Sequence record: NC_021529.2
DNA: 64,000 nucleotides
Reading direction: 5' to 3' (one strand)
In this document: positions 1 to 64,000 of the stretch, one piece after another
Layout: each line of letters begins with the position of its first letter
Numbering within the stretch: the first letter of the stretch is position 1
Position numbers and translations under genes: made by a program
Notes under the pieces: model-generated
Seen by the model: the letters and a program-made list of their open reading frames with translations, nothing else
What the model was told of the DNA's origin: nothing
Database searches by the model: none

Positions 1-2
1 CG

Positions 3-275
3 TTCAATATCGCATCTTATGCACTATTAGTTCACATTCTTGCACAGTTAACTGGCTTGAAAGTAGGTGAATTGATTTTCTCTGGTGGTGATGTTCATCT
101 TTACGAAGATCACGTGATTCAAGTTCTACAGCAAATACGTCGTGAACCGCGTAAGCTGCCGCAAATTGAATTGCCTGAATTTGATACGTTGTCACAACTG
201 TTGACTAAACGTGCAAGTGATTTCGTAATTTACGACTACGACCCATACCCGGCACTGAAAGGTAAAATGTCATGA
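3..275 (+). CDS. td: Thymidylate synthase, C-terminal part (5' truncated by window edge)
   Basis: Frame from nt 3 reads FNIASYALLVHILAQLTGLKVGELIFSGGDVHLY...YDPYPALKGKMS, the ThyA C-terminal motifs. Confidence 0.95.
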   Translation, partial: FNIASYALLVHILAQLTGLKVGELIFSGGDVHLYEDHVIQVLQQIRREPRKLPQIELPEFDTLSQLLTKRASDFVIYDYDPYPALKGKMS

Positions 276-469
276 TCAGTAAAACAGATTATTTTGATTT
301 GAAAGTAGGTACGCCAATCATTGTGATTGAGCGTATTGACACTATTGACGGCGAGCTTCTAAAGCTCCCGTTTAGTAAAGTTGTTGCAGCAGACGATCCA
401 GAAATCGGATACGCACTAGCTGACGGCAAAATCCACTATCTTTTTGACTTTGAAATTGGGGAACGCTAA
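272..469 (+). CDS. Hypothetical protein
   Basis: ATGA overlap with td, operon packing. Confidence 0.6.
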   Translation: MISKTDYFDLKVGTPIIVIERIDTIDGELLKLPFSKVVAADDPEIGYALADGKIHYLFDFEIGER

Positions 470-759
470 TGGCACTGCATATTTACGTAGAAGTAGACAC
501 CAACGACGGTGATTACGTTGGTACGCTGACTGCTGCATCAAGTGAAGAAATCGAACGATTTGAAACGCTTGTACACAAGTCTGGCGATAGTCTAGCAAGC
601 TGGACAGAAGGCGAATGTCAAGAGCGCCCGAATTCAGAAGTATATCCTGAGTTCAGCGAAAATGACATTGAGTTCATTGCTGACAAAATGCCTTACTGTG
701 AATACGGGTTTCACACAGTTGAAGTAATTAAAATCGTGGACGTGTTGAATACATTATGA
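469..759 (+). CDS. Hypothetical protein
   Basis: TAATG overlap, operon packing. Confidence 0.65.
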   Translation: MALHIYVEVDTNDGDYVGTLTAASSEEIERFETLVHKSGDSLASWTEGECQERPNSEVYPEFSENDIEFIADKMPYCEYGFHTVEVIKIVDVLNTL

Positions 760-1079
760 TTAATGAAGTACTAGAAGTAAGTAAGCGCGTCGATAACGGT
801 CGTTGTGTTCGTGATGTATTGGCGAGCGCCGTTGAAGAGCAAGGCGAACTTGCAACTGAAGTTCGCATCAAGTACGGTACATCGTACAAAACTGCTGATG
901 TTGATGGTATCATCGGTGAAGCGGTAGACGGCATTTTGTGTCTACTCGACTTGATTTATGTCGATAATCCAGACGTAACAGAAGCTGAAATCATGCAAGT
1001 TGTTCGCACTAAGCTCGCCAAATGGGAGCGCAAAGAAAGCGAACATAAACTCAAACAAACTGAAGAAATGGTGAAATAA
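756..1079 (+). CDS. MazG-like NTP pyrophosphohydrolase
   Basis: EEQGELA...GEAVD matches the EExxE/ExxD metal-binding helices of the MazG/dUTPase-like fold. Confidence 0.65.
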   Translation: MINEVLEVSKRVDNGRCVRDVLASAVEEQGELATEVRIKYGTSYKTADVDGIIGEAVDGILCLLDLIYVDNPDVTEAEIMQVVRTKLAKWERKESEHKLKQTEEMVK

Positions 1080-1376
1080 ATGACACAACGTTACTCTTTT
1101 GAAGAAATTCTTGGTGAAGACTACGAAGAAAAAGATTACCTTGACTTTCTATTGGACGGTTATGGTGATTATGGCGACGCGAAATTAGTAGACCAAGACG
1201 GTGGTGGCGAAGGCGGCTCAGAATACTGTTACTCAATTATTGAGAAAGCCGGTCGATTCTTCAAGACTGAATACAGCTACTACAGCTACCATGGTTACGA
1301 CAACTACGGTGATCACTTCGTTGAAGTTTACCCAAAGAAAGTTACAATCACGCAGTACGTGAGCACTCCTCAGTAA
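1080..1376 (+). CDS. Hypothetical protein (Tyr/Gly/acid-rich)
   Basis: Operon packing; QDGGGEGGSEYCYSI motif. Confidence 0.65.
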   Translation: MTQRYSFEEILGEDYEEKDYLDFLLDGYGDYGDAKLVDQDGGGEGGSEYCYSIIEKAGRFFKTEYSYYSYHGYDNYGDHFVEVYPKKVTITQYVSTPQ

Positions 1377-2137
1377 TGCGTATTGTTGTCGGGTCAACTG
1401 CGTTGCATCATAATGGTATTCGACTGCGTAAGACCATTAAAGATCTAGATGTATTCGTAGACTCTCCCGACTCGGCTAACGACGGGGATGATTTCATTGT
1501 CATTCCCGTCGAAATCTTGCAGATGTTCGACGGTGAGATAGCAACTGCTGACGAAGTTTACACGATTAAGTGCAGTCATCTTGGATGGGATGAGCATAAA
1601 GTCGGGTATAGTCAGTTTGGTGGGTCAACATTGTGGGACAAGCATAAGCGTGATGTTATCGCGCTATCACGATTCTGCAAGATTAAGCCTGAGCTATACG
1701 CAGCGTTGACCAATCACTGGCGAAGTGAACTTGGAAATAAAGATTATCTGTCATTGAACAAAGATGCAGATGATTTCTTTAATGACAAGGTTCGATACGT
1801 GTACGACCACGATGAACTACATCGAATGGTTGCTGCGCCAAATCGCCCGTTGTATGAGAAAATTCTCAAAGACGAATGTGATGTATTAGTCAGTAAAGAA
1901 AAGTTCGAACAGTTGTCATTCGAAGACAAAATCAATTTGTTTCACGAAGAAATTACAGTTATTGCCATTGAGCGTTACATCGTTCATGGTATGATGCCGT
2001 TGAATGCGTGGAATCATGCGTTGAAGAAGACAATTACGAGACTTACCAAGAACTGGGCATGTGATTTCATTTGTGCAAACATGAGTCATTACATAAAGCC
2101 GAAATACAATTTGAATATTTTAGAAGAAAAGGGTTGA
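1376..2137 (+). CDS. Putative Pol-beta-type nucleotidyltransferase-fold protein
   Basis: N-terminal VVGSTAL...KDLDVF (GS plus DxD); later YDHDELH motif. Confidence 0.5.
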   Translation: MRIVVGSTALHHNGIRLRKTIKDLDVFVDSPDSANDGDDFIVIPVEILQMFDGEIATADEVYTIKCSHLGWDEHKVGYSQFGGSTLWDKHKRDVIALSRFCKIKPELYAALTNHWRSELGNKDYLSLNKDADDFFNDKVRYVYDHDELHRMVAAPNRPLYEKILKDECDVLVSKEKFEQLSFEDKINLFHEEITVIAIERYIVHGMMPLNAWNHALKKTITRLTKNWACDFICANMSHYIKPKYNLNILEEKG

Positions 2138-2207
2138 CAGATGTCAGCCCTTTTTTGTATTATAGCTTTATCGAAACGACATCGACTAACAAAGAGAGAA
2201 CATTATG
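2126..2207 (+). promoter_or_regulatory. Terminator/early promoter/RBS cassette, copy 1
   Basis: GGGTTGAC-AGAT-GTCAGCCC-T6 hairpin containing TTGACA; TATTAT 18 bp downstream; 38-nt leader identical to 21355-21392 and 50911-50948. Confidence 0.85.
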
Positions 2208-2534
2208 AATGACTTAACTAAATTCGACATCAGATTTTCTGAAATCAAAGTTGTTTACTCTATCGGTGCAGAACACCAAAAAGTAGCAATGCGTATTGAA
2301 GATGGTACAATTATGTTGCATGAAGTTTTGTTCATTGATGCGAAAGGTTCATATTGTGAAACTCGTAAACTTTGGAGCACTAAAGTTGAAAAGAAATGTG
2401 CATGGCCAGGTTACGAATCAGCTCAATTAGTTGATAAAATCAAAGCAGCAGGTAAAGTGTCACTTCGTCACTGGCGTGCTGCATCTGAAGCAGATTACGA
2501 ACTATTTCGTTTAACAGAAGCATTCGAGGGTTAA
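2205..2534 (+). CDS. Hypothetical early protein
   Basis: First ORF after the promoter cassette, GAGAG RBS. Confidence 0.75.
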   Translation: MNDLTKFDIRFSEIKVVYSIGAEHQKVAMRIEDGTIMLHEVLFIDAKGSYCETRKLWSTKVEKKCAWPGYESAQLVDKIKAAGKVSLRHWRAASEADYELFRLTEAFEG

Positions 2535-2536
2535 TC

Positions 2537-2941
2537 ATGACTGATATTTACGAAATGTGGGAAAAGAAAATCGAACGTCTTGGCGAAATGCACAAGAAAA
2601 TCTATGACATGGGTCAGCTTGCTGCTGGTGACGAAGGCAAGTATATTTTCAAAACTGAAATGAAGCGTGAGCATCTATCACGCGAGATTTCGCATGATAT
2701 TGACCACAAAGGCATAGACTTGCACCATCTTATGTACAAAGGGTTGTACGAGACGGCACGCGAATATCAAGGTGCAATCATGATTTTCTGCAAAGAAATG
2801 CCGTTGAAACAGCGCCGAGAACTTTTCGACAAGATTCGCGCCGTGTTTAACATTGATGCTTATACAGACGAAGCATGGGAAAAGGTACTCAAGCAGTTCA
2901 AAGGTTCATTGGTAGACCAGGGATTCATGTCAGGAGAATAA
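2537..2941 (+). CDS. Hypothetical protein
   Basis: Operon packing. Confidence 0.7.
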   Translation: MTDIYEMWEKKIERLGEMHKKIYDMGQLAAGDEGKYIFKTEMKREHLSREISHDIDHKGIDLHHLMYKGLYETAREYQGAIMIFCKEMPLKQRRELFDKIRAVFNIDAYTDEAWEKVLKQFKGSLVDQGFMSGE

Positions 2942-2943
2942 TT

Positions 2944-3651
2944 ATGAGCAGTTATAGTGTAAAGAAAGAAGAGTGTCAGAAACGTGGTATCGCGTTCAAT
3001 TTCACTGAAGAGCAATGGAAAACATTACAAAACATGAAAAATGGTGGTCGTTGTGCATACACGAATCATCCATTCAAGTCAGGCTGTGTGAAAATGCGTG
3101 CGACTGTTGAGAGAATCGACGAGTCAATGCCATATGAACCGACGAACTGTGTTCTTGTGACTCAACTTGCGAACAATGTAAAGTGCAAATACATCGAGCA
3201 GAATCAGCCAATCAGCAGTGCCACACCAGAACAAGCGCACACACTGAAAACGATTAAGAAATTTCTTTCTGACAGCAAGCGTGTCAAGAGAGTCGTTCAA
3301 TCATATGTTGACAAGTACAAAGGGTTGGTTATTGAAACACCAACGAGTGATTTAGACATCACTAAACTATACGTGAAATATGCGACTGAAGCACAGCGCA
3401 AAGGTAAGCACTTTGAAATCACGATAGGTGACTTCAAACGCACTGTATCGCGTAAACAGTGTCAAGTCAGTAAAGTACTACTGCCTAGCATCAAACAGCG
3501 CGTAGTGCGCGTTATAGACGATTCTAAGCCTATTACACGTGACAACATTCAAGTAACGTCGCAGCAAATCGACGAGATCATGACTTCTATTGAAGAATTA
3601 GACATGACACCAGCGCAGAAACGCGCATTGATGAAAAACTTGGGGGCATAA
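2944..3651 (+). CDS. HNH/EndoVII-like protein with a degenerate internal duplication
   Basis: CAYTNHPF...ATVERIDESMPYEPTNCVLV; second copy CQVSKVLL...VRVIDDSKPITRDNIQV; start moved to ATG 2944 behind GGAG. Confidence 0.5.
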   Translation: MSSYSVKKEECQKRGIAFNFTEEQWKTLQNMKNGGRCAYTNHPFKSGCVKMRATVERIDESMPYEPTNCVLVTQLANNVKCKYIEQNQPISSATPEQAHTLKTIKKFLSDSKRVKRVVQSYVDKYKGLVIETPTSDLDITKLYVKYATEAQRKGKHFEITIGDFKRTVSRKQCQVSKVLLPSIKQRVVRVIDDSKPITRDNIQVTSQQIDEIMTSIEELDMTPAQKRALMKNLGA

Positions 3652-3652
3652 T

Positions 3653-3907
3653 ATGGCTAAATTAGTAGAAGTTTACTCAACACCTGCAAAGAAAGTTAAT
3701 ATCGCTGGCGTCGAGCTAGTGGTAGAGAATCGATTCAATTACGTGACTATCGATCAATCAGGCACTGTATGGGCTTATGAAGATTCCCCTAGTCTTTGCA
3801 ACGATGGTGATGGTGCGTATTGGGATGTTTGGTCTGGTGAGTCTGATGGTATTGCGCAATTCAGTGATGTGACTGAAGAAGAGTTCACTAAGTTATACGA
3901 GGTGTAA
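3653..3907 (+). CDS. Hypothetical protein, paralogue of 3909-4169
   Basis: GVELVVENRFNYVTIDQSGTVWAYEDSP resembles the next ORF. Confidence 0.7.
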   Translation: MAKLVEVYSTPAKKVNIAGVELVVENRFNYVTIDQSGTVWAYEDSPSLCNDGDGAYWDVWSGESDGIAQFSDVTEEEFTKLYEV

Positions 3908-3908
3908 T

Positions 3909-4169
3909 GTGAGTAAATTATTAACAATGTACAAGGGTTGCATGACAGTTGTGATGGTTAGTGGTGTTCCATTAGTCGTCGATCATGAAACTGAATACGT
4001 AACTGTAGACCGAAACGGTTATGTCACTGGGTGGACTGATCGACCATACTTCGACGAAGAAGAGCAGACGTGGTCGTGTTTTGAGCTTTACGGTGAAGAG
4101 TGGCATTTAGCAACAATCTCAAATCCAACAAAAGAAGCAGTCGAAACGTTAATCGAGGTGTATCCATGA
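3909..4169 (+). CDS. Hypothetical protein, paralogue of 3653-3907
   Basis: GVPLVVDHETEYVTVDRNGYVTGWTDRP. Confidence 0.7.
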   Translation: MSKLLTMYKGCMTVVMVSGVPLVVDHETEYVTVDRNGYVTGWTDRPYFDEEEQTWSCFELYGEEWHLATISNPTKEAVETLIEVYP

Positions 4170-4534
4170 ATGACATCATGCAAGAGCTTGCTAGAGAATA
4201 TCGCAAATCTGATAAGCATAAGAAAGATCTACACTGTGACATCTTTCTAATCCCTTGTGACAAAGATGGTGACATTGAATCGAAATACATCAAAGAAACA
4301 CTGCTTGGGGTGTATGACGAAATCAAACGTTTCACGGGTCTTAGTCACGATGAAGTCAAAGAATGGTTTAAAGAACAGCCGTGCGATACGTGGTTTGGTA
4401 AGAAAATCACACATGAAGAAAAAGTTTATCTTTCGTTTTACGTGCGATACGATATACCTAAGAGTATGTTAAAGACATACGACATGAACAATTGGACTCA
4501 GGGTCCCTCATTCAAAAATAAGGAAGTAACTTGA
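4166..4534 (+). CDS. Hypothetical protein
   Basis: ATGA overlap start at 4166, GAGG RBS. Confidence 0.65.
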   Translation: MNDIMQELAREYRKSDKHKKDLHCDIFLIPCDKDGDIESKYIKETLLGVYDEIKRFTGLSHDEVKEWFKEQPCDTWFGKKITHEEKVYLSFYVRYDIPKSMLKTYDMNNWTQGPSFKNKEVT

Positions 4535-5292
4535 GAATTTTCATTTTTAGCGGTGCTGGTCTTGATGCAGAATCAGGTATCAGCACGTTTCGTGATGCAA
4601 ATGGTTTGTGGGAAAATCACGACATTATGCAAGTGTGTAATATCAACACATTCCGTGATAACTACGAACTGACTCACAAGTTTTACAATCAGCGCCGTAA
4701 GCAATTAGCAGATGTACACCCGAATTCAGCGCACTTCAAAATCGCTGAGCTTTGCGAGAAGTACGACGTTGATAACTACACTGCAAACGTCTCTGACTTA
4801 CTAGAGCGTGCGGGTTGTAAAGACGTGAAGCACATTCACGGTGAACTGACTAAAATCGAGTTGGATTACGCTGACCGAGACGGTGTGACGATTGATATTG
4901 GTTATACTGAGCACAAGCTACGTGACCATCATTACGACAAACCAGCAGTTGTGTTCTTCAATGAAGGCGCACCGATGTATACTGAATTCTGGGGTGCAAT
5001 TGACACTTTATTGCCAAGTGATATCGCGATTGTTGTTGGTTCGACGCTTGAGATCAACCCAATTCACTGGGATTTAGGTACGACTGGTTGTAAATTTATC
5101 TTAATCAACCCGACTGGTATTGATACTGAAAAACATTCTGCGTTGAACGAAGCAATTCGCATGTGTGACGTATTCATCAACAAGCCAGCAACTGAGGCGT
5201 TCGATGAAATTGATAAGCACATTGAAGAACATATTTCTGTTCATTTTCCACATGGTCTCCCTGATCGCGGGAGCAATCGGGATAATTGTTAG
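4531..5292 (+). CDS. Sir2/CobB-family NAD-dependent deacylase
   Basis: FSGAGLDAESGISTFRDANGLW, HIHGEL, KPAVVFF, VGSTLEINP sirtuin motifs. Confidence 0.93.
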   Translation: MRIFIFSGAGLDAESGISTFRDANGLWENHDIMQVCNINTFRDNYELTHKFYNQRRKQLADVHPNSAHFKIAELCEKYDVDNYTANVSDLLERAGCKDVKHIHGELTKIELDYADRDGVTIDIGYTEHKLRDHHYDKPAVVFFNEGAPMYTEFWGAIDTLLPSDIAIVVGSTLEINPIHWDLGTTGCKFILINPTGIDTEKHSALNEAIRMCDVFINKPATEAFDEIDKHIEEHISVHFPHGLPDRGSNRDNC

Positions 5293-5426
5293 TGGTAGTG
5301 GCGCTGTTGCAGCTTTTGTAGCAGCGTTTTTACTCATTCTAGATAAGTTGTATATTTTAGCAGTATGCGCGTCTATACTAGGTGCATTGCTGACGTACTG
5401 CTATATTAAATTGAGTGAGGAACAAA

Positions 5427-7220
5427 ATGTCTAAGCAAGACGCATTTCAAATTTTATCAGACAAACAACACGTGCTTAAACGTCCCGGTATGTATATCGG
5501 ATCGGTTGACAGAGAAGCACATGACAGATTTGTATTAGGCGAATACAAGCAAATCGAATACGTCCCAGGTCTTGTTAAGATCATCAACGAAGTTATTGAC
5601 AACTCATTAGATGAAGCGATTCGTACGAAATTCAAATTCGCAAACATCATCGAAGTTAAGATCGAAGGCAATAGAATCACTGTCAGCGATAACGGTCGAG
5701 GTATTCCACAAGACACAGTAATCGATCCACAAGGCAATGAACTTCTTAGACCAGAAGCTGCATGGACTCGAACTAAAGCAGGTAGTAACTTCGAAGACGA
5801 CAGAACAACAGTCGGTATGAACGGTGTTGGTGCTGCGTTGACAAACTACTTCAGTCATCAATTCATTGGTAAAACGTGTGACAGCAAAAACACAGTGACA
5901 GTAAGTTGTTCGAACAACGCTGATCGTATTTTTGTTCGTACGATGAAAGGTGGTACGCAAGGCACATCAGTTGAGTTCATTCCTGATTTCAATCGATTTG
6001 GTGTATTTGGTATTTCACCACAAGACGAAGAGATAATCAAAGATCGACTTGCGTCATTATCTGTTGCATTCCCTGAGATCACATTCAAGTACAACGGGAA
6101 GAAGCACGCTCCAACATTGAAGCAATACGCAAAAATGTTCGGTACTGATGTTGCATTTGAATTTGATGACGTTGCGATTTTTATTGCAGCATCTGACGAG
6201 TTCAGACACAACAGCTTTATCAACGGTGTGAATACGAAGAACGGTGGTACTCACGTTGATTACTTTTCAAATAAGTTAGCTGATGAGCTAATCCCGATGA
6301 TCAAGCGTAAGCACAAAATCACAGTGCCTAAGCCACAGTTGAAAAACGGCTTGACAATTGGGTTGTTTATTCGTAACTTTGTAGATCCTAAGTTCGACAG
6401 TCAGACGAAAGAGCGTCTAACAAGTTCGCAAGGTGAAGTTTCACCATACTTGAAAGACATCGATTACGATAAGATTGCTAAGAAGATTCTAGCAGATGAT
6501 GATATCATCATGCCGATCATCGAAGCATTGCTTGCAAAGCAACAAGCAGCAGAAGCACGCGAGTTAGCACGTAAGCAAAAGAAAGCTCAAACTGCTAAAG
6601 TTGCAGATCATATCAAAGCGTCGATGCCTGGCGGAACATTGTTCTTGACTGAAGGTAAGTCAGCGATTGGTTATTTGATCAAAGTACGTGACAGTAAGAA
6701 ACATGGTGGTATTCCTCTACGTGGTAAAGTACTGAGCACTTGGGGCAAGCGTCCCGCTGAGATTATGAAGAACAAAGAGCTGAGTGATATCATGTCTGTA
6801 TTGGGTCTTCAGCTTGGCAATGACGACATTCGAGATATGTACTATCATGATATTGGCATTTTAGTAGATGCTGATGTTGATGGTAAAGGTTCGATTTTCC
6901 CATTGTTGCTTGCGTTTTTCTACAATTGGCCAGAGCTATATAAACAGAAGCGAATCAAATTTGTACGCACACCTGTTGTAATCGCCGCGAATAAGAAAGA
7001 CACTAAGTGGTTCTACTCTCTTGAAGAGTATCGCAAAGCGAAGTTGGGAAGTACATGGAAGATTCGATACATCAAGGGTCTGGGTTCTCTCACTGAGAAA
7101 GAATACAAGCGAGTTATCAACGAGCCAGTATTTGACGAAATTGTAATTGACGATCCAGATTTGTTTGAATTGTTGTTCGGTGATGATGCCGACAGACGTA
7201 AGGATTGGATGACCCAATGA
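5427..7220 (+). CDS. 39: DNA topoisomerase II large subunit (gp39 fused with gp60 region)
   Basis: HVLKRPGMYIGS, GHKL motifs (EVIDNSLDE, DNGRGIP, GMNGVGA), TOPRIM LTEGKSA and DADVDG, RYIKGLGSL. Confidence 0.97.
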   Translation: MSKQDAFQILSDKQHVLKRPGMYIGSVDREAHDRFVLGEYKQIEYVPGLVKIINEVIDNSLDEAIRTKFKFANIIEVKIEGNRITVSDNGRGIPQDTVIDPQGNELLRPEAAWTRTKAGSNFEDDRTTVGMNGVGAALTNYFSHQFIGKTCDSKNTVTVSCSNNADRIFVRTMKGGTQGTSVEFIPDFNRFGVFGISPQDEEIIKDRLASLSVAFPEITFKYNGKKHAPTLKQYAKMFGTDVAFEFDDVAIFIAASDEFRHNSFINGVNTKNGGTHVDYFSNKLADELIPMIKRKHKITVPKPQLKNGLTIGLFIRNFVDPKFDSQTKERLTSSQGEVSPYLKDIDYDKIAKKILADDDIIMPIIEALLAKQQAAEARELARKQKKAQTAKVADHIKASMPGGTLFLTEGKSAIGYLIKVRDSKKHGGIPLRGKVLSTWGKRPAEIMKNKELSDIMSVLGLQLGNDDIRDMYYHDIGILVDADVDGKGSIFPLLLAFFYNWPELYKQKRIKFVRTPVVIAANKKDTKWFYSLEEYRKAKLGSTWKIRYIKGLGSLTEKEYKRVINEPVFDEIVIDDPDLFELLFGDDADRRKDWMTQ

Positions 7221-7447
7221 TTACAGCAAAAGAAGCACGAGCACGCAGGAAGTCCCTTCCTGCTGCTGTTCAAAGCGCACTAGATGACTTGAATTTAGCG
7301 ATTCAAGTCGCTTCTTCTAGTAAGAATAGTGTAATGTACAAAACTGACAAACTGACATCGAATGAACGAGACTTGTTGAGAAATAAACTCATTAGTCTTG
7401 GTTATGATGCATTTATCGTCGGTGAGAAACTAGAGGTTGTGTGGTGA
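7217..7447 (+). CDS. Hypothetical protein, member of local paralogue family
   Basis: MITAKEARAR...LISLGYDAFIVGEKLEVVW similar to 8335-8595. Confidence 0.7.
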   Translation: MITAKEARARRKSLPAAVQSALDDLNLAIQVASSSKNSVMYKTDKLTSNERDLLRNKLISLGYDAFIVGEKLEVVW

Positions 7448-7662
7448 TGAGCAATTTTGTAAGAACAACAGAAGACATGTGTCGCGACTTTCGCGCTGAG
7501 TTAAATCAAGCTGCGTGTTCAAGTTCTGACTACTATCTCGTTCAGTTATATGCTGCATTTTTAACATTTGGATTTGCATGTCAAATCGCGATATTCATTG
7601 CATTTTATGTTGCTTTTTGCATACCAACAACTGCATTGGCTCGCTTGTTTGGGATTAAATAA
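7441..7662 (+). CDS. Hypothetical membrane protein
   Basis: Hydrophobic C-terminal half. Confidence 0.55.
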   Translation: MVMSNFVRTTEDMCRDFRAELNQAACSSSDYYLVQLYAAFLTFGFACQIAIFIAFYVAFCIPTTALARLFGIK

Positions 7663-7671
7663 CAGACGGAG

Positions 7672-7941
7672 GTGGCAATTATGCTAAAGTCTTTTATTGA
7701 ACTAAACGAAATGACATACCAAGAGTTGCGTGATCTCACGATCAATGAGATTCACGCACTTGTTAAGAAGCTGAAGCGACAGCTTCCTAAAGAGTACAAA
7801 GACATTATCGATCTACTTGAACCAGACATGTACGAAGATCTGATTGCAGAAATCGCATATGATGGTGGGTTGAAAGGTAAGAAATTTACAAATTTGAAGA
7901 TCCCGAAGCGAATCTTAGATAGGTACGCCGACTACTTTTGA
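7672..7941 (+). CDS. Hypothetical protein
   Basis: GGAGG RBS, operon packing. Confidence 0.65.
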   Translation: MAIMLKSFIELNEMTYQELRDLTINEIHALVKKLKRQLPKEYKDIIDLLEPDMYEDLIAEIAYDGGLKGKKFTNLKIPKRILDRYADYF

Positions 7942-7951
7942 GAGAAATATT

Positions 7952-8338
7952 ATGTTTGACGCTGCTAGTGTTCGTGGTAATTATCACAGGAAGCAAAGTC
8001 CAGAACATCAAAAAGACATCAACGAACTGCAAGATTTTTTGTTTAACACGTTGATGACTATTGATAAGATATCTAAAACAGAGCTTGAATCTAATTTCGG
8101 TGTTCCTGCGAAATTTTATGAAATAGTTGTTGACGAGTTAGAGAATTTAGGTTATCATGTTAGAGCAGTGCAAGATACGTATCATTTAGATAACATGCTT
8201 GACTTGCGAAAACCATCAAAATTCGAATACATCACGTACAAATCACACGAAGACGCAGTAAGACACGTCAATAGTGTTCTTCGTGCGGGTGACAATACTC
8301 GAATGATACTAACACGAATATCTTGGAGACGAGCATGA
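7952..8338 (+). CDS. Hypothetical protein, distant member of local paralogue family
   Basis: MFDAASVR...ELENLGYHV...RISW. Confidence 0.65.
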   Translation: MFDAASVRGNYHRKQSPEHQKDINELQDFLFNTLMTIDKISKTELESNFGVPAKFYEIVVDELENLGYHVRAVQDTYHLDNMLDLRKPSKFEYITYKSHEDAVRHVNSVLRAGDNTRMILTRISWRRA

Positions 8339-8595
8339 TTACAGCGGAAAAAGCAAGAGCGAGAGCAATTCGCAACATGAAGTTGCAATTCGATACTGAA
8401 GATCTCGAACACGTCGAAGACAAAATTTACGAAGCTGTTGATGAGTGTCGTTTCGCAATAAACGTCAAAATGGCTGATGAAATGCCGAACACAGCGAGTC
8501 ACAAGCAAAAACGTCTTCTAATCGAGTATCTACGACTAAATGGCTACAATGCGTTTTATGTCGCTGACATTTTGGAGATTCGATGGCAGATCTAA
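8335..8595 (+). CDS. Hypothetical protein, paralogue of 7217-7447
   Basis: MITAEKARAR...LRLNGYNAFYVADILEIRW. Confidence 0.7.
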   Translation: MITAEKARARAIRNMKLQFDTEDLEHVEDKIYEAVDECRFAINVKMADEMPNTASHKQKRLLIEYLRLNGYNAFYVADILEIRWQI

Positions 8596-9311
8596 AAGTT
8601 TATTACTGTAGTGACATTCACAACGATTATCACGAAACAAACGCGCTAGAAACGCTTGTGGGCGACAAAACTGCTGTACTAGTAGTAGCAGGTGACATTA
8701 ACAGCAAAGGGCGCACTGTGCGCGATTTAGAAGCTGTTGCTGATCGCTGGCGTGCTATTATAGCAGTGCCTGGTAACCACGACTGGTGGGGTCTTGCTAT
8801 TCACGAGACTCACAAGTTCGAAACTACGCTTGACAATGTGCATGTGCTAATGGAAGACACTGTTGTTATTGACGACGTGACATTCTGTGGTACTACACTG
8901 TGGCATGAAATCAACGACTGGTTTGAAGGTCAGCGTTGGAAAGAGACAATGAACGACCGTAAAAAGATTCGCGGGCCTCAGTGGCGCGGATTATATGGCG
9001 AAGACGTTCATGCAATGCATAAACAAGCTGTGAAGTTCATTGAGAAATGTCGCGATATTGAAGGCAAGAAAGTCTTGATCACTCATCACGCACCGTCACG
9101 TCAAAGCATTTCGTCGTATTATCTTTATTCACCGACGAATAGTTTTTATTGCACTGACCTCGAACACTTGCTAGAGGGTTTTGATTTTGCAATTCATGGT
9201 CATGTTCATCAAGAATTTGACTATCACGTAAATGGCTGTAATGTAGTGTGTAACCCACATGCATACGGCTCAGAAAACCCAGAATATGGGATTAGGATTT
9301 TTGACATATGA
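8583..9311 (+). CDS. Calcineurin-like metallophosphoesterase
   Basis: SDIH, AGD, PGNHD, ITHHAP, HGHVH motifs. Confidence 0.92.
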   Translation: MADLKVYYCSDIHNDYHETNALETLVGDKTAVLVVAGDINSKGRTVRDLEAVADRWRAIIAVPGNHDWWGLAIHETHKFETTLDNVHVLMEDTVVIDDVTFCGTTLWHEINDWFEGQRWKETMNDRKKIRGPQWRGLYGEDVHAMHKQAVKFIEKCRDIEGKKVLITHHAPSRQSISSYYLYSPTNSFYCTDLEHLLEGFDFAIHGHVHQEFDYHVNGCNVVCNPHAYGSENPEYGIRIFDI

Positions 9312-9523
9312 TGTTTTTGACACTGTACATTCTAATTGGTGCTCTATTGACAATTGCAATGGGTGACCGTCTTGACAACAACTTTAAACAGATCTCTGAT
9401 GGTGAAGCTTCAAATACCGCGATCAAAATCTTTTCGGTATTTGCATCACCGCTGCTTGCAGTAGTGGTGTTAATCGTCTATATCGTTAAATTTGGTATGC
9501 TTATTGTGAAAAAAGCTGATTAA
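9308..9523 (+). CDS. Hypothetical membrane protein
   Basis: Two hydrophobic segments. Confidence 0.6.
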   Translation: MMFLTLYILIGALLTIAMGDRLDNNFKQISDGEASNTAIKIFSVFASPLLAVVVLIVYIVKFGMLIVKKAD

Positions 9524-9568
9524 ATTGTCATTAAATACGTGCGTCAATTAATAATCAAAAGGTAAAAT

Positions 9569-9814
9569 ATGACGCACGATTTGAATATGCTTCTAGAGCA
9601 GTACAACCTCGCGAATTACGAATGCGACGGTGATTTTGAAGACTATTACTGGTCGGTTGCAGAATGGATTGGTCAGACTGTATTCAGTCATGGCACGATT
9701 CGCAAGCACGATATCCTTGAATTGCTATGCGATTTACTTGAAATATCAGAAGATGACATCAATGTCGATGACGTTGACGAGTTTCTTTCTGAAGCTTATG
9801 AGGTACTTGATTAA
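9569..9814 (+). CDS. Hypothetical acidic protein
   Basis: AAGGT RBS, D/E-rich. Confidence 0.65.
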   Translation: MTHDLNMLLEQYNLANYECDGDFEDYYWSVAEWIGQTVFSHGTIRKHDILELLCDLLEISEDDINVDDVDEFLSEAYEVLD

Positions 9815-9873
9815 TGAAGAAATTTCATCGTAAGGAGTTGTTTCACTGAGTAACTTAACTTGGAGAAACAACA

Positions 9874-10386
9874 ATGACAGAACAAAAACTGTACAAAGGC
9901 GTAAAAGAAAAAGATCTACCTGTTTACACCTCGCGTGAATTTGGCTACAAATACATCTACAAAGATTATGAAGGTGGTTGGGTTCCTGAGTGGGCAAGAA
10001 CTTATGTTCGCTATGAGAAATGGTTGACAATGCGCTTAGCAGTCGGATTTTACATTTCTCGCGAGGCAAACCGCATCATTCGTCTGATGCGTACTGGTGA
10101 GTGCCTAGCACGTCACAAAGGCAACTACGTGTTTCGTTACACACCAGTCCCACACACTGGTGGTCGCAAACAATGGGTGTCAGCTAATCGCGGAAAAGGG
10201 TTGATGTCTCAGATTCAGCACGATAAAATGTGTGTTGATGAGATTGAAACAGAATACGGTAAAGTAGTACGTAAAAAGCGTTCTCTTACCGTTCGTCGTC
10301 TTCGCGATTGGGATGGGCTTACTCATTACGACGCGCCTCAGCGTAGTTGGAAACGCTCTAAAAAGCGTAAGCAGTGGATGAAATAA
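9874..10386 (+). CDS. Hypothetical basic protein
   Basis: GGAG RBS; K/R-rich C-terminus. Confidence 0.7.
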   Translation: MTEQKLYKGVKEKDLPVYTSREFGYKYIYKDYEGGWVPEWARTYVRYEKWLTMRLAVGFYISREANRIIRLMRTGECLARHKGNYVFRYTPVPHTGGRKQWVSANRGKGLMSQIQHDKMCVDEIETEYGKVVRKKRSLTVRRLRDWDGLTHYDAPQRSWKRSKKRKQWMK

Positions 10387-10426
10387 AGAAAAGGGTTGAC
10401 AGATGTCAGCCCTTTTTAGTAACATA
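10387..10426 (+). promoter_or_regulatory. Terminator/early promoter cassette
   Basis: AGAAAAGGGTTGACAGATGTCAGCCCTTTTT then TAACAT 18 bp after TTGACA. Confidence 0.75.
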
Positions 10427-10449
10427 GATGTTTTAATAGGAGAACATCT

Positions 10450-10650
10450 ATGTTATATCAAATTTTAATAGCGACACTTGCTTTTATTTTAGTAGTCATA
10501 TCAGCAGTACCGATGGTATATGTGATTGACAATATCATTGAAGATAGATTCGATTCAACGGTAAATGGGGCACTCGTATTACTATTATGTGTTGCTTTGT
10601 TTTGCTTGACTTTCATTTCAGTTGTCTTTGCTGGCGCTGAGTACATGTAA
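10450..10650 (+). CDS. Hypothetical membrane protein
   Basis: Two TM-like segments, GGAG RBS. Confidence 0.6.
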   Translation: MLYQILIATLAFILVVISAVPMVYVIDNIIEDRFDSTVNGALVLLLCVALFCLTFISVVFAGAEYM

Positions 10651-10663
10651 CGAGAAATATATT

Positions 10664-11260
10664 ATGACAGATAAGAAACAAAAACCGACTCTAATTTTTG
10701 ACGTAGACGGCGTGCTAATCGATTGGGCAAGTCAGCTACCGTTATTCTGCAAACGCTGTGGCATCGACCCTGTACTTGCATTGAAGCACTTCACAGCTAA
10801 AGAACACGTAGATGTTCGAGATCTATTTGGCGTTGAGCAACGTTCAATTGCATTCGATTTACTTGAGCGTTACAACTTAGAACACGGCAAGTACATGACT
10901 GCGTTCCCTGATGCAGTTGAGAACGTACACAAAATCGCCAAAGAATACAATCTAATCGCACTGACAAAGTTCGGTGACACGACTGATCATTGGTTAGTTC
11001 GCAAATTCAATCTTGAAACGTTCTTCCCATCTTGCTTCAGTGAATTGATTACCATTCGCGGTGATGAAAGTAAGGTTGGGTATGTCGCGTCGATTCAAGC
11101 TGATCACAACGTGGTTGGATTTATCGACGACCAGCTTGAAAATATCGAAGCGATTTCACGAGCAACCAAGCTGAAGACGATTCACTTAAATCGATACGAT
11201 GAACGAGCTGATGTAAATCACATGTCTAAATTGCTTGATTTCTTACATCAAGAAGTTTAA
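10664..11260 (+). CDS. HAD-family nucleotidase/phosphatase (T4 gp30.2-like)
   Basis: LIFDVDGVLIDW motif I, FIDD motif IV; close to gene 30. Confidence 0.85.
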   Translation: MTDKKQKPTLIFDVDGVLIDWASQLPLFCKRCGIDPVLALKHFTAKEHVDVRDLFGVEQRSIAFDLLERYNLEHGKYMTAFPDAVENVHKIAKEYNLIALTKFGDTTDHWLVRKFNLETFFPSCFSELITIRGDESKVGYVASIQADHNVVGFIDDQLENIEAISRATKLKTIHLNRYDERADVNHMSKLLDFLHQEV

Positions 11261-11316
11261 GACAAACTGAATTCATAGTACAATAAAGCTCCGTAAGGGG
11301 CTTTTATGAGGTCTAT

Positions 11317-11619
11317 ATGATTAAACGAGCATATTTTGTTCATGCTGATAGCGCACTTGCAAAACGTGCAGTTGTGCTAGATAAGCGTGAAGCAAAAGGC
11401 AAACCATTATTCACAAACAAAGAAGAATGGGAAGCTGAATTAAAAACAGACTGGCAAGAATGGAATAAAGAAATGTGTGACTACATTGTTCACATTTACG
11501 GTGATTATATCGCTGGTAAACGATTCTCAGTTCAAGTATTACACGATCAGTCAGTATTCATTGAGGAAGATAATGTTTGCTATACTAATGAAAAGCAACC
11601 AAGAAGTGGCGATTATTGA
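11317..11619 (+). CDS. Hypothetical protein
   Basis: GAGG RBS behind a GTTTAA-class promoter. Confidence 0.6.
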   Translation: MIKRAYFVHADSALAKRAVVLDKREAKGKPLFTNKEEWEAELKTDWQEWNKEMCDYIVHIYGDYIAGKRFSVQVLHDQSVFIEEDNVCYTNEKQPRSGDY

Positions 11620-11753
11620 TATCGGTGACGTGACAATGCCTGCATTGTACATGAAAGAAGATGACGCACTTCGTACACTGTACAAAAACGACTTATACGA
11701 AAAATGCTTTGTGGCGCGTGTTCGCCCTGAAATTTACATAGATGGTGGTAATA

Positions 11754-13088
11754 ATGATTCTGGAAATTCTGAACAGACTAGCAGCAACAACGAAAAGAAC
11801 TGAGAAAGAGGCAATTCTGAAGTCTGAAAAAGACAACGAATTGCTTAAACGTGTGTTTGAACTTGCATACACGCCAACGTATCAGTTCAATATGAAGAAA
11901 CTGCCTGATGTTACTGTGGGTGGTGCGTATGTTCACGAATACCAAGAACTTGATACAGAGCTTGAGCGTGTATTCAGTACGCTTGTATTGAATCAGATGC
12001 GCGGTCACGCTGCTCAAGATTTTGTAGCTAAAACACTAGCGTCTGTATCTGAAGACGATGCAGAAGTCATTCGTCGCGTTATCTTGAAAGATTTGCGCAC
12101 TGGTTGTACTGGCAGCACCGCGAACAAAATCTGGAAAGGTCTGATTGCAGAACAGCCGCAAATGCTTGCAAGCTCGTTCAAAGAAAAGCTAGTTGACGAC
12201 ATTCTAAAGAAAGAGGCATTCGCAGAGCTTAAAGCTGATGGCGCGCGTTGCTTTGCTCACATCGACAAAGAAGGCAACATCACATTCACGTCGCGCAACG
12301 GTAAGCAATACACTGGCTTGATTAAGTTAGAGCGTGAAATTGCAAAGCTAAATGCAAACGGGTTTGTTATTGATGGTGAACTCGTATACGCCCCAAATGG
12401 GCTAGAAAACGTTGAAGATCGTTCGACTGGCAACGGCATCGTAAACAAAGCAAGCAAAGGCACTATCACTGCTCAAGAGCAAGCAGATATCGTGTTTCAA
12501 GTATGGGATATCATCCCAGATGAAGTTTACTTCGGTATTTGTAAGGGATTGAATTCACCGTATCGTCTACGTAAGCAATTCTTAGCTGATTTAGTAGTCG
12601 ATGCAGTTGATATCGAGCCTATTCCGTGGCATGTTGTTCACACTAAAGAAGAAGCAGGTAAAATCTACGCTGAGTACGTAGCGCAAGGTCTAGAAGGGAT
12701 TATCTTGAAAGACCCCGACGCACTATGGGAAAATAAGCGAAGCAAGTCACTTGTTAAATTCAAAGAAGTGCATGACGGGGATCTTGAGATCATTGAAGTA
12801 CTAGAAGGCGACAAGAAGAACAAAGGTAAGCTTGGTGCTCTTCTATTGCGTTCAGCGTGTGGTCGTTTGATTACTAAAGTTGGTAGTGGGTTCACTGACA
12901 AAGATCGTGAAGAAATGTGGGAAAGACGCGACGAATTGATTGGCATGATTGTCGAAATCAATTATAATGCAATCACCCGCGCACGAAACAAAGATACGTG
13001 GTCTTGTTTCTTACCTATCTTTGTGAAAATACGTGATGATAAAGACGTTGCAAACACGCTTGATGAAATGAGCGGTTTCAATGGTTAA
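11754..13088 (+). CDS. 30: ATP-dependent DNA ligase
   Basis: ELKADGAR (motif I), IDGELV, EGIILK, KVGSGF, FLPIF. Confidence 0.97.
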   Translation: MILEILNRLAATTKRTEKEAILKSEKDNELLKRVFELAYTPTYQFNMKKLPDVTVGGAYVHEYQELDTELERVFSTLVLNQMRGHAAQDFVAKTLASVSEDDAEVIRRVILKDLRTGCTGSTANKIWKGLIAEQPQMLASSFKEKLVDDILKKEAFAELKADGARCFAHIDKEGNITFTSRNGKQYTGLIKLEREIAKLNANGFVIDGELVYAPNGLENVEDRSTGNGIVNKASKGTITAQEQADIVFQVWDIIPDEVYFGICKGLNSPYRLRKQFLADLVVDAVDIEPIPWHVVHTKEEAGKIYAEYVAQGLEGIILKDPDALWENKRSKSLVKFKEVHDGDLEIIEVLEGDKKNKGKLGALLLRSACGRLITKVGSGFTDKDREEMWERRDELIGMIVEINYNAITRARNKDTWSCFLPIFVKIRDDKDVANTLDEMSGFNG

Positions 13089-13094
13089 AATAAA

Positions 13095-13115
13095 AGGGGC
13101 GAAAGCCCCTTTTTT
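13095..13115 (+). terminator. Intrinsic terminator after gene 30
   Basis: AGGGGC-GAAA-GCCCCT plus T run. Confidence 0.85.
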
Positions 13116-13117
13116 CG

Positions 13118-13125
13118 TATAAATA
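13118..13125 (+). promoter_or_regulatory. T4-type late promoter
   Basis: Exact TATAAATA, ATG 24 bp downstream. Confidence 0.8.
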
Positions 13126-13148
13126 CTTTCATTTAAGAGAGACGATAA

Positions 13149-14036
13149 ATGATTATTTTCGAACATCAAGACTCGCTTGTTGAAGCTTTTACGACACCTG
13201 CTCCGTATCGTTGGGCAGATGATAATAATATTGTGTTCAGAGTCGGGTCAACGAATTACCAGGCTAATATCAACTCATACGAGAACAGAAACACGCAGAG
13301 TCGAAATATAGACGTGTCATTTCAATGGCAGACTGAAAGCGGTAGATGGACGTTCACATTGAAAAAAAGTGATAATCCGAAAGATGCACTTACAGTGATC
13401 AGTACAATTCTGGCTGCTACATTCGAAAAAGAAGCAAAAGAGAAGCCAGATACGATTTCGTTTAGTGCGTTCACCGATGACAATGATAGAGACGCACAGA
13501 AGCGTTTCAAACTTTACAAACGAATTGCTGAGCGTTATGCAAAAGAGCGTAATTACACACTACAAGTTCATGATCGTTCTTTTCTTCTAACTAATAACGC
13601 GAAACCAAGTCAGATGAGACGATTCCCGAACGACGGCGTTATTGAAGAAGACGGTCTTGTTTATGCTGAATTCCCGCGTGTCAATGCGTTCACATGGGCT
13701 AAAATGTTCTGGCTTGACAATGCAGGTGATTACATCGACTTGTCTCTACCACATGGTCGTGTTAAGGTGACTCGAACATCAGAAGATGTAGTCACTGTCG
13801 ATGGGCGCAACGCAGAAGGCAAAATCGATAACTTAGATAGCTCTTATGTATGGCTGAGTATGCTTGGTGAGATTAAAGTTCGCACACGAACCGGTCGAGA
13901 ATTCACATTGTCTGAAAGGGGTGTTATACTTGACGCTGGTGACATGATTTTGTGTGACGATAAGACAATATATTACTTGTCAGATGAAGAAATGTTCGCT
14001 GATATTTGGGGTTACGATATTATCGAAATCGTATAA
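13149..14036 (+). CDS. Putative virion internal (ejected) protein, paralogue of 49992-50828
   Basis: Late promoter; N-terminus ...SLVE/AF; shares KDALTV, FSAF.D, KR..LYKR.AER motifs with 49992 ORF. Confidence 0.6.
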   Translation: MIIFEHQDSLVEAFTTPAPYRWADDNNIVFRVGSTNYQANINSYENRNTQSRNIDVSFQWQTESGRWTFTLKKSDNPKDALTVISTILAATFEKEAKEKPDTISFSAFTDDNDRDAQKRFKLYKRIAERYAKERNYTLQVHDRSFLLTNNAKPSQMRRFPNDGVIEEDGLVYAEFPRVNAFTWAKMFWLDNAGDYIDLSLPHGRVKVTRTSEDVVTVDGRNAEGKIDNLDSSYVWLSMLGEIKVRTRTGREFTLSERGVILDAGDMILCDDKTIYYLSDEEMFADIWGYDIIEIV

Positions 14037-14065
14037 AAGAAAAGGGAGCAAATGCTCCCTTTTTT
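14036..14065. terminator. Bidirectional terminator between convergent genes
   Basis: A-run GGGAGC-AAAT-GCTCCC T-run. Confidence 0.85.
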
Positions 14066-14067
14066 GA

Positions 14068-15726
14068 TCATGGTGTTAGAGGACTACGCTCTTTAACCAA
14101 TCGTTCTTCGTCAACCGTTGGTTCGGCTGCACGCATGAAGTCAGCGACTTCAGTTAGTTCATGAATTCGTTCTTGTCGTTTACGTTCAGAAAGAACACTG
14201 AATTTTTCATGCTTGTTCTTTTTCTTCAGTCTGATGACTGCATCGAATTCAGAAAGTTGAATCAGCTCAGCTTCAAACAATGTATTGCGATTGATGATGA
14301 ATTCGCAATCACCTTTCTTCCCATGCTTACCTGTTGCAAGAATCGGCAACCCTTCAGCTTCGATTACAAACACAACGTTCAATTTCTTATCAGTTTCAAG
14401 CATATCTAGCATTGTTGATTTGCTATTTTTATCGATTGCATTCACGATAGTTTTCGATGATGATTCAACGAAGTTACATGCAACAATAGGGTTTGTTGAT
14501 GATGAGATAAACGCAGTAGACGCAAATACCCCAGATTCAAGAATCGCACCAACTCGCTTGCTGCTCATTTCAGCACCACGGTACAATGTCATTGCACTAG
14601 CAGATTTACCCGCCTCAGCAAACGCATAATCGAGACGCTTAATGATGTCTGATGCTTTATCAGATTCAATGCCGTGTACCAATGCTTCATTCACTTTCCA
14701 CGCATATCGCGACGCAGAATAGCGAGAAATTGCAGCTTGCGTAAGCGACCCAAGCCCAGCGAATGAATCTTCTTGCATCAATAGCATAGAAAGACGCTCA
14801 TATTGCGCTTCAAGAGCACGAGAACGCGATTCAAGTAAGCAGTTGAATACATCACTAGGGTTTTTAGATTCGTGCATGTACGAGTTGATAGAGTTAGCAA
14901 GAACTGGTAGCTCAAGATTCATGTCAATCAATCCTTGTGCAGCCATTGCAATTTTCGACTCAGATTCAGTTAATGCAATTTCAGTTAAACGCGCATTGTG
15001 TGATGTGCTGTGATGCGATTCAAGTTGCGGCATTTGAAGAACTGCGTTCGGAACACGAGCAGCAGGATTGTCGCCAACCCACGTATCAAGAACAACGTCG
15101 TCGTAATCATCATATTCAGCACCAGCAGTAACGATGATTGTTTTCTTGCTTGAAATGTCAGTTTCTTGCGACATTTTAGCAGCAATCATGTTTACCGTTT
15201 CTTCAGACGCTTCGAATAGCTTGTCAGCGTTGTATCCTGGTTTTGTGATGACGAAGTAGCTGAAATCATCAACCATTTCAGATGTACCATCGTTAACGAT
15301 TTTAGTCGTCTCGCAGCCATAGCGTAGCTTTTTGAATAGCGTTTTTACGCGCATGTCAAACATTTTACCACTGCCAAGCTTTTGAATTCGCATCGATACG
15401 ACGTTTGCACGACGACTAAGCATGAAGTCGTAAACAAGCGTTACGATAGTTTCAATTAGTTTTTGCTGATCGCCCATTTCACGAATAGTCAACCCGCCTT
15501 TCTTTCCGCGCATAGCAGAAACAGTGCAGAACCAGCTACGTTTGCCACGATTGCCGATGTCTGATTTGGTTTTAGTAGTGAACGAAACAACGATGTCCCT
15601 AGCTTCGCCTTTCATATCGATCACAAAGAATTTGTTTTCTTTGGTCGAGCGAGCCGGATAGTAGTCGTATGTCGCGCTCATGTTTTCTGTTAATTGTTGA
15701 TATCCAATCATTTTGTATAGACTCAC
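14068..15726 (-). CDS. alt: Alt-like NAD:protein ADP-ribosyltransferase
   Basis: TLYRG, FISSS and DCEFIINRN match the R-S-E ART motifs; next to gene 30 as in T4; start could be 15711. Confidence 0.85.
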   Translation of the reverse strand: MSLYKMIGYQQLTENMSATYDYYPARSTKENKFFVIDMKGEARDIVVSFTTKTKSDIGNRGKRSWFCTVSAMRGKKGGLTIREMGDQQKLIETIVTLVYDFMLSRRANVVSMRIQKLGSGKMFDMRVKTLFKKLRYGCETTKIVNDGTSEMVDDFSYFVITKPGYNADKLFEASEETVNMIAAKMSQETDISSKKTIIVTAGAEYDDYDDVVLDTWVGDNPAARVPNAVLQMPQLESHHSTSHNARLTEIALTESESKIAMAAQGLIDMNLELPVLANSINSYMHESKNPSDVFNCLLESRSRALEAQYERLSMLLMQEDSFAGLGSLTQAAISRYSASRYAWKVNEALVHGIESDKASDIIKRLDYAFAEAGKSASAMTLYRGAEMSSKRVGAILESGVFASTAFISSSTNPIVACNFVESSSKTIVNAIDKNSKSTMLDMLETDKKLNVVFVIEAEGLPILATGKHGKKGDCEFIINRNTLFEAELIQLSEFDAVIRLKKKNKHEKFSVLSERKRQERIHELTEVADFMRAAEPTVDEERLVKERSPLTP

Positions 15727-15744
15727 CCTTTAGAAATATATGAG

Positions 15745-15752
15745 TATTTATG
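15745..15752 (-). promoter_or_regulatory. Late-promoter variant for alt
   Basis: CATAAATA on minus strand just upstream of alt. Confidence 0.6.
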
Positions 15753-15874
15753 GTAGTTAGTGAAGCTTGATTAAAAAAATACCACTTTTTGTTTAAAAAG
15801 TGCTTGCAATGTCCATCTGATAGTCGTAATATGTGTTCATCGAAACGAAATACACAAACATGAGAGTACAAATT

Positions 15875-16387
15875 ATGAATGCACAAACAATGACTAACGA
15901 ACAAATTGCTAAACTATTCGACATGAAACTTTCATCAAATGGGTTTCAAGCGATTGACAAAAAAGGTCGTGGTCATTTTCTAACAGATTTGCGTCAACGA
16001 GTCATGAAAGCTGAGAAGACTAAAGCGAAAGCAACAAAAACTCGTAAAGTTCGCGAAGAGCAAGAACCATCAGTATCGGCTGAAGATCTGCTTCATGAAC
16101 TTCAATCAGAATCAAGTGATTACTGGTTCATTCGTGACACTCAACCTGGCATGGATTCGCTTACTCATGGCTTAAATGTGTACGTTTCTGCTGGCAAGCC
16201 TGATCACCATCGTCTAATTGTGCGTAGCAATCAACTCTCAATGAAAGAAATTGACCGTGAACTAGGTTATTTGAACCCTCGCAAACAAGAAGAAGGTCAT
16301 CATCGTGCGAAAACAACTGTGTTTTTCTCGAACAAAACAGCGAAAGAAATCGTTGAGATTGTTGAAAAACTTAAAGAACTAAGTTAA
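15875..16387 (+). CDS. Hypothetical early protein
   Basis: Behind sigma70-like TTGCAA...TAATAT and ATCGAAACGA leader. Confidence 0.7.
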   Translation: MNAQTMTNEQIAKLFDMKLSSNGFQAIDKKGRGHFLTDLRQRVMKAEKTKAKATKTRKVREEQEPSVSAEDLLHELQSESSDYWFIRDTQPGMDSLTHGLNVYVSAGKPDHHRLIVRSNQLSMKEIDRELGYLNPRKQEEGHHRAKTTVFFSNKTAKEIVEIVEKLKELS

Positions 16388-16498
16388 TTGTGACTTAGAT
16401 CGCGAAAATGTGGTAATCGGATATTGACAATAACACGTGAATATCCGATAATAAACACATCAAGACGAGATACACAAACTACTTAAAGAGAGAACATT

Positions 16499-17314
16499 AT
16501 GACTATCACTAAAGCAGAAATGACAGCAATCGCAAACGACATCATGAGCGGCAACAATCTTCTAAAGCGCGATCTTAAAGCTGAAGGTTGGTTCTTCGAA
16601 TTCGGTTCAATGGCTGCTCTAGGCGACTGTCATTACGGCAAGAAAGTTCTACGTCTTTCTGACAAGTACTTGAACGCACGTACTAAAGCTGAGCAAATCA
16701 ACACTATCACGCATGAAATGGCACACGCTATTGCATACACTGATTACAGCGAACGTGGTCACGGTGCAATCTGGAAACGTGTTCATCGTCAACTAGGTGG
16801 TACTGCTGAGCGTACTTCTCGCGTATCAAATCTAGAAGCTGTTGACAAGAAATACGTAGTTTTCTTTGAAAACGACAAAGGCGAACTAGAAGTTATCCAC
16901 AAAATGGATCGTCTGACTGCTAAATTCCGCGGTTCTCGTATTACTAGTCTTTACGTTCCAAGTCGTAAAGAAGAGACTCAAGGCAAACTACGTTGTGTTT
17001 CTTCAGTTACTTTCAACGCAATGAAAGCAAATCTTGAAGAATCTCGCGCTGAAGCGAAAACAGTTGAAGTTAAGCCAGTTGTTAAACCAACTCAAAAGAC
17101 TGAAACTAAGAAAGTTGAAAAGAAAGTATCAGCGCGTGGTCAAGCTGCTCGTGATGCAATCGCTAAAATCGTAACAACTGAGATTTACAAAGATTCGACT
17201 GTTACATTTTACAAGCGTCGTCCAACTGATAGCATTTTCTTCATCAAGATTGAAACTGCGACTGACACAATCGAACAGCGTCTAGACGTGTTCAAAAAGA
17301 AACACAGCTTGTAA
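16499..17314 (+). CDS. SprT-like zinc metalloprotease domain protein
   Basis: LGDCHY, TITHEMAHA, HGAIWK...LGG. Confidence 0.85.
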   Translation: MTITKAEMTAIANDIMSGNNLLKRDLKAEGWFFEFGSMAALGDCHYGKKVLRLSDKYLNARTKAEQINTITHEMAHAIAYTDYSERGHGAIWKRVHRQLGGTAERTSRVSNLEAVDKKYVVFFENDKGELEVIHKMDRLTAKFRGSRITSLYVPSRKEETQGKLRCVSSVTFNAMKANLEESRAEAKTVEVKPVVKPTQKTETKKVEKKVSARGQAARDAIAKIVTTEIYKDSTVTFYKRRPTDSIFFIKIETATDTIEQRLDVFKKKHSL

Positions 17315-17326
17315 TTCTCTCAATCA

Positions 17327-17346
17327 GCCCCGAAAGGGGCTTTTTT
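17327..17346 (+). terminator. Intrinsic terminator
   Basis: GCCCC-GAAA-GGGGC plus T6. Confidence 0.85.
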
Positions 17347-17353
17347 AGGTTGA

Positions 17354-17427
17354 GCGGAAAATTCCGCATCATCTTAGTAGTATTAGTAGTTTTAGTGATA
17401 TTAGAGATATTAGTAAAATTAGTTTAA
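17354..17427. repeat. Hairpin plus six phased 9-bp TTAG repeats, copy 1
   Basis: GCGGAA-AA-TTCCGC; TTAG at 17374, 17383, 17392, 17401, 17410, 17419. Confidence 0.9.
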
Positions 17428-17469
17428 CAAACGCCTTGACAATCGTATAATATACGTCGAGGTGATGAA

Positions 17470-17709
17470 ATGATAACGATATACACAATTCCTAACTGCG
17501 ACGGCTGTCGCCACGCTATTTCCCTCTGTAAGTTCAAAAACGTCCCGTACACTGTAATCGAGTTGCAGTCTCAATCAGACATCGATAAATTGCATACACG
17601 CCTTGGCGGTGTTCGCAATATACGAGTGCCATTAGCAATGCATGGTGATGACTACATTGGTCATTTACCAGAATTGAAGAAATGGATCGATGCTAATCTG
17701 TATAAATAA
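17470..17709 (+). CDS. nrdC: Glutaredoxin
   Basis: YTIPNCDGC active site, VP motif, YIG. Confidence 0.85.
   Translation: MITIYTIPNCDGCRHAISLCKFKNVPYTVIELQSQSDIDKLHTRLGGVRNIRVPLAMHGDDYIGHLPELKKWIDANLYK
17701..17708 (+). promoter_or_regulatory. T4-type late promoter for gp24
   Basis: Exact TATAAATA. Confidence 0.8.
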
Positions 17710-17766
17710 AAGAAATTACGTACATTCTTCCGCTGAAATGCGGCAATAAATTAAAGGAATCATACA

Positions 17767-18660
17767 ATGACTGTATCTACTAGTAACGGTTTACCAGACA
17801 TTGTGACTGTTCAAAAACGTCTTTATCCGTTAATCTTTACGGAGATCGTTTCTGAGCAGGTAACAAAGCAACCAGTAGCAACCGCTTACGGATTCAAAGC
17901 TGTATCTGAAGCTGACGACGGTAGTGGTTGGACTCAATTCGGATTCAGACTTGATCGTTGGTATACTGAAGTTAAATCTTCAAAAATGAAGACTGAAATC
18001 TCACTTGAAACAATTCAAGATCTGCAAGCTCTTGGTGTTAATACTACCATCATTGCTGGGTCATTAGCTGACCAAATTGCAGATGAGATCAATACTGACA
18101 TCATCAATGCACTGAACGGAATTTCAACAGTTGGGACAGCTCTTGTACTTGCTGGTACAACAGACTTTGACAAAGGTCAAGATCTGTATGCTAAAGTTCA
18201 CGTGTCTGCTGCTGAAATTGAAAAATCAACTGGATGTCAAGGCACTTATGTAGTTGCTGGCGGGAAATGCTTCGGTCTACTTACAGGCTGTGGTGTTGTT
18301 AAGAAAATCAGCGATACTGTTTACCAAGCATGGTCTGGATTGTACATCGTACACGATAAATATGCAACATCTGATTATGTGACAGTTGGCGTTAAGAAAG
18401 AACTTGGTGATTATGAGATCTCAAGTATCGTATTCAGCCCATATGTCTTTGATAGCGAAACCGAAGGCGCTATTGCTTATCAATACAAAGGGACTGATCC
18501 GAAATCATTCCACTCTGTGTATGGTGTTATTTCACGATACGCACTGACAGTTGCTCCACTTGAAGAAACTCAAACTGGCGCAGTGGAAATCGATTGGGAC
18601 AACCTTGGCGCATTAGCGAACAGTTCTAAGCTGTCTTACACTCATGCAGTGACAGTATAA
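17767..18660 (+). CDS. 24: Capsid vertex protein (gp23/gp24 family), short form
   Basis: KRLYPLIFTEIVSEQVTKQP, LADQIADEINTDII, SIVFSPY, YGVISRYALTVAP resemble gp23/gp24; late promoter. Confidence 0.75.
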   Translation: MTVSTSNGLPDIVTVQKRLYPLIFTEIVSEQVTKQPVATAYGFKAVSEADDGSGWTQFGFRLDRWYTEVKSSKMKTEISLETIQDLQALGVNTTIIAGSLADQIADEINTDIINALNGISTVGTALVLAGTTDFDKGQDLYAKVHVSAAEIEKSTGCQGTYVVAGGKCFGLLTGCGVVKKISDTVYQAWSGLYIVHDKYATSDYVTVGVKKELGDYEISSIVFSPYVFDSETEGAIAYQYKGTDPKSFHSVYGVISRYALTVAPLEETQTGAVEIDWDNLGALANSSKLSYTHAVTV

Positions 18661-18668
18661 GGTGTGAC

Positions 18669-19184
18669 ATGAAAAATCATTATGTAGATAATAAAGCTCT
18701 ATACGCATCGTTGTGCGAATGGAAAGAAGAAATGAAAACGGCACCTGAAGATGTTCATGTGCCTGTACCGAATTTTGTAGCTGAGAGTATTTTGAAAATC
18801 AGCGAAAATCTATCGAGACGTTACAACTTTAGCGGTTACACAGCAACGTGGAAAGAAGAAATGATTGGTGACGCAATCGAGCACTGTTTGCGTTACATCA
18901 AAAACTTTGACACTGAAAAATACAAAAATCCACACGCTTATATAACTCGAATCTGCTTTAACGCATTTGTTCAGCGTATCAAGAAAGAACGTCAAGACAC
19001 TGCGATTAAATATAAAGTATTCTTATGCGATTCGTCTAACTATTCAATGGACGGTGAAGAAGCTGATTATGAGTTTCTTCAACAGATGCTGGAACGTGTC
19101 AACTCTTACGAAACGAGTAAGAAAGACAAGGCTCAACCAGACGAAAAGAACGAACCACTGAACTTACAAAAATTTTACAATTAA
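18669..19184 (+). CDS. 55: Late transcription sigma factor
   Basis: HYVDNKAL, NFSGYT..WKEEMIGDAIE, NPHAYIT.ICFNAFVQRIKKE. Confidence 0.96.
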   Translation: MKNHYVDNKALYASLCEWKEEMKTAPEDVHVPVPNFVAESILKISENLSRRYNFSGYTATWKEEMIGDAIEHCLRYIKNFDTEKYKNPHAYITRICFNAFVQRIKKERQDTAIKYKVFLCDSSNYSMDGEEADYEFLQQMLERVNSYETSKKDKAQPDEKNEPLNLQKFYN

Positions 19185-19193
19185 GGAATTAAC

Positions 19194-20639
19194 ATGTTAG
19201 GTAACTTTGACTCATTTCTGAGTGAAAATCGCCGTCAAACTCAGGGTGGTAAAATCTACCCTAAGTTTGGTCAAGTTATTGTTGAGCTAGGCACTGCATC
19301 TACTGAGTTCAGCAACGGCAAAGGCGTTGAAACAACTATCGGCATGATGGAAAAGGCAAATGAGCTTAAATCTATCATGGAACAAAAGCTATGCGAAGAT
19401 CCAAACGTTAATCATAATATGTTTGACATGAATCTGAGTGAAAATGTAAGCACCGTCAACTTGCTTATGGAAAACGAATTCCTAGCAATGCCAGCGCATT
19501 CACTACAGCAAGTTAAGTCGATGATCATGTGTACTGAAGCGCGTCTTCCGAGTCTTGTGATCAAAGGTGGTGACTTGAATAAGGTTGTGACTGAAGCAAC
19601 TAAGCTTGGTTACAAGCAAAAAGACATCCACGTTGTTATCCCAATGAGCGAAATGAAAATCGTTCTTGCAGATTCGGATAAGTTGGTCATTGAATCACTT
19701 TCATTTGACGGTCTTACTGCGTCTGAAGTATTAGCAAAAGCAGCAACAATCAATCTTGGTGACGTATACGTTACAGTTGAAAGCGTGTCTAGCGAAGCTC
19801 AACTTTCAGAAATGAAAGAGATCAAGATCAAGACAGCGAATCGAGCAATGACTCTTGGATCTCTTAACCGTCATGTCATGGAGCACTTCGTTGTTAAAGA
19901 AGCGAAAGAAGTTTCATATGCGCGTGAAGTAGCAAAAGACACTGGTCTACCAATGCTAGAAGGGTTCAAGGCATACGATTTCAAACGTAATATCACTATG
20001 ATCGAACATGCTCAGAACGTATTCACTAAAGAGATTGCGCGTGCTCCGATGTCTGCAACTGCATGGCAAAACCTAGTTGACGTTAAAGAAGCGTACTTCG
20101 ATAACGGCTGGAAACTGAAACATAACAACACCAGCATTGTTCTTACAAATGCTCGTGACGCAATGCGTGCTAATCGTGTATGTGAAGAATATCGCGTTGA
20201 GCTATCGGAAGCGGGTTACCCACTTCTTGATATGGTAGCAATGATGGAACGTAAAGGCGTTAAGTACTTCGATTGTCAGTCATTTGCTAAAGCAATGGTT
20301 GAATTTGATGGTTGTGTTACACCAGAGCGTCAAACTGTTACTGCATTCGTTACTGAATCAGCATCAAATCGCGTATTCCATCCTCAGATGATGTCTAGTC
20401 TTCGCCCAGTAACTGAAATGGTTGATAGCGTAGATGAGCTTGTTCGCGCACTTGCTAATGACCAGTTTAGCGAATTCCGTGTTTCTGAGTCGATTGCTGA
20501 GTCAATGCTAGATAAAGAAACTCTTTACAGTATGATGGAAAAAATCATCAGTGAAGGCGTTGACGTTAATATCGATGGTAAACTAGTTGAATTCACTGTG
20601 TCTGACACTAAATACAGCATTAACATTGATATTAAGTAA
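19194..20639 (+). CDS. Hypothetical protein with CTS-like N-terminus, possibly a degenerate P-loop
   Basis: MLGNFDSFLSE/; GKIYPKFGQVIVELGTASTEFSNGKG. Confidence 0.6.
   Translation: MLGNFDSFLSENRRQTQGGKIYPKFGQVIVELGTASTEFSNGKGVETTIGMMEKANELKSIMEQKLCEDPNVNHNMFDMNLSENVSTVNLLMENEFLAMPAHSLQQVKSMIMCTEARLPSLVIKGGDLNKVVTEATKLGYKQKDIHVVIPMSEMKIVLADSDKLVIESLSFDGLTASEVLAKAATINLGDVYVTVESVSSEAQLSEMKEIKIKTANRAMTLGSLNRHVMEHFVVKEAKEVSYAREVAKDTGLPMLEGFKAYDFKRNITMIEHAQNVFTKEIARAPMSATAWQNLVDVKEAYFDNGWKLKHNNTSIVLTNARDAMRANRVCEEYRVELSEAGYPLLDMVAMMERKGVKYFDCQSFAKAMVEFDGCVTPERQTVTAFVTESASNRVFHPQMMSSLRPVTEMVDSVDELVRALANDQFSEFRVSESIAESMLDKETLYSMMEKIISEGVDVNIDGKLVEFTVSDTKYSINIDIK
20607..20614 (+). promoter_or_regulatory. 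Late-promoter variant
   Basis: ACTAAATA, ATG at 20648. Confidence 0.55.
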
Positions 20640-20647
20640 GGTGTGAC

Positions 20648-21295
20648 ATGAAAAAATTCGATACATTTTTGACTGAAGTTCAGAAATACAGCTCAGCAGC
20701 AACGTCTATCAAAGGCAAAGAAGTAGCAGCGTTAGTTAAATTGTTCAAGTCAGGCATGTTTGTGCCTGGCGGAACTGCACTTGACTACGGCGCAGGTAAA
20801 TACGGTCGTAACGCAGAGTTCTTGCGTTCTCAAGGTATTCGTACTTACGCATATGACAAGTTCAACGGTACGTCTGCTGACGGTTGGGATGCAGTTAGTT
20901 TGTCTGTGCCAAATGGCATGACATTCGACACTGGCTTTACTTCATACGTTCTGAACGTTGTTCCAGAGTCAGTTGAAGCTGAAATCGTTCGCGAAGTCGA
21001 GTCGTTAACAACTGGTAAAGTGTTCCACATCACTCGTGGTACTGACATTACACAAACTGTGTTTAATGTGATTTCTGGTAAATCTAAAAATGACGTGATG
21101 ATGCAGTTCGTTGCTCAAGAATATCCAGAGATTTATGGTCAGATTGTCGCTAACGGCGGTACTAAAGAATTAGCTAAAGAAATTGCAACTCGTGGTGTTG
21201 TAACAGCTAAAGACAGCTTTCAACGTATTCCAGACTTATCAAAGTACGGTTACAGAAAGTCTGGTTCAGGCGCATCTGTCGTGTGGACAAAATAA
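20648..21295 (+). CDS. Class I SAM-dependent methyltransferase with capsid-targeting-like N-terminus
   Basis: ALDYGAGKYG (motif I), YAYDKF, FTSYVLNVV; MKKFDTFLTE/ N-terminus. Confidence 0.8.
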   Translation: MKKFDTFLTEVQKYSSAATSIKGKEVAALVKLFKSGMFVPGGTALDYGAGKYGRNAEFLRSQGIRTYAYDKFNGTSADGWDAVSLSVPNGMTFDTGFTSYVLNVVPESVEAEIVREVESLTTGKVFHITRGTDITQTVFNVISGKSKNDVMMQFVAQEYPEIYGQIVANGGTKELAKEIATRGVVTAKDSFQRIPDLSKYGYRKSGSGASVVWTK

Positions 21296-21309
21296 TTTCG
21301 ATTATTTTA

Positions 21310-21392
21310 AAGAAAAGGGTTGCTTCGGCAGCCCTTTTTTTGTATTATAGCTTTATCGAAACGACATCGACTAACAAAGAGAGAACATTATG
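21310..21392 (+). promoter_or_regulatory. Terminator/early promoter/RBS cassette, copy 2
   Basis: GGGTTGC-TTCG-GCAGCCC-T7; TTGCTT-N17-TATTAT; same leader as copy 1. Confidence 0.85.
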
Positions 21393-21653
21393 ATGATTAC
21401 TGAATCAATTCGCTTAACAACTGTATGTGATATGCTAGACTGCGAAGCTACGTCTTTCGCCTTCTGGTCAAACGAGTTCATGATCTTCCCAGACGAAGAC
21501 TTGACTATTAAAGTTGATTATCATGCAAAAGAAGCTCTATTCATGCTAAACGAGAATTGCTTAGTTACTGTGTCATTTGATGATACACTAGAAACATTAG
21601 AAGAAAAATTCTCTGTTGCTCTTACTGCAAGCGTAGAACAAATGAAAAACTAG
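21390..21653 (+). CDS. Hypothetical early protein
   Basis: First ORF after cassette. Confidence 0.7.
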   Translation: MMITESIRLTTVCDMLDCEATSFAFWSNEFMIFPDEDLTIKVDYHAKEALFMLNENCLVTVSFDDTLETLEEKFSVALTASVEQMKN

Positions 21654-21705
21654 TTTAACTTATAGATTTACTGAGCTATAATTTTCAAACATTGAAGGAA
21701 ATATT

Positions 21706-22167
21706 ATGATCTACATCGAAACAAGCAATATCTTATCAGATGACAATCTTGGGTTCACTATGGGTGGTGCACCAGACATCGAAAACGCTGACGAAAAAGA
21801 GCGTAATCGTGTTCTAAACAAAGCACTTGAAGTGAAGCTGTATGAACGTCTCCCATCGACATCAGTACTTGATTTCGCGTTAAATCAACGTATTCCTTTC
21901 ATTGCTATTTTAAGCAAAATCAAGCCTATTGCTGATCAGCAACGTGTTTGGTTTGATGCAATCGGTAAGCACATGAATGTTGACATTATGTTCACTGAGT
22001 TTCAAGACGTTGAACACGATGCTGACACGCTTCTAATCACTGAAGATCGCGACGAACTTGTTGCTCATGCTAAAAAAGGTGGTAAGATTTTACCATACAC
22101 GCATCTAACACAATACCCATTCATCATCGACCAACTGAAACTATCGGTCGACAATAAGGAGCAGTAA
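21706..22167 (+). CDS. Hypothetical protein
   Basis: AAGGA RBS behind a GTTTAA-class promoter. Confidence 0.7.
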   Translation: MIYIETSNILSDDNLGFTMGGAPDIENADEKERNRVLNKALEVKLYERLPSTSVLDFALNQRIPFIAILSKIKPIADQQRVWFDAIGKHMNVDIMFTEFQDVEHDADTLLITEDRDELVAHAKKGGKILPYTHLTQYPFIIDQLKLSVDNKEQ

Positions 22168-22526
22168 TGCAAGAAACACCAGATTTACTTCAAGACGATG
22201 AGATTGTTGACGTTGTTGACGTTGTTGAAGATCAAGAAGTTCTAGACTATCTTGATGAAATGCAACTACGTCGCAAAGCTCTAATCGAGAAAGAAGCTCA
22301 GCGTCGAATCAAAAAGAATTCACGCGAGATCAAACGTCTACGAAAGCACGCTGAAAAGTGTCTAATCGAAGACAATAAAGATGGTTACATCTATGCGATT
22401 CGTAAGTTGCGTTCGATTACTGGTCAACCCGTCGCTGACGATGTGCTTGAAACTCTTTGGAAAACTAGTCGAGATCAAGTGCTAACTATCATTCGTTCAT
22501 TCGCTGAATCTAAAGCGGACATGTAA
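22167..22526 (+). CDS. Conserved T4-like protein (a-gt.4-like)
   Basis: EIKRLRKHAEKCL...YAIRKLR...LWKTSR; lies between 55 and 47 as in T4. Confidence 0.6.
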   Translation: MQETPDLLQDDEIVDVVDVVEDQEVLDYLDEMQLRRKALIEKEAQRRIKKNSREIKRLRKHAEKCLIEDNKDGYIYAIRKLRSITGQPVADDVLETLWKTSRDQVLTIIRSFAESKADM

Positions 22527-22990
22527 TGGACATTAAATCAGGCGCTGGCTATCCAGCTAGTGCGCTGTCAAACTTCGCGCCGCACGCATTTACTGTGCGT
22601 GGTGTTGAGTGTGCGTCAATGGAAGGGTTTCTTCAGGGACTGAAGTTCAAAAACCCAGATATGCAACGTGAAGTCTGCAAACTTGTAGGCAAAGTTGCTA
22701 AAGCACGCGGTGCAAAGAAGAACTGGCAACGTACTCAGACACTGTATTGGCAAGGTGAGCCTATTCAACGCGCATCAATTGGCTATCAGACATTACTTGA
22801 TGATGCCTACGCAGCGTTAGCTCAGAACGTCAAATTTCAAAAGGCATTGCTTGCTACTGGTAAAGCTACCCTTACTCATTCAATCGGGCGTAAGAAGCAG
22901 GCAGAGACGGTTTTAACTGTACAAGAATTCTGTAGCCGATTGACAGAGATTCGGGATTATCTACAAAAAGATGCTGATGAACGTAGTTAA
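22526..22990 (+). CDS. NADAR-family protein (T4 gp30.3-like)
   Basis: YPASALSNFAPHAF, SMEGFLQGLK, LYWQG, LLATG..LTHSIG. Confidence 0.85.
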   Translation: MDIKSGAGYPASALSNFAPHAFTVRGVECASMEGFLQGLKFKNPDMQREVCKLVGKVAKARGAKKNWQRTQTLYWQGEPIQRASIGYQTLLDDAYAALAQNVKFQKALLATGKATLTHSIGRKKQAETVLTVQEFCSRLTEIRDYLQKDADERS

Positions 22991-23477
22991 ATTGATGATT
23001 CGTGCGATCAATCGTGCGAAGAACACAGATAAGCCTATCGTCTATATCGACATGGACAACGTACTTGTTGACTTTCAGAGCGGTATTGATGCACTTTCTA
23101 TTTGGGAAAAGAATCAATATCAAGGTCGTTATGACGAATGTCCGGGTATTTTCACTCACATGAAGCCATTGAAAGGTGCAATTGCTGCATTTGAAGTGTT
23201 GATCAGGCACTATGATTGCTATATACTGTCAACTGCACCGTGGGATAACCCAGGGTCATGGCAAGACAAGCGATTATGGGTTGAGCGTTACTTAGGTAAG
23301 GGTGCTTATAAACGTCTGATCTTGTCGCACAACAAACAGCTAAACTTCGGTCATTATCTCATTGATGATCGCACTAAGAATGGTGCGGGTGAGTTTATGG
23401 GCGAACACATTCACTTTGGTACCGACGAATTCCCTGACTGGCATTCTGTCGTGACCTATCTCACGAGTAAGAAATAA
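22971..23477 (+). CDS. 5'(3')-deoxyribonucleotidase (HAD)
   Basis: YIDMDNVLVDF, ILSTAPW, LILSHNK, YLIDDR. Confidence 0.92.
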   Translation: MLMNVVKLMIRAINRAKNTDKPIVYIDMDNVLVDFQSGIDALSIWEKNQYQGRYDECPGIFTHMKPLKGAIAAFEVLIRHYDCYILSTAPWDNPGSWQDKRLWVERYLGKGAYKRLILSHNKQLNFGHYLIDDRTKNGAGEFMGEHIHFGTDEFPDWHSVVTYLTSKK

Positions 23478-24517
23478 TGAAACTTGCACTATTAGGGGAC
23501 TTACATATCGGCATTAAAGATGACGATCTGTGGGTTCAAGATTATCAGCGCAAATTCTTTGACTTCATGTTTTCTGAACTTGAAAAGCGCGGTATAACTG
23601 AGATCATTCAACTAGGTGACTGGTTTGATGTTCGTCGCGGTGCTACTCAAGAAACGTTGATGTTTCAGCGAACTTATCTAAACGGTATGCTAAACGGGTA
23701 TAATACTCATGTACTTGTCGGTAACCACGACATGCACTTGCGTGAATGCATTGTTCCGAACACGCCGTATGAAGTTCTGAGCATTGTTCCTGATGTTGAA
23801 ATCTACGAAAAGCCAAGAACTGTCAAGTTTGGTGATGTTGCGATTGATATCATCCCGTGGATTTGTAAAGAAAATGCAGTCGAAATCGACGAATTTATCA
23901 AACGAAGCGATTCAGAATACTGTGTTGGTCACTTTGAACTAAATGGGTTTGAATTCCACAAGGGTCAAAAAGCAACTGGTTGTTTAGATGCTGGGTTCTT
24001 GAAGAAGTACAAACAAGTTTGGTCTGGTCACTTCCACACTCAATCTGAAGCAGGCAATATCAAGTATCTTGGTACTCCATATACATTGACACTTGCTGAT
24101 GCCGATGATAAACGCGGTTTTTGGATTTTCGACACTGACACTCATGATCTTGAGTTTGTTGAAAACCCAGATTGTTGGCACACTAAGCTGTACTTTGATG
24201 CTGAAACATTCGATCCAAAGCGAATCCCATCGTATGAAAATCGCAATGTGAAGATCATCGTTGAGCGTCGTTCAAGTGACAAACGTGAAATCTCGTTTGA
24301 TGTCGTCGAAGAGCGCATTGCACAAATTGCACATGCTTGTCAGACTCTAGACGAATTAGACATCAAAACTGACGTTGCAGACGATATCAAGTCGATTAAA
24401 GACATCGGTGATTACGTTGAAGAATACACAAACACGCTTGATGAATCTACTGCGGTGAAAGAGCAAGTAAACGCTATTTTCTCTGCACTGCGTGCTGAAG
24501 CTATGGAGAATGCGTGA
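23477..24517 (+). CDS. 47: Recombination nuclease subunit (Mre11/SbcD-like)
   Basis: GDLHIG, LGDWFD, VGNHD, GHFE, SGHFH. Confidence 0.96.
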   Translation: MKLALLGDLHIGIKDDDLWVQDYQRKFFDFMFSELEKRGITEIIQLGDWFDVRRGATQETLMFQRTYLNGMLNGYNTHVLVGNHDMHLRECIVPNTPYEVLSIVPDVEIYEKPRTVKFGDVAIDIIPWICKENAVEIDEFIKRSDSEYCVGHFELNGFEFHKGQKATGCLDAGFLKKYKQVWSGHFHTQSEAGNIKYLGTPYTLTLADADDKRGFWIFDTDTHDLEFVENPDCWHTKLYFDAETFDPKRIPSYENRNVKIIVERRSSDKREISFDVVEERIAQIAHACQTLDELDIKTDVADDIKSIKDIGDYVEEYTNTLDESTAVKEQVNAIFSALRAEAMENA

Positions 24518-24744
24518 TGACAGAACGTGAATTGGTCAGTCCTTGTAAAATCTGCGGTAAAATGCCGTTCATTCACAAATCGCCAGTAATGGCGAATGGG
24601 TGTTCATTCACTGCGTGGATTGTTGAATGTGACAATGATGACGATGATCAGCGTACACCTCCGTTTGTTGAGCATAGCTTAGTCGTCTATGGTTCAACGA
24701 AAGAAGAAGCAATCGACCGGTGGGATGAAATAGCAAATGATTAA
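24514..24744 (+). CDS. Lar-like (restriction alleviation) zinc-finger protein
   Basis: SPCKICGKMP...VEC...EEAIDRW. Confidence 0.55.
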   Translation: MMTERELVSPCKICGKMPFIHKSPVMANGCSFTAWIVECDNDDDDQRTPPFVEHSLVVYGSTKEEAIDRWDEIAND

Positions 24745-26974
24745 ATTCAAAGATGTGACGTATAGCAATATCATGTCGGTTGGTAACACACCAATCACAG
24801 TTAAGCTAGACGAATTTAACAAGACATTGATTACTGGTGTTAATGGTGCTGGTAAATCGACGTTCATCGAAGCAGTCTGTTTTGCACTGTACGGGAAGCC
24901 ATTCCGTAACATTAAGAAAACGCAGATTGTCAATGCAGTGAACAAGAAAAAGCTATTGGTTGAAATCACGTTTCAAGACAATAAGCACGTGTACAAAATC
25001 ATTCGCGGCATCAAACCGAATAAGTTCGAAATCTACAAAGATGATGAGCTAATTCCACAAGAAGCAGCGGTTGCAGATTACCAAGACATGCTTGAAAAGA
25101 GCATCTTGAAGATGAACTTGAGCACGTTTAAGCAAATCGCTGTGCTTGGTACTGCTGGTTACACGCCATTCATGCTCTTGCCTGCTGCAAAGCGTCGTGA
25201 AATCGTCGAAGATCTGCTTGATATCGGCATTTTCAGTGACATGGCAGCGTTGAACAAAGTTGCATTGAAGCAACTGAATGAGAAGATCAAAGACACTGAA
25301 GCTGACATTGAACGTCGCATGGGTGAATTGAAGCTTCATGTTCAGTTCCAGAAAGAACAGCAAGATAATCGCGACGGTGATTTGGCTCAACTTGAAACAC
25401 GTAAAGCTGAAGCTGAAAAAGAGCTTGCTCCACTCGGTGAGCAAATCGCAGAGCTTGAAAATCAAATCAGTGCTGATAGTAAGATCTTGCGCGAGTTGAA
25501 AGAAACTCTTGCTGCTGAATTGGCAGAAGTTGAAGCAGAGCAAGCAACGGTTCTGAGTGCGCTTGATGCTGAACATAAAGCAAACGTCGAACAGATTGAA
25601 GCTGGTCAAAAGGCTGATATTGATGAGCTGAAGGCGAAGCAGACCAGCGAACAAGATGCACTAGACGAATTGCATGAGCAAGAACTGCTCGACATTGACA
25701 AAGAACATAGTCAAGCGTTGATTGATTTCGATAAAGAGACTGAAGCGACTACTCCAGAAGCACCAAACGCTGACGAAGTAGCTGAATACACGTCTACTGT
25801 TCTTGGCAACAAGAAAGAAATCGTCAAGCTTAAAGAAAACAAAGAATTCTTTGAAGCGAACGGTGACTGTGAGTGTGGAACGTGTAAGCAAACAATCTCG
25901 TCTGACTTTGCTCAGAGCGTCATTGATATGGCTGATAAGCAGATTGCAACGCTGACAGTCGAGTCGAAAGAACTTGCTGACAAGATTCGTGCTGCTCAAG
26001 CGCAATCTAAAGCTCGTAGTGAGTTTTTAAGCAATCGTACGAGCGAACGTTCAGCTTTAGACGAAAAACAGCGCACAGAGCGTTCTACGCTTGTTAAGAA
26101 GCATTCTGCTAAGCGTTCTGAAGTTGTTGATGCTCAGCGTGAAGCAATGTCGCGTTTGACATCTGTTTTTGGTGATACTCTATCGCTATTGCGTGAGACG
26201 CAATCGAAGGTTCGTTCTGATGCTGTATCTGAACATGCAGATATTAAAGCAGCACTGACGAAGAAAGGTGCTAGTGAGCGAGAAGAGCTAACAGCTAACA
26301 TCGGTAAAGATAAAGCTGACCTTGCTACTATCGTGACAAAAGAAGACTCTTTAATCAAGACAATTGCTACTATCGTAGCGGATATTGAAGATGTTAAAGC
26401 AAAGGCAGCGACTGAAGACCGCACGGCATTGATCAAGAAATTGACTGCTGAAGTTAAGTCTGTGAAAGCTGATATGCAAGTTGACTTGCAGACTAAGCAT
26501 TGTCGCAATATCGTTGGTACGTTGTTGAAAGATGACGGCGTGAAGTCGATGATCGTTCGCCAATACATTCCGATGATCAACAAGTACATCAATGATTACT
26601 TGAAGACGATGAATGCGAACTACAACTTTGTTCTTGACGAAGAATTCAACGAGACAATCAAATCTCGTGGTCGTGATGACTTTAGTTACACGTCATTCTC
26701 TCAAGGTGAGCGTTGTCGTATCGACTTGGCGTTGCTATTTGCATTCCGCGACTTGGTAAGCGCACGTACTGGATCAATGACCAACTTATTGGTACTTGAT
26801 GAGGTATTTGATTCTGCTGCTGACACTGACGGTGTTGACTCGATTAACCAGATCTTGGGCACTATTGATGACAACGTGTTTATTATCTCACACAGTGAGA
26901 AACATGAACAAAGCATGTTCGATAAGCACATCAAATTTACGAAGAAAGGTAATTTTACCAGAGAGGTCAAATGA
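24737..26974 (+). CDS. 46: Recombination ATPase subunit (Rad50/SbcC-like), extended coiled coil
   Basis: GVNGAGKS Walker A, FSQGE signature, LVLDEVFD Walker B, hook CECGTC. Confidence 0.96.
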   Translation: MIKFKDVTYSNIMSVGNTPITVKLDEFNKTLITGVNGAGKSTFIEAVCFALYGKPFRNIKKTQIVNAVNKKKLLVEITFQDNKHVYKIIRGIKPNKFEIYKDDELIPQEAAVADYQDMLEKSILKMNLSTFKQIAVLGTAGYTPFMLLPAAKRREIVEDLLDIGIFSDMAALNKVALKQLNEKIKDTEADIERRMGELKLHVQFQKEQQDNRDGDLAQLETRKAEAEKELAPLGEQIAELENQISADSKILRELKETLAAELAEVEAEQATVLSALDAEHKANVEQIEAGQKADIDELKAKQTSEQDALDELHEQELLDIDKEHSQALIDFDKETEATTPEAPNADEVAEYTSTVLGNKKEIVKLKENKEFFEANGDCECGTCKQTISSDFAQSVIDMADKQIATLTVESKELADKIRAAQAQSKARSEFLSNRTSERSALDEKQRTERSTLVKKHSAKRSEVVDAQREAMSRLTSVFGDTLSLLRETQSKVRSDAVSEHADIKAALTKKGASEREELTANIGKDKADLATIVTKEDSLIKTIATIVADIEDVKAKAATEDRTALIKKLTAEVKSVKADMQVDLQTKHCRNIVGTLLKDDGVKSMIVRQYIPMINKYINDYLKTMNANYNFVLDEEFNETIKSRGRDDFSYTSFSQGERCRIDLALLFAFRDLVSARTGSMTNLLVLDEVFDSAADTDGVDSINQILGTIDDNVFIISHSEKHEQSMFDKHIKFTKKGNFTREVK

Positions 26975-27432
26975 AATTAGTTCCAATGACCGTTGATTAC
27001 AGCGAAGATATTTACACTATGAGTAAGTATCTTCTGCTCAACGAAACTCACCCAGACTGTCCAGAAACTAAGATCGGGCGCTTTATGCTCGGTCGTGCGA
27101 CTGGTCATACAACTGCACTGAAGCAAACTGCTGATAGACTGCGTAAAGAAGGCTATCGAGTACTTGAAGTCTATTACAATACTGCAAATCTGCATATGCA
27201 TCGACCGAATAATAAAGATCGACGCATTGCAATTACGTATTCGACGCTAGTTCAAGATAATAGCAATCTATACCGTGGTATGACTCGTGATTCTGTGCCA
27301 GATATTGTGTTGTGTGACGCTTATTCTGTTGCTGAGCAACGCATACGAGGTGTTCGAGAAGTCATGGATGAACTGCCATACATGTTCAGACATATTTTCA
27401 ACAAACAAACTGCGTTTTTCTTCATTCAATAG
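26971..27432 (+). CDS. Hypothetical protein
   Basis: ATGA overlap with gene 46; GRATGHTT weakly P-loop-like. Confidence 0.65.
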   Translation: MKLVPMTVDYSEDIYTMSKYLLLNETHPDCPETKIGRFMLGRATGHTTALKQTADRLRKEGYRVLEVYYNTANLHMHRPNNKDRRIAITYSTLVQDNSNLYRGMTRDSVPDIVLCDAYSVAEQRIRGVREVMDELPYMFRHIFNKQTAFFFIQ

Positions 27433-27486
27433 TGTTTAGACCGTTAAATAGCTGTGTTAACATAAGCACAGCTATTGAGGAAACAC

Positions 27487-27699
27487 AAAATGAACTTAGA
27501 CAATCATCAATCTTTGCCAGATGTGAAACACTGGGTCATTATTGACGGTTTCACTGGTCAAGAAAAAATACTCCCAGAAGTACAATTAATTGAAGCGTTT
27601 GGCGAAGAACGTTGGCGCAAAATCACTTCTGGGTTAGATAACTACTTCACTGCGTACGAGTATAACTACGAATATACTGAGCGCGGATTTAAACTGTAA
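27487..27699 (+). CDS. Small conserved protein, possibly gp45.2-like
   Basis: Position between 46 and 45; FGEERWRKI motif. Confidence 0.5.
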   Translation, partial: KMNLDNHQSLPDVKHWVIIDGFTGQEKILPEVQLIEAFGEERWRKITSGLDNYFTAYEYNYEYTERGFKL

Positions 27700-27732
27700 T
27701 TGAAAACTATATCATTATTTGAAGGTAAAAGA

Positions 27733-28395
27733 ATGAAACTTAACAAATCTACAATCGAAGTACTAAAGAACTTTGCAGGCATCAACAACGGTATGGTTAT
27801 TCACCAAGGCGCGCGAATTCGTACTCAAGACAACTTAAACAAGCAAATCGCTTATGCTGATATCGAAGACTCGTTCCCAGTTGAATTTGCAGTTTACGAT
27901 CTTGGTGAGTTCCTAAGCGCACTGAATCTACTTGACAACGCTGAGCTTGACTTTCAAGAAAAATACGTTGTTGTAACTGGTGATGGTGGCGCTGAGCTAA
28001 CATTCCAATACGCAAACGCTGAGTTTGTAACTGAAGCGCCAGAGAAGTTGAACTTCCCTGAAGACTCAGACGTTGTCCACTTTGACTTGAAAGGCGAAGC
28101 TCTTCAGAAAATCAAGAAAGCATCTGCGACTCTTGGTCTGTCTGATATCTGTGTGAGCACTGTTGCTGGAAGTGATGAAATCATTCTTTCTGCGACTGAT
28201 GCGCAAGGCTCAAGCAAGCACAAATTCGGTATCAATGTGGGCGAAGTTGGCAACGACGTTGAGTTTAAGTTCTTCTTCAAAGCTGAGCGTTTGAACATCG
28301 TTGATCAAGACTACAAAGTGTCGATTCACCCAGCAGGCATTTCTCGCTTTACTGGTCTATCACTTGAGTACTTCATTGCTACTGAAGCACTTTAA
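27733..28395 (+). CDS. 45: Sliding clamp
   Basis: MKLNKSTIEVLKNFAGINNG, AVYDLGEFLS. Confidence 0.95.
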   Translation: MKLNKSTIEVLKNFAGINNGMVIHQGARIRTQDNLNKQIAYADIEDSFPVEFAVYDLGEFLSALNLLDNAELDFQEKYVVVTGDGGAELTFQYANAEFVTEAPEKLNFPEDSDVVHFDLKGEALQKIKKASATLGLSDICVSTVAGSDEIILSATDAQGSSKHKFGINVGEVGNDVEFKFFFKAERLNIVDQDYKVSIHPAGISRFTGLSLEYFIATEAL

Positions 28396-28416
28396 TACTG
28401 ATTTTTTGTAAGTTGC

Positions 28417-28438
28417 GGGGCGTAACAGCCCCTTTTTT
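28417..28438 (+). terminator. Intrinsic terminator after gene 45
   Basis: GGGGC-GTAACA-GCCCC plus T6. Confidence 0.75.
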
Positions 28439-28465
28439 GATTATTTTATTATGGGAAACGCTTAA

Positions 28466-29419
28466 ATGAATTTCGATCCAAAAGAACTACTATGGGAACA
28501 ACGCTACCGTCCACAATCAATCAAAGAATGTGTTCTTCCAGAACGTGTTCGTTCTATCTTTCAGAAGATGATTGATGACAACGACATCCCTAACATGCTT
28601 CTAGCAAGTAGCTCGCCTGGTACTGGTAAGACTACTGTTGCTCGTGCATTACTAGCTGACTTGGGCTACGACGTTCTATTCGTCAACGCTTCATCTTCTC
28701 GTGGTATCGGTCTAGTTCAACAAGAACTCCCTGCATTCTGTTCAACTGTTTCATTCTCTGGTAAGCCTAAAGCAGTTATTCTAGATGAGGCAGACAACTT
28801 AACACCAGATGCTCAGAAAGCATTGCGTGGTCTGATTGAGCAGTTCAGCAAAAACGTTCGCTTTGTACTGACTTGTAACTACCCACAGAAAATCATCACT
28901 CCGATTCGTTCACGTCTACAGCTTTTCGAGTTTGTATATGACAAGTCTGATCGTTTATCGTGTGTAAAGCAGATGATTATTCGCTCTATGGCAATCTGTA
29001 AGCAAGAAGGTGTTCCCGTATCGAACGCTAACGTGCTTAAAGAGCTTGTAAAGCGTAATTACCCAGACAATCGTAAAACTATCGTGTCATTGCAGAACTA
29101 TGCACGTAGCGGTGGTATTGACGAAGGTATTCTGTCTCAGATTACAGCTAATGATGACATTTCAGAAGTTATCAACGCACTGAGATCACGTGATTTTAAA
29201 ACTGTGCGCGGTCTAGTTCCGAAATACACGGGTGACATTGCAGCATTCTTGCATAATCTACACGAAGCGGCATACACTCAGCTTGATCCTAACAGTGTTT
29301 ACACTGCTATTCAAATCATCGGTGACGCGAACAACAACGTAACGAGCTGTGTCGATCTTGAGATACTTCTAACGTATACACTTGCACAGTTGATGTTTGA
29401 ATGTACATTTGCATCGTAA
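28466..29419 (+). CDS. 44: Clamp loader large subunit
   Basis: LWEQRYRP, SPGTGKTT, ILDEAD, SRL. Confidence 0.97.
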   Translation: MNFDPKELLWEQRYRPQSIKECVLPERVRSIFQKMIDDNDIPNMLLASSSPGTGKTTVARALLADLGYDVLFVNASSSRGIGLVQQELPAFCSTVSFSGKPKAVILDEADNLTPDAQKALRGLIEQFSKNVRFVLTCNYPQKIITPIRSRLQLFEFVYDKSDRLSCVKQMIIRSMAICKQEGVPVSNANVLKELVKRNYPDNRKTIVSLQNYARSGGIDEGILSQITANDDISEVINALRSRDFKTVRGLVPKYTGDIAAFLHNLHEAAYTQLDPNSVYTAIQIIGDANNNVTSCVDLEILLTYTLAQLMFECTFAS

Positions 29420-29425
29420 GGGGTC

Positions 29426-29917
29426 TTGATGGATATTTTTGATCTACTAGCGAAAGGTGAAGAAGCAGAAAAGCAAGCTAAAGCAGCGGAAGAAGATTTC
29501 GAAGCTGAAATGAAAGCTGCAAAAGTCAAGAAACTATCGCCTTTTGACTTTCTCAATAGCTTGTACGAGAAAGACTACATTTTGACAGATGATAATGTCT
29601 CTCAATACAATGCATTCATGGTGAATCGAGGTATGTCTAATGGCACTGATACTTTGGTTCACGCTTACATTATGGATCGATACGGCAGTAAATTGCCTGC
29701 GAAAATGCAATATGATTATTACTTTCATGCAGTTCGCAAAGGTAAGCGATACAACGGTTGGGCTAAAGAGCCGAAATACGATTCGATTGACATGATCATG
29801 GAAATCTATGAACTTAGCAAGCCGAAGGCAATTGAAGTTCTAAATCGTCTAACAGTTGAAGAGCTTGAGCAATTGACTACGTGGTTTGATTCCCGAACAG
29901 GGGGCTTAACACGCTAA
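29426..29917 (+). CDS. 62: Clamp loader small subunit
   Basis: FMVNRGMS, QYDYYFHAVRKGKRY; follows gene 44. Confidence 0.93.
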   Translation: MMDIFDLLAKGEEAEKQAKAAEEDFEAEMKAAKVKKLSPFDFLNSLYEKDYILTDDNVSQYNAFMVNRGMSNGTDTLVHAYIMDRYGSKLPAKMQYDYYFHAVRKGKRYNGWAKEPKYDSIDMIMEIYELSKPKAIEVLNRLTVEELEQLTTWFDSRTGGLTR

Positions 29918-29951
29918 TAAATATGTTTTTATTATGCTGTTGAGATTAATC

Positions 29952-30332
29952 ATGGACATTATTAACAAACTTGAAATTCAATTACCTGATGACGATGCTT
30001 TTCTAAAGATTCGCGAAACGTTAACGCGAATCGGCATCGCCAATAACAAAACTAATACTCTGTATCAGTCATGTCATATTCTGCAAAAACGCGGTGTGTA
30101 TTTTCTGGTGCACTTTAAAGAACTACTAGCACTTGATGGTCGCTGCGTTGAAATTACTGACGAAGATATTGAGCGTCGTAATAACATCGCCAAGCTACTT
30201 GAAGATTGGAACTTGTGCAAAATTGCTCATCCTGAATCACACGAATTCAGTGGCGACAATAAGTTCCGCGTTATTTCGTTTCGTGATTCGAAAAACTGGA
30301 ATCTACGTTACAAATACAAAATCGGTGCTTGA
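29952..30332 (+). CDS. regA: Translational repressor RegA
   Basis: FLKIRETLTRIGIAN, LYQSCHILQK, VHFKELL. Confidence 0.97.
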   Translation: MDIINKLEIQLPDDDAFLKIRETLTRIGIANNKTNTLYQSCHILQKRGVYFLVHFKELLALDGRCVEITDEDIERRNNIAKLLEDWNLCKIAHPESHEFSGDNKFRVISFRDSKNWNLRYKYKIGA

Positions 30333-30363
30333 TATGTTCAGAGAAGAAGATTGGTTTTAGTGT

Positions 30364-30384
30364 AGGGGCTTTTCAGCCCCTTTT
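30364..30384 (+). terminator. Intrinsic terminator after regA
   Basis: AGGGGCT-TTTC-AGCCCCT plus T run. Confidence 0.75.
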
Positions 30385-30400
30385 ATTTGAGGAACACAAT

Positions 30401-30919
30401 ATGAATGATGAACGTTTTCAAGAACAATTACATTTCGGTGGCGAATTCGAAGCTGCCGTTGAGCCTAAAATAGCACGTGTTTTCTGTCACTCAGACCCAC
30501 TCGCAATGCTAATCAATACGGCTACATCAAAAACAGATCAGAAGCATAATCGCGGTCAGCGATTAATGTTCTGTCAAGACACATCAGCAAGCTTTATGCT
30601 ACCAGACGTATTTGTTTTCACGAAGGGAAAGCAATTCTGCGTTGAAATCAAGTGTAAGAAACGTTTCTATCGTCACATAGACGGTAAGTTATATGGCGTA
30701 ATCGACACATACAAAGTTCAAGAATATCGAGACGCGGTTCGCCATATGGGATTTGATGGTATATTCTATGTGTTTGGCGACGAAGAAACACGCTCGGTTT
30801 ATTTCGCAAAAGATGATCCAATTGACATGAAAATCAACGCATTTCGCGAATATAAAAACCCGAAAGGCGAGTTTAAAGCTTGGTTAATCGACGATTTACA
30901 CTTTTTAGGGAAATGGTAG
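30401..30919 (+). CDS. PD-(D/E)xK nuclease-fold protein
   Basis: LPDVFV...CVEIKCK; GAGG RBS before ATG 30401. Confidence 0.65.
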   Translation: MNDERFQEQLHFGGEFEAAVEPKIARVFCHSDPLAMLINTATSKTDQKHNRGQRLMFCQDTSASFMLPDVFVFTKGKQFCVEIKCKKRFYRHIDGKLYGVIDTYKVQEYRDAVRHMGFDGIFYVFGDEETRSVYFAKDDPIDMKINAFREYKNPKGEFKAWLIDDLHFLGKW

Positions 30920-30922
30920 TTA

Positions 30923-31426
30923 TTATCTCTGATTGCAATTGTCAAAATGCCAACGATTCATAGCAGGCTTGCCGCCAGATTTACCGCAATGTGGACACGA
31001 TATAATATCTTTTGCAATCCCTTTAATCTTCGATGGGCCTAGTTTGCGACCTCGTTGAGTTTCAGATCTCTTGCGATTTGATTCTTCGGTCATTACTTGT
31101 TTGGCTCTTGCTGCACGAATTTTCGCTCTTGTTTCGTCGCTGCATCGATCAGAACCACCGTGTCCGCCTGTTCGTAGGTTGTAACACATTTCATCATTAA
31201 CAAGAATTTCATCAACTATACGCTCTTCAGCTTCGTTGCATACATTTTCATCGTCGCATATGAAGAGTATTTCTTTGATGAATTTATCTTTACCATACTT
31301 TTTGACGGCACGCTTTATTAATATACCTGAGCCAAGATATGAGTCATGTATATTTTCAGTTTTATGCTTGCCGATGTAGAATTTATTGTTTATTGTGTTC
31401 GTAATTTTATATATTATGTATTTCAT
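30923..31426 (-). mobile_element. Free-standing GIY-YIG homing endonuclease (Seg-like) with NUMOD-like repeats
   Basis: IIYKITN...FYIGKH, YLGSG, YNL, SDETRAKI and TEESNRKRS repeats, C-terminal CPHC; antisense insertion before gene 43. Confidence 0.9.
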
Positions 31427-31450
31427 AAACGCACTTTGACATGAGGTAAT

Positions 31451-34003
31451 ATGAGTATTTATACATCAATTGAGAGAATTGGGTCTAATTTGTGTGAGCG
31501 TTATTTAGATGATGACGGCACTGAGAAAATGCGTAAAATTCCGTATACACCGACGTTGTTCATTCATTGTAATGAAGAAACTGGTTACAAAGACATCTAC
31601 GGTCGTAACTGTCGCCCTAAGTTGTTTGACACGATGGGCGAAGCAAGCAAATACATCAAAGAAACTAAGCAGCATCATGAAGTACTCGGAATGGATGACT
31701 TCGTGGTTACTTACATTTCTGACGTTTACAAAGAACGTAAATTTGATATTGGCAAAATTCGAATTGCGAATATCGATATTGAGACTCCATCTGTGGAGTT
31801 CCCAGAAGCAGCACATGCGCCTGTGCCAATTACATCAATCGGTCACTATGACAACATCGACGATAAGTTCTACGTTTATGGTATCCCGTCAAATACTGAA
31901 TGGTCGCGTGAAAGTAGCATTGTTAAGCCAGAGCTTCTAGAAAAGACTGTTTACATTCGTTGTGCGACTGAAAAAGAGCTGCTGATCAAGTATCTTCAAT
32001 TCTGGCGCGAGAAAACCCCAGCAATCGTAACAGGCTGGAACATTGAATCGTTCGATATGCCGTACATCGTTAACAGATACAAGAATCTGTTTGGTGAGAA
32101 AGTGATGAACAGCTTGTCACCGTGGGGTAAAGTTCAAGTATCGACTACAGTCAACGACTACGGTCAAGAAATGTGCAAGGTCAACATTCTCGGTGTATCT
32201 GAACTCGATTATCTTCAGCTTTACAAAAAGTTCACGTATGTGACTCGTCCGTCATATCGATTAGACTACATTGGCGAAGTTGAGCTTGGTGAGAAAAAAG
32301 TAGAATTCGAACAAGCGAACTACTTGGATTTCTACAACGAAGATTATCAGAACTTCATTGACTACCAGATTCAAGACGTTAACTTGGTTAAGCGATTAGA
32401 TGATAAACTTCAGCTAATGCTTTTGACTGTCTCTCTTGGCTATTACGCTGGTATCAACTATCAAACGGTACTTGGTACAATCAAGCCGTGGGATGCAATC
32501 ATCTTCAACAGCTTGAAAGCTCAGAAGAAAGTAGTTCCGATGATGACATCACATGAGGGTGGTCGATTCATGGGTGCGTTTGTTAAAGCGCCTCAAGTTG
32601 GATATCATCGTGGCATTGGTTCTTTCGACTTGACATCACTGTACCCGTCGATCATTCGTGAATGCAACATTTCACCAGAAACAATCGTTGGTCAGCTTGA
32701 TTACGAAGGCACGCTTGAAGATCGTATCGACAAGATTGTTGACATGGCAATTTCGTTCCCTGCTGATGAGATTTCAAACAGCGCGAACGGTATGCAATAT
32801 CGCAAAGATATTCGCGGTGTAATCCCGATTGAAATCGAGAAGGTGTTCTTCCAGCGTAAAGAAAACAAAAATATCGCGTCTGATTTCAAGAAGAAATCTC
32901 TTGAGATTCGTCATCATATGGATGAGCACGGTGAAACTCCTGAACTTCTAGCTGAATACGAAGAAGCGAAGCATCAAGCTAAGATCTACGACGTGCAACA
33001 GATGGCAAGAAAAATACTTATCAACTCACTCTATGGTGCGTTAGGCAACGAATTTTTCAGATTTTACGATCTGCGTAACGCTGAAGCAGTAACAGCATAC
33101 GGTCAGCTTGCAATCAAATGGGTAGCGCGTGACGTTAACATCTGGTTGAACAAAGTTTGTAAGACAACTGACAAAGACTACGTGATTTACGGTGATACCG
33201 ACTCAATCTACGTTAACTTTGATCCGCTGCTTGAACTGACTGGTATTAACAAGCTTGAAGGTGATGACTACACAGATAAGTTTGCTAAAGTTTGTGAGAC
33301 AGTTGAAACGAAAGTTATCAACCCGTCGTACGAAGCACTTCACAAGTACATGAACACGTACGAGCGTCAAATGTACATGGATCGCGAAGTTCTAGCGCGT
33401 ACTGGCTTCTTTATCGCGAAAAAACGTTATGCGCTTGATGTGCAAGATAACGAAGGTATTCGTGAGCCTAAGCTGAAGATCATGGGTATTGAAACTCAGC
33501 GTAGTTCAACACCGCCGCTATGTCAGAAAGGTCTTAAAGAATCGATTCGCTTGATTCTGCAAGAAGGCGAAGACAAGCTGCAAGAATACGTGAAAGGCTA
33601 CGAGAAGCAGTTCAAGTCAGCGCCGTATCAAGAGATTTCGTTCGTGTCTAGTGCAAACAACATGAACAAATACTCTGATGATAAAGGCAACCCTGGTAAA
33701 GGATGTCCTGGTCACGTGAAAGGTGCGTTGTACTACAACAAGCTTGCTGAAGAGCATGGGTTTGACAAAATCAACGAAGGTGACAAAATCGCTGTTGTGT
33801 TCTTGACTCGTAACAAACACGGTATTGATCGTATCGCGTACCCATCTGGTGGTAAACTGCCAGAAGCGATTAGCTACTTGATTGATCACGTTGACTACAA
33901 TCGTCTGTACGAAGACAAGTTCATCAAACCGTTGTCTGCAATTTCTGAGGCAATCAAGTTTGACTATAAGAAAACAATCACGTTGGAGAGTTTCTTTGGC
34001 TAA
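31451..34003 (+). CDS. 43: Family B DNA polymerase
   Basis: DIET exonuclease motif, [29 protein letters not shown]; 850 aa without intein. Confidence 0.98.
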
Positions 34004-34298
34004 TATAGACAAAATAGCAATCGGTGGCGCAGAAATGCGCCCACCTGTTGATGTGTGTCGCGATCACTTCCCTAATTCAAGAAATTGGCAAGAACCGTGG
34101 ATAGAACCACAAGTTTATGTAACGCAGAATCAAGACATCAACTTGGATATTTCATCTTGGTATGTTGATCATAAGAATAATGTCTTGTCGATTACGCTGA
34201 AAAACGAAGAGTCGTCTATTCATGGCATCGTTGTTCCGCCACGAGTCAATCTTGATCTATCAAAGGTTAAAGACATCATCAACGAAATATTGAAATAA
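33996..34298 (+). CDS. Hypothetical protein
   Basis: Probable TTG start 5 nt after GGAGAG, overlapping the end of gene 43. Confidence 0.55.
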
Positions 34299-34358
34299 GT
34301 TGTTGACAGTGTGCATTTATCGTGTACACTGTCATCATCAATTCGAGAGGAGAGTAAC

Positions 34359-35498
34359 ATGAACGAACTATACAACAACTTAATGACATTAGCTGAATCT
34401 GCTGAAGGTAAGTTCTTCTTTGCTGATCATTTGTCCCCACAAGGCGAGAAATTTCGTGTGTTCAGCTATCACATTGCGTCGTATTCAGATTGGCTTCTGC
34501 CTGATGCACTAGAAGCACGTGGCATCATGTTTCAGCTTGACGAAAACGACGAAATGATTCGTATTGTGTCTCGACCAATGGAGAAATTCTTCAATCTTGG
34601 TGAGAACCCGTTCACGATGGATCTCGATTTGACGACAACTGTTCAACTAATGGACAAAGCCGATGGTTCATTGATTAGCACGTACTTGACTGGTGACAAC
34701 TTCGCGTTGAAATCAAAGACTAGTATCTACTCTGAGCAAGCAGTCGCTGCGAATCGATACATCAAACATGTTGATAATCGCGATCTTTGGGAATTCTGTG
34801 ACGATTGTGCTGCACAAAACTTTACAGTTAACATGGAATGGTGCGCGCCGAACAACCGAATTGTTCTTGAGTACACCGAGCCTAAGCTGATCATCCTGAA
34901 CATTCGTGACAACGAAACAGGTCAGTACGTGAGCTTTGATGACATCCCGATTGGCGCGTTGACTCGCATCAAGAAATGGTTAGTCGATGAGTATGATCCG
35001 ATGACAGCTCATGTTGATGATTTCGTAGAAACTCTGAAAGCGAAGAAAGGCATCGAAGGCATGATCTTGCGTCTAGCGTCTGGTCAATCTGTGAAAATCA
35101 AAACCACATGGTATGTCGATTTACACGCTCAGAAAGACTCTGTGAACTCGCCTAAGAAATTAGTGACGACTATCTTGAATAAGAATCACGACGACCTCTA
35201 CGCGCTGTTCGCTGACGATAAACCGACAATTGAGCGTATTCGTGAGTTTGATGACCACGTGTCGAAGAAAGTCGTCGAGTCGTTTCATGCTGTGAGTCAG
35301 TACTACACTAAAAATCGTCATCTTTCACGTAAAGATTTCGCGATTGCAGGTCAGAAAGCACTTAAACCGTGGGAATTTGGTGTCGCAATGATTGCGTATC
35401 AGAATCAAACTGTTGAAGGTGTTGTTACAATGCTGATTAATGCGTATCTGAAACGACCAGAGCTATTAATCCCTGAAAAGTATCTAAGCGAGGTGTAA
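34359..35498 (+). CDS. rnlA: RNA ligase 1
   Basis: LEARGIMF, RPMEKFFNLGEN, KADGSLIS, EGMIL, KIKTTWY. Confidence 0.96.
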   Translation: MNELYNNLMTLAESAEGKFFFADHLSPQGEKFRVFSYHIASYSDWLLPDALEARGIMFQLDENDEMIRIVSRPMEKFFNLGENPFTMDLDLTTTVQLMDKADGSLISTYLTGDNFALKSKTSIYSEQAVAANRYIKHVDNRDLWEFCDDCAAQNFTVNMEWCAPNNRIVLEYTEPKLIILNIRDNETGQYVSFDDIPIGALTRIKKWLVDEYDPMTAHVDDFVETLKAKKGIEGMILRLASGQSVKIKTTWYVDLHAQKDSVNSPKKLVTTILNKNHDDLYALFADDKPTIERIREFDDHVSKKVVESFHAVSQYYTKNRHLSRKDFAIAGQKALKPWEFGVAMIAYQNQTVEGVVTMLINAYLKRPELLIPEKYLSEV

Positions 35499-35765
35499 AT
35501 GCATCACTTTGTGTTTCAAAACGGGGAGCCGATGAATTTCGGCAACCCTCAAGAATTTCTTGATAAATTCAACACTCAATTCATACCAGAACTGCAAAAA
35601 CGATTAGATAATGACCCTCGCGGTGGTAAGATCGTTTATGCTGGCTCTGCTCAGTCAAACTCAGTTCAAGGTATTGACGTTCAGATTGAAGACAAGAACG
35701 GCGTTATTTCTACGTTCTTCGTCGATCCATTCAGACAGACGTTCTGTCCAGTCTTCTTCCAATGA
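35499..35765 (+). CDS. Hypothetical protein
   Basis: Operon packing, GAGG RBS. Confidence 0.65.
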   Translation: MHHFVFQNGEPMNFGNPQEFLDKFNTQFIPELQKRLDNDPRGGKIVYAGSAQSNSVQGIDVQIEDKNGVISTFFVDPFRQTFCPVFFQ

Positions 35766-35800
35766 TAAATACTCTCATGTGACACACATGGGAGTATATT

Positions 35801-36184
35801 ATGTTCGCACAGTACAAACTTTACATTCTTTTAGCAGTTGCTGCTATTGTCATCGGCTCAATTGGTTACTTGAAGTACCAAAATGTCAGTCTTGAGAAAG
35901 ACGTGGCACAGCAAGCAACTGTAATCGAGAATCTTACCAACGACAACGAACGTCTTTCTGAAACAATCAAGCTCAAAAACAAAACCATCGAAGACTGGCG
36001 TCTTGTATATGAAGAGCAAACGAAATTTCGTTCAGACCTTCAGAAAGAGCTTGATCAGAAGAACAACACGATTGAAAAATACAAAGCTAGACAAGACGTT
36101 GTATTCGCAAAACCGGGATTGGTTCAGCGTTTAGAGCAGAAAGCACTAGATAAATTCTTTGATGAGGTGCGAAATGGTCAATAA
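35801..36184 (+). CDS. Inner-membrane spanin (PseT.3/Rz-like)
   Basis: N-terminal TM then coiled coil; GATAAATA late-like promoter at 35764; T4 synteny rnlA-pseT.3-pseT.2-pseT. Confidence 0.85.
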   Translation: MFAQYKLYILLAVAAIVIGSIGYLKYQNVSLEKDVAQQATVIENLTNDNERLSETIKLKNKTIEDWRLVYEEQTKFRSDLQKELDQKNNTIEKYKARQDVVFAKPGLVQRLEQKALDKFFDEVRNGQ

Positions 36185-36542
36185 AATACTAGCAGTTGTT
36201 CTTGCATCGATGTTAGTCGGGTGTATCGGCACACCAAAAGAACCAGTACCAGTACCAGCAACGAATGAAATCGTTCATCCGAGTATGCCTACTGCACCTG
36301 CAAATCCAGGTGTTGAGATATTGGTAATCACGACTGATACTATCAAACCTAATACTGCTTACGTGGGATTTGAGTACGATGAATGGCTGAACTTTGCTAA
36401 ATGGATGCACTCGTATAAAGCGTATAATGATGATTTGCTTGAAGTTATTCGACTTTATAAAGAGCAAGATCCAGCATTGCAGAAAAAAGATGAAAAAATT
36501 AAAGAAAAGGGTTGCTTCGGCAGCCCTTTTTGCGTATTATAG
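36174..36542 (+). CDS. Outer-membrane lipoprotein spanin (PseT.2/Rz1-like)
   Basis: Lipobox LVGC, Pro-rich linker. Confidence 0.85.
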   Translation: MVNKILAVVLASMLVGCIGTPKEPVPVPATNEIVHPSMPTAPANPGVEILVITTDTIKPNTAYVGFEYDEWLNFAKWMHSYKAYNDDLLEVIRLYKEQDPALQKKDEKIKEKGCFGSPFCVL

Positions 36543-36585
36543 CTTTATCGAAACGAAAGACACAAAACAAAGAGAGCACATTATG
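36501..36585 (+). promoter_or_regulatory. Terminator/early promoter/RBS cassette variant
   Basis: GGGTTGCTTCGGCAGCCCTTTTT; TATTATAGCTTTATCGAAACGA; GAGAG RBS. Confidence 0.8.
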
Positions 36586-36900
36586 ATTACATTCAAACGC
36601 AGAAATCTTATGGAAGATCACCCTGATTGTACACCAATTTGGGCATATGATTCAGTCGATAGACTTGCTAGTACAGATGTAATGATTCGAATCAACGAGC
36701 GTAACTTTTACAATAACGTAACAGGTGAATCTCATTCTAAACTTCGAATCACACGTGACCGATCTGGTAATAAGTGGGTTCTACGTGCAACATCAGCACA
36801 CAATGCATGTAAACTTGTTGTTGTGTGTGAAGACTTCAAGACTAAGAAAGAAGTAGTCGAATACGTAAATGAAGTTTACTTTAACACAAAAGGGCTGTAA
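36583..36900 (+). CDS. Hypothetical early protein
   Basis: First ORF after cassette. Confidence 0.7.
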   Translation: MITFKRRNLMEDHPDCTPIWAYDSVDRLASTDVMIRINERNFYNNVTGESHSKLRITRDRSGNKWVLRATSAHNACKLVVVCEDFKTKKEVVEYVNEVYFNTKGL

Positions 36901-36901
36901 T

Positions 36902-37129
36902 ATGAAGCATCTAGAAATCGCTCAGAAAGAAGCAAACACACAATTTGAACAGTACGGTGTATGTAGCATTTTTCAGCTTGAGAGTTTGATTGAAGAGCTA
37001 GAAGCTGTTGTTCCGAGTAACGTCTTTGTAAAGGCAGCTCGAAATGAGCTTGATGCATTCAGTGCATTGTCTGGTCAGCGCACTGAACAGCTACTTGAAA
37101 TTGCGAAATCCCTTGTAACACGATACTAA
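36902..37129 (+). CDS. Hypothetical protein
   Basis: Operon packing. Confidence 0.65.
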   Translation: MKHLEIAQKEANTQFEQYGVCSIFQLESLIEELEAVVPSNVFVKAARNELDAFSALSGQRTEQLLEIAKSLVTRY

Positions 37130-37140
37130 TAAGGATTAAA

Positions 37141-38046
37141 ATGAAACTGATTGTGACAGTAGGCGTACCAGCGTCTGGTAAAACAACATGGGCAGAGAAA
37201 TACTGCGAAAAAAACAATGCAGTGAACGTCAATCGTGACGACACTCGACAAGAACTATTCGGTCCCTTCAAATGGGGTGAATACAAGTTCGAGAAGAAAA
37301 ACGAAGAGCTTGTGACTAAAGTCAACAAAGACAAAGCTCTAATGTCTCTACGCTTCGGTATGGACGTTGTTATCTCTGATACTAACCTTGTCCCAGGGCG
37401 TCGCGAAGAATGGCGTAATATCGCTAAAGAACTAGGTGCTGAATACGAAGAGCGTCTATTTCATATCTCTTTCGACGAAGCATTTGCACGCGATAAAGCA
37501 CGTGAAATGTCAGTAGGCGGCAAAGTTCTGACTACAATGTTTCAGAACTACCACAAAAACAATCGCGACTTGATTATCAAGCACTTTAAAGAGCGTCTTG
37601 AATACTTGTGGAAGCACGCCACTCAAGCTGTTGTTCTATCTGACATCGATGGTACTGTTGCTGAAATGCACAAAGGTGTTAAAGGTCGTCGTAGCCCATT
37701 TGAATGGTTTCGCGTTGAAGAAGATACACCACGCGATACTGTAATTGAGATTCTTGATTACATGAGTTTTGATTACAAGATCATCTTCATGAGTGGTCGT
37801 GATGGTATCTGTGAAGAGCACACACGTCGCTGGCTAACAGAACACATGCCATTTTTCTGGGCTGATTTGGTAATGCGTAAGAAAGGCGATTCTCGCCCAG
37901 ACTGGATTATCAAGCTAGAATTGCTAGTTGAACTAGCAGAAAAAGGTTATCAACCGAAAGTTATGTTCGATGACCGTGACCAAGTAGTCAATACTCTACG
38001 TGAAGTAGGTGTTGAAGTTTTCCAAGTACAACCAGGTAATTTTTAA
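37141..38046 (+). CDS. pseT: Polynucleotide 5'-kinase/3'-phosphatase
   Basis: GVPASGKTT, NRDD, DIDGT, SGR, FDDR. Confidence 0.96.
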   Translation: MKLIVTVGVPASGKTTWAEKYCEKNNAVNVNRDDTRQELFGPFKWGEYKFEKKNEELVTKVNKDKALMSLRFGMDVVISDTNLVPGRREEWRNIAKELGAEYEERLFHISFDEAFARDKAREMSVGGKVLTTMFQNYHKNNRDLIIKHFKERLEYLWKHATQAVVLSDIDGTVAEMHKGVKGRRSPFEWFRVEEDTPRDTVIEILDYMSFDYKIIFMSGRDGICEEHTRRWLTEHMPFFWADLVMRKKGDSRPDWIIKLELLVELAEKGYQPKVMFDDRDQVVNTLREVGVEVFQVQPGNF

Positions 38047-38059
38047 AAAGGTAAAAATC

Positions 38060-38665
38060 ATGACTGAAACAGTATTAGCAGTAATCGCAATTTCATTTGT
38101 AGCTCTTGTAGTTTACTTGTACATTCGCGAACAAAACAAACGCAAAGCAGCAAATGCAGTATCGATGCGTGACCGCGCTGAGGGGCTTGCAGAGAAGCTT
38201 CCGACTAAAGAGCAACAAGAGCTTGATAAACTGAAAGAAGCAGCTACAGTTCGTTCACAGAACGGCTCACCGACTGGTGCGACTCGTATGAAGCCAACTG
38301 TAACTCATACGTCTCGACATGCTGCACCATCACGCCCTGTAGCGTCTCGTACGCGACGTGACGATGATGACATCATCACTAATCCGCTACACCCGTTGAA
38401 TCCGATTACAGATCCACTAGATGTGTATGGTTCAGATGATACAGTATGCGGTATGCGCGACGAAACACCAGCTCCGACACGAAGCTATTCAGCACCTGAG
38501 CCGAGCTACAGCGAGCCTGAACCATCACGCAGTGCAAGCGTTTCAAGTCCAGGTAGTTACTCATTCGGTGGTAGTTCAGACAGCGGTTCTAGCTCTAGCA
38601 GTTCGAGTGATAGCTACTCAAGTTCAGATAGCGGTTCTAGCTCAAGCGGTGGGGGCTGGGATTAA
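38060..38665 (+). CDS. Membrane-anchored protein with Ser/Gly low-complexity tail
   Basis: N-terminal TM; SSSSSDS...GGGWD end. Confidence 0.75.
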   Translation: MTETVLAVIAISFVALVVYLYIREQNKRKAANAVSMRDRAEGLAEKLPTKEQQELDKLKEAATVRSQNGSPTGATRMKPTVTHTSRHAAPSRPVASRTRRDDDDIITNPLHPLNPITDPLDVYGSDDTVCGMRDETPAPTRSYSAPEPSYSEPEPSRSASVSSPGSYSFGGSSDSGSSSSSSSDSYSSSDSGSSSSGGGWD

Positions 38666-39180
38666 TGATTACACGAGAAATTAGTGGCGATATTGTCGCC
38701 ACTCTCGCTCATACTCTGATGAAACCTAAAGCTGATAAGCGCGTTTTCATCGGTCAAGGTTGTAACTGTTTTATTCGTCAAGGTAGTGGTATCGCTGGTC
38801 AGCTACGTCAATTCCCTGAGATTTTTCAAGCAGACGAAGATTATGGTCGTTTTGGCGATCCGATGAAACTTGGTGAGTTTTCTAGAGCTACACTTGGTGT
38901 AAATCCACTTGATCCTGATGCAGTTGTTTACAATATGTACACTCAGTTCAGCATGGGAACAAACGAACGACACGTTGAGTACTCAGCGATCAAGCAAGCT
39001 GTGAAAAACGTCTGTCTTGATATGTTAGATTGTGGCGATGAGCCGCTTTATCTACCACTAATCGGTGCTGGTCTAGCTGGCGGGGATTGGGAAATCATTC
39101 GAAATGTCATTCATGAGGCAAGTGGTAAACAAGCTGTTGTTATTGTACACTTCGATCAAGGTCGTCTACTAGATTGGTGA
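38665..39180 (+). CDS. Macrodomain protein (T4 Tk.4-like)
   Basis: GCNCF..QGSGIA, LPLIGAGLAGGDW. Confidence 0.9.
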   Translation: MITREISGDIVATLAHTLMKPKADKRVFIGQGCNCFIRQGSGIAGQLRQFPEIFQADEDYGRFGDPMKLGEFSRATLGVNPLDPDAVVYNMYTQFSMGTNERHVEYSAIKQAVKNVCLDMLDCGDEPLYLPLIGAGLAGGDWEIIRNVIHEASGKQAVVIVHFDQGRLLDW

Positions 39181-39333
39181 TAGCATGGAATTTTACGCAT
39201 TTGTATTTCTAGCTGTAGTTGTCAGCGTTTTATTTGCTATTCTCGTCGCTAAGTTAGTTGAGAAGCGAGAATCGAATCTTGTCAAAATGCGTCATTCATT
39301 ATTGCGTAAACGAGCAAGGGGTAAGTTACCGAA

Positions 39334-39564
39334 ATGAGTTTTGAGAAAAACAGAAAATTAGCTGATGCGTTTGATACTTGGCGGGTTGTTCCTCGAATTT
39401 TAGTTGCGTTATATTGCTACTTGCTGTATGATACTGCTATGTGGTTCATGGCACTGCCTGATCCATCTGGTACACAAGCTGCATTCGTATCGACAATTGT
39501 CGGTTCTGGTGCTGCAATATTTGGTTTATACACTAATTCAGGAAAGAGGAATAACAATGGCTAA
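39334..39564 (+). CDS. Small two-TM protein, holin-like topology
   Basis: Two hydrophobic helices, charged termini. Confidence 0.5.
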   Translation: MSFEKNRKLADAFDTWRVVPRILVALYCYLLYDTAMWFMALPDPSGTQAAFVSTIVGSGAAIFGLYTNSGKRNNNG

Positions 39565-39748
39565 ACTACTATACAAGAACGAAGTTGAGCATGAAATGCA
39601 ACGCCGTGACGTGTGGTTGAAAGCATGGTGTCACACCGCGAATGCAAACGACTGTAAAGAAACATCGACTGCGACAACATACGCTGATGCATGTCTTAAA
39701 GCATTCGATCTGCGTTTTGAAAAAATTGAGGTGGTCGGCGGTGAGTGA
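39557..39748 (+). CDS. Hypothetical protein
   Basis: GAGGA RBS, operon packing. Confidence 0.6.
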   Translation: MAKLLYKNEVEHEMQRRDVWLKAWCHTANANDCKETSTATTYADACLKAFDLRFEKIEVVGGE

Positions 39749-40004
39749 TATTCTAGTCATTGAAATCGAAGAAGACGTTTTTGGTGAAGACTTCGAAGCT
39801 GATATGGCAAATTTCATCGATTATGTCATCGAAGCAGAGTCGCGAGAACGTGACTTCACGATGAACGGTTATTTTGTCGGTGATTTACTAAACGTCGAAA
39901 CCGATGACTTAGATCAATCAGTTGTCGTTGAATTTGTCGAGTGGTACAAAAATAAAGCAATTGCTTTCTTCGATCAAGACATAACATTGCACATATACCG
40001 TTAA
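39741..40004 (+). CDS. Hypothetical acidic protein
   Basis: Probable GTG start after GAGGT. Confidence 0.55.
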   Translation: MSDILVIEIEEDVFGEDFEADMANFIDYVIEAESRERDFTMNGYFVGDLLNVETDDLDQSVVVEFVEWYKNKAIAFFDQDITLHIYR

Positions 40005-40081
40005 ATAAAAACCCCATCGATGTCTCAATGGGGTTTTTCGTTTAATTCTAAATAGAATAAACAACATCAAAAGGTAATATA

Positions 40082-41746
40082 ATGAAACTGTTTACTGAAT
40101 TTTATCAAGAAGTGCGTCTTGACGAAATCTCAGACCGCGCCAATATCGATATTGATTGGGATTGGGGTCATGAGAACGGCACTGGCGAAACTTCAGCACG
40201 TTTTAACGCTGCTGGCGAGGATTTCAGCGTAAGCGTTGACGAAAATAATCCTGGTTATTTCACTATTTCGTTCCAAAACTCAGGTGGTTATTCACAGACT
40301 GGTCGCGCTGGTCACTCTGCGGCTGCTGTATTCTCTGGTGTATTGACTACACTACGTGAATTCACTGAGACGTATGAAGAAGAAATGGATAAAAAGCCAT
40401 ACGAATACGATTTCAGTGCTGCGTATGAGCTACCGAGAAATCATGAGTACTACGCTCTACAAAATAATCGCAGAGAAGCACAACGCTTAGACGAAGAAAG
40501 CAAGAAAAAGCTATTGAAAGATCTAATCTCTCGCCCGATGCTTTACTACGCACTATCATTGACGTTTGGTAAAGAATACGGTTACTCGACTGACATTAGT
40601 GATCGCTGGCTTGAGCGTCTAGCAGGTGGTGCTAACGATTTCCGCTCTGTTCGTAAGAACGTAACTCGTGCTATTCTTTCAATGAGTGACAACGATGTCA
40701 ATCAAGCACTTATGCAAATGAGTGGTTCAGTTGGCTTCACGCTTACAAACCAACATCAAAATTCATACGATTACGATGCTCCGTTCGGTCAAGCAAGTCT
40801 AGAAGACACGATTGACGATGCTGATCAATATCAAATCGAAGCATGGATTAATGACGGTCGCGAAGATGAAATTCTAGAACACGCAGATTGGCGAACACTA
40901 GTTCGTATCGCTGAATGGGGTCTGATGCACGATGAACTAATTTACCATGATGATGCGGACGTTCGAGCCGCAGTAATGCGCACGGATTATGAAATGGGTG
41001 ACAAGCTTGCACAATCAAGTGACCCTGATCATCGACAAGAAGCTGCTGAAAATGGGTTTTCTATCTGGGAACTTGTTCTTGACTCAGACGACGACGTTCG
41101 CGAAGCTGCGTGGGATTGGTCTTTTGAGAATGACGACGCAGATACACGAATCGACTATGCAAAACGTATCAAGAGCGAAATGGGTCGATCTATTGCAGAA
41201 GACTTCTGGGACAGAATGATTGATGATGTAGACGACTACGAAGACCGCGTTTACGTTGCTGAACAAGGCTATCGCCTTGAAGAACTAGTTGATGATCATG
41301 ACGAAGATGTTCGACAAGCAGCAATGAACTACTACTTCAACAATTACGGTTCTGAAGACGCTGTTGGATCAATTCTCGAATACGGTGATGCTTATCGTGA
41401 AGAGAACTTCGCATACATCATGGGTGGTAACTTCGGCCCATCTGCTGAAGAAAAAGCAATCGAACTTGCGAAAGAAAATGATGTAGATGTGAGCGAATAT
41501 GTTCGTACTTCAGACATCACATGGTACAAGTGGAATGATCCTGTTGCTGATATGAAAGTTGTCGATGAAGAAGGCACTGAATTTGATATTCAAATTACCG
41601 CGCAGGATGATGGTAACTTTACCATTGTCATTGACGGTGATGAAACTTCTGACATTCCATTCAGTGACATCTATAGTATTTTCAAGACTGAGTACGGCAT
41701 TAATATAGATGATTACACTTATGTGTACGATGATTTAAATAATTAA
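40082..41746 (+). CDS. Very acidic putative internal protein with HEAT-like repeats
   Basis: MKLFTEFYQEVRLDE/; L..D.D.DVR.AA repeats; TCTAAATA at 40047. Confidence 0.7.
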   Translation: MKLFTEFYQEVRLDEISDRANIDIDWDWGHENGTGETSARFNAAGEDFSVSVDENNPGYFTISFQNSGGYSQTGRAGHSAAAVFSGVLTTLREFTETYEEEMDKKPYEYDFSAAYELPRNHEYYALQNNRREAQRLDEESKKKLLKDLISRPMLYYALSLTFGKEYGYSTDISDRWLERLAGGANDFRSVRKNVTRAILSMSDNDVNQALMQMSGSVGFTLTNQHQNSYDYDAPFGQASLEDTIDDADQYQIEAWINDGREDEILEHADWRTLVRIAEWGLMHDELIYHDDADVRAAVMRTDYEMGDKLAQSSDPDHRQEAAENGFSIWELVLDSDDDVREAAWDWSFENDDADTRIDYAKRIKSEMGRSIAEDFWDRMIDDVDDYEDRVYVAEQGYRLEELVDDHDEDVRQAAMNYYFNNYGSEDAVGSILEYGDAYREENFAYIMGGNFGPSAEEKAIELAKENDVDVSEYVRTSDITWYKWNDPVADMKVVDEEGTEFDIQITAQDDGNFTIVIDGDETSDIPFSDIYSIFKTEYGINIDDYTYVYDDLNN

Positions 41747-41786
41747 AAGAAAAGGGTTGACAGTAGTCAGCCCTTTTTTGTATCAT
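41747..41786 (+). promoter_or_regulatory. Terminator/early promoter cassette
   Basis: GGGTTGAC-AGTA-GTCAGCCC-T6; TTGACA-N18-TATCAT. Confidence 0.8.
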
Positions 41787-41814
41787 ACGTATATCAACTC
41801 AATGGAGAGAAATT

Positions 41815-42078
41815 ATGATTATCCAAGACCTAACTGAAATCTTCATCAACATCCCTGATGAGAACTATGATGCAGACGATTACGAAAATCGTGTATTAGC
41901 AGCGATTGATCGCGACGACGTACACGGTGTGATGATGTCGTTCACTCAAGGCATCAGTCTATTCATCGAAAATATTGACAACTCTGACTTAGATATGTCA
42001 GAATATGAAGCGTTCGTTATTGAAAAGCTCGAAACTGAGTTTGGCGACGAAATTGGTGAAATTGAATTTATCTTTTAA
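41815..42078 (+). CDS. Hypothetical acidic early protein
   Basis: GGAGAG RBS after cassette. Confidence 0.7.
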   Translation: MIIQDLTEIFINIPDENYDADDYENRVLAAIDRDDVHGVMMSFTQGISLFIENIDNSDLDMSEYEAFVIEKLETEFGDEIGEIEFIF

Positions 42079-42089
42079 GAGAGAATCAC

Positions 42090-42722
42090 ATGCTTTTAGC
42101 TGACTACATCAAACAATCAATGCAAGAACATCACACGATTTTTGAAACACGTTTCGCCGTGTTAGACCATTTATTCGCAGTGAACGGTAACGGTATCGAA
42201 ATTAAAAATGGTTATCTGTGTGATTGGGATACAATGGACACAACGCCGAAGCCGTTGCTGACTCGTGAAGAAATCATTGCATCTGTGCGTGAAGATTCTC
42301 AGCACTTCATTGACATGATTGAAAAAACGATTGTATCTCTTGAAGAATATGATGAACATGATGATCTCATTCAAGATTTCAAACAAAAGCTCGATGAACG
42401 AAATGAAAAAGACGAGCGTACAATCGAACGTCTTTGCAACATTGACGAAGCATACAAGATTCAGCCTGATTTCACAAATCTCAATGTTTATCAATGGGGT
42501 TCGAACAAGCGTTATATCCCGATGTACGAGTTTGAGCACGCGAAATACACTGATTTAGTTGAACAGCTAGAGTATTTCAGAGACTGTATTGTTAAAGCAG
42601 ATGTGAAAGAGATTGACGGTGGCAATGAACTTTCCAATTATTACGCTCGTTCTGTGCAATCTTGGAAAGATAACATTGATAAAGTCAATGCATTCATTGA
42701 GAAGGTGAAAAATGCATCATAA
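42090..42722 (+). CDS. Hypothetical protein
   Basis: GAGAG RBS, operon packing. Confidence 0.7.
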   Translation: MLLADYIKQSMQEHHTIFETRFAVLDHLFAVNGNGIEIKNGYLCDWDTMDTTPKPLLTREEIIASVREDSQHFIDMIEKTIVSLEEYDEHDDLIQDFKQKLDERNEKDERTIERLCNIDEAYKIQPDFTNLNVYQWGSNKRYIPMYEFEHAKYTDLVEQLEYFRDCIVKADVKEIDGGNELSNYYARSVQSWKDNIDKVNAFIEKVKNAS

Positions 42723-43089
42723 GTTTTCAACACACTCGTTGATGAACATGGTCAATTATATGAGTTCTCAGTTCGTACGTGATACGACATTCTTGGGATT
42801 CATACCGATTACAGCATACGACGATACATGGGGAATGAAAGTACCTGATAGCGATTATCGTTGGTGTGCTGTACACTTGTTCGATACTGAGCAACAAGCA
42901 ACGCGATCTGATGAAGAAGAGCGCGAACAAAAGCGAATTGACAAAGGTTACGAGTGGTTGATTGTGCTTTACGGGGTCGATAACACGTCGTACATGAAGC
43001 GTTTCAAGAAACGTGAAGATGCGATTTATTGGTTCTTTAATCAAGATTCAATTAAAACGCTTGATGGGCTTTTTTACTATAACAGTTGA
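42712..43089 (+). CDS. Hypothetical protein
   Basis: Operon packing. Confidence 0.65.
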   Translation: MHHKFSTHSLMNMVNYMSSQFVRDTTFLGFIPITAYDDTWGMKVPDSDYRWCAVHLFDTEQQATRSDEEEREQKRIDKGYEWLIVLYGVDNTSYMKRFKKREDAIYWFFNQDSIKTLDGLFYYNS

Positions 43090-43096
43090 GATAATT

Positions 43097-43714
43097 ATGG
43101 ATATTGAACGCGAACTGCACGAACTTAATGTGCATAATAACAGAGTTTACACTCGTGTAGTTGATGAGGTGATGAAGCCAAACATCATTGAAATCTACAA
43201 GCATATGCGTGATGAAATCGGGTACAATCAAGAAATTTGGTACGGTGACATGGATGTGTATGTGTCAATCGAAGAAGCATATGAAAAGCGTGAACGTTCG
43301 TTTGATGCGTTGATCATCAATAACGTTGTGTCATGTGCTGATCAGCCGATCACTGTTGCTCTTATTGAGAAAAACACGTACTCAATCCCTCTTTGCAAAT
43401 GCGTTGCGTCATTTGGCGAGAAGAAAGAACAAGGTCATGTATGGAATGATCATCGAGATTGGGTTCTTGAAGGGCTAGATACGTTGCGTGACCACAATTG
43501 GAAATTTGGGTACGAAGATCTACGAGACCCGAATTTGGTTTTCGAGCGTGCTTGCTTATGGGAAAAAGTAATGCCTGATAAAGCATACAACGGATGGACA
43601 CCATTTTCATATGGTTGTGGGTTTAACACAAGCTATCTGTTGTATGCTGAGCGTGAAATTCGCTGGGCTATGCAATCAATCACTGAAAGAACATATCATT
43701 TACAGGGGCAATAG
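43097..43714 (+). CDS. Hypothetical protein
   Basis: ATG 43097; ends in hairpin at 43704-43723. Confidence 0.65.
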   Translation: MDIERELHELNVHNNRVYTRVVDEVMKPNIIEIYKHMRDEIGYNQEIWYGDMDVYVSIEEAYEKRERSFDALIINNVVSCADQPITVALIEKNTYSIPLCKCVASFGEKKEQGHVWNDHRDWVLEGLDTLRDHNWKFGYEDLRDPNLVFERACLWEKVMPDKAYNGWTPFSYGCGFNTSYLLYAEREIRWAMQSITERTYHLQGQ

Positions 43715-43721
43715 CCCCTTT

Positions 43722-44777
43722 TTATGGTCTGTAGATCATATGATCAGAGCCCATACGTTCCCAATCACCACTGTTCATGCGTCTTTTCATTTCATCGAAT
43801 AACGCAGGGTTAGCTCGAATATCGTTTAATGGTAGAGCAACAACACCTTCTGTTTTGTGAGCTAGTAACTCAAGTTTATCAAGCAGATCGCTTGATGTTC
43901 TACCGTCGTACTTGAATTCACTAAACCAATAACCAATCTTACTGAACTTACGATCTCTGGTGTATTTCACATCGAACCCTTTCAATGCATACAGCAAGCT
44001 ACTTTCTTTGCCATGAAACGGCTTTTTGTATTCGCTGTGTTCAGCACCAGCACGAGCAAGTAATCGTTTCTTAGCCTCTTCTGGTATATTGAACCAACCA
44101 TCGAAATTATTCTTAAATCGATTCATCCATGCTTCAGCAGTTGCAGGCGAGCCTTTAAACTGAGATTTCGTATCAGCAATTGCTTGTGCATATCGTGCGT
44201 TAATCTCATGAGAATAGTTCTGATATTCGTCGTGAGACGCTTTGTGACCGGCTTTAGCGTGTTTGACGAACTCTTTATCGATATAAGCTCTATTACGCCC
44301 TGAGTGTTGATACACGCCGTCTTCGTCGCGTGTCTCGAAGTCTTCTATATCACCAGAACGCCAGTTATCGTATGCATGTTGCAGTTCGTGCAATGCAGTA
44401 CTGTACATTTGTTCTTTCTTGACTCTGAACTTTGCCATAATCTGACTAACAGCAGTTACACCAGTGATGTCAACGGTGATTTGCAAGTTACCTGCTTCAC
44501 CAGCGTCTGGGTCGTGTAAAGCACCACGCCAAACACCCATTTCAGTTGGTGATTGATTGTCGAGCTTCAGATACGCGACGATACCACGTTCTAGCAATGC
44601 ATCGAATTTGCTTTCACCAGTTTTGATGTTCAGACTCTTGGTATTGATTGCAAGATTGTTCGGATCGAATGGTCTTGTTGATAATGCATATTCCAACTGT
44701 GTTTCAAGTCGGTCAACGATAAACTTTGCTGCGTACTCTAATGCACGCTGAGATTGAACGCTTTCAAAAATAATCAT
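43722..44777 (-). CDS. Zincin-like metallopeptidase, putative late/virion protein
   Basis: TALHELQHAYD (HExxH) and downstream HEINARY; ACTAAATA on minus strand at 44810-44817. Confidence 0.75.
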   Translation of the reverse strand: MIIFESVQSQRALEYAAKFIVDRLETQLEYALSTRPFDPNNLAINTKSLNIKTGESKFDALLERGIVAYLKLDNQSPTEMGVWRGALHDPDAGEAGNLQITVDITGVTAVSQIMAKFRVKKEQMYSTALHELQHAYDNWRSGDIEDFETRDEDGVYQHSGRNRAYIDKEFVKHAKAGHKASHDEYQNYSHEINARYAQAIADTKSQFKGSPATAEAWMNRFKNNFDGWFNIPEEAKKRLLARAGAEHSEYKKPFHGKESSLLYALKGFDVKYTRDRKFSKIGYWFSEFKYDGRTSSDLLDKLELLAHKTEGVVALPLNDIRANPALFDEMKRRMNSGDWERMGSDHMIYRP

Positions 44778-44852
44778 CTTTTTTCTCTAAAACTATTGAC
44801 TGTATATCTTATTTAGTTTAATATCTCTTACATAGAAACAAGAGAGAACATT

Positions 44853-45518
44853 ATGAACGTACTGAAGTATATACACAACATATTGCACGTCGCACCGATA
44901 AAGCCTCAAGTTAGCATCAGAGCACATCAAGAAAACAGACGTGTGAGTGACGGCCCATTGACATTTCTACCATCTGAAAAGAATGCTCCCTATAGATTAT
45001 GGGTTGCAGATGCTAGTAAACTTCATCATCATATGTACAGATTTCGTCATATGTGTTCTGAATGGTATGAAACTCGCGATGACATGGCTAAGAGAATGAT
45101 CAAAGCGCGTGCTGATTACGCAGAAGCGAAAATGAAGACGTGGGAAGATTACAAATACGACGTTGAACAACCAGCGATTGAAATCATTCGTAAGATGCTT
45201 GAAAAGCCAAAACGTTTTCACATCGAGAAGTTCATCGACCCTGCTAAAGTGTTTGATGAACATAACTCAAAAACTGTTCTTGTCGATAAAGACACTAGGG
45301 TGAAATTTGTAATGAATGAAAATCCTGGCAGTTATCTTGAACGTCGTCTTCTATTACCAAGCGTATTTTCTGGTGCAGAGGCAAAATGCATTTGCGAAGC
45401 CATGCATGATGTTGTATACTCACGAATGAGTGACATCGAAGATAAGAAACGAAAAGCAGAAGAAAAGCGTCGTCAAAATCATCGTAATGAACTAATGCAA
45501 CAATACTGCGGGGAGTAA
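44853..45518 (+). CDS. Hypothetical early protein
   Basis: TTGACT-N17-TAATAT promoter and GAGAGAACATTATG leader. Confidence 0.7.
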   Translation: MNVLKYIHNILHVAPIKPQVSIRAHQENRRVSDGPLTFLPSEKNAPYRLWVADASKLHHHMYRFRHMCSEWYETRDDMAKRMIKARADYAEAKMKTWEDYKYDVEQPAIEIIRKMLEKPKRFHIEKFIDPAKVFDEHNSKTVLVDKDTRVKFVMNENPGSYLERRLLLPSVFSGAEAKCICEAMHDVVYSRMSDIEDKKRKAEEKRRQNHRNELMQQYCGE

Positions 45519-45522
45519 TAAC

Positions 45523-45915
45523 ATGGCATACGAAGTAATCAACGGTAAATTGCGTAAAGTCAAGAAAGAAAAGGCACGCGACTACGACAAAGAATGGTCA
45601 AAGATGCAAGAAATTGCTAAGCGACAAGTTAAAATCATGGATCGTATTCGTGAACGTGACGAGATCGACAGCTTAGACACACGTGAACGACATGAAGCAA
45701 TGATTGAGCTTGCAGAACGCAACGAGCGAAAAGGTAAGAAAGGCGGTGACTGTAATGTAACTCAGTGTCAAAAGCCAGGCGCAAGCTCTTACAACGTAGC
45801 AATGCGTGCGTATTACTGTGAGTGCTGTGCTCAAGAAATTTGGCAAGCAGCGCAACGTAACGGTCAAGACTTCATTCGACCAACACCAGACTACACATAC
45901 AAATACGAGGGTTGA
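45523..45915 (+). CDS. Hypothetical Cys-rich (zinc-binding) protein
   Basis: CNVTQC...YYCECC. Confidence 0.65.
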   Translation: MAYEVINGKLRKVKKEKARDYDKEWSKMQEIAKRQVKIMDRIRERDEIDSLDTRERHEAMIELAERNERKGKKGGDCNVTQCQKPGASSYNVAMRAYYCECCAQEIWQAAQRNGQDFIRPTPDYTYKYEG

Positions 45916-46157
45916 TTATGACTGATTTTCTAATTGCAGCTTTCTGCTTTACATTCTTCCTAGCAAACGTCGGATCAATATTTACGATGGTGTATATTGC
46001 AACAGCTCAGCAATACAATATACCAATGATTATTCTATGTGTTTACGGGTTTATCGGGACTATCGGAGTGATGATTGTAATCGGTCTCGTGATGCTCGTT
46101 AGTTGGATTGAGGAATCGAAATTCTGGAAAAAAATATCAAAAATGAGAGACATTTGA
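45912..46157 (+). CDS. Hypothetical membrane protein
   Basis: Two TM-like segments. Confidence 0.6.
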   Translation: MIMTDFLIAAFCFTFFLANVGSIFTMVYIATAQQYNIPMIILCVYGFIGTIGVMIVIGLVMLVSWIEESKFWKKISKMRDI

Positions 46158-46498
46158 TGAAAAACGTGATTCTCCTAGACCATGACACACCTAGAAAAGC
46201 TGTTATCGTTAGAACACGCGACCCTGAGACAGATCTGTACATTGATCGATTTCGTGATGTAGGCATAAAACGTATATACAGTGCGAATATGATTGCAGTT
46301 GAAGATCTAGATGGGAAATACATTCTAGTCAAGAACCGTTATACGTGTGGTGCACATGACGATAAAATTCGCTTTAGCACTATCGATGGGATGATTGCAT
46401 ACATGAATTCGTTCTTAATCGACTGTGCATTACCAACAATCAACAGTGTGTTTGACGAAAACGCTCAAGCATATGCAACGGGGATACGTGGGATATGA
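46154..46498 (+). CDS. Hypothetical protein
   Basis: Operon packing. Confidence 0.6.
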   Translation: MMKNVILLDHDTPRKAVIVRTRDPETDLYIDRFRDVGIKRIYSANMIAVEDLDGKYILVKNRYTCGAHDDKIRFSTIDGMIAYMNSFLIDCALPTINSVFDENAQAYATGIRGI

Positions 46499-46773
46499 GC
46501 TTTGAAACAAAAATAATCTGCTATGCAGCACCAGTAACTGAATATGAACCGGGTTGGTCGCGTCCAGACGGTTACATTATCGCGAAAACCAAAGAAGACT
46601 TGCTTGCAAAAGGCGAAGCAATGCGCCAATACGCACAAACTGCAAAGTATGGGTATGAGCTGATCGGTGAATGTTTTATCTTCGAACCGACTCAGAAAGC
46701 AATTGACGAACTTTCAAATCGCGATTACGTGTGGACTTATAACAATTTCAGCGAATACGGCAAAGTAATTTAA
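46495..46773 (+). CDS. Hypothetical protein
   Basis: ATGA overlap. Confidence 0.65.
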   Translation: MSFETKIICYAAPVTEYEPGWSRPDGYIIAKTKEDLLAKGEAMRQYAQTAKYGYELIGECFIFEPTQKAIDELSNRDYVWTYNNFSEYGKVI

Positions 46774-46886
46774 AAACTTGTTTAATATCAGTAACATGAT
46801 GTTATACTAGCTCCACATGCAGAGAGTTGCATGACACGTCTGATTAAGTTGTACAGATAATAACAATCAAAAACAAAAGGTATAAA

Positions 46887-48242
46887 ATGAAGAAAGCTTT
46901 ACTTGCATTAGCATTAGTATGTTCTACGTCAGCGTCAGCATTTGATGGACTACCGACTAGTGGTGTAGAAACACCAAGTCCATTATCAACTGAATTCGCA
47001 TTCCCATATTTGACGAACGGTTATCACAACTCAGTTCTTCGTACATGGGTTAACACTGCCATGAAAGAAGCAGATGCAGAATTCCAAAAGACTGGTGAAA
47101 TCTCTCAAGTCGTCAACGAGAACTACATTTCGATGAACAGTTCTGGTTACAAATACTGGAATGATTCAGATGACAGAGCAACGACATCACCAGCAGCAGA
47201 TATGAAAGCGTTAAGCAATCTTGCAATGGCGCCACTGAAATGGGCTTGTACTGTATCAGGCGGCTGTTACGACAACGGCTACGAATACACACTTCGAATG
47301 AATGCTGATTCAAGCAACTTCGATGTAAACGGAACTTTGCATGTTGGGTGGGCAAACTTGCGTCGTGAAAGTTGTGCTCTTGCATACGGTGGTGTTCGAG
47401 TATGTACAACCATCGATGACATGAACTACGGTGGCGATCTAGCAGGCTTCTGGATCAAAGCAATTGATTGGATTAACGAGAAAGAAAATCTTTCAAACAT
47501 TCAAACATCGATTGATCAAGTGAAGAAAACATTTGACCGTCCGTATGTTACAGTGAACGCTACTCTAATCCCTGGTAAAGTATCTGGTGGTGATATTTCA
47601 TACTTCCATATGGCTGATCCAGAATGGTGGACTCTGTGGCAACGTCAAGTTAACTTGAACTCAGTTGCAATCGGGTACAAGCTAGGTCAAATTGAGCCGA
47701 TTCTAGCAGGCGACCATGCGGGTCTAAGACAGTCATATCTTCCGCAGGATGAGCAATGGGCTGGAAAATACGGTTCTCATCTAGCAGGTGCTTTACCGCT
47801 ATACGAATACAACCCATTGCGTGCGCTTGAAATCGTACACAGACAACGAATGCAGCTACCGTTAGGTGACTATGCACAATTCGACAACAACTATAAAGCG
47901 TGTCGAGTGAATCTGATGATGACTGGCGATGATGGTTACTTGCCGTCACCTGGGTATTACGGCGTAACAGCACTTTACGGTATAGCACCTCAATATACAC
48001 CAGTGCTTCAGCTAGCCACGTTCGCATGGTCAGCTAACACGAAGTCGCAGTCGAAGATGTACGAAATGGCAAACTATGATCACAACGCACGTGTGTTCCT
48101 ACACGAGCTAGGCCATAACTACGACTACGGTCACGATACAACACCGTCGGCAGACTCATACTGGAATGACCTGAGCGTAACAGTTCCATCATTCATCGAT
48201 GACCGTCGCAGCGACGATCAGTGCGTAAACCGCGTACTTTAA
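46887..48242 (+). CDS. Secreted protein with C-terminal HExxH metallopeptidase motif
   Basis: Sec signal MKKALLALALVCSTSASA; VFLHELGHNYDYGH; own promoter (46780-46808) and terminator (about 48250-48270). Confidence 0.75.
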   Translation: MKKALLALALVCSTSASAFDGLPTSGVETPSPLSTEFAFPYLTNGYHNSVLRTWVNTAMKEADAEFQKTGEISQVVNENYISMNSSGYKYWNDSDDRATTSPAADMKALSNLAMAPLKWACTVSGGCYDNGYEYTLRMNADSSNFDVNGTLHVGWANLRRESCALAYGGVRVCTTIDDMNYGGDLAGFWIKAIDWINEKENLSNIQTSIDQVKKTFDRPYVTVNATLIPGKVSGGDISYFHMADPEWWTLWQRQVNLNSVAIGYKLGQIEPILAGDHAGLRQSYLPQDEQWAGKYGSHLAGALPLYEYNPLRALEIVHRQRMQLPLGDYAQFDNNYKACRVNLMMTGDDGYLPSPGYYGVTALYGIAPQYTPVLQLATFAWSANTKSQSKMYEMANYDHNARVFLHELGHNYDYGHDTTPSADSYWNDLSVTVPSFIDDRRSDDQCVNRVL

Positions 48243-48289
48243 TAAACTAAGTGGCTACTTCGGTAGCCACTCTCTAAGAGGAATATATC

Positions 48290-48523
48290 ATGGCAATACT
48301 AGCACTAGTTTCATTCTTAATCGGCGTGACATTTATGGTAAATCTTCGAATTCCATTGATGTTGCGTGCTTCAAACCCAAAAGAAATGCTGAAGAAGGCA
48401 ACGCGACTTGAGCAACTTGCGTTTATCGCTGGTATCGTAGGCGTGCTTGTGTACTACATTCTGTTTTTCGTTTTCGTTGCGTGGGGCAAACTCAGCAATT
48501 CAAAGTGGAATAATAAGGAGTAG
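48290..48523 (+). CDS. Hypothetical membrane protein
   Basis: Two TM-like segments. Confidence 0.6.
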   Translation: MAILALVSFLIGVTFMVNLRIPLMLRASNPKEMLKKATRLEQLAFIAGIVGVLVYYILFFVFVAWGKLSNSKWNNKE

Positions 48524-48525
48524 TC

Positions 48526-48735
48526 ATGTCTGCTGCTCCTAAAACACACTTACAGCGTTACGATGAGTTAGGTCGTACGCTGTACATTCAAGATTCATTT
48601 GCGCATCACTACTTTGAGTATGACGACGAGCTAAAGACTGTTACAGTCTCAACAGTTATGCTTTGTAATGGTGAAACTGTAAAGACTGGCGTGTATCCGC
48701 AAGATGAATTCGGTCACATTTCAAGTAAAGGTTAG
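48526..48735 (+). CDS. Hypothetical protein
   Basis: AAGGAG RBS. Confidence 0.6.
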   Translation: MSAAPKTHLQRYDELGRTLYIQDSFAHHYFEYDDELKTVTVSTVMLCNGETVKTGVYPQDEFGHISSKG

Positions 48736-48894
48736 TTATGTTCGTATTAAAACACGCAACTGATGGATATATCGTACAGATTGGATGTGATATCTGTTGC
48801 ACAGACGATTTAGAAAAAGCCGACTCGTTTGAAACATCTGATGTTGCGAGTGAGTTTAAAGATCAATGGGACTTATGGGATTGGGAGGTAAAAC

Positions 48895-49080
48895 ATGTAT
48901 AGACATGAAATAGAAGAAATGATTGAAAAGCGCGGGTTTACTGCGGGAGAAGCAATCAACGCATATAACGAGTCACGCTGGCAAGTTATCGAGAATGGTA
49001 CGGTAATCTACGAATCATACAATGAACATTGCATTGAAGCATTCTTGCTAGGTATTGATTACGTACAAGACGCACTATAA
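48895..49080 (+). CDS. Hypothetical protein
   Basis: GGAGG RBS. Confidence 0.6.
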   Translation: MYRHEIEEMIEKRGFTAGEAINAYNESRWQVIENGTVIYESYNEHCIEAFLLGIDYVQDAL

Positions 49081-49414
49081 GCCGCATCAGCGGCTTTTTG
49101 AGGTTAATATGCGAAGACAAATTAAGAAAATCCAATCTGACAACAACAATTTCAAGAAATACATGCGTCTTAAAGCTGCACGTAGCGCACGACGCGAGAT
49201 TATACACCACATTGCGCACAATAAGACTAAATTTCTAATCGGGTCTTACACGATGTACGAGCGTAGCGATTTGAAAGTCGTTAAGCAGTTAATGCGTTAT
49301 GCTGGGTTCGAGAATGCACATGTTGAAGCTGTGCCGATTGTAGGTACACTCGTTGATTGTACAAATGTTATACACAGCATTGGATTTCAAGTTGATCTAG
49401 GAAGTGCTAAATAA
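49055..49414 (+). CDS. Hypothetical basic protein
   Basis: Operon packing; true start probably ATG near 49109. Confidence 0.55.
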   Translation: MITYKTHYKPHQRLFEVNMRRQIKKIQSDNNNFKKYMRLKAARSARREIIHHIAHNKTKFLIGSYTMYERSDLKVVKQLMRYAGFENAHVEAVPIVGTLVDCTNVIHSIGFQVDLGSAK

Positions 49415-49698
49415 TGATAGTTAACATTGCTCATCAATCTTTTGATGTGTACATCGGTCGCGGCACTCCGTTCGGAAATCCATTCAAATCAGGGATTGAC
49501 GGCACACGAAGCGAAGTTATAGAGCTTTATCGCGTGTGGTTGCGCATTCAATTACAAGATGACGAATTTAGAAAGCAGTTCATGCAATTAAAAGGAAAGA
49601 TTCTCGGTTGTCATTGTAAGCCCAAAGCTTGTCATGGTGATGTTATACTCGAAGAGCTTGATAGGATGAGCAGCCCTCTTAACAGTTTTATAGGTTAG
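49414..49698 (+). CDS. DUF4326-type protein
   Basis: VYIGRGTPFGNPF...LKGKILGCHCKPKACHGDVI. Confidence 0.85.
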   Translation: MIVNIAHQSFDVYIGRGTPFGNPFKSGIDGTRSEVIELYRVWLRIQLQDDEFRKQFMQLKGKILGCHCKPKACHGDVILEELDRMSSPLNSFIG

Positions 49699-49701
49699 TC
49701 T

Positions 49702-49995
49702 ATGAGAGAAGCTATTGCATTATTAAGCAACACAAAAATTGGATATACTGACATCAGCGCGTTTGGCGATCCAGTATTATTTGTTCATGCAGGTCGTGAG
49801 ACAGTACTAAAGGTACAATATACCGAAGACTGCTATTCGTTTTACGATTATCGAAGTAAATACTTGTATGAAGAACAGACAATCGATGATCTTGAGATTC
49901 ACCTCAAATCAATCGAAATCGGTCTAGACGACGATCTACCCTTGAATGGTAATGTCGATTTAGAAACGATACCAGATGGGGAATTTTTAGAGTGA
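49702..49995 (+). CDS. Hypothetical protein
   Basis: Operon packing. Confidence 0.6.
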   Translation: MREAIALLSNTKIGYTDISAFGDPVLFVHAGRETVLKVQYTEDCYSFYDYRSKYLYEEQTIDDLEIHLKSIEIGLDDDLPLNGNVDLETIPDGEFLE

Positions 49996-50828
49996 AATTT
50001 AGCGAATATCAAAACGAACTAAACGAAGCGTTTGACCGACCAGCACAGATCACAAATAGACGTGGAAATCAAAGTTATTTCATGATTGGTCAGAATGAAT
50101 ACATGATTGGTTTGTATTACGATGATTCCGAGAGAAAACTATCAGTTGATTTCATGATGAGACCGGCAGGCGAGTCATCATACTATTACACATTGGCAAA
50201 AGGCGACACTAAAGACGCATTGACTGTGTTCGCAACGGTGATTTCAGAAATCAAACGTAAAATGAAGACTGATATTGTAAATATTATCGAGTTTAGTGCA
50301 TTCGCTGATTCTGATAGCTCAGATGCTCGTAAACGTGAGCGATTGTACAAGCGCATGGCAGAACGATTCAGCAAAGAAATTGGGTTCAAACTATCTGCAA
50401 GTAGTGGAGACTTTGTTCTACATCGAACCAAAATAGTTGAAGCGCCAACTGGTTATGATACAGCGTGGGGAACTGAAACACTTGATGTCAATCTAATCAA
50501 TGACGCAGCGATTGTGAAAGTGACTGGTGGTGACGGTGAATGGCGTCTCGATGACTGGAATAAGCTAATCGTCAAAGACGGAAAAGTGACATTAACATCT
50601 GGATCAATCAACTCCGATGATGCGTGGTATGATGCATTCTTCGATCTTGAATGGGACGATGGTGATGAAGAGTGGATTGATGGCGAGCAAGAGATTGCGA
50701 TTATCAATGGCAAAGTATGGGTCATTAATGGCACTGAAATCACCATATGGAAGAGCATTTCAGATCTTGAAATGCAAAGTGAAGGTTTAACGCTATCAAG
50801 TACTACATTGCATACGTTGGGATATTAA
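49992..50828 (+). CDS. Putative virion internal protein, paralogue of 13149-14036
   Basis: MKFSEYQNELNE/AFD; shared KDALTV and KRERLYKRMAERF; acidic C-terminal domain. Confidence 0.65.
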   Translation: MKFSEYQNELNEAFDRPAQITNRRGNQSYFMIGQNEYMIGLYYDDSERKLSVDFMMRPAGESSYYYTLAKGDTKDALTVFATVISEIKRKMKTDIVNIIEFSAFADSDSSDARKRERLYKRMAERFSKEIGFKLSASSGDFVLHRTKIVEAPTGYDTAWGTETLDVNLINDAAIVKVTGGDGEWRLDDWNKLIVKDGKVTLTSGSINSDDAWYDAFFDLEWDDGDEEWIDGEQEIAIINGKVWVINGTEITIWKSISDLEMQSEGLTLSSTTLHTLGY

Positions 50829-50830
50829 TA

Positions 50831-50855
50831 AAAGGTAGCTTCGGCTACCTTTTTT
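50831..50855 (+). terminator. Intrinsic terminator
   Basis: AAAGGTAGC-TTCG-GCTACCTTT plus T run. Confidence 0.85.
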
Positions 50856-50869
50856 CGGTTTATTGAAAA

Positions 50870-50948
50870 AAGTGCTTGCATTGCGAATCTGATGACAGTA
50901 TTATAGCTACATCGAAACGACATCGACTAACAAAGAGAGAACATTATG
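50870..50948 (+). promoter_or_regulatory. Early promoter plus shared leader, copy 3
   Basis: TTGCAT...TATTAT; ATCGAAACGACATCGACTAACAAAGAGAGAACATTATG identical to copies 1 and 2. Confidence 0.8.
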
Positions 50949-51158
50949 CACAATCCAAAATACAAATTTGAAGCTGGTCAGAAACTTAAATCTACAGATC
51001 CAGAACTTCGCAACGAACGTTTTGAATTTGTAGAATATCGTCAGTTGAAAACGTCAACAACGTGGGATGGTAAGCCTTTTTATCAAGATTGTGTTATCAA
51101 ATGTCTAAATGATGATATCGAAATCATCTTAGATTCTTCTGAATTCAAACCTGCATAA
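50946..51158 (+). CDS. Hypothetical early protein
   Basis: First ORF after leader. Confidence 0.7.
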   Translation: MHNPKYKFEAGQKLKSTDPELRNERFEFVEYRQLKTSTTWDGKPFYQDCVIKCLNDDIEIILDSSEFKPA

Positions 51159-51169
51159 GGGGTATTAAA

Positions 51170-51469
51170 ATGGACGTAACATCTAAGCTTGAATTGTCAA
51201 TGAAAGAGTTCGTTGACGTGCCTTACAATCATTATAAAACGCATTCACTCGTTGGTCAAGCAAGTGAGCACATCGAACAGTCGTTCAATCAGCCTGGCGA
51301 AATCGTGACTTCAAACGTCATGTACGTTGAAGTGAACGGTGGTATTGTGTACGCTGTAACGCATTCTAAGAGTCGTTACCAACTGACCAACGTATCAGTT
51401 CAAGAAATGCAAGAAATGGTTAAAGCAGCGCAAGAGCGCGAAATTAACATTCCTTTTTACATGAACTAA
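51170..51469 (+). CDS. Hypothetical protein
   Basis: Operon packing. Confidence 0.65.
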   Translation: MDVTSKLELSMKEFVDVPYNHYKTHSLVGQASEHIEQSFNQPGEIVTSNVMYVEVNGGIVYAVTHSKSRYQLTNVSVQEMQEMVKAAQEREINIPFYMN

Positions 51470-51522
51470 GCAACGCTTTTCTGTTTTACTAAATTATCGA
51501 TTACTTTAGAGAGAATTATATT

Positions 51523-51843
51523 ATGACTATCAAAACAAACGTTAACTTCACTGCTGCTATCGAACTAACTTCAAAGTCTCTAGTTGAGACGAATCGCATC
51601 GAAGGTCGTTTCTACAACTCGACTGTTGGTCACGAGCAAGGTGAAGAAGCAAAAACTGCACCTGTTGAAGGGTTCAAGGTAATCGACAACAAAGTTTACG
51701 CTGAAACACGAAACGCTGTTTATCACATTCGCAATCTGTCTGCTGTGGCACTGTCTGATTTCAACACAATCGGTGCGCCTGTATACATCAAAAAAGCTGA
51801 TGCTAAATTTGATGAAATGGTAGTAGCAGCATTGCTATCATAA
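51523..51843 (+). CDS. Hypothetical protein
   Basis: GAGAG RBS. Confidence 0.65.
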   Translation: MTIKTNVNFTAAIELTSKSLVETNRIEGRFYNSTVGHEQGEEAKTAPVEGFKVIDNKVYAETRNAVYHIRNLSAVALSDFNTIGAPVYIKKADAKFDEMVVAALLS

Positions 51844-51974
51844 ACTGAAGCATATATAAGTCTCTAATGAACATAATGCATCAATTATGAGTCATTAGAG
51901 ACTTATTTTACCTTTAATGTGTTTAAAATGATACATTAACGATTATAATAATGCTTTAACACAAGAGACGTATT

Positions 51975-52907
51975 ATGAAAAGCACAATGTTTTTGAACAA
52001 CATCACGGTTATCGATCACGCATGGGTAGATGATGTTGGTGAAATTAATGGTAATAGCTACAATCTTTGTGTAGAAATTACAGGCGAAGTCGATGAAACT
52101 GAACAAGTTGTCATCGACTTTAGTGGTTGCAAAAAAGCAATCAAACAACTTGTAGACGAATCGAAATTCGCTCTAGATCACCGACTAGTCATCGTTGACG
52201 GATTCAGCGACGCTGTTCTGTCACTCGTTGAAGATCGTGATCGCATTCAAATAAATACGCCAGTTTTTCATGCTGTATCAACAGTAGATGATTGGTATCA
52301 AGTCATCACACCAAGCGAATTAATTGAAGCAGATTTCAAAATCCCAAGCGATTCGCTTTACATGAACTACGTAACTGAATATCTCGAAGATATGCTACTG
52401 ACACAACTTAGAGAACAAGGTTACCCAGTCACATACGTAGCAGTAGAGCTATCAGAGAAGTTTGACTTACCATCGTGGGCTAACAGTCACGTTGAATTCA
52501 ATTACGCTCACGGGCTGCGTTCAAGTACTTCATACGGGTGTCAGAATATCGCTCATGGTCATCGTTCATTCATTGCAGTTGATAACCACTTGAACAGCAA
52601 CGGTCGCAAGGTACTGAAGCGCATTGCAAAAGAAATGAGCGGCTATCTAGCATGGTCAGACAACATTCGCAAAGAAGATGAAGTATCATACACATCACAG
52701 CGCGGGAATTTCTATTTACGACATGAGAACATCAAAGTCATCCCGACTGAAACGACGGTTGAGAATCTAGCAAGCTATATTGCATCAACATACGAAGAAG
52801 ATTTTCAGCGTATGGGTGTTCAGCGAGTTTGGGTTTCTGAAGGTCTTTCGAAAGGGGCGGTTGTTGATATCAAGTTAAACAAAGCACTTTTAGGTAGAAA
52901 TGCATGA
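51975..52907 (+). CDS. queD: QueD-like 6-carboxytetrahydropterin synthase (long, two-domain T-fold type)
   Basis: IDHAW, VIDFS..KK.IK, ALDHRL, AHGL...IAHGHRS, PTETTVENLA; next to folE. Confidence 0.75.
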   Translation: MKSTMFLNNITVIDHAWVDDVGEINGNSYNLCVEITGEVDETEQVVIDFSGCKKAIKQLVDESKFALDHRLVIVDGFSDAVLSLVEDRDRIQINTPVFHAVSTVDDWYQVITPSELIEADFKIPSDSLYMNYVTEYLEDMLLTQLREQGYPVTYVAVELSEKFDLPSWANSHVEFNYAHGLRSSTSYGCQNIAHGHRSFIAVDNHLNSNGRKVLKRIAKEMSGYLAWSDNIRKEDEVSYTSQRGNFYLRHENIKVIPTETTVENLASYIASTYEEDFQRMGVQRVWVSEGLSKGAVVDIKLNKALLGRNA

Positions 52908-53584
52908 ATAGCGTACAAGATAAATCAGTTCTAATGGGTGATGAATTACTTTTCAGTGAAAGCGAATGGGTTCCATTCGATACGATGAACACTGAAAAGA
53001 AAATTCTATCAAACCCAATATTCGACGAAGGTCTGAACAGAATTATCAAGCAGTACACTCCGAAAACAGACACAGCGTTTATTTCGCTGTGTACTACTAC
53101 TCGACCATATGAAAATAGTCGCAAGTGGAAAACGTTCATGGAAACGTTTGGTAGTAGTGCTGACTTGATTGTTATTTCGAACGGCGGGGTAATACCACAG
53201 CAGTTTTGGCACAGTTATCCGTATCTGAACTACGATGGTGACCCAAAAGTCAATCCACAAACTGAACTTTATTGTGAAATCTGTGAAGAACGTGTTTATC
53301 GTTTCTTCAGTCAGGTGAAGTTCAAAAACATCGTCGCGAACTTTAAGCACGTACAACGTAACACTGAAGCAATCAAGAGCGCGTTGAAGCGACTTAAAGA
53401 CGACGGTCACATTGAAAACTATGTTGTTCTACCAACTGTTGAGCAGTATGAAGAATTGCAGTCTCGTGGGTTCCCGAAAGGGAAAGTTTTCCCAGATGTC
53501 GATGATAAGATACTTGAACACTTGCGTTCGGCAGTACATTCGTACTCGCCACCGAAAGAAAATAGCTTAGCTAACTTCTTTTAG
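52904..53584 (+). CDS. ArcS/DUF5591-like protein
   Basis: FISLCTTTRPYENSRKW and VISNGGVIP..F..SYP..NYD resemble the archaeosine synthase core; position in cluster. Confidence 0.6.
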   Translation: MNSVQDKSVLMGDELLFSESEWVPFDTMNTEKKILSNPIFDEGLNRIIKQYTPKTDTAFISLCTTTRPYENSRKWKTFMETFGSSADLIVISNGGVIPQQFWHSYPYLNYDGDPKVNPQTELYCEICEERVYRFFSQVKFKNIVANFKHVQRNTEAIKSALKRLKDDGHIENYVVLPTVEQYEELQSRGFPKGKVFPDVDDKILEHLRSAVHSYSPPKENSLANFF

Positions 53585-53640
53585 TGTTTAAATACAACTC
53601 TCATCGTGTATAATACATTCTCAACAAGTGAGGAAATAGA

Positions 53641-54315
53641 ATGGCATTTAATAAAGAGAAATGCGACGCTGAACTAGGTCGCAAAATTGAAGAACATCTT
53701 CGTGAAATCGGTATGAACACACCAATGCGTGAAGATAACGGTATCACTGATGATGTGAAAATTCAATACATCGAATCGTCTTTCACTGACATCATGAATG
53801 TGTTGGGTTTAGATTTATCTGACGATTCGCTTGTTGACACGCCACGTCGTGTAGCAAAAATGCTAGTTAAAGAGACAATGTGGGGTCTGAAGCCAGAGAA
53901 CTTTCCTAAGTGTACTGCAATCGACAACAAGATGAACTACGATGAGATTGTATGTGAAACTGGTATTACTGTCATGTCGCAGTGTGAACATCACTTCGTG
54001 ACAATTGATGGTAAAGCAACAGTTGCTTACATCCCTAACAAGAAAGTTCTTGGCTTGTCTAAGATGAATCGCATTGTTGAGTATTTCAGTCGTCGCCCTC
54101 AAGTGCAAGAGCGTTTAACGATTCAAATCGCTGAAGCTCTAAAGCTTATCTTAGAAACTGACAACGTAGCAGTAGTTCTAGACTGTGAACACTATTGTGT
54201 TAAGTCTCGTGGCGTTGAAGATCACACATCAAGCACGGTGACAAGTAGCTTGTCTGGTGTGTTTCGAACAAAGCCCGAAGCACGTGCTGAGTTCATGGCA
54301 CTAGCAAGAAAGTAA
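53641..54315 (+). CDS. folE: GTP cyclohydrolase I
   Basis: DTPRRVAKM, SQCEHHF, VLGLSK, RRPQVQERLT, HYCVKSRG. Confidence 0.97.
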   Translation: MAFNKEKCDAELGRKIEEHLREIGMNTPMREDNGITDDVKIQYIESSFTDIMNVLGLDLSDDSLVDTPRRVAKMLVKETMWGLKPENFPKCTAIDNKMNYDEIVCETGITVMSQCEHHFVTIDGKATVAYIPNKKVLGLSKMNRIVEYFSRRPQVQERLTIQIAEALKLILETDNVAVVLDCEHYCVKSRGVEDHTSSTVTSSLSGVFRTKPEARAEFMALARK

Positions 54316-54400
54316 ATCAGAAACGCACATTATGTGCGTTTTTTTGTTTAAGTAGTTCATAAAAATGATAATATAATTGAGCTAACAAGAGAGGTTTACA

Positions 54401-55795
54401 TTGATTATTGAATACGTAATGTCAGCGACTGGACATGCTCGTCTTAGTACTGCATATAAGCTTAGAGATAAAGTTGATATAACTTATCTCCGAGACATTT
54501 TAAACGCTGCACAAAACTTAGACGGCGTTCACAAGATCAGTATGCTTTATAACGCATACACTGAGAAGAAAATTGGTCGAGAACTGCGTGAGATTTTTGG
54601 TGATTCAGTTTACAAGATTCACGTTGACTCTGGCGGTCTACAGATGATCACCCTCGGACTCGACAACACACCAGAATTACGTGCTGGTGTTTACAAGAAT
54701 CAAGCAGAATCTGGTGACATTGGTATGTGTTTCGATGAAATCCCAATTCACAACACGTCGAAAGGTGGTGGTGCTGCACGATTAAACGCGAACGATAAAG
54801 TATTCATCAGCGACATGGCATATGAATATGGTGTTCGTTCTGGCAAGAACATCAAAGATCAGATAGAAGCATATCTTGCAGATGAAAGTCAGTGCAAACC
54901 GTATGTAATCTTTCATGGTAACACTGAAGAAGACTACATGAATTACTGTGATGGTATGATGTCTCAGCTTAAAGGGCTTGAGCATCACATTGCTGGCTGT
55001 GCGGTTTCTGGTGCTGCGATTGGGTATGATTCTCGTGAAACAATCGACATGATGAGCGTTGTTCGTAAACTGAACATCCCAGAACACATCAAAAAGTCTG
55101 TTCACATGCTTGGGTTTGGTTCTGTCAAGCGTCTACTACCGTCTATCGCTCTTATACGCAGCGGTTACTTCGGTGACGACTTTCATATCAGCTACGACTC
55201 TTCGACTCACACGGGCTGTTTGACGAATCGTGAGTACACGGATAAGCTTGGTCGTCGAATTAAGATTGAGGGACGCCCGCAGAAGAAGAACAAAGATGTT
55301 CAAGACGCATTTTCTATGATGCTGAATGCTCGTAACCCAGGCAGTGCGGTTGATGAATCGAAAGACTCTGAATCAACAGAGCTTCTTGACAACATGTTGT
55401 CTGAAGTATGGGGTCGATTCTCACATGTAATTCCGCGTTCTGAATCTGAATTCAAAGATTTTGCAACTAAAATGTGGTTTAAGAAGCTGAATCGAGAATC
55501 GTTATCAGAAGAAGATCAAGTGTTTGAAGTTGCATGTAATCTGTGTATCATTCTTTCACAAATCCTCAACTTTCAAGCGATTGTTTCTGAAGCATTCGAC
55601 TTGGACACTGATGGTAAAGAACGTGACGGGTTCGTCAAATGGTCGTCTAAACGTCGAATGTCAGTGCTTGATGACATCATCACGCATGATTCTCCAGAAG
55701 ACTTTGAGAACTGGTACAAGAATAACAGCAAACAATTGCCGTCTATTCGTATTCGACGCGGTACAACTGCTGAATACCCAGATTTTAAATCATAA
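54401..55795 (+). CDS. dpdA: DpdA-like (TGT-fold) DNA guanine transglycosylase
   Basis: VDSGGLQM, MCFDEIP, HMLGFG, SYDSST match TGT catalytic positions; no C-terminal CxCxxC zinc motif. Confidence 0.8.
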   Translation: MIIEYVMSATGHARLSTAYKLRDKVDITYLRDILNAAQNLDGVHKISMLYNAYTEKKIGRELREIFGDSVYKIHVDSGGLQMITLGLDNTPELRAGVYKNQAESGDIGMCFDEIPIHNTSKGGGAARLNANDKVFISDMAYEYGVRSGKNIKDQIEAYLADESQCKPYVIFHGNTEEDYMNYCDGMMSQLKGLEHHIAGCAVSGAAIGYDSRETIDMMSVVRKLNIPEHIKKSVHMLGFGSVKRLLPSIALIRSGYFGDDFHISYDSSTHTGCLTNREYTDKLGRRIKIEGRPQKKNKDVQDAFSMMLNARNPGSAVDESKDSESTELLDNMLSEVWGRFSHVIPRSESEFKDFATKMWFKKLNRESLSEEDQVFEVACNLCIILSQILNFQAIVSEAFDLDTDGKERDGFVKWSSKRRMSVLDDIITHDSPEDFENWYKNNSKQLPSIRIRRGTTAEYPDFKS

Positions 55796-55870
55796 GTTGT
55801 TTAATATATCATGAAATTGGCTATAATGAGTGTTCAGGATGAGCACTCAATAGCTTCGAGAGGTTATAAA

Positions 55871-56587
55871 ATGAAAGTAGTTTCTGTTTTAAGCGGTGGT
55901 CTTGACAGTACAATTCTCACATACAAGCTAGTAAATGATTTCGGTGCAGACAATGTGTTTGCTCTATCGTTCTACTACGGTCAAAAACAGTCAATTGAGC
56001 TAGAAAAAGCTAAGTTGACGTGTCAAAAGCTCGGCATCGAGCATCGTCTAATCGATATTTCGTTCTTAGGTGAAGTTGTAGCGCCAGTCTGTGCGAATAT
56101 CGCAGGCTCAGAAGTTGCAATGCCGACTATTCAAGACGTTCTAGGCGACCCTCAGCCGCCAACTGAAGTTCCATATCGTAACATGCTATTGAATACAATT
56201 GCGTTCTCGTTTGCTCAAGCAAATGGTTGTTCTGCTGTGTTCACTGGCATTCAAGTGCATGACGCATACGGGTATTGGGACTGTACACAAGACTTCCTTG
56301 ATGGTATGAATCAAATCTCATCGTTGAATCGCCAGCATGAAATCACACTACACGCACCGTTTGCTCAGATGTCAAAAGCAGATGAAATCAAGATTGGTCT
56401 TCTGCTAGGTGTCCCGTTCGAAGATAGTCTAACTTGTTACGACCCGAACGAAGCAGGTGAAAGTTGTGGTGTATGTCCATCATGTGCTGAACGCATCATG
56501 AACTTTGGCAAAGTCGGCATCAAAGATTCTGCGCCATATTCGAAACATATCCCATGGGAACAAGTATTTGCTAAGGCAGGTCATTAA
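55871..56587 (+). CDS. queC: 7-cyano-7-deazaguanine (preQ0) synthase
   Basis: VLSGGLDST, YGQKQ..EL, VPYRN, YWDC, CY...CGVCPSC.ER. Confidence 0.96.
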   Translation: MKVVSVLSGGLDSTILTYKLVNDFGADNVFALSFYYGQKQSIELEKAKLTCQKLGIEHRLIDISFLGEVVAPVCANIAGSEVAMPTIQDVLGDPQPPTEVPYRNMLLNTIAFSFAQANGCSAVFTGIQVHDAYGYWDCTQDFLDGMNQISSLNRQHEITLHAPFAQMSKADEIKIGLLLGVPFEDSLTCYDPNEAGESCGVCPSCAERIMNFGKVGIKDSAPYSKHIPWEQVFAKAGH

Positions 56588-57195
56588 TGTGCGGTTTATT
56601 TGCTGCTAGAAGCAAGCAAGAGCTTATTGAATTATCAAAAAGCAATCTACATCGTGGTTCGCGTACTCACTCTGTGAGTACGTTTAAGAACGGTCACGTG
56701 TCAGTACATAAATTCACTGGTGCATTCGATCCTGTCAATGTCCCTGACAGTGCAGATTTCTATATCTGTCACGTACAAGCACCAACTGGAACTAGTGCGC
56801 AAGCACATCCAGCTATTGTAACAGTCGATGAGAACGGTCAGTTACACGACTCACACGTGTGGCATAATGGCATTCTCAAAGATCATTACATGAAAAAGCA
56901 GACTCAAGATTGGGATACTGCACACATTGCTGAAGCTATTTGCTATGGCAAATTGAATGAGCTTGACGGTACATTCGCGTGTTTTCACTTCATCAACGGC
57001 AATTTACGTGTGTTTCGTAATGAAATCAGCCCGTTGTTCATGAACGAAGACGGCACAGCATTCAGTAGCACTAAGACGATTCTAACACCGTATCATGTTG
57101 ATGCGAATAAAGTGTTTAATATCGACTTGCGAACATTTAAACTATCGGTAGTGAGTGAGTTCAAGACACTCGAAAATCCATATTTCTTTTTGTAA
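56587..57195 (+). CDS. Stand-alone class II (Ntn) glutamine amidotransferase
   Basis: N-terminal MCG, CHVQAPT, WHNGIL, WDT, DGTFA; TAATG coupling to queC. Confidence 0.85.
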   Translation: MCGLFAARSKQELIELSKSNLHRGSRTHSVSTFKNGHVSVHKFTGAFDPVNVPDSADFYICHVQAPTGTSAQAHPAIVTVDENGQLHDSHVWHNGILKDHYMKKQTQDWDTAHIAEAICYGKLNELDGTFACFHFINGNLRVFRNEISPLFMNEDGTAFSSTKTILTPYHVDANKVFNIDLRTFKLSVVSEFKTLENPYFFL

Positions 57196-57204
57196 GGTAA
57201 CATC

Positions 57205-57480
57205 ATGATTGAAGTGAACATCGATGACTTGCTGAAAAACGGCAAAGTCACATTTGAATTTGAAAAAGCAGATGGTTCTGTTAAGACTGTAACTGGTACT
57301 CGCAATCTTGACTTCATCCCTGCTGAGTTTCATCCGAAAGACAAGCCTTTAGCTGAAGGCGAAGCGCCGAAAGAAAAGACTGAAAAGCAGAAAGCTACTT
57401 GTGGCTACTTCGACTTAGAAGCTAACGGCTGGCGCTCGTTCAAGCGTGCTAATCTTCGTGAAGTGAAATCGTTTGTATAA
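57205..57480 (+). CDS. Small beta-barrel protein (WYL/SH3-like, common in T4-like phages)
   Basis: FEFEKADGS.KTVTGTR...YFDLEANGWRSF. Confidence 0.6.
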   Translation: MIEVNIDDLLKNGKVTFEFEKADGSVKTVTGTRNLDFIPAEFHPKDKPLAEGEAPKEKTEKQKATCGYFDLEANGWRSFKRANLREVKSFV

Positions 57481-57682
57481 CGATCCTTTTGCTGAGCTAT
57501 TGCGCGTCGGACAGTGGATTGTTCACAAGAAGACGGGCAATGTGTATACAGTAATGGGTAAAGGCAAACTCAAGTTCGACGGTAAATGGTACGATGCTGT
57601 CACTTACTCGAACGAACTAGGCGACGTATACACAAGAACATACGACGACTTCCGCGGGTTTGAACTAAATTGTCCGCACTGA
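57473..57682 (+). CDS. DUF1653-like protein
   Basis: HKKTGNVYTV...VTYS....VYTR. Confidence 0.55.
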   Translation: MYNDPFAELLRVGQWIVHKKTGNVYTVMGKGKLKFDGKWYDAVTYSNELGDVYTRTYDDFRGFELNCPH

Positions 57683-57776
57683 GAGACATGTCGCAGTGCG
57701 CTGATAAAACAGCGATCAACAAATAGGAGTGATGGGTCCTAACTCATCGTTTATCAACTTTCGTGAGACATAGATA

Positions 57777-57983
57777 ATGGCTACAGACAAAGAATTACTC
57801 GATGACGTAAACAATTACTGGATTGGTTGGGATCAACGTGGTCCCGAGAGTCGTGATTACGACATCGAACATGGTAATATGCGCAAGAAATGTCGTGAGT
57901 TTGAAGAACGTAAGAAAGAAACAGACGCACGAATTGCAGCATTTGAAGAAGCACGAAACAAATATAAAAGGCAAGAACAATGA
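57777..57983 (+). CDS. Hypothetical protein
   Basis: Operon packing. Confidence 0.6.
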   Translation: MATDKELLDDVNNYWIGWDQRGPESRDYDIEHGNMRKKCREFEERKKETDARIAAFEEARNKYKRQEQ

Positions 57984-58312
57984 CACTTAAAGCATACGCA
58001 CTAGGCGAACAAATCATCATCGACACTAAAGCGATCAAAGAAGGCGAAGAAATCAAATCTAGTGGCGGCATCGTTCTTGGACGAGCTACACAAGGTGAAG
58101 TTCCGCTATTCGGCATTGTGATTTCTGTCGGGGAAGACGTGGATCAAGACGTTATCCAAGTCGGTGACAAAGTTCTGTTGCCTCAAGGCAATATCAAAAA
58201 CGTACCTGACCCTCGTATTATCTCAGGTGAAATGAAACAAGATGACGCAGATCGCGCACTGTGGGTTCACACTCACTACAAAAACGTAGCTGCTGTTTAT
58301 CGTGAGGAATAA
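57980..58312 (+). CDS. 31: GroES-like co-chaperonin
   Basis: ALGEQII...SSGGIVLG...GIVISVGE..VGDKVLLP. Confidence 0.92.
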   Translation: MTLKAYALGEQIIIDTKAIKEGEEIKSSGGIVLGRATQGEVPLFGIVISVGEDVDQDVIQVGDKVLLPQGNIKNVPDPRIISGEMKQDDADRALWVHTHYKNVAAVYREE

Positions 58313-58316
58313 GTCA

Positions 58317-58706
58317 ATGAATGACAATTTGCGAATGATTGAAGTGTCTGCTGTAGGTTACTACAGCAACGCTACTGCTGCACACACATGCTGGGTGACT
58401 GAAGAGTTCGTCGAGAAGTACAAAGACGACATCAAAGCATTTGATTTTTACTTCAGCGACCTAGATGGTAAGCATTCTGAAACACATGCAGAAGTGAACA
58501 TTCTTGAACATTCGAAAGAAATGGCACTGGCATGGAGCGAGTCTCAAGGTGAGTGTTGGTCAATCACCGAATGCATGTTTGATGAGTTCGAATTCGATTC
58601 TGCTGACATTGAAGAAATGATCTCGTTGAACGAAGACATGAACAACACGATTGAAGTCAAGACACAAACGATCATCACAATCGGTACTGAAACTATCGTT
58701 GTATAA
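58317..58706 (+). CDS. Hypothetical acidic protein
   Basis: GAGGA RBS. Confidence 0.65.
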   Translation: MNDNLRMIEVSAVGYYSNATAAHTCWVTEEFVEKYKDDIKAFDFYFSDLDGKHSETHAEVNILEHSKEMALAWSESQGECWSITECMFDEFEFDSADIEEMISLNEDMNNTIEVKTQTIITIGTETIVV

Positions 58707-58736
58707 AAGAAAAGGGAGCATATTGCTCCCTTTTTT
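58706..58736. terminator. Bidirectional terminator
   Basis: A-run GGGAGC-ATATT-GCTCCC T6; near-identical to 14036-14065. Confidence 0.85.
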
Positions 58737-59241
58737 ATTCCTCTTCCTCATAACCATACTTGTTGCTTCTGAAGTCACAACGTGGGTTATTCAAGAAACT
58801 CTTTCTGTAAATCTTCTCTAAATCGCTCTTCTTAGCACCATCTGGGTATTTCAACCCAAGACTATCTAGATGATCTTTCTGCTCTTGAAGCTTCAATCGA
58901 CTGAATATCTTCGTTTGGTCTTTTGGGTGCTGTGGGTGATAGTCATTATCTGAATAATCAGCACTTAGATACTCAACTAGATTGGTAAGCCACTCAAGAT
59001 AATCGATACCTTTACCTTTCAGACCGCTTCGCGTGAACTTATGAATCAAAACACCCTCGTATGTATTGCACGCTCGGCACAGTACACCGCGTATATGCCC
59101 TGATTCGTGGTCGTGGTCAGTATGTGGTGTGCTTTTCTCTTCGCTTAGCTTCGTACCGCACAGAACGCATTTATCAAGCTGACTCATGATTAATTCATTA
59201 CGACATTCGGTAAGGTCTGATTGTTTTAATTGTTTGCTCAT
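58735..59241 (-). CDS. 49: Endonuclease VII (Holliday junction resolvase)
   Basis: CVLCG, DHDH, RGVLCRACN..EG, HPQH. Confidence 0.93.
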   Translation of the reverse strand: MSKQLKQSDLTECRNELIMSQLDKCVLCGTKLSEEKSTPHTDHDHESGHIRGVLCRACNTYEGVLIHKFTRSGLKGKGIDYLEWLTNLVEYLSADYSDNDYHPQHPKDQTKIFSRLKLQEQKDHLDSLGLKYPDGAKKSDLEKIYRKSFLNNPRCDFRSNKYGYEEEE

Positions 59242-59317
59242 CTTTTTCTCAAAAAGTTATTGACTATGCTATTGTTTATATGTACAATACGAAAGAAATT
59301 TCTAATAAGGAAATAAC

Positions 59318-59572
59318 ATGAACGCAAGACAATTAAGAAAACGACTTGAAGATCTAGCAATATGTGAGTTCAGTTCAGTTGAAGTTCGATACTTCGAAAG
59401 CGGAGCTGAATCGTATAAGTCGAAAGACTTTAAGTTTGAAGTAAATCCAGACGTGTCAATTGTATTGATGTCTGACTCTGAAGGTCGTGTTGCATACACC
59501 GATTCAGAGATTGAAAATGTAATCGCGGGTCTAGAAAAAGACGCGCATGTTGAAAGATTTTTAGGCATTTAA
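59318..59572 (+). CDS. Hypothetical protein
   Basis: AAGGA RBS. Confidence 0.65.
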   Translation: MNARQLRKRLEDLAICEFSSVEVRYFESGAESYKSKDFKFEVNPDVSIVLMSDSEGRVAYTDSEIENVIAGLEKDAHVERFLGI

Positions 59573-59581
59573 GGGAAAATT

Positions 59582-60565
59582 ATGAGCTTTGTGAAATACA
59601 CATCATTAGAAAACAGCTACCGTCAAGCATTCGTAGACAAATGCGACATGCTTGGCGTTCGTGATTGGGTCGCACTTGAGAAGATTCACGGTGCGAACTT
59701 CAGCTTCATCGTCGAATTCGACGGTGGGTACACTGTAACGCCCGCTAAGCGTACTTCTATCATCGGCGCTACTGCTACTGGAGATTACGACTTCTACGGC
59801 TGTACGAGCGTTGTAGAAGCTCACAAAGAGAAAGTAGAATTAGTCGCAAATTTCTTGTGGTTGAATGAGTACATCAATTTGTATGAGCCGATCATCATCT
59901 ACGGTGAGCTTGCAGGTAAAGGCATTCAGAAAGAAGTCAACTACGGTGACAAAGATTTCTGGGCGTTTGACATCTTCTTACCACAACGTGAAGAGTTCGT
60001 CGATTGGGATACGTGTGTTGCAGCATTCACAAACGCTGAGATCAAATACACGAAAGAACTTGCTCGTGGTACACTCGATGAGTTGCTTCGCATCGATCCT
60101 CTATTTAAGAGCTTACACACGCCAGCAGAGCACGAAGGCGATAACGTAGCAGAAGGGTTCGTTGTTAAGCAATTGCACTCTGAGAAACGCTTACAGAGCG
60201 GCTCACGTGCGATCTTGAAGGTCAAGAACGAGAAGTTCAAAGAGAAAAAGAAAAAAGAAGGTAAAACGCCGACTAAACTTGTTCTCACTCCTGAGCAAGA
60301 GAAGCTTCACGCTGAGTTTAGCTGCTACTTGACAGAAAACCGTTTGAAAAACGTACTAAGTAAGTTAGGTACTGTGAATCAGAAACAGTTTGGCATGATT
60401 AGCGGTCTATTTGTCAAAGACGCCAAAGATGAGTTTGAGCGTGACGAACTCAACGAAGTAGCGATTGATCGTGACGACTGGAACGCAATCAGACGTTCAT
60501 TAACGAATATCGCCAACGAAATCTTACGCAAGAATTGGTTGAATATTCTCGATGGGAACTTCTAA
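59582..60565 (+). CDS. rnlB: RNA ligase 2
   Basis: EKIHGANFS, KRT, YGELAG, AFDI, EGFVVK, ILKVKNEKF. Confidence 0.96.
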   Translation: MSFVKYTSLENSYRQAFVDKCDMLGVRDWVALEKIHGANFSFIVEFDGGYTVTPAKRTSIIGATATGDYDFYGCTSVVEAHKEKVELVANFLWLNEYINLYEPIIIYGELAGKGIQKEVNYGDKDFWAFDIFLPQREEFVDWDTCVAAFTNAEIKYTKELARGTLDELLRIDPLFKSLHTPAEHEGDNVAEGFVVKQLHSEKRLQSGSRAILKVKNEKFKEKKKKEGKTPTKLVLTPEQEKLHAEFSCYLTENRLKNVLSKLGTVNQKQFGMISGLFVKDAKDEFERDELNEVAIDRDDWNAIRRSLTNIANEILRKNWLNILDGNF

Positions 60566-60568
60566 TAA

Positions 60569-60763
60569 TTGAAAAAACGTGCTTGGTTCTTTGTTTTTTG
60601 TGGGATTGGGGCAATAAGCTACTTCGGTGGCTTATTCGTCGCGTCATTACTCATATTCGAATCTGTTGAAGCATCTATATTATTCATCATTCTAGTGTTT
60701 TTAGCTCTATTAAATACAGTCAGAGCAGGCATCGAAGATGATGAGAACAACAAAGCTCCTTAG
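60569..60763 (+). CDS. Hypothetical membrane protein
   Basis: Two TM-like segments. Confidence 0.55.
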   Translation: MKKRAWFFVFCGIGAISYFGGLFVASLLIFESVEASILFIILVFLALLNTVRAGIEDDENNKAP

Positions 60764-60778
60764 GGAGCTTTTTTATAG

Positions 60779-61327
60779 GTGAATGAAATGGCATTTTTGA
60801 AGAAAGAGAAAGACACAAAAGACATCACAGAAGCAGATATGCAGTACGCAATAGCAGTACAAAGCGTATGGATTCATAAACGCTATACAGCAGTAGTGCC
60901 TAACTGCTATACTAAATGGGATAACGAAGCAGACTTATTTGCTATTAGACCAAGTGGGTTGTGTGATGAGATTGAAATCAAGGTGTCTAAAGCTGACTTT
61001 CGAATCGATGAACAAAAGTCTGTTAAAGTGATTGACGAAAGTACACCGAATCTGCGTTGGCATCGTTATGAAGACGTTCCAAAACGCACAGCATTGCAAG
61101 ATGGAAAGATGAGCAACTACTTTTGGTATGCATTCCCTAAAGGGCTTGTAGACCATGCTGAAGTCCCAGAATGGGCAGGTATAATCGAAGTCGATGGGTT
61201 CTTAAATGCCAGAGAAGTTCGAATGCCAAAACGACTGCACGGTGGTAAGATGACACTCGAAGAGCAGTTAAAACAAATCAAGAAGCTGGGTTACCGTTTT
61301 TGGAATCTAGTTAAAAAGAACCGATAA
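60779..61327 (+). CDS. PD-(D/E)xK nuclease-fold protein (MmcB-like)
   Basis: EADLFAI...EIEIKVSKADF..D, NYFWYAFP, WAGII. Confidence 0.75.
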   Translation: MNEMAFLKKEKDTKDITEADMQYAIAVQSVWIHKRYTAVVPNCYTKWDNEADLFAIRPSGLCDEIEIKVSKADFRIDEQKSVKVIDESTPNLRWHRYEDVPKRTALQDGKMSNYFWYAFPKGLVDHAEVPEWAGIIEVDGFLNAREVRMPKRLHGGKMTLEEQLKQIKKLGYRFWNLVKKNR

Positions 61328-61339
61328 CAAGGAATAACA

Positions 61340-61648
61340 ATGAAAACTTTCAATGAATTTTTAGCTGAAGCTCAACACATGTATGAGCTACCACCTGGGT
61401 ATGAAGTATTCGGTCTAGTAGATGTAGATGGGAAAGAGGTTGAACTCCATTCAGACGATGTGATGCGTGACGAATTAACAAGAGTTGCAAACGCACGTAA
61501 CGTAGCTATTGCAACTGGTGGTGTTTCTTCAGAAGAAGCAGGTGTATTAATCACCAAAGGCGGTAAAGAAGTTGATTACTTCCCGCATGAAGATAAAGCA
61601 AGTGGTCCACGCTTTAAAAACTTCGTGAAACGTCACTTCAAGGTCTAA
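61340..61648 (+). CDS. Putative internal head protein
   Basis: MKTFNEFLAE/ closely matches the T4 IP capsid-targeting sequence MKTYQEFIAE. Confidence 0.7.
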   Translation: MKTFNEFLAEAQHMYELPPGYEVFGLVDVDGKEVELHSDDVMRDELTRVANARNVAIATGGVSSEEAGVLITKGGKEVDYFPHEDKASGPRFKNFVKRHFKV

Positions 61649-61662
61649 TCAGAAACGGATAA

Positions 61663-61738
61663 GGCGGAAAAATTCCGTCTCATCTTAGTAGTATTAGTAG
61701 TTTTAGTGAAGTTAGAGATATTAGAAGTATTAGGAGAT
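61663..61738. repeat. Hairpin plus six phased 9-bp TTAG repeats, copy 2
   Basis: GGCGGAA-AAA-TTCCGTC; TTAG at 61685, 61694, 61703, 61712, 61721, 61730. Confidence 0.9.
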
Positions 61739-61821
61739 TGAAAATAACTTGAAAAAGTTGTTGACAGTCTCCTTTTTGATCATACTATACAGTTATCGAA
61801 ACAAACTATTGAGTGAAGATT

Positions 61822-62346
61822 ATGAACTTGCGTGAACGTGAAGAAGAGCTAAAAGCACTATCAGTACATCCAGATGACGTTGAAATTGCTGTCACTGTAT
61901 CGTGTGCTGGTATGAGCAATCACTACACTGTCTGTCCTTTCGAGTTCAAAGACTTTTTAGACGAACATGAAGGTACATCCTATATAGCATTTGAATGGCA
62001 CAATTTCCCAAATGATTTGCAAGACGAAGAACTAGACTTCGATGAGTTAGATGCATTGTTCAGCCTCGAAGATAGTCAGCGTGAAATCTGCGAACTGTTA
62101 TACGATAATAGAGTTTGTATGTCTTATGAAGACGCTGCTGAGAAAGTCGAAGACTGTTGGGTGTTCGAAGGCACGAAAGAAGAATACGCAGAGCATGTAA
62201 CATCAGAGCTAATGGGAATTCGAAGTGAAGATATCCCTGCAATCTTACGCAGCAACATCAATTGGGGTGATGTATTCATCGATTTAGATGCTGACGGTAG
62301 CATCTTTGAATTATCACGAAACAGATACTTAACAGTGAATCAATAA
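61822..62346 (+). CDS. ArdA-like antirestriction protein
   Basis: Highly acidic; EEYAEHVTSELMG...IPAILRSNINWGDVFIDL resembles the ArdA C-terminal domain. Confidence 0.65.
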   Translation: MNLREREEELKALSVHPDDVEIAVTVSCAGMSNHYTVCPFEFKDFLDEHEGTSYIAFEWHNFPNDLQDEELDFDELDALFSLEDSQREICELLYDNRVCMSYEDAAEKVEDCWVFEGTKEEYAEHVTSELMGIRSEDIPAILRSNINWGDVFIDLDADGSIFELSRNRYLTVNQ

Positions 62347-62347
62347 T

Positions 62348-62920
62348 ATGAGTAGTACTAAAGGTAACGTCAACAAAGACGATTACTATGCTACACCATC
62401 TTGGATTGTTGAAGAGTTTCTACGCGAGTTTGAAGCTCGTATTCAACTCGATATGAGCATGGCAGAAATGTACGTGCTCGATCCATCGTGTGGTGGCTGT
62501 TCAGAACATGAAGCAGCGTATCCAGTAGCATACAAGAAAATGTATGGTGTTGACATCGACACGATGGATATTCGTGAAGATAGTCACGCTAATCTAATAG
62601 CGAATTATCTAGAAACAGATATCCCGGTCAAGTATTATGACATGATAATGACGAATCCGCCATTCAGCTTGTCTGTTGACTTTGCTGAGAAAGCACTTGC
62701 TGAGGTGAAATATGGTGGTTATGTTGTGATGTTGCAGCGTCTGAATTGGCTTGGTAGCATTAAGCGCAAACCGTTCTGGGACAAGATGCCATTAAAAGCT
62801 GTGCTTGTGCATCATCGCCGTCCGTCGTTTCACGGTACAAAAGGTACAGACTCGATTGAGTATGCTCATTTTGTGTTTCAGAAAGGGTACAATCAGTCTG
62901 CTAAATTGGTGGTGATATGA
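62348..62920 (+). CDS. DNA amino-methyltransferase (N6-A/N4-C type)
   Basis: DYYATP, VLDPSCGG, TNPPF. Confidence 0.9.
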   Translation: MSSTKGNVNKDDYYATPSWIVEEFLREFEARIQLDMSMAEMYVLDPSCGGCSEHEAAYPVAYKKMYGVDIDTMDIREDSHANLIANYLETDIPVKYYDMIMTNPPFSLSVDFAEKALAEVKYGGYVVMLQRLNWLGSIKRKPFWDKMPLKAVLVHHRRPSFHGTKGTDSIEYAHFVFQKGYNQSAKLVVI

Positions 62921-63129
62921 TTACTAAAGTTGACATATTTGACGGATGGCTTGATGTATTTGATGAACCACAACAAAACAAAATCGTTGATGGTACTACG
63001 TATTACAGATTATTTGGGTTTGTTTTGTTCAAACGCAACCGTAAGTTTGAAGTTGCAACACACAACTATAACATACATCTGTCGCCTGAGTGGCATCTAT
63101 ACATGTGGAGAGTAACACGTGTCATTTAA
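62917..63129 (+). CDS. Hypothetical protein
   Basis: ATGA overlap. Confidence 0.55.
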   Translation: MITKVDIFDGWLDVFDEPQQNKIVDGTTYYRLFGFVLFKRNRKFEVATHNYNIHLSPEWHLYMWRVTRVI

Positions 63130-63154
63130 AAACATGAGAAAAATAAGGGAATAC

Positions 63155-63517
63155 ATGTCAAATTTCAAAGCAAATCTAGTAGGTCGCGGCACAATCGAAG
63201 TCAATGGTAAAAAATACCAAGGTACGAGCGTGACTGTGAAGAACGGCAAAGTCATCGTTGATGGTCGTCTGCAAGAAGATGTGTCTGATTGTCAAACTGT
63301 GACTGTTAACATCGAAGGCAGTGCAACGCTTGTACAAAACGAAAACGGCAATGTTACTATTGGCGGTGAAGTGAAAGGCGATGTTAAGACAACTAATGGC
63401 GATATTCATTGCTTGAACGTTCATGGTAATGTTAAGACAACCAACGGTGATATCGATTGTTACGATGTTGCTGGTGATGTTGAAACTGTTAATGGAGATA
63501 TTAGTCGAAAATGGTAA
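63155..63517 (+). CDS. Beta-repeat protein (DUF4097-like)
   Basis: Repeated G(D/N)VKTTNGDI units. Confidence 0.7.
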   Translation: MSNFKANLVGRGTIEVNGKKYQGTSVTVKNGKVIVDGRLQEDVSDCQTVTVNIEGSATLVQNENGNVTIGGEVKGDVKTTNGDIHCLNVHGNVKTTNGDIDCYDVAGDVETVNGDISRKW

Positions 63518-63804
63518 AACAAACAGATTTCTTTGGTCGTGATATCAAAGACGGTGATTTCATCTTGCGTGCTAAAAACGCAGGTCGTTCTTATACTATG
63601 GAAGTGTTGCTAATCGTTGATGTTTCAGATGGTAAGCGAAAATACATCAGCGTATCTCGAACGTATGCTCATACTGGCGCACGTCTACCGTGTGGTAGTT
63701 CAGCGACAATCGTCGAGCCAGAGCTAGTCGAGGCGCAATACCCAGATGGGTTCAAGCAAGCATTGCAACTCGCAAAAGAGCTTAAAACTCCAATGTTGAA
63801 ATAA
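63511..63804 (+). CDS. Hypothetical protein
   Basis: TDFFGRDIKDGDFI motif, operon packing. Confidence 0.65.
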   Translation: MVKQTDFFGRDIKDGDFILRAKNAGRSYTMEVLLIVDVSDGKRKYISVSRTYAHTGARLPCGSSATIVEPELVEAQYPDGFKQALQLAKELKTPMLK

Positions 63805-64000
63805 CTTGACACATGTTGTCAGTCGTGTATAATTCTCTTAAAACGGGAGAATACTATGATTGACAACATGATAAAAGACATGATTGAGTCTGAATTTGCA
63901 GTAGAAGACATCATTGACTGTCTAGTAAACCAGTACCAAATGCCTCACGATGAAGCGTTCGACGCATATCAAGAGGTGCTTAACGAAATGTGAGAAATAC

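Follow-up and report, generated by a model that had tools for sequence, protein, structure and literature searches.

The locus analysed here raises the question of whether a T4-like phage loads a methyltransferase into its head and injects it together with the DNA, and, if so, what that enzyme would modify. The window, a stretch of 64,000 nucleotides, is the final 64 kb of the genome of Vibrio phage nt-1 (NC_021529.2), a T4 relative of the KVP40-like type that grows on Vibrio natriegens. An earlier note had described here a SAM methyltransferase with an internal-protein leader, possibly delivered by the virion. The features on which it relied, namely the ORF, the leader, the LDYGAG and SYVLNVV motifs, and an upstream ACTAAATA, were all found in their places. 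The gene, ORF332 (20648-21295, plus strand), is a real ORF of 215 amino acids annotated as hypothetical, and a Shine-Dalgarno sequence read from the DNA, AAGGTG (20638-20643, plus strand), is located 4 nt 5' of its ATG. Codons 1 to 10 (20648-20677, plus strand) encode the leader MKKFDTFLTE, a predicted capsid-targeting propeptide, and residues 11-215 together with the stop codon (20678-21295, plus strand) constitute the predicted mature methyltransferase of 22.2 kDa and pI 9.1.

For the assignment as a methyltransferase, we combined profile searches of the homologues, structure prediction, and residue conservation. ORF332 itself resulted in zero Pfam matches at E <= 0.1 and zero NCBIfam matches, and a phmmer search against PDB sequences returned nothing meaningful. 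From the 49 aligned homologues, 41 matched Methyltransf_23 (PF13489) with a best E of 1.3e-7, and some exceeded the gathering score of that family (e.g., P0124, 32.5 bits vs 27). As ORF332 remains below the profile thresholds, whereas its homologues match PF13489, its profile membership is by transitivity only. A profile of the 49 homologues, searched against PDB sequences, matched nothing beyond motif I of the TehB and flavivirus NS5 methyltransferases, with E >= 0.4.

The AlphaFold2 model of ORF332 (pLDDT 90.2, pTM 0.86) comprises one compact domain of approximately 205 residues, the sole insert being a helical segment at 132-182. The earlier note had proposed a Foldseek check of the family, and the predicted structure returned the class I SAM methyltransferase fold. 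A total of 190 PDB matches were obtained at E <= 1e-3, and almost all of the best 50 carry the name of a SAM-dependent methyltransferase or are complexes of this fold with SAM or SAH; the top matches include METTL6 (8owx) and toxoflavin N-methyltransferase (5ufm), with a TMq of 0.59 each. The class I features are present in the prediction: an alpha/beta fold, a D-x-G-x-G loop after strand beta1 (residues 43-47), and an acid after beta2 (65-69). The loop corresponds to motif I, LDYGAG (20780-20797, plus strand; residues 45-50), the SAM-binding glycine loop, and the acid is D70 (20855-20857, plus strand), at the end of beta2, which is the SAM-ribose-contact position in this fold. The motif SYVLNVV (20942-20962, plus strand; residues 99-105) follows beta4 (93-99). 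In the alignment of the 49 homologues, whose identity to ORF332 goes down to 34%, residues D46, G48, G50, L102, N103, V104, and V105 are invariant, and so is D70. Based on the PF13489 matches of the homologues, the predicted fold, and the invariant SAM-binding residues, ORF332 is very probably a SAM-dependent methyltransferase, as the earlier note had called it.

The same alignment bears on the view that the protein is a catalytically dead methyltransferase fold, an internal protein that serves only in structure or DNA packing. Most internal proteins of T4 are not enzymes, and the failure of ORF332 itself to reach Pfam thresholds would fit such a role. However, the expected SAM binders D46, G48, G50, and D70 remain invariant across this range of identity, and the further polar residues N103, H127, R130, Q192, and R193 are invariant as well, a pattern that reads as the signature of an active enzyme. 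Consequently, we consider a dead fold very improbable.

The next point is the substrate. The earlier note had interpreted VLNVV as the catalytic loop of an amino-methyltransferase, which did not hold: the segment aligns with the VLHHV-type motif of Methyltransf_11/23, and the residues after beta4 are S99 and Y100, not (D/N/S)PP(Y/F/W). The motif is generic. The motif IV signature PP(Y/F/W) was absent from all 49 sequences; in ORF332, the sequence following beta4 (F93-S99) is Y-V-L-N-V-V-P, with no PC motif either. A relationship to methylases associated with DNA phosphorothioation had also been put forward and was not sustained. The homologues score 19.6-27.3 bits against TIGR04096, a putative DNA-phosphorothioation-associated methyltransferase, for a cut-off of 150; these matches cover profile positions 14-89 of 478, and the weak likeness is confined to the SAM-binding N-terminal part. 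ORF332 itself did not match TIGR04096 and, unlike that family, has no dnd context.

These results weigh on the possibility that ORF332, packaged or not, is a DNA methyltransferase that modifies the phage genome against host restriction, as DarB or injected Dam-like enzymes would. P1 DarB and polyvalent proteins provide known cases of DNA methyltransferase domains carried in the capsid (PMC5512222), ORF332 in its mature form is mildly basic (pI 9.1), and the faint TIGR04096 matches of the homologues point in the same direction. Against this, in addition to the missing post-beta4 motifs and the low, partial TIGR04096 scores, the single domain of approximately 205 residues contains no target-recognition domain, none of the 49 homologues matched a DNA methyltransferase Pfam family, and none among the best 50 of the 190 PDB matches is described as a DNA methyltransferase. 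Furthermore, nt-1 has a separate gene, ORF405, annotated as a DNA methyltransferase, although this annotation was not confirmed by the Pfam search. We therefore regard a DNA methyltransferase as improbable. Among the best 50 of the 190 matches, the structural neighbours cover small-molecule, protein, and RNA methyltransferases. Since the fold matches cover several substrate classes and the neighbour genes vary by lineage, the earlier statement that the substrate is not readable from the sequence stands.

The second half of the question concerns packaging. The opposing reading is an ordinary cytoplasmic methyltransferase, made during infection and never packaged, which would act on a small molecule, RNA, or protein in the infected cell; its N-terminal helix would be part of the enzyme or only a coincidental resemblance to a leader. 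The closest structures, which among the best 50 of 190 are generic small-molecule, protein, and RNA methyltransferases, are compatible with such an enzyme. The N-terminus is less so. T4 ipII and ipIII start with MKTYQEFIAE|A (NC_000866), compared with MKKFDTFLTE|V in ORF332, and the leader ends in the gp21 motif Leu/Ile-x-Glu (L8-T9-E10), with a predicted cut after E10. When the N-termini of 385 nt-1 ORFs were scored for similarity to the T4 leader, ORF332 obtained a score of 19 and rank 5 (median -4; 95th percentile 8), which agrees with the internal-protein-type leader proposed previously. In the same 385 N-termini, the pattern ^M.{2,4}[FY]..F[LI].E was seen three times vs 0.044 expected (Poisson p = 1.4e-5). 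The core [FY]xxF[LI]xE occurred six times in 77,142 residues, and three of the six were at residue 4-5 of annotated proteins. In the KVP40-like orthologues, leader positions 4, 7, 8, and 10 are conserved (F/L, F/Y, L, and E, respectively), whereas positions 3, 5, 6, and 9 vary. The sequence evidence indicates that the ORF332 leader is a real, non-random signal of the T4 capsid-targeting type, which argues against a cytoplasmic enzyme.

The predicted structure and the wider family separate the leader from the enzyme. In the ORF332 model, mean pLDDT was 48 for residues 1-10 and 57 for residues 11-20, and due to these low values the leader is predicted to be detached from the methyltransferase domain rather than packed on it. 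Among the 130 homologues with at least 20 residues before the TSI motif, 91 (70%) contain a hydrophobic-x-E within residue 14, compared with 79 of the 385 control ORFs (20.5%; Fisher p = 4e-24). Taken by itself, the loose pattern of a short, amphipathic helix at the N-terminus with a final Glu is weakly informative, as it fits 20% of control ORFs. In fusion proteins, the leader is located at the extreme N-terminus, with the extra domain between it and the methyltransferase; examples are P0124 (MKSTEFITE), P0127 (MRIIEILTE), and P0136 (MKITNLFE, plus GNAT). The leader is thus 100-200 residues away from the methyltransferase domain in these proteins and hence not part of the enzyme, which is a further difficulty for the cytoplasmic reading.

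Conversely, 34 of 190 relatives are leaderless, their first residue corresponding to about residue 10-12 of ORF332, which is the predicted cleavage site. On a KVP40-like metagenomic contig (L038), the syntenic methyltransferase also lacks the leader; its start codon (ATG) overlaps with the neighbouring stop codon in TAATG, and in-frame stops are found upstream. The leader is therefore dispensable in at least one relative, and the leaderless orthologue together with the 34 leaderless relatives supports the cytoplasmic reading, as the enzyme would work without a leader. As judged from the sequences of the leaderless relatives and the fusion proteins, the leader is a detachable module.

The leader is not restricted to ORF332. 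Similar leaders occur on about seven other nt-1 proteins, and the leader recurs on at least six unrelated proteins of this phage. It is also seen beside homologues in further phages: next to a leader-bearing methyltransferase, the adjacent gene is often leader-bearing too (L007, L017-L019). This recurrence again runs counter to a cytoplasmic enzyme with a fortuitous helix. The first rank among the 385 ORFs for the T4 IPII/IPIII leader, with a score of 39, belongs to ORF403 (61340-61648, plus strand), which encodes 102 amino acids starting with MKTFNEFLAE|A and is a candidate small internal protein with the same tag as ORF332. ORF010 and ORF196 are also leader-bearing, and ORF010 has its own TATAAATA 32 nt upstream. 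Outside the window, the leader-bearing ORF157 matched Pfam PARP (E = 3e-5), which makes it a parallel to the packaged T4 enzyme Alt. Within the window, an annotated alt, an ADP-ribosyltransferase homologue (14068-15711, minus strand), encodes a protein starting with MIGYQQLTE.

In T4, propeptides of 10-20 residues serve for targeting to the core, and gp21 cleaves them off (PMC5694885, PMC3012670); Alt is a packaged enzyme, with gp21 processing at ITE-6 and LTE-619 (PMC5694885). The nt-1 genome encodes gp20, a gp67-like protein, gp68, gp21, gp22, and gp23 (record positions 141051-146402), and the N-termini of its head-core proteins are alike: MKFITE|A in gp68, MQIKEQLLE|A in gp22, and ..ELLE|A in gp23. 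With the gp21 protease, the gp22 scaffold, and gp68, the machinery that such a leader needs is present.

A packaged internal protein should be expressed late, during prohead assembly, and the transcription signals bear on this point. The earlier note had taken ACTAAATA (20607-20614, plus strand) as a late promoter, which was not supported: the site differs from TATAAATA by two mismatches, falls inside ORF331 codons (..D-T-K-Y..), and is not above chance. Additionally, no late-promoter match with one mismatch or fewer was found on the plus strand from 18486 to 21295. Exact TATAAATA occurs in the window only at 13118, 17701, and 31456 (minus strand), and at 16 sites genome-wide, including directly before gp25, wac, gp18, gp22, gp23, and gp24; six of the ten plus-strand sites precede late structural genes by 18-46 nt, or by 67 nt in the case of gp24. 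The likely late promoter for ORF332, as read from the sequence, is the T4-type TATAAATA at 17701-17708 (plus strand) before gp24, which is the only exact match upstream of ORF332 within its operon.

The inferred late operon starts with gp24, encoding the head vertex protein (17767-18660, plus strand; VPFG_00110 in the RefSeq annotation), followed by gp55, encoding the late sigma factor (18669-19184, plus strand), ORF331 (19194-20639, plus strand), and ORF332. It is closed by an intrinsic terminator at 21310-21341 (plus strand), with a 14-bp stem, a UUCG loop, and a U-run; it folds at -19.7 kcal/mol (z = -5.15), a stability reached by none of 200 shuffled sequences. No convincing terminator was found in the operon before 21310. 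The nearest late promoter to ORF332 is 2.9 kb upstream, so that late expression of ORF332 would depend on read-through across gene 55, and a sigma-70-like site at 17424-17451, upstream of the operon, makes early expression of the operon possible. The lack of a late promoter adjoining ORF332 and the presence in the same operon of gene 55, which is not a virion gene, favour the cytoplasmic reading. Balancing these points against the leader, we consider a cytoplasmic enzyme rather unlikely, though a serious alternative.

The conserved upstream neighbour, ORF331, encodes 481 amino acids with the leader MLGNFDSFLSE. Its family comprises 12 clusters, those with a name or a long contig being KVP40-like Vibrio phages, and M1, F5, and L9 are invariant in the family leader. 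The ORF331-ORF332 gene order is also found in Vibrio phage 1.081.O and L038. ORF331 resulted in zero Pfam matches, its best Foldseek match (E = 0.33) came from a poor AlphaFold2 model (pLDDT 66.5), and it did not resemble the domains that precede the methyltransferase in the fusion proteins. We rejected ORF331 as a functional partner due to its KVP40-like-restricted family, the poor model without a usable fold match, and the lack of similarity to the fusions.

The ORF332 family corresponds to phrog_14016, which is uncharacterised and was seen only on phage and viral metagenomic DNA, with 433 representative clusters at 50% identity. No cellular relatives were detected in a pattern scan of one genome per species across 185,579 bacterial and archaeal species, a result that depends on three peptide patterns. 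Many metagenomic loci of the family are T4-like, as they carry homologues of gp20, gp21, gp23, gp43, gp41, or gp18. Multi-domain relatives include P0136 (GNAT), P0256 (ART-PolyVal), and P0158 (1110 residues). Among the 26 metagenomic and IMG/VR loci compared, no neighbour family was conserved across lineages. Two single-locus hints of function from gene neighbourhood, a faint T7-kinase-like neighbour (L003) and the RNA-repair genes Rnl1, Thg1, and Ro-like (L007), were not reproducible and were set aside. In the literature searched, outside of which the original 2003 KVP40 genome paper was left, nothing contradicted the earlier remark that such a protein had not been characterised in T4-like phages; the search found no virion proteome, transcriptome, or assay for any KVP40-like phage.

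The explanation that best accounts for these results, and towards which we lean with restrained confidence, is that ORF332 is a pro-enzyme, a 10-residue T4-type leader joined to a class I SAM methyltransferase, which is packaged, cut, and injected. As the protein begins with a T4-type head-loading tag, it is probably injected into the host with the DNA. Its transcription would be late, from TATAAATA at 17701 to the terminator at 21310-21341, with ORF332 as the last gene of the gp24-gp55-ORF331-ORF332 operon; earlier expression from the sigma-70-like site at 17424 may be added to this. The leader would dock ORF332 onto the scaffolding core of the assembling prohead, and the gp21 protease would cut after Leu8-Thr9-Glu10, so that a mildly basic enzyme of 205 residues would remain beside the DNA in the head. 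On infection, the mature enzyme would enter the cell with the DNA and use host SAM to methylate its target ahead of all phage gene expression. Exocyclic amino groups of DNA are most likely not what it methylates; a host protein, RNA, or small molecule would be more likely. For ORF332, we infer expression at the late stage, packaging and cleavage, ejection, catalysis, and the class of substrate. In these terms, ORF332 is plausibly a new cargo of a known delivery system.

More tentatively, the T4-type leader may mark a whole set of enzymes co-injected with the DNA in KVP40-like phages and in many uncultured marine T4-like phages, with ORF332 as the first injected phage effector to methylate something other than DNA; we hold this wider proposal to be conceivable but short of probable. 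The set would include ORF332, the PARP-like enzyme, the fusions of the methyltransferase with GNAT or ART, and perhaps proteins of the kinase-like and NUDIX types. If this is true, ORF332 may act on a host protein, on RNA, or on a metabolite involved in signalling or defence, and would do so within seconds, before phage gene expression. Injected proteins of T4-like phages act before any phage gene is read, so the first seconds of infection are decided by them. Few of these proteins are understood, such as IPI, which acts against a restriction enzyme, and Alt, which acts on RNA polymerase. A methyltransferase cargo, if true, would represent a new chemistry among injected phage proteins and would provide a function for a large uncharacterised phage family that is common in uncultured marine T4-like phages. 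Moreover, candidate injected proteins can be listed by means of the leader, a simple sequence rule that yields about eight in nt-1. As nt-1 grows on V. natriegens, a laboratory workhorse, the idea of an injected methyltransferase is directly testable.

Compared with known systems, ORF332 shares with Methyltransf_23 and TehB-like enzymes the fold, the DxGxGxxGRN motif I region, the acid after beta2, and the post-beta4 VLxxV-type motif, whereas its family has an invariant signature of its own: TSI ahead of the fold, HITR following beta5, and FQRIP close to the C-terminus. The methyltransferase domains of P1 DarB and polyvalent proteins travel in the virion and reach the host together with the DNA (Iyer et al. 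2017, PMC5512222). Those of the DarB type are EcoKI/TaqI-like adenine methyltransferases that contain NPP(Y/F) and are joined to an SF2 helicase (PMC5512222). Polyvalent proteins combine two or more effector domains in a single chain. Similar to polyvalent proteins, relatives of ORF332 are fused to effector-type domains (GNAT in P0136, ART-PolyVal in P0256, and P0158). Unlike DarB, ORF332 is a single-domain, Methyltransf_23-like protein with neither the NPP(Y/F) motif nor the helicase.

The closest parallels are found in T4 itself. IPI, IPII, and IPIII carry a leader of about 10 residues, M-K-x-aromatic-x-x-F-(L/I)-x-E, with a terminal gp21 motif, as in ORF332; as with the T4 internal proteins, one leader is present on several unrelated proteins per genome, and the gp21, gp22, and gp68 core machinery is present in nt-1. 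However, the T4 internal proteins are small, basic, DNA-associated or anti-restriction proteins with no sequence similarity to ORF332 outside the leader, whereas the putative cargo ORF332 is a 205-residue enzyme fold. T4 Alt is loaded into the head by a short propeptide and acts on the host at injection (PMC5694885, PMC5512222). By analogy, ORF332 would follow the same concept of a packaged enzyme delivered with the DNA, and nt-1 resembles T4 in having an alt homologue, inside the window, plus the leader-bearing, PARP-like ORF157 elsewhere. The two enzymes would differ in their chemistry: Alt transfers ADP-ribosyl from NAD, whereas ORF332 is predicted to transfer methyl from SAM.

ORF332 (VPFG_00113; 20648-21295, plus strand) encodes a 215-residue protein annotated as hypothetical in Vibrio phage nt-1. 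This KVP40-like phage, isolated on Vibrio natriegens, belongs to the T4 family (Straboviridae) and has a genome of 247.5 kb. Window positions equal positions in the record (NC_021529.2, 247,511 bases) minus 183,511; the window makes up the final 64 kb, its positions 18600-23600 show 100% identity to record 202111-207111, and its first 89 bases agree as well. A Shine-Dalgarno sequence, AAGGTG, was read on the same strand 4 nt 5' of the ATG, and KVP40.0066, the orthologue in phage KVP40, shares 92% identity with ORF332. The elements to which the earlier note had drawn attention, namely the leader MKKFDTFLTE, LDYGAG (residues 45-50), SYVLNVV (residues 99-105), and the upstream ACTAAATA (20607-20614), were all found in place.

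ORF332 itself gave no Pfam match at E <= 0.1 and no NCBIfam match, phmmer found no PDB relative, and PHROGs assigned it to phrog_14016, whose function is not annotated. We found 233 relatives of it in a collection clustered at 90%; with clustering at 50% identity, the relatives number 433 representative clusters. Forty-one of 49 aligned relatives matched Methyltransf_23 of Pfam (best E = 1.3e-7), a few of the 49 also matched TehB or Methyltransf_11, and some relatives scored above the gathering threshold of Pfam (P0124, for instance, had 32.5 bits versus 27). The homologue in Vibrio phage 1.081.O is labelled SAM-dependent methyltransferase in GenBank. The AlphaFold2 model built from the 49-sequence alignment reached a pLDDT of 90.2 and a pTM of 0.86. 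With this model, we ran the Foldseek family check that had been proposed, which resulted in 190 PDB matches at E <= 1e-3; nearly all of the best 50 bore the name of a SAM-dependent methyltransferase or were complexes of that fold with SAM or SAH. The substrates among these best 50 were small molecules, proteins or RNA, and METTL6 and toxoflavin N-methyltransferase were included, each with a TMq of 0.59; identity among the matches listed was 8-17%. In the 49-sequence alignment, the invariant SAM-binding residues are D46, G48, and G50, which follow beta1, and D70, which follows beta2, accompanied by a family-specific invariant set (T19-S20-I21, R54, N103, H127, R130, Q192, and R193). Direct evidence from ORF332 is thin, but the indirect case, from homologue profiles, predicted fold, and invariant residues, is strong and agrees with the proposal of a SAM methyltransferase, and ORF332 is very probably an active class I enzyme of a distinct family. 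With these SAM-binding residues invariant, we regard a dead methyltransferase fold kept as a structural internal protein as very improbable.

The earlier note had further taken VLNVV for an amino-methyltransferase loop and connected it with DNA phosphorothioation loci. The first suggestion did not hold, because beta4 of the model spans F93-S99, Y100 follows it directly, and (D/N/S)PP(Y/F/W) is absent from all aligned homologues. By our reading of the alignment, FDxxxxSxVLNVVPE corresponds by position to 'fDlvvs..vlhhvpd' of the Methyltransf_11/23 group. As for phosphorothioation, homologues do match TIGR04096, but trivially; their scores are 19.6-27.3 bits, where the cut-off is 150, and the match is confined to the SAM-binding part of the profile (positions 14-89 of 478). 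From the motif after beta4 and these trivial matches, a DNA amino-methyltransferase is therefore disfavoured. That ORF332 is a DNA methyltransferase protecting the phage genome is, likewise, improbable in our estimate.

The leader was compared with those of the T4 internal proteins. In T4, Alt and the internal proteins carry propeptides of 10-20 residues, which take them to the scaffolding core and which gp21 afterwards cleaves off (PMC5694885; PMC3012670); Alt is cleaved at ITE-6 and LTE-619 (PMC5694885). In the T4 record, ipII and ipIII start with MKTYQEFIAE/A and ipI with MKTFKEFTST...ITE/A. The ORF332 leader shares M1, K2, F7, and E10 with that of ipII and ipIII, differs conservatively at positions 4 (F/Y) and 8 (L/I), and ends in L-T-E. 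As a chance test, we scored the N-termini of all 385 ORFs of the concatenated public nt-1 record. The strict leader pattern was seen three times versus 0.044 expected (p = 1.4e-5). Only six copies of the core [FY]xxF[LI]xE were present in 77,142 residues, and three of these lie at residue 4-5. When similarity to the leader of T4 ipIII was scored with BLOSUM62, ORF332 ranked 5/385 with a score of 19 (median -4, 95th percentile 8). The claim of an internal-protein-like leader is upheld by this resemblance, rank, and pattern frequency. The phage also encodes the head machinery (gp20, gp67-like, gp68, gp21, gp22, and gp23), and the same type of motif starts its core proteins gp68 (MKFITE/A), gp22 (MQIKEQLLE/A), and Alt (MIGYQQLTE).

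Other nt-1 proteins carry comparable leaders. ORF403 (61340-61648, plus strand), a 102-residue hypothetical protein starting MKTFNEFLAE/A, ranked 1/385 against the T4 IPII/IPIII targeting sequence, with a score of 39 versus the ipIII leader; it had no Pfam, PHROG or NCBIfam match and, by its sequence, could well be a small internal protein of the T4 style. Two small hypothetical proteins scored 31 each, ORF196 (record 99562-99852, minus strand; MKTFDEFVTE) and ORF010 (record 7243-7596, plus strand; MKTFNQFVSE). ORF010 lies among early-region genes, yet it has its own exact T4-type late-promoter octamer, TATAAATA, 32 nt upstream. ORF364 (40082-41746, plus strand; MKLFTEFYQE, score 20, rank 4/385) is a 554-residue hypothetical protein whose sole Pfam match is a weak HEAT-repeat. 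Outside the window, ORF157 (record 72583-73689, equal to 22583-23689 of locus L012; plus strand) has 368 residues, starts with the leader MKNLKSFMEE (score 15), and contains an ADP-ribosyltransferase domain of the PARP type, whose Pfam match (E = 3e-5) falls slightly short of the gathering score. In having this domain, ORF157 is a parallel to Alt of T4, the classic example of a packaged enzyme; in addition to its Alt, nt-1 may package ORF157 as a second ADP-ribosyltransferase. The ORF010 promoter and the ORF157 domain add weight to the leader reading. Directly upstream of ORF332, ORF331 (19194-20639, plus strand; 481 residues) has the conserved leader MLGNFDSFLSE (score 13). It is acidic (pI 5.2), its family is confined to KVP40-like phages (12 clusters), its AlphaFold2 model was poor (pLDDT 66.5), and the fold search gave no match better than E = 0.33. 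Finally, ORF405 (62348-62920, plus strand; 190 residues) carries the RefSeq annotation DNA methyltransferase but had no Pfam match at E <= 0.01.

Several results show that the leader is a module separate from the enzyme, as judged from alignments and the model. Mean pLDDT was 48 for residues 1-10, 57 for residues 11-20, and about 95 for the domain. Among KVP40-like orthologues, F/L4, F/Y7, L8, and E10 are held, and positions 3, 5, 6, and 9 vary freely. Leaders were counted in 190 relatives with locatable TSI...DYGAG landmarks. Thirty-four are leaderless, with at most 14 residues ahead of TSI; 87 have 20-30 residues there, 65 of which carry hydrophobic-x-E within residue 14. The loose leader pattern was found in 91 of 130 longer relatives versus 79 of 385 nt-1 control ORFs (Fisher p = 4e-24), and the -2 position is Leu, Ile or Phe in 86 of the 91. 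Leaderless relatives start exactly at the predicted cleavage site, with MDKQKYSSAETSI... (loci L032 and L035) or MSQKHSSAKTSI... (P0009), aligned with V11-QKYSSAATSI of nt-1.

In fusion proteins, the leader stays at the extreme N-terminus with the other domain between it and the methyltransferase. P0124 (MKSTEFITE) and P0081 (MKSIDFIPE) have an unidentified domain there, P0127 is a fusion with the leader MRIIEILTE, and P0136 combines MKITNLFE, a GNAT domain matched by Pfam, and the methyltransferase; P0121 resembles P0136 by eye only. The methyltransferase is also fused to an ART-PolyVal ADP-ribosyltransferase (P0256), to DUF5661 (P0130), and to a 900-residue tail containing DUF5710 (P0158). 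The predicted architectures of P0136, P0121, P0256, P0130, and P0158 are polyvalent-protein-like, and BFVD holds phage proteins of 1130-1292 residues with a similar domain. Next to leader-bearing metagenomic methyltransferases, the adjacent gene is often leader-bearing too (MKLRDLLVE adjoins MILRTLIQE in L007; MKLEKFLNE lies near MKFKNYLTIE in L017-L019), whereas loci with a leaderless methyltransferase have few or no leaders on neighbours. In one 258-kb contig (L003 7333-13813; ENA ERZ3422215 NODE_31), the protein next to the homologue gave a faint T7-kinase-like match in Pfam, a NUDIX protein is nearby, and several neighbours have M-R/K-x-x-x-L-I-x-E-type leaders, such as MRDLINLINE and MRKLRDLIALIE; tagged enzymes for host takeover may be clustered here.

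The ORF332 family was encountered on phage or viral metagenomic DNA only. A pattern-based scan of 185,579 bacterial and archaeal species, one genome per species, found no cellular relatives, and tblastn against 50,697 phage records recovered the family in 49 KVP40-like Vibrio phages only. Many relatives at about 40% identity belong to uncultured phages, and several of these loci are clearly T4-like, with gp20, gp21, gp23, gp43, gp41, uvsW or gp18 homologues within 10 kb. No neighbour family was found to be conserved across the lineages of methyltransferase loci. The order gp24-gp55-480 aa-methyltransferase also occurs in Vibrio phage 1.081.O (51% identity) and contig L038.

Exact TATAAATA is rare in nt-1 (16 sites), and it acts as a T4-type late promoter, we infer, because plus-strand copies precede gp25, wac, gp18, gp22, gp23, gp24, and ORF010. 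The copy at 17701 (plus strand) starts 67 nt ahead of the gp24 ATG, and the gaps between gp24, gp55, ORF331, and ORF332 are 8-9 nt. Two terminator-like sites within gp24 have short stems and poor T-runs, and a strong terminator (21310-21341; -19.7 kcal/mol, z = -5.15) closes the unit. Because the A-run of its stem is paired with the U-run (AAAGAAAAGGGUUGC/GCAGCCCUUUUUUU), this terminator could act in both directions. Between 18486 and 21295, an interval spanning ACTAAATA, there is no TATAAATA match with at most one mismatch; the proposal of ACTAAATA as a promoter was therefore abandoned, and late expression of ORF332 would rely on read-through. Early expression could come in addition from a sigma-70-like site at 17424-17451. 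Over the whole window, TATAAATA with at most one mismatch had 40 matches versus 69.8 expected, and 100 of 100 shuffles had at least 40, which suggests selection against stray late-promoter-like sequences.

We propose that ORF332 would be made as a pro-enzyme, brought to the prohead core by its leader and cleaved by gp21 after Glu10. The mature 22-kDa protein (pI 9.1) would be retained in the head, enter the host with the DNA, and use host SAM on a target other than a DNA amino group. Towards this mechanism as a whole, from leader loading to non-DNA-amino methylation, we lean slightly. Counted against packaging is the 65% identical orthologue in L038 (10001-10615), a 164-kb KVP40-like contig (ENA ERZ23495409 scaffold_4) with the order gp24-gp55-478 aa-methyltransferase. 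This methyltransferase is leaderless; its start codon and the stop codon of the neighbour overlap in the sequence TAATG, with in-frame stops upstream, and the 478-residue neighbour retains the leader MLENFDSFLSE. L038 amounts to a natural leader deletion, which means that at least one lineage has a use for the untagged enzyme. That ORF332 is instead a phage methyltransferase confined to the cytoplasm is less probable in our estimate; the L038 orthologue speaks for this explanation and the T4-like leader of ORF332 against it. The literature searched, which did not cover the 2003 KVP40 genome paper, yielded no proteomic, transcriptomic or biochemical data for KVP40-like phages.

As a packaged and injected enzyme, ORF332 would resemble T4 Alt in being delivered by the capsid-targeting route. 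P1 DarB and the polyvalent-protein methyltransferases would be comparable only in that they, too, are virion-borne methyltransferases. ORF332 lacks both features that define the DarB type, namely NPP(Y/F) and a helicase (PMC5512222). From the Alt-like route and the absence of DarB-type features, ORF332 is therefore probably a new cargo of a known delivery system, belonging to an enzyme family not previously characterised.

Follow-up and report, generated by a model that had tools for sequence, protein, structure and literature searches.

Relation to packaged proteins and peptidases of other phages

The ADP-ribosyltransferase Alt of bacteriophage T4 is packaged in the phage head and injected, while the T4 proteins IPI–IPIII carry a 10-residue capsid-targeting sequence, a short N-terminal peptide that ends in Glu and is removed by gp21. 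For T4 Alt, both packaging and gp21 processing are documented (PMC9026906). Polyvalent proteins containing a metallopeptidase (MPTase) domain are exemplified by the N4-type virion RNA polymerase proteins, P1 DdrB, and ArdC (Iyer et al. 2017, PMC5512222). This domain combines an N-terminal helix and a three-stranded sheet with a helix bearing HExxH and a Glu located on the next helix; in a widespread phage-type clade, HExxH is followed by an Asp three residues on, and strand 2 ends in a conserved His (PMC5512222). Taken together, HExxH, Tyr, Asp, and a Glu on the helix that follows make up the gluzincin pattern of polyvalent-protein peptidases, which are argued to process chiefly the multi-domain proteins that contain them, in some cases before packaging, as for P1 DdrB (PMC5512222).

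ORF369 is located in the final 64 kb of the genome of Vibrio phage nt-1, which is the whole stretch of DNA analysed (hereafter, the window). Its product resembles the polyvalent-protein MPTases in several respects. The predicted structure includes the HExxH helix, the Glu helix, the N-terminal helix, and the three-stranded sheet, with a variable insert between the two motif helices, and D137 occupies the position of the Asp three residues after HExxH. The ORF369 superfamily comprised 406 cluster representatives at E ≤ 0.001; in distant relatives the domain is fused to phage lysozyme, ART-PolyVal, NUDIX, GNAT, HAD_SAK_1, and 2H/Acb1 domains, the lysozyme, ART, GNAT, 2H, and NUDIX partners being a further likeness to the polyvalent MPTases, and superfamily members occur in gene arrays with further proteins of the same type. 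An earlier note on this DNA had pointed to similar metallopeptidase domains in polyvalent proteins, and both the domain architectures of the relatives and the survey of Iyer et al. (PMC5512222) confirm this. On the other hand, ORF369 differs from polyvalent MPTases in being a short, stand-alone protein of two domains without a recognised effector domain, and in lying behind a T4-type late promoter in a T4-like myovirus. It also escapes the Pfam model PF18818 (MPTase-PolyVal), which gave no match to ORF369 at E ≤ 10 and matched only 2 of 64 relatives, at E 0.15. A literature search found no experimental, biochemical or structural study of the ORF369 clade.

The nearest named shapes in AFDB, ESM Atlas, and PDB are the minimal zincins SprT/Wss1, IrrE/PprI/ImmA (M78), and CapP, which are similar to ORF369 in size and have the same order of secondary structure elements, although all scores are weak (TM < 0.5 by query, Z 4–5). 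In SprT-type proteins the third ligand is His, in contrast to the distant Glu in ORF369. A separate gene of the window, ORF327, encodes a true SprT-like protein.

Genomic context and proposed function of ORF369

The gene and the signals predicted around it are as follows:

43722..44777, minus strand: coding sequence of ORF369 (VPFG_00150), 351 aa, from ATG to stop codon (included); orthologue of KVP40.0103, PHROG 15811 ('unknown function')
44810..44817, minus strand: ACTAAATA, a T4-type (gp55) late-promoter-like octamer beginning 40 nt before the ORF369 ATG
44796..44824, plus strand: sigma-70-like early promoter TTGACT-17-TAATAT, facing the divergent ORF370 (start at 44853)
43704..43719, no strand: G+C-rich hairpin adjoining the ORF369 stop codon

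ORF369 was confirmed to be a lone minus-strand gene: all annotated neighbours between 37 kb and 51 kb of the window are on the plus strand, and the same orientation is retained in KVP40, K567, F86, 1.081.O, and phi-ST2. The strand is a weak clue to the time of expression, since many nt-1 structural genes are on the same strand as early genes. The T4-type early gene names in the vicinity (pseT, tk.4, and nrdA.1), together with the sigma-70-like site, suggest that the region is an early one. In the arrangement of its predicted signals, ORF369 is a self-contained cassette within this early-type block, with a late promoter variant at the 5' side and a hairpin terminator at the 3' side.

The gene was found in all 48 matching Vibrio schizo-T4 records, and the annotation of its orthologues is 'hypothetical' throughout the 48 related phages. 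The nt-1 and KVP40 proteins share 80% identity, close to the upper end of the range for the neighbouring genes (34–85%); since this value is within the range, ORF369 could not be considered an unusually conserved island. No paralogue of the peptidase domain was found in nt-1.

The best explanation of these data, to which we assign a probability of about 0.45, is that ORF369 encodes a zincin peptidase that is made late, packaged, and delivered. The protein would consist of a zincin-like metallopeptidase domain (residues 1–256) and an alpha/beta domain (residues 257–351), the first being composed of an N-terminal helix, a three-stranded sheet, the HExxH helix, a long variable insert, and a helix with Glu191, while Asp137, Tyr185, and Arg195 would line the pocket. 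Its transcription would be driven by the gp55-type late promoter and ended by the hairpin, and the interleaved sigma-70-like early promoter would restart the plus-strand genes. The protein is expected to bind zinc and to cut peptide bonds. Made late and loaded into the head like T4 Alt, it could enter the cell with DNA, where its substrate would be other phage cargo or a protein of the host.

Possible packaging or action inside the infected cell

Two further features bear on the delivery of ORF369:

44763..44777, minus strand: codons 1–5 of ORF369, MIIFE, with E5 invariant in 64 homologues
14068..15711, minus strand: alt orthologue of nt-1

Delivery is proposed by analogy with Alt. In nt-1, alt and ORF369 each stand alone on the minus strand amid early-type genes of the plus strand, and each is preceded at about 40 nt by a late-type octamer (CATAAATA for alt and ACTAAATA for ORF369). 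Both proteins contain (L/I)-x-E within the first nine residues, and both are predicted enzymes whose action would be sensible at the start of the next infection. However, Alt has no sequence similarity to ORF369 and performs other chemistry, and packaging is documented for T4 Alt only. Packaging and delivery of ORF369, taken separately, are proposed tentatively, at somewhat less than even odds. The suggestion of the earlier note that an injected ORF369 protease may cleave a host defence protein is likewise tentative. No virion proteome of any KVP40-like phage was found in the literature, and the sequencing runs found for this sequence are of DNA, with no RNA run among them. If ORF369 is indeed packaged, a protease joins the known set of enzymes injected by T4-like phages.

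Alternatively, a late-made ORF369 peptidase could act inside the infected cell without being virion-borne, either processing a phage morphogenetic or cargo protein or cleaving host proteins late, for example in lysis or superinfection exclusion. The fold and promoter evidence presented below is the same for this alternative, which also agrees with the chiefly self-processing role argued for polyvalent peptidases, which in P1 DdrB may precede packaging (PMC5512222). Moreover, ORF369 does not have the IP-type targeting sequence found in other nt-1 proteins, and late promoters of nt-1 also precede non-virion genes, e.g., segD. Nevertheless, we regard action within the infected cell as unlikely: ORF369 is flanked by small early-type ORFs, with no partner polyprotein or obvious substrate gene adjoining it, its distant relatives carry lysozyme and ART-PolyVal fusions typical of delivered proteins, and its layout mirrors that of alt in the same genome.

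The earlier note had pointed out that ORF369 shares its MIIFE start with ORF324 (13149..14036). These two are the only proteins of the whole nt-1 genome that start with MIIFE. However, three nt-1 protein pairs have identical first five residues, so the sharing alone is within chance, and the link by itself is not statistically compelling. BLASTP revealed nothing beyond the five common residues, so ORF369 and ORF324 were rejected as homologues of each other or of Alt. MIIFE opens the motif h-F-E-x-x-x-S-Q-K/R-x-L-E, which is found across the superfamily and extends into the N-terminal helix 7–33; such a motif marks the start of the domain even deep inside multi-domain relatives, a property overlooked in the earlier note.

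Like ORF369, the late genes of IPI–IPIII are scattered among early genes, and their products have a short N-terminal peptide ending in Glu. However, MIIFE of ORF369 is part of a superfamily-wide peptidase motif, and the start of the protein, MIIFESVQSQ, differs from the T4-like MKT(F/Y)xEFxxE. The latter is carried by four other nt-1 ORFs, and MIIFE was ruled out as a capsid-targeting sequence of the T4 IP type, given that a recognisable form of that sequence exists elsewhere in nt-1.

The tripeptide I3-F4-E5 fits the gp21-type pattern (L/I)-x-E, but such a tripeptide is present in residues 2–10 of 51 of the 381 nt-1 proteins. 'IFE' starting at residues 2–6 was found in three nt-1 proteins versus 0.33 expected, in a test chosen post hoc; a late-type octamer precedes all three genes or, in the case of ORF252, its upstream gene. 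One could hypothesise that, besides the T4 IP-type sequence, KVP40-like phages have a second, minimal type of signal for head targeting or processing, namely MIIFE. The gp21 prohead protease would then cut an I-F-E site common to three unrelated late proteins, ORF369, ORF252, and ORF324, whose gene adjoins alt. In ORF369 the cut would take away Glu5, a residue invariant throughout the peptidase superfamily, and this maturation in the prohead would switch a packaged zymogen on or off before delivery; we consider this a long shot.

Predicted late promoter and terminator

The octamer ACTAAATA reported upstream of ORF369 is present at 44817..44810 on the minus strand. Its CTAAATA part is invariant in seven phages whose ORF369 proteins are down to 46% identical. 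An identical copy of ACTAAATA precedes gp4, while TCTAAATA is located before gp48, gp19, gp34, ORF234, and ORF253, TATAAATA before gp18, gp22, gp23, gp24, gp25, and wac, and CATAAATA before alt and tail fibre genes. In known late genes of nt-1 the octamers are found at positions -18 to -66, and that of ORF369 at -40. Across the nt-1 genome, 4 of 8 copies of ACTAAATA and 7 of 12 copies of TCTAAATA are situated 8–70 nt upstream of the start of a same-strand ORF, with about 5% expected, while the same count for the control octamers GCTAAATA, TGTAAATA, GGTAAATA, and CTTAAATA was 0 of 21. The invariance of CTAAATA in the seven phages and the genome-wide enrichment before ORF starts, set against the result for the controls, place ACTAAATA above chance. 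The late sigma factor gp55 is annotated, as deposited, at 18669..19184 of the window. The late-promoter reading is thus supported by the presence of the same octamer variant before known structural genes and by its invariance across phages: as judged from its genomic distribution, ACTAAATA is a genuine late-promoter variant in nt-1, and ORF369 is probably transcribed late.

The late motif of ORF369 overlaps with the divergent sigma-70-like early promoter, the spacer of which holds the reverse complement of this motif; this overlap is absent from the earlier note. Part of the intergenic conservation has another cause, since the spacer of this conserved opposite-strand promoter includes CTAAATA. 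One may suppose that ORF369 is not specifically late but encodes an early or middle host-takeover enzyme, and that CTAAATA is kept for the divergent early promoter or as a regulator site. The position of CTAAATA within the 17-nt spacer of the conserved TTGACT/TAnnAT promoter is consistent with this suggestion, as are the two positions at which ACTAAATA departs from TATAAATA and the four of eight ACTAAATA copies that are not upstream of a gene start. However, invariance in the spacer is confined to the seven bases of CTAAATA, the flanking ones being variable; a scan found no sigma-70-like site upstream of ORF369 on the minus strand; and the ACTAAATA variant occurs before gp4, and TCTAAATA before four structural genes. 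An early or middle function of ORF369 appears very unlikely in view of these data, and late expression is the preferred reading.

At the other end of the gene, the T-run of the hairpin is present only on the plus strand in nt-1, while five relatives have A/T runs on both sides. Pairing is kept in six phages despite differing stem sequences. Since the stems remain complementary while their sequences change, the hairpin at 43704..43719 reads as a predicted bidirectional terminator closing the ORF369 cassette.

Predicted zincin-like domain

The elements of the proposed peptidase domain are located as follows:

44367..44390, minus strand: HELQHAYD, putative metal-binding and catalytic motif in the predicted helix 121–140, with H130, E131, H134, and D137 all invariant
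44190..44210, minus strand: HEINARY, residues 190–196, at the start of helix 189–206; E191 is the candidate third metal ligand
44469..44582, minus strand: three predicted beta strands of the zincin core, residues 66–103, with G81 nearly invariant

Both HELQH (residues 130–134) and HEINAR (residues 190–195), on which the zincin assignment had been based, are present in ORF369. Residues H130, E131, H134, D137, Y185, and E191 show no variation in 64 homologues with 17–90% identity, Y185 being located six residues before E191. In a core alignment of 46 sequences H130, E131, H134, and E191 are invariant, and D137 and Y185 nearly so. In the set of 64 homologues H190 of HEINAR is not invariant, and R195 is nearly invariant. 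His88, which follows strand 2, is shared by 10 of 13 close homologues; the broader alignments of 46 and 64 sequences show no conservation at this position.

The AlphaFold model of residues 1–258 (pLDDT 93, pTM 0.90) contains helix 7–33 and strands 66–73, 81–85, and 96–103, followed by helices 121–140 and 189–206. This order of a helix, three strands, the HExxH helix, and the Glu helix is the one described by Iyer et al. (PMC5512222). Comparisons of shape gave weak scores throughout. In ESM Atlas, six of the seven named rows were zincins (SprT-like, M10, reprolysin/M57, DUF885, and Mx1), and the AFDB clusters included SprT-like, IrrE-like, and peptidase MA-like proteins, a 'metallopeptidase family' and a protein with a 'large polyvalent protein associated domain'. 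Among solved chains, the long alignments were those to oligoendopeptidase F, PprI/IrrE, CapP, ACE2, VgrG2b, and anthrax lethal factor. There was no significant named match among solved structures or AFDB clusters, TM-scores to named zincins being below 0.5, and Foldseek searches with the full-length model and with the better domain model likewise gave no significant named match. The top matches of VIA-align were generic helical bundles with Z < 8 and were set aside.

Sequence searches were less informative. No Pfam model matched ORF369 above the cut-off, and a sub-threshold match to Sds3 was rejected as spurious; sub-threshold matches to M76, M91, and SprT-like models recur in 27, 11, and 10 of the 64 relatives, respectively. 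PHROGs returned only an unnamed family, and searches of PDB sequences with the ORF369 protein and a profile of 46 sequences revealed nothing relevant.

The zincin reading is upheld by the invariant HExxH...E residues, the matching predicted topology, the zincins as the nearest named shapes, and the polyvalent-type fusions of distant relatives. Residues 1–256 of ORF369 are most likely a zincin-like metallopeptidase domain of the polyvalent-protein kind; we consider the zincin fold very probable and lean towards peptidase activity. It is improbable that the HExxH domain instead uses a zincin-like scaffold for other metal chemistry, as do the HExxH alpha-ketoglutarate-dependent oxygenases, or serves as a binding module without catalysis. 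Although the HExxH domain of ChlB (such an oxygenase according to its PDB entry) is among the longest structural alignments (156–160 residues, Z 4.5–4.6) and no peptidase family model matched above threshold, the invariant HExxH, downstream Glu, Tyr, and Asp follow the gluzincin pattern of polyvalent peptidases (PMC5512222), the named structural neighbours are mostly peptidases, and the catalytic-type residues are invariant in 64 homologues, contrary to what a silent module would suggest.

Assignment to the polyvalent-peptidase superfamily gives a testable function to a protein that is 'hypothetical' in every matched KVP40-like vibriophage, and ORF369, being small, soluble, and stand-alone, would serve to represent a domain family that is widespread among effector proteins of phages. 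The host of nt-1 is Vibrio natriegens, which is used in the laboratory and grows fast, so delivery of the peptidase with DNA and its targets are directly testable there.

C-terminal domain

A separate domain of about 95 aa, which was missed by the earlier note, follows the peptidase domain:

43725..44009, minus strand: alpha/beta C-terminal domain, residues 257–351, found in the close family only

Its shape weakly resembles AcrVA5 (Z 4.8), the N-terminal domain of RimI (Z 5.4), and GNAT clusters in the Atlas (TM 0.44–0.49). At the sequence level a GNAT identity was rejected: hhalign comparison with GNAT domains from distant relatives gave a probability of 0.1, no Pfam GNAT match was obtained in 13 members at E ≤ 1, and the acetyl-CoA motif Q/R-x-x-G-x-G/A is absent, the loop of the C-terminal domain being Y-x-G-x-x-x-x-x-L rather than RxxGxG. 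Residues 257–351 would thus be a small family-specific alpha/beta domain.

ORF369 and its homologues

The 2.6 kb surrounding ORF369, the gene encoding the candidate zincin, are 100% identical to the 247,511-bp record of Vibrio phage nt-1 (NC_021529.2), which places the window at the final 64 kb of that record.

43722..44777, minus strand: ORF369 (VPFG_00150), 351 aa, annotated 'hypothetical protein'

The KVP40 orthologue is KVP40.0103, and tblastn revealed full-length copies with 46–100% identity in 48 phage records, all from Vibrio schizo-T4-like phages and all annotated as 'hypothetical'. ORF369 was assigned to PHROGs family 15811 ('unknown function'), while a Pfam search gave no real match, and neither solved structures similar by sequence nor a paper on this clade were found. 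The kind of domain has already been described computationally, but the clade itself lies outside the Pfam models and is unnamed in PHROGs. The earlier note described a lone minus-strand gene, and indeed all annotated neighbours are on the plus strand; this orientation and the same neighbours are kept in phages KVP40, K567, F86, 1.081.O and phi-ST2.

The predicted zincin domain

The HELQH and HEINAR motifs pointed out in that note are located at residues 130–134 and 190–195. HELQH and HEINARY are invariant in 13 close homologues, together with the N-terminal M1, I2, I3 and E5. When 1.84 billion cluster representatives were searched with a profile, 406 proteins were found at E ≤ 0.001, most of which align with residues about 120–260 only.

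Conserved residues in alignments of ORF369 homologues
46 core domains: invariant H130, E131, H134, S141, E191, R195; nearly invariant A135, D137, Y185, A194, F221, G227
64 near-full-length stand-alone homologues: invariant E5, H130, E131, H134, D137, Y185, E191; nearly invariant M1, G81, L132, S141, A194, R195, F221

Since H190 is replaced in several members of the core-domain alignment, Glu191, invariant in both, is the candidate third zinc ligand, in agreement with the glutamate proposed earlier.

Two AlphaFold models, one of ORF369 based on 13 sequences (pLDDT 85) and one of residues 1–258 based on 64 sequences (pLDDT 93, pTM 0.90), have the same order of elements: a helix (7–33), three strands (66–73, 81–85 and 96–103), the HExxH helix (121–140), an insert carrying a hairpin (147–158), and a helix (189–206) that opens with Glu191. 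The modelled order is the one that Iyer et al. (PMC5512222) describe for the zincin-like metallopeptidases of polyvalent proteins. ORF369 shares with these both the insert of variable length and sequence that separates the catalytic helices and the Asp three residues after HExxH, reported for a widespread phage-type clade.

No single search proves the zincin assignment, but the weak signals are consistent. Foldseek against the PDB found nothing significant for either model, and the best VIA-align scores were generic helical matches (Z < 8). The three closest shapes in the ESM Atlas were uncharacterised viral clusters (TM 0.60–0.71), and six of the next seven named rows were zincin families (SprT-like, matrixin, reprolysin/M57, DUF885, Mx1). 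AFDB clusters at E 0.05–0.1 included some annotated as SprT-like, IrrE-like, peptidase-MA-like or 'metallopeptidase family', and one protein labelled 'large polyvalent protein associated domain'. The solved chains whose alignments cover over 100 residues of the zincin domain are oligoendopeptidase F, PprI/IrrE, CapP, ACE2, anthrax lethal factor and the effector domain of VgrG2b. Among the 64 members, sub-threshold Pfam matches were obtained to Peptidase_M76 (27/64), M91 (11/64) and SprT-like (10/64), and PF18818, the model for polyvalent-protein peptidases, failed to detect the family. ORF369 very probably has a zincin fold; peptidase activity is likely, with less assurance.

Residues 257–351 form a separate alpha/beta unit in the model, restricted to the close family. 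Its shape weakly resembles the GNAT core (AcrVA5, TM 0.52 by target, Z 4.8; N-terminal RimI domain, Z 5.4; Atlas GNAT clusters, TM 0.44–0.49), and in some relatives a genuine GNAT domain occupies the corresponding place. A GNAT identity was nevertheless rejected at the sequence level and the domain left unassigned: profile–profile comparison with the relatives' GNATs gave a probability of 0.1, the GNAT Pfam models matched this domain in no member, and the acetyl-CoA loop motif is absent.

Probable late promoter and proposed transcriptional isolation

The late-promoter-like octamer ACTAAATA reported upstream of ORF369 is present at 44817..44810 (minus strand), beginning 40 nt before the ATG. 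The whole nt-1 genome was assembled from the record, and the regions upstream of annotated structural genes were inspected for such octamers, which lie 18–66 nt from the start codon in all genes listed.

Octamers preceding nt-1 genes
TATAAATA: gp18, gp22, gp23, gp24, gp25, wac
CATAAATA: alt and both distal tail-fibre genes
TCTAAATA: gp48, gp19, gp34, ORF234, ORF253
ACTAAATA: gp4, ORF369

Genome-wide, copies 8–70 nt upstream of a same-strand start among 381 called ORFs numbered 12 of 16 for TATAAATA, 7 of 12 for TCTAAATA and 4 of 8 for ACTAAATA, versus 0 of 21 for the control octamers GCTAAATA, TGTAAATA, GGTAAATA and CTTAAATA; the chance expectation is about 5% (381 starts x 63 nt / (2 x 247,511 positions)). 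In the 75-bp intergenic region aligned for seven phages, whose ORF369 proteins are down to 46% identical, CTAAATA is invariant, and the late sigma factor gp55 is annotated within the window. On these grounds we accept NCTAAATA as a late-promoter variant that probably functions in this group of phages.

Two further loci show the use of these octamers. In the divergent gp4/gp48 pair (nt-1 record 109580..109650, outside the window), ACTAAATA precedes gp4 and TCTAAATA precedes gp48 within a 70-bp intergenic region; therefore, C at octamer position 2 is tolerated in late promoters of this group. The homing endonuclease gene segD (30923..31426, minus strand), another lone minus-strand gene, has the canonical TATAAATA 37 nt upstream (31456..31463, minus strand), so the late octamer in nt-1 would also drive non-structural genes.

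The ORF369 cassette is bounded by two elements:

44796..44824, plus strand: sigma-70-like promoter TTGACT-17-TAATAT, pointing at the divergent gene ORF370
43704..43719: G+C-rich hairpin abutting the ORF369 stop codon

The late motif occupies the opposite strand of the spacer of the ORF370 promoter, whose -35 hexamer and TAnnAT pattern of the -10 hexamer are also conserved in the seven-phage alignment. Since the seven CTAAATA bases are the only invariant ones in the spacer while adjoining bases vary, the alignment argues that CTAAATA is selected in its own right, apart from the sigma-70-like promoter. The hairpin stems differ in sequence among six phages and keep their complementarity; an A-run and a T-run flank the hairpin in five of the six, as expected of a two-way terminator. 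With this terminator at the 3' end and the early promoter at the 5' end, plus-strand early transcription would stop and restart around ORF369, presumably leaving the antisense gene to its own promoter.

The MIIFE start and candidate capsid-targeting signals

The MIIFE start is, as claimed earlier, common to ORF369 and ORF324, the only two such proteins among the 381 called ORFs. The sharing is real, but its value as evidence is weakened by chance, by domain membership and by the presence of a T4-type signal elsewhere. Three pairs of nt-1 proteins have identical first five residues, and ORF369 and ORF324 share nothing beyond MIIFE. In ORF369 it opens h-F-E-x-x-x-S-Q-K/R-x-L-E, the motif with which the peptidase domain begins across the superfamily, even in larger proteins where the domain lies hundreds of residues from the N-terminus; thus, the conservation of Glu5 is a domain property rather than a T4-type signal.

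T4-like capsid-targeting N-termini (MKTFNQFVSE, MKTYNEFKKLNE, MKTFDEFVTE and MKTFNEFLAE) were found in four other small ORFs (78–118 aa):

61340..61648, plus strand: ORF starting with MKTFNEFLAE
nt-1 record 7243..7596 (plus), 93812..94048 (minus) and 99562..99852 (minus): the other three, outside the window, with TATAAATA or CATAAATA just upstream

These four are candidate internal head proteins, judging by their N-termini. How the 10-residue sequence of IPIII acts in targeting has been described, as has the removal by gp21 of propeptides of 7–65 residues by cutting after Glu (PMC9026906).

Several observations on ORF324, ORF252, gp22 and gp23 nevertheless speak for the MIIFE start as evidence. 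ORF324 lies between the DNA ligase gene gp30 and alt, directly adjoining the latter:

13149..14036, plus strand: ORF324, preceded by TATAAATA (13118..13125) and a hairpin (about 13095..13115)

Its orthologues, only 38–55% identical, keep M-I-(I/V)-F-E and the invariant TATAAATA, with a terminator hairpin ahead of this canonical late promoter in five phages. Its PHROG is a family of unknown function, and no similarity to Alt or ORF369 was found; two to four tblastn matches per genome suggest that it has paralogues.

The N-terminus of a third late-operon protein, ORF252, reads MTIIFERAP:

nt-1 record 151654..152574, minus strand, outside the window: ORF252

Its N-terminal IFE is conserved in KVP40, K571 and VS2, and the gene follows ORF253, preceded by TCTAAATA, in a cluster including a 'prohead protease inhibitor' paralogue. 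IFE starting at residues 2–6 occurs in three proteins versus 0.33 expected (Poisson P ~0.005, in a test chosen post hoc), and gp22 and gp23 have IFE within their N-terminal regions. Cleavage sites of gp21 follow the pattern (L/I)-x-E, which I-F-E fits, but such a tripeptide occurs in the first ten residues of 51 of the 381 proteins. I-F-E as a gp21-type site common to late proteins is a possible lead from these N-termini.

Relatives and possible role

The occurrence of similar metallopeptidase domains in phage and plasmid polyvalent proteins, mentioned in the earlier note, was confirmed by fusions and a gene array. Across 43 relatives scanned, the ORF369-type domain is fused to phage lysozyme, ART-PolyVal, NUDIX, GNAT, HAD_SAK_1, 2'-5' RNA ligase/LigT/Acb1-like and DUF5661 domains. 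One relative of 1,248 aa combines lysozyme, the ORF369-type domain and ART-PolyVal; in another, GNAT comes immediately after the domain, with HAD behind it. A 41-kb metagenomic contig encodes, in order, RtcB, an 858-aa ART-PolyVal protein, a peptidase–NUDIX protein and a 637-aa lysozyme protein. These are polyvalent-protein architectures, and they provide the main indirect argument for delivery together with the DNA. The nt-1 protein is not itself polyvalent, and no second copy of its peptidase domain was found in nt-1.

In the best-supported account, ORF369 is a zinc-dependent peptidase whose gene is expressed from a late promoter. The most economical role, with a probability of about 0.4, would be that of an enzyme packaged in the head and set free in the next host, where it may cleave either a host protein or phage cargo delivered alongside it. 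This role is proposed because ORF369 is predicted to be a soluble enzyme, its family is otherwise found inside delivered effectors, and its late cassette stands alone in a block of early genes, as does that of alt, the nt-1 orthologue of the T4 gene for the head-packaged, injected ADP-ribosyltransferase.

14068..15711, minus strand (upstream region to 15832): alt, a lone minus-strand gene; CATAAATA begins 41 nt before the ATG

The Alt N-terminus, MIGYQQLTE-N, contains an L-x-E site.

Doubtful in itself and nearly as likely as delivery is a late role inside the cell without packaging: ORF369 carries no targeting sequence of a known kind, and Iyer et al. themselves favour self-processing for such domains (PMC5512222). 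It is improbable that ORF369 is not late, and equally so that it is not a peptidase, even though ChlB, whose HExxH domain gave one long structural match, was deposited as an alpha-ketoglutarate-dependent oxygenase, so that an HExxH scaffold need not belong to a protease. As a compact, highly conserved, stand-alone representative from a phage of a convenient laboratory host, ORF369 is of practical value.

Other probable metalloproteases in the window

Two other genes in the window carry metalloprotease signatures:

16499..17314, plus strand: ORF327, annotated hypothetical, a clear SprT-like zincin (PF10263, E 1e-15) with a HEMAH motif
46887..48242, plus strand: ORF375, 451 aa

ORF327 is two genes from alt and adjoins the 'inhibitor of host transcription' gene. 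The N-terminus of ORF375, MKKALLALALVCSTSASA, resembles a signal peptide, and its C-terminal HELGHNYDYGHD motif matches reprolysin-type M12 peptidases (PF13688, E 1.5e-6); the protein may be a phage-encoded metalloprotease that is secreted or located in the envelope.

What the first reader, a model, noticed from the sequence alone, without database searches (positions are those of the whole stretch)
46780..48270. Self-contained moron encoding a secreted HExxH protein
Seen: its own promoter (46780-46808), a roughly 75-nt leader, a Sec signal peptide, 451 aa, HELGHxxxxxH near the C-terminus, and a terminator with a TTCG loop. Inference: an exported metallopeptidase is unusual for a lytic phage. 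It may cut a receptor or periplasmic protein (superinfection exclusion) or act on biofilm or host tissue, and it may have been acquired from a bacterium.
Basis: partly seen in the sequence, partly recalled or inferred. Interest (0 to 1): 0.65.

Follow-up and report, generated by a model that had tools for sequence, protein, structure and literature searches.

The report
Exported zinc-protease-like cassette in phage nt-1
Vibrio phage nt-1 carries an inserted promoter-gene-hairpin cassette for an exported protein with a zinc-protease motif that has no relatives outside a dozen sister phages; it is under strong selection yet dispensable in the lab, and what it cuts is unknown.

Summary
The window is Vibrio phage nt-1, a KVP40-type T4-like phage. 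The finding is ORF375 (VPFG_00156), annotated "hypothetical".

**Confirmed**
- The 451-aa ORF at 46887-48242.
- A promoter of an enriched GTTTAA-N17-TAnnnT class, with a TG extended -10.
- A leader of about 72 nt.
- A Sec-type signal peptide, the only hydrophobic stretch, with no lipobox.
- HELGHNYDYGHD at residues 406-417.

**Corrected**
- The TTCG hairpin is real and covaries, but has no U-tract and runs straight into the next gene's ribosome site. It is not a canonical terminator.

**Cassette behaviour**
- KVP40 and QD01 have an empty site where the flanking genes overlap.
- nt-1/CZ01 and the ValKK3 group share the same left junction.
- phi-ST2 and PVA23 carry a fresh 1.3-kb internal deletion.

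**The protein**
- It is an orphan. A profile search of 1.84 billion representatives found only the phage copies, so nothing supports a bacterial origin.
- Only the motif region matches metzincin families: Reprolysin_5 scores 29 bits against a cut-off of 27.
- There is no Met-turn.
- AlphaFold failed, so the fold is untested.
- dN/dS of 0.03-0.06 shows the protein is functional.

My reading is an early-made, periplasm-exported, disulfide-bonded zinc endopeptidase of a new metzincin-like family. The substrate is unknown.

The parts
46780..46808 (+). Early-type sigma-70 promoter: -35 GTTTAA (46780-46785), 17-nt spacer, TG extended -10 (46800-46801), -10 TATACT (46803-46808), with an A-rich tract just upstream
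   Evidence: It belongs to a motif class with 17 copies against 4.9 expected. The class is intergenic and upstream of ORFs. It is nearly invariant in ValKK3 and unique as a full sequence. No transcript data exist.
46815..46886 (+). About 72-nt 5' leader (start inferred). It has a 7-bp hairpin at 46816-46833, a conserved block at 46835-46860 and a Shine-Dalgarno AAGG at 46877-46880.
   Evidence: Both lineages keep a 7-bp 5' hairpin made of different sequence, but the z-scores are weak. The block CACGTCTGRTTARGTTGTACAGATAA is 24/26 identical between lineages whose synonymous sites are saturated. No Rfam family matches.
46887..48242 (+). CDS of 451 aa (nt-1 ORF375, VPFG_00156): the precursor of an exported zinc-peptidase-like protein
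   Evidence: PHROG 18844, function unknown. dN/dS is 0.03-0.06 among ValKK3-type copies.
46887..46940 (+). Signal peptide coding region (residues 1-18, MKK-ALLALALV-CSTSASA, predicted cut before FDG)
   Evidence: The sequence shows it directly. It is the only hydrophobic stretch. It is conserved in the sister copy and retained in the 42-aa remnant P0003.
48102..48137 (+). Zinc-binding motif HELGHNYDYGHD (residues 406-417): H406, H410 and H416 as inferred ligands, E407 as the inferred general base
   Evidence: Reprolysin_5 scores 29 bits (cut-off 27) on residues 378-422. The sister copy hits Reprolysin_2/3/4/5, M66 and M10 at the same place. This is among the best conserved segments.
48250..48271 (+). 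9-bp C(UUCG)G hairpin 8 nt after the stop codon; no U-tract follows
   Evidence: Centroid fold (the hairpin alone) -15.2 kcal/mol; the 60-nt stretch has an MFE of -15.8 and z -3.0. One compensatory pair across five phages. Not called as a + strand terminator.

Best explanation
This is an accessory gene cassette (promoter, long leader, gene, stabilising hairpin) that was inserted once between two overlapping early genes of a KVP40-type Vibrio phage. Two sub-lineages now carry it.

Inferred mechanism:
1. Host RNA polymerase transcribes it from an early-type promoter soon after infection.
2. The 451-aa precursor is exported by Sec and its 18-residue signal peptide is removed.
3. The 48.5-kDa acidic mature protein folds in the periplasm, with its six conserved cysteines probably forming three disulfides.
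4. A small C-terminal metzincin-like centre binds zinc through H406, H410 and H416, with E407 as the catalytic base.
5. The large, well conserved N-terminal part (about residues 19-270), of unknown fold, most likely selects the substrate.

I take it to be an active endopeptidase that cuts a protein of the host cell envelope during infection. This would be a competitive or environmental function rather than one needed for growth. The most likely form is removing or altering a surface or periplasmic protein so that later phages, or the phage's own progeny, do not waste themselves on the infected cell.

Shown: the ORF, the motif, the signal-like N-terminus, the cassette indel, purifying selection, and dispensability.
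Inferred: transcription timing, export, zinc binding, catalysis and the substrate.
For: Cassette:
- KVP40 and QD01 have an empty site with flanking genes overlapping at ATGA.
- nt-1 and ValKK3 share the same left junction.
- The gene is in 12 phage records, whereas the neighbouring ORF371 is in 48.

Promoter: it belongs to an enriched class and is conserved.

Export:
- The N-terminus has the n, h and c regions with an AxA site and is the only hydrophobic stretch.
- Six Cys are invariant in the mature part.

Peptidase:
- HExxHxxxxxH(D/N/S) is conserved.
- Pfam Reprolysin_5 is over its cut-off.
- Every other weak Pfam hit is a metzincin family, at the same residues.
- For residues 300-451, most of the nearest named Atlas feature rows are zinc peptidases; metzincin models (M10, EcxA-type) and an M78 zinc-peptidase model are among the nearest to the Atlas model, beside clusters with no family. 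These are leads only.

Functional constraint: 66 synonymous against 8 non-synonymous changes between ValKK3 and phi-Grn1, w = 0.03.

Accessory role:
- phi-ST2 and PVA23 lost the gene by an internal deletion.
- phi-ST2 has the same host range and latency as the gene-bearing phi-Grn1 (PMC4780772).
Against: - No fold evidence. Both AlphaFold runs failed, Foldseek on them is meaningless, and PDB sequence searches are blank.
- The Pfam match covers only 53 of 196 profile positions, and the sister copy falls below the cut-off (23.8 against 27).
- There is no methionine anywhere after the third His, so no Met-turn.
- nt-1 has Asp where metzincins have the turn Gly.
- The signal peptide was judged by hand only.
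- No RNA data were listed.
- Nothing identifies a substrate, and the superinfection idea has no direct support.
- phi-ST2, which lacks the gene, had the larger burst (97 against 44). The phages differ elsewhere too.
Confidence: 0.55

Rival explanations
1. It is the same exported zinc peptidase, but its working place is outside the cell. Export serves oxidative folding, or hand-over to the type II secretion system. The enzyme then acts after secretion or lysis on extracellular material: biofilm matrix proteins, mucus, or receptor-bearing debris and vesicles that would trap progeny.
For: Six conserved Cys fit a protein built for an oxidising or extracellular milieu. The gene makes no difference to host range or latency in pure culture, as expected for an environmental function. 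The motif resembles those of secreted metzincins.
Against: An early promoter suggests action during infection rather than after lysis. No secretion signal beyond Sec can be read from the sequence. No homology to any known mucinase or matrix protease extends beyond the motif; M66 aligns over 18 residues and falls below its cut-off.
Confidence: 0.2
2. It is an exported protein that keeps a relic HExxH motif but is not a protease. It could be a binding or blocking protein of the envelope, or a pseudo-peptidase.
For: The Met-turn is missing. The turn Gly is Asp in nt-1 and CZ01. Only 35 residues follow the third His. Most of the conserved sequence lies in the N-terminal part, which has no recognisable family.
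Against: All three His and the Glu are invariant, and the motif segment is among the best conserved (73-80% against 40-47% in the neighbouring region). That is hard to explain if the centre were unused.
Confidence: 0.13
3. This is the first reader's origin story: a gene recently captured from a bacterial genome.
For: Overall GC is slightly high, 45.1% against 41.4 +/- 2.2% for the window's ORFs. Reprolysin-like families are common in bacteria.
Against: No bacterial or any other non-phage relative turned up in the word search or in the exhaustive profile search of 1.84 billion representatives. GC3 (40.5% against 38.4 +/- 5.2%) and codon usage are within the phage's range. The two phage lineages have already diverged to 62-64% identity with saturated synonymous sites, so any capture would be ancient.
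Confidence: 0.05
4. The N-terminus is not a cleaved signal peptide. The protein is either cytoplasmic or anchored in the inner membrane by an uncleaved N-terminal helix.
For: No signal-peptide predictor could be run. The h-region is short.
Against: A 9-10 residue hydrophobic core followed by a polar c-region with small residues at -3 and -1 is the Sec/SPase I pattern and is too short for a stable anchor. The pattern is kept in the sister lineage despite sequence change. An even number of invariant Cys lies in the mature part.
Confidence: 0.07

Closest known systems
Reprolysin/adamalysin-like metzincins (MEROPS M12B; Pfam Reprolysin_5 PF13688 and its bacterial relatives Reprolysin_2/3/4)
   Same: It has the extended zinc motif HExGHNxxxxHD, including the Asn after the second His and the Asp after the third. 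The 28 residues before the motif also align. The nt-1 protein scores just over Pfam's gathering score. It is a Cys-rich exported protein.
   Different: Only 53 of 196 profile positions match. There is no Met-turn methionine. Asp replaces the turn Gly in nt-1. Only 35 residues follow the third His. About 380 residues of unrecognisable sequence precede the centre. No detectable homologues exist outside 12 phage genomes.
StcE/TagA mucinases (MEROPS M66; Pfam PF10462)
   Same: The motif is worded alike (HE-x-GHNY-G-x-GH in the ValKK3-type copy). Both are Sec-exported proteins of enteric or Vibrio settings. There is a weak Pfam hit on the motif.
   Different: The hit covers 18 residues at 14.1 bits, against a cut-off of 20.6. 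Nothing else aligns. The resemblance to the StcE wording comes partly from my memory and is a lead, not a test.
Envelope-directed accessory genes of lytic phages (T4 imm and sp, T5 llp); from general knowledge
   Same: These are small modules that place a phage protein in the host envelope and change it to the phage's advantage; imm and sp act early in infection. They are dispensable for growth in single infection.
   Different: Those proteins block DNA entry, the lysozyme or the receptor by binding. None is a protease, and there is no sequence similarity. A proteolytic version would be a different mechanism.
PeSL-bounded cassettes of T4-like hyperplastic regions (Arbiol 2010; Comeau 2014, PMC4122927, the nt-1 genome paper)
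   Same: It lies in a hyperplastic early region of nt-1, carries its own early-type promoter and a stem-loop, and behaves as an indel between close relatives.
   Different: A PeSL is a stem-loop placed just upstream of the promoter. Here the promoter has no stem-loop before it, and the hairpin is followed by a ribosome site rather than a promoter. The hairpin also lacks the A3-4G3...C3T3-4 form reported for nt-1.

Membership tests
Metzincin clan (reprolysin-like, M12B / PF13688) | HExxH with a third His six residues after the second (HExxHxxGxxH) | tested here: met
   HELGHNYDYGH at residues 406-416 in nt-1 and CZ01; HEIGHNYGYGH in ValKK3-type copies.
Metzincin clan (reprolysin-like, M12B / PF13688) | Gly at motif position 8, which allows the turn after the active-site helix | tested here: inconclusive
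   It is Asp in nt-1 and CZ01 and Gly in the ValKK3 group. A Gly two residues later is invariant.
Metzincin clan (reprolysin-like, M12B / PF13688) | Met-turn: a conserved methionine downstream of the third His | tested here: not met
   There is no Met in the 35-36 residues after the third His in either lineage. A conserved D-x-Y-W lies 7-10 residues after it.
Metzincin clan (reprolysin-like, M12B / PF13688) | Family HMM score over the curated cut-off across the domain | tested here: inconclusive
   nt-1 scores 29.0 against 27 bits but covers only profile positions 111-163 of 196. The sister copy scores 23.8 bits. The six-frame hit in VH7D scores 20.5 bits.
Zincin fold in general | Motif on an active-site helix packed against a mixed beta-sheet, with a lower subdomain | tested here: inconclusive
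   AlphaFold2 gave pLDDT 35 for the whole protein and 32 for residues 219-451. Foldseek hits on these models are noise. The Atlas's own low-confidence model of residues 308-440 lies nearest to, among others, M10, EcxA-type and M78 models at TM 0.41-0.51, beside unnamed clusters, which is a lead only.
Gluzincins (thermolysin-like) | A conserved Glu as third zinc ligand downstream of HExxH | tested here: not met
   nt-1 has no Glu at all after the motif, and the Glu residues of the sister copy are not conserved.
M66 (StcE/TagA) | PF10462 over its cut-off | tested here: not met
   There is no hit for nt-1. The sister copy scores 14.1 against 20.6 bits over 18 residues.
Sec signal peptide cleaved by signal peptidase I | Basic n-region, hydrophobic h-region of 7-15 residues, polar c-region with small residues at -3 and -1 | tested here: met
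   MKK / ALLALALV / CSTSASA, then F. This was a manual reading plus a hydropathy scan. SignalP was not available.
Bacterial lipoprotein (signal peptidase II) | Lipobox with Gly, Ala or Ser at -1 to the Cys | tested here: not met
   The residues before the Cys are A-L-V in nt-1 and A-L-L in the sister copy.
Moron-type autonomous cassette | Present or absent as a unit between conserved neighbours | tested here: met
   In KVP40 and QD01 the ORF374 and ORF376 homologues overlap with nothing between them. nt-1 and ValKK3 share the insertion junction.
Moron-type autonomous cassette | Own promoter and own terminator | tested here: inconclusive
   A promoter-like site of an enriched, conserved class is present. 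The downstream hairpin has no U-tract, so read-through is likely. No transcript data exist.
PeSL element (Comeau 2014) | A stem-loop immediately upstream of an early promoter | tested here: not met
   No stem-loop lies between the ORF374 stop (46773) and the promoter. The hairpin at 48250-48271 is followed by a ribosome site, not a promoter.

The most novel reading that the evidence does not exclude
ORF375 founds a new zincin family: a metzincin-type zinc site without a Met-turn, fused behind a large novel recognition domain. T4-like vibriophages export it early to cut a host envelope protein from within, for example their own outer-membrane receptor. That would be superinfection exclusion, or protection of progeny, by proteolysis. 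To my knowledge this mechanism has not been described for lytic phages.
Probability: 0.15. Interest if true: 0.7.

Novelty: new variant of a known kind. Interest (0 to 1): 0.45.

Why it matters
Large lytic phages carry many orphan early genes whose roles are unknown. Here one can be given a testable biochemical reading, an exported zinc peptidase. It comes with natural controls: sister phages with an empty site, and two with a fresh deletion.

If the enzyme is active and its substrate is an envelope protein, it would show a proteolytic way for a lytic phage to remodel its host's surface. It would also add a peptidase family with an unusual zinc-site architecture.

The hosts, V. natriegens and V. 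alginolyticus, are easy to handle, and the relatives are used in aquaculture phage therapy. Knowing what an exported protease does would therefore also matter for choosing therapy phages.

If it proves inactive, or has a trivial function, the finding is an ordinary hyperplastic-region orphan.

Tried and rejected
**Structure**
- AlphaFold2 on the whole protein and on residues 219-451, each with a two-sequence alignment, gave pLDDT 35 and 32, which is unusable.
- Foldseek against the PDB with both models gave only noise. VIA-align was not tried, because it leaves out long stretches with pLDDT under 60, and most of the whole-protein model and all of the C-terminal one are below that.

**Sequence searches**
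- PDB sequence searches with the protein and with the profile found nothing relevant.
- The word search on the whole protein and on residues 340-451, the exhaustive profile search and an IMG/VR scan found only the known phage copies and the 42-aa remnant. The alignment could therefore not be deepened.
- NCBIfam, PADLOC and Rfam returned nothing meaningful.
- Pfam on the N-terminal 200 residues and the middle 150 residues found nothing.

**Profile-profile comparison**
- No whole genome is held for the window.
- The control-genome hits of the genome search came without loci. I could not build family alignments for an hhalign test and left that out.

**Expression**
- No RNA sequencing run was listed.

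**Ideas rejected**
- Lipoprotein: there is no lipobox.
- Gluzincin: no conserved downstream Glu.
- M66 membership: below the cut-off, motif only.
- PeSL-bounded module: the geometry is wrong.
- Kinship with the neighbouring HExxH gene ORF369: only LHELxHxYD is shared.
- Recent bacterial origin: no homologues, and the codon usage is phage-like.

**Not run**
Full report
**Identity of the window**

The stretch 46700-48400 is 100% identical to Vibrio phage nt-1 (NC_021529.2, 230211-231911). nt-1 is a 247.5-kb KVP40-type T4-like phage of Vibrio natriegens, genus Mylasvirus. The finding is ORF375 (VPFG_00156), annotated "hypothetical protein". It lies in a long run of small + strand early-region genes of unknown function. 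The nt-1 genome paper describes such regions as hyperplastic and does not discuss this gene (PMC4122927).

**Checking the observation**

- *ORF.* It runs 46887-48242 and encodes 451 aa.
- *Promoter.* The site at 46780-46808 reads GTTTAA, 17 nt, TG-n-TATACT. The generic TTGACA/TATAAT scan does not list it.
  - The pattern GTTTAW-N16-18-TAnnnT occurs 17 times in the window against 4.9 expected, and none of 100 shuffles reached that count.
  - Nine of the + strand copies are intergenic, and eight of them sit 48-107 nt before the next ORF of 50 aa or more.
  - The promoter is almost invariant in ValKK3-type phages, although synonymous sites in the gene are saturated.
- *Leader.* With a start inferred near 46815 the leader is about 72 nt, roughly twice that of the other promoters of the class.
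- *N-terminus.* MKK / ALLALALV / CSTSASA followed by FDG has the three regions of a Sec signal peptide with Ala at -3 and -1. It is the only hydrophobic segment of the protein. It has no lipobox.
- *Motif.* HELGHNYDYGHD lies at residues 406-417.
- *Hairpin.* The hairpin at 48250-48271 is a 9-bp C(UUCG)G stem-loop of about -15 kcal/mol. It keeps its pairing through a compensatory change in the sister lineage. It is followed by CTCTCTAAGAGG and the next gene's ATG, not by a U-tract, and the scan calls it only on the minus strand. It is therefore better read as an intercistronic stabilising hairpin, of the kind known from T4 mRNAs (general knowledge), than as a terminator.
- *Upstream.* No terminator lies between the ORF374 stop and the promoter, so the cassette is not sealed transcriptionally.

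**Is it a cassette?**

Yes, by comparison.

- tblastn finds the gene in only 12 phage records: nt-1 (two records), CZ01, and the ValKK3 group of ValKK3, VH7D, R10Z, R11Z, Va3, XZ1 and phi-Grn1.
- The neighbouring ORF371 is found in 48 KVP40-type records.
- In KVP40 and QD01 the homologues of ORF374 and ORF376 overlap directly (ACTATGA), with nothing between them.
- nt-1 and ValKK3 diverge from that empty site at the same nucleotide, inside the last codons of ORF374. Both continue with AATTTAA, an A-run and the promoter.
- A shared junction points to one insertion event. The tight gene overlap at the empty sites makes the empty state the likelier ancestor.
- The patchy distribution is then best explained by later exchange between phages or by repeated loss. 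Judged by ORF371 and ORF373 identity, nt-1 is closer to QD01, which lacks the cassette, and ValKK3 shares a genus with KVP40, which also lacks it. I did not build a tree, so this step is inference.
- The geometry is not that of a PeSL as defined by Comeau et al..

**Decay in sister phages**

- phi-ST2 and PVA23 keep the promoter, the leader and the first codons of the gene (through the signal peptide) at over 99% identity to ValKK3.
- They then jump to the 3' end of the gene and the hairpin.
- Comparison with ValKK3 places the deletion between two CTTT tetranucleotides.
- phi-ST2 retains a 42-codon ORF, P0003. PVA23 also has a frameshift in the A-run after the ATG.
- The gene is therefore dispensable. 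phi-ST2 (deleted) and phi-Grn1 (intact) were isolated on the same host. They show the same host range on 25 strains, the same 30-min latency and similar plaques, with bursts of 97 and 44 (PMC4780772). The two phages differ elsewhere, so this says only that the gene is not needed for lytic growth in the laboratory.

**Selection**

| Pair | Synonymous / non-synonymous changes | dS | dN/dS |
|---|---|---|---|
| ValKK3 vs phi-Grn1 | 66 / 8 | 0.27 | 0.03 |
| ValKK3 vs VH7D | 44 / 11 | 0.17 | 0.06 |
| VH7D vs phi-Grn1 | 108 / 19 | 0.50 | 0.04 |
| nt-1 vs CZ01 | about 11 / 9 | 0.04 | 0.24 |

Where it is kept, the protein is under strong purifying selection.

- The best conserved segments between the two lineages are residues 31-75, 121-165 and 391-420, the last holding the motif.
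- Residues 271-345 are the least conserved.
- Three of the six nt-1/CZ01 differences fall at residues 288-294.

**What the protein is**

- PHROG 18844 (function unknown) matches it end to end.
- Pfam gives one hit over threshold: Reprolysin_5 at 29.0 bits (cut-off 27), E 1.5e-6. It covers only residues 378-422, which are profile positions 111-163 of 196.
- The ValKK3-type copy (P0002, 62% identical) gives sub-threshold hits to Reprolysin_5, _3, _2 and _4, Peptidase_M66 and Peptidase_M10. All are metzincin families and all hit the same residues.
- The wording HE-[LI]-GHN-Y-[DG]-Y-GH-[DNS] is close to the reprolysin consensus.
- Against membership:
  - no methionine follows the third His in either lineage, so the defining Met-turn is absent;
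  - the turn Gly is Asp in nt-1;
  - only 35 residues follow the motif;
  - there is no conserved downstream Glu, so it is not a gluzincin.
- Nothing is recognisable in the first 380 residues.
- The mature protein is about 48.5 kDa with pI 4.9 and has six invariant Cys at 121, 127, 163, 173, 339 and 446. This fits an oxidising compartment.

**Relatives**

There are none beyond the phage copies.

- The word search found only P0002.
- A region search on residues 340-451 found only the query itself.
- The exhaustive profile search of 1.84 billion representatives found only the query's own cluster and the phi-ST2 remnant.
- IMG/VR held only the VH7D record.
- Composition gives no sign of recent import: GC3 is 40.5% against 38.4 +/- 5.2%, and codon usage is inside the phage's range.

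**Fold**

I could not test this.

- With only two effective sequences, AlphaFold2 gave pLDDT 35 and 32.
- Foldseek on those models returned noise.
- In the ESM Atlas, most of the named nearest feature rows for residues 300-451 are zinc peptidases (M85, M35, M26, Tox-MPTase3).
- The Atlas's own low-confidence model of residues 308-440 has M10, EcxA-type and M78 models among its nearest, beside clusters with no family, at TM 0.41-0.51.
- By the tool's own calibration these are leads, not evidence.

**Reading**

Putting this together, I read ORF375 as the precursor of an early-made, Sec-exported, disulfide-bonded zinc endopeptidase. It would belong to a new, very narrow metzincin-like family, carried on an inserted accessory cassette.

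I put about 0.75 on a real zinc-peptidase centre and about 0.85 on export. Together with the cassette reading, that gives 0.55 for the whole statement.

The site of action and the substrate are open.

- I lean towards an envelope target during infection, because of the early promoter and because Sec delivers only to the periplasm.
- Action outside the cell after secretion or lysis is a serious rival (0.2).
- A non-catalytic exported protein cannot be excluded (0.13).

**Other observations**

- The neighbouring HExxH gene ORF369 (43722-44777, minus strand), noted earlier by this scan (s1-161589), is unrelated apart from LHELxHxYD.
- The leader holds a 26-nt block at 46835-46860 that is 24/26 identical between the two lineages. 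It is unique in the window and matches no Rfam family.
- Both lineages also have a 7-bp hairpin at the inferred 5' end, built from different sequence. The folding z-scores are weak.

**Novelty and score**

No paper I could search mentions this gene.

It is a new variant of a known kind: a zincin-type peptidase candidate with an atypical zinc-site context, a novel N-terminal part and an unusual setting as an exported early gene of a lytic T4-like phage.

It is moderately interesting and directly testable, with natural deletion and empty-site controls. The function is not shown and the fold is unverified, so I score interest at 0.45.

Noticed in passing
L004:4620-4885 (phi-ST2) and L005:4620-4900 (PVA23): Decayed copies of the cassette. 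Promoter, leader and the first codons (through the signal peptide) are intact, at over 99% identity to ValKK3. A deletion of about 1.3 kb between two CTTT tetranucleotides then joins them to the hairpin. phi-ST2 keeps a 42-codon ORF, and PVA23 has an extra frameshift in the A-run after the ATG.
   Followed up: yes
window 46835-46860: A leader block, CACGTCTGATTAAGTTGTACAGATAA, is 24/26 identical between nt-1 and ValKK3 although synonymous sites in the gene are saturated. It is unique in the window and matches no Rfam family. It could form a 5-bp stem (GTCTG/CAGAT) with a conserved 11-nt loop, which suggests a possible translational operator.
   Followed up: partly
window 8041, 11255, 17422, 21653, 46780, 51921, 53586, 54346, 55799 (+ strand): A promoter-like class, GTTTAA-N17-TA(t/a)aaT, is enriched about 3.5-fold over shuffles. 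Most copies are intergenic, 48-73 nt before an ORF start. It resembles the T4 early -35 GTTTAC rather than the TTGYVH consensus given for nt-1 PeSLs in PMC4122927.
   Followed up: partly
window 50830-50853: A second TTCG-loop hairpin, AAAAGGTAGC-TTCG-GCTACCTTTT, has a T-run after it. Unlike the one behind ORF375 it is a canonical terminator, and it is of the A-G...C-T form described for nt-1 PeSL stem-loops.
   Followed up: no
window 43722-44777 (- strand): A second HExxH protein, ORF369 (351 aa), lies 2 kb upstream on the opposite strand. It shares only LHELxHxYD with ORF375 (BLASTP E 0.18), so the two are not paralogues.
   Followed up: partly
window 48290-48523; L003:4620-4853; L010:2080-2328: ORF376 is a 77-aa protein with two hydrophobic stretches. 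In QD01 and KVP40 its homologue overlaps the ORF374 homologue directly. ValKK3-type phages lack ORF376-378 altogether, so the right flank of the cassette differs between the two carrier lineages.
   Followed up: partly
window 47748-47768 (residues 288-294): Three of the six amino-acid differences between nt-1 and CZ01 (D288S, Q290T, K294T) cluster in the least conserved part of the protein, which is also where the two lineages differ by indels. It may be a surface loop under different pressure.
   Followed up: no
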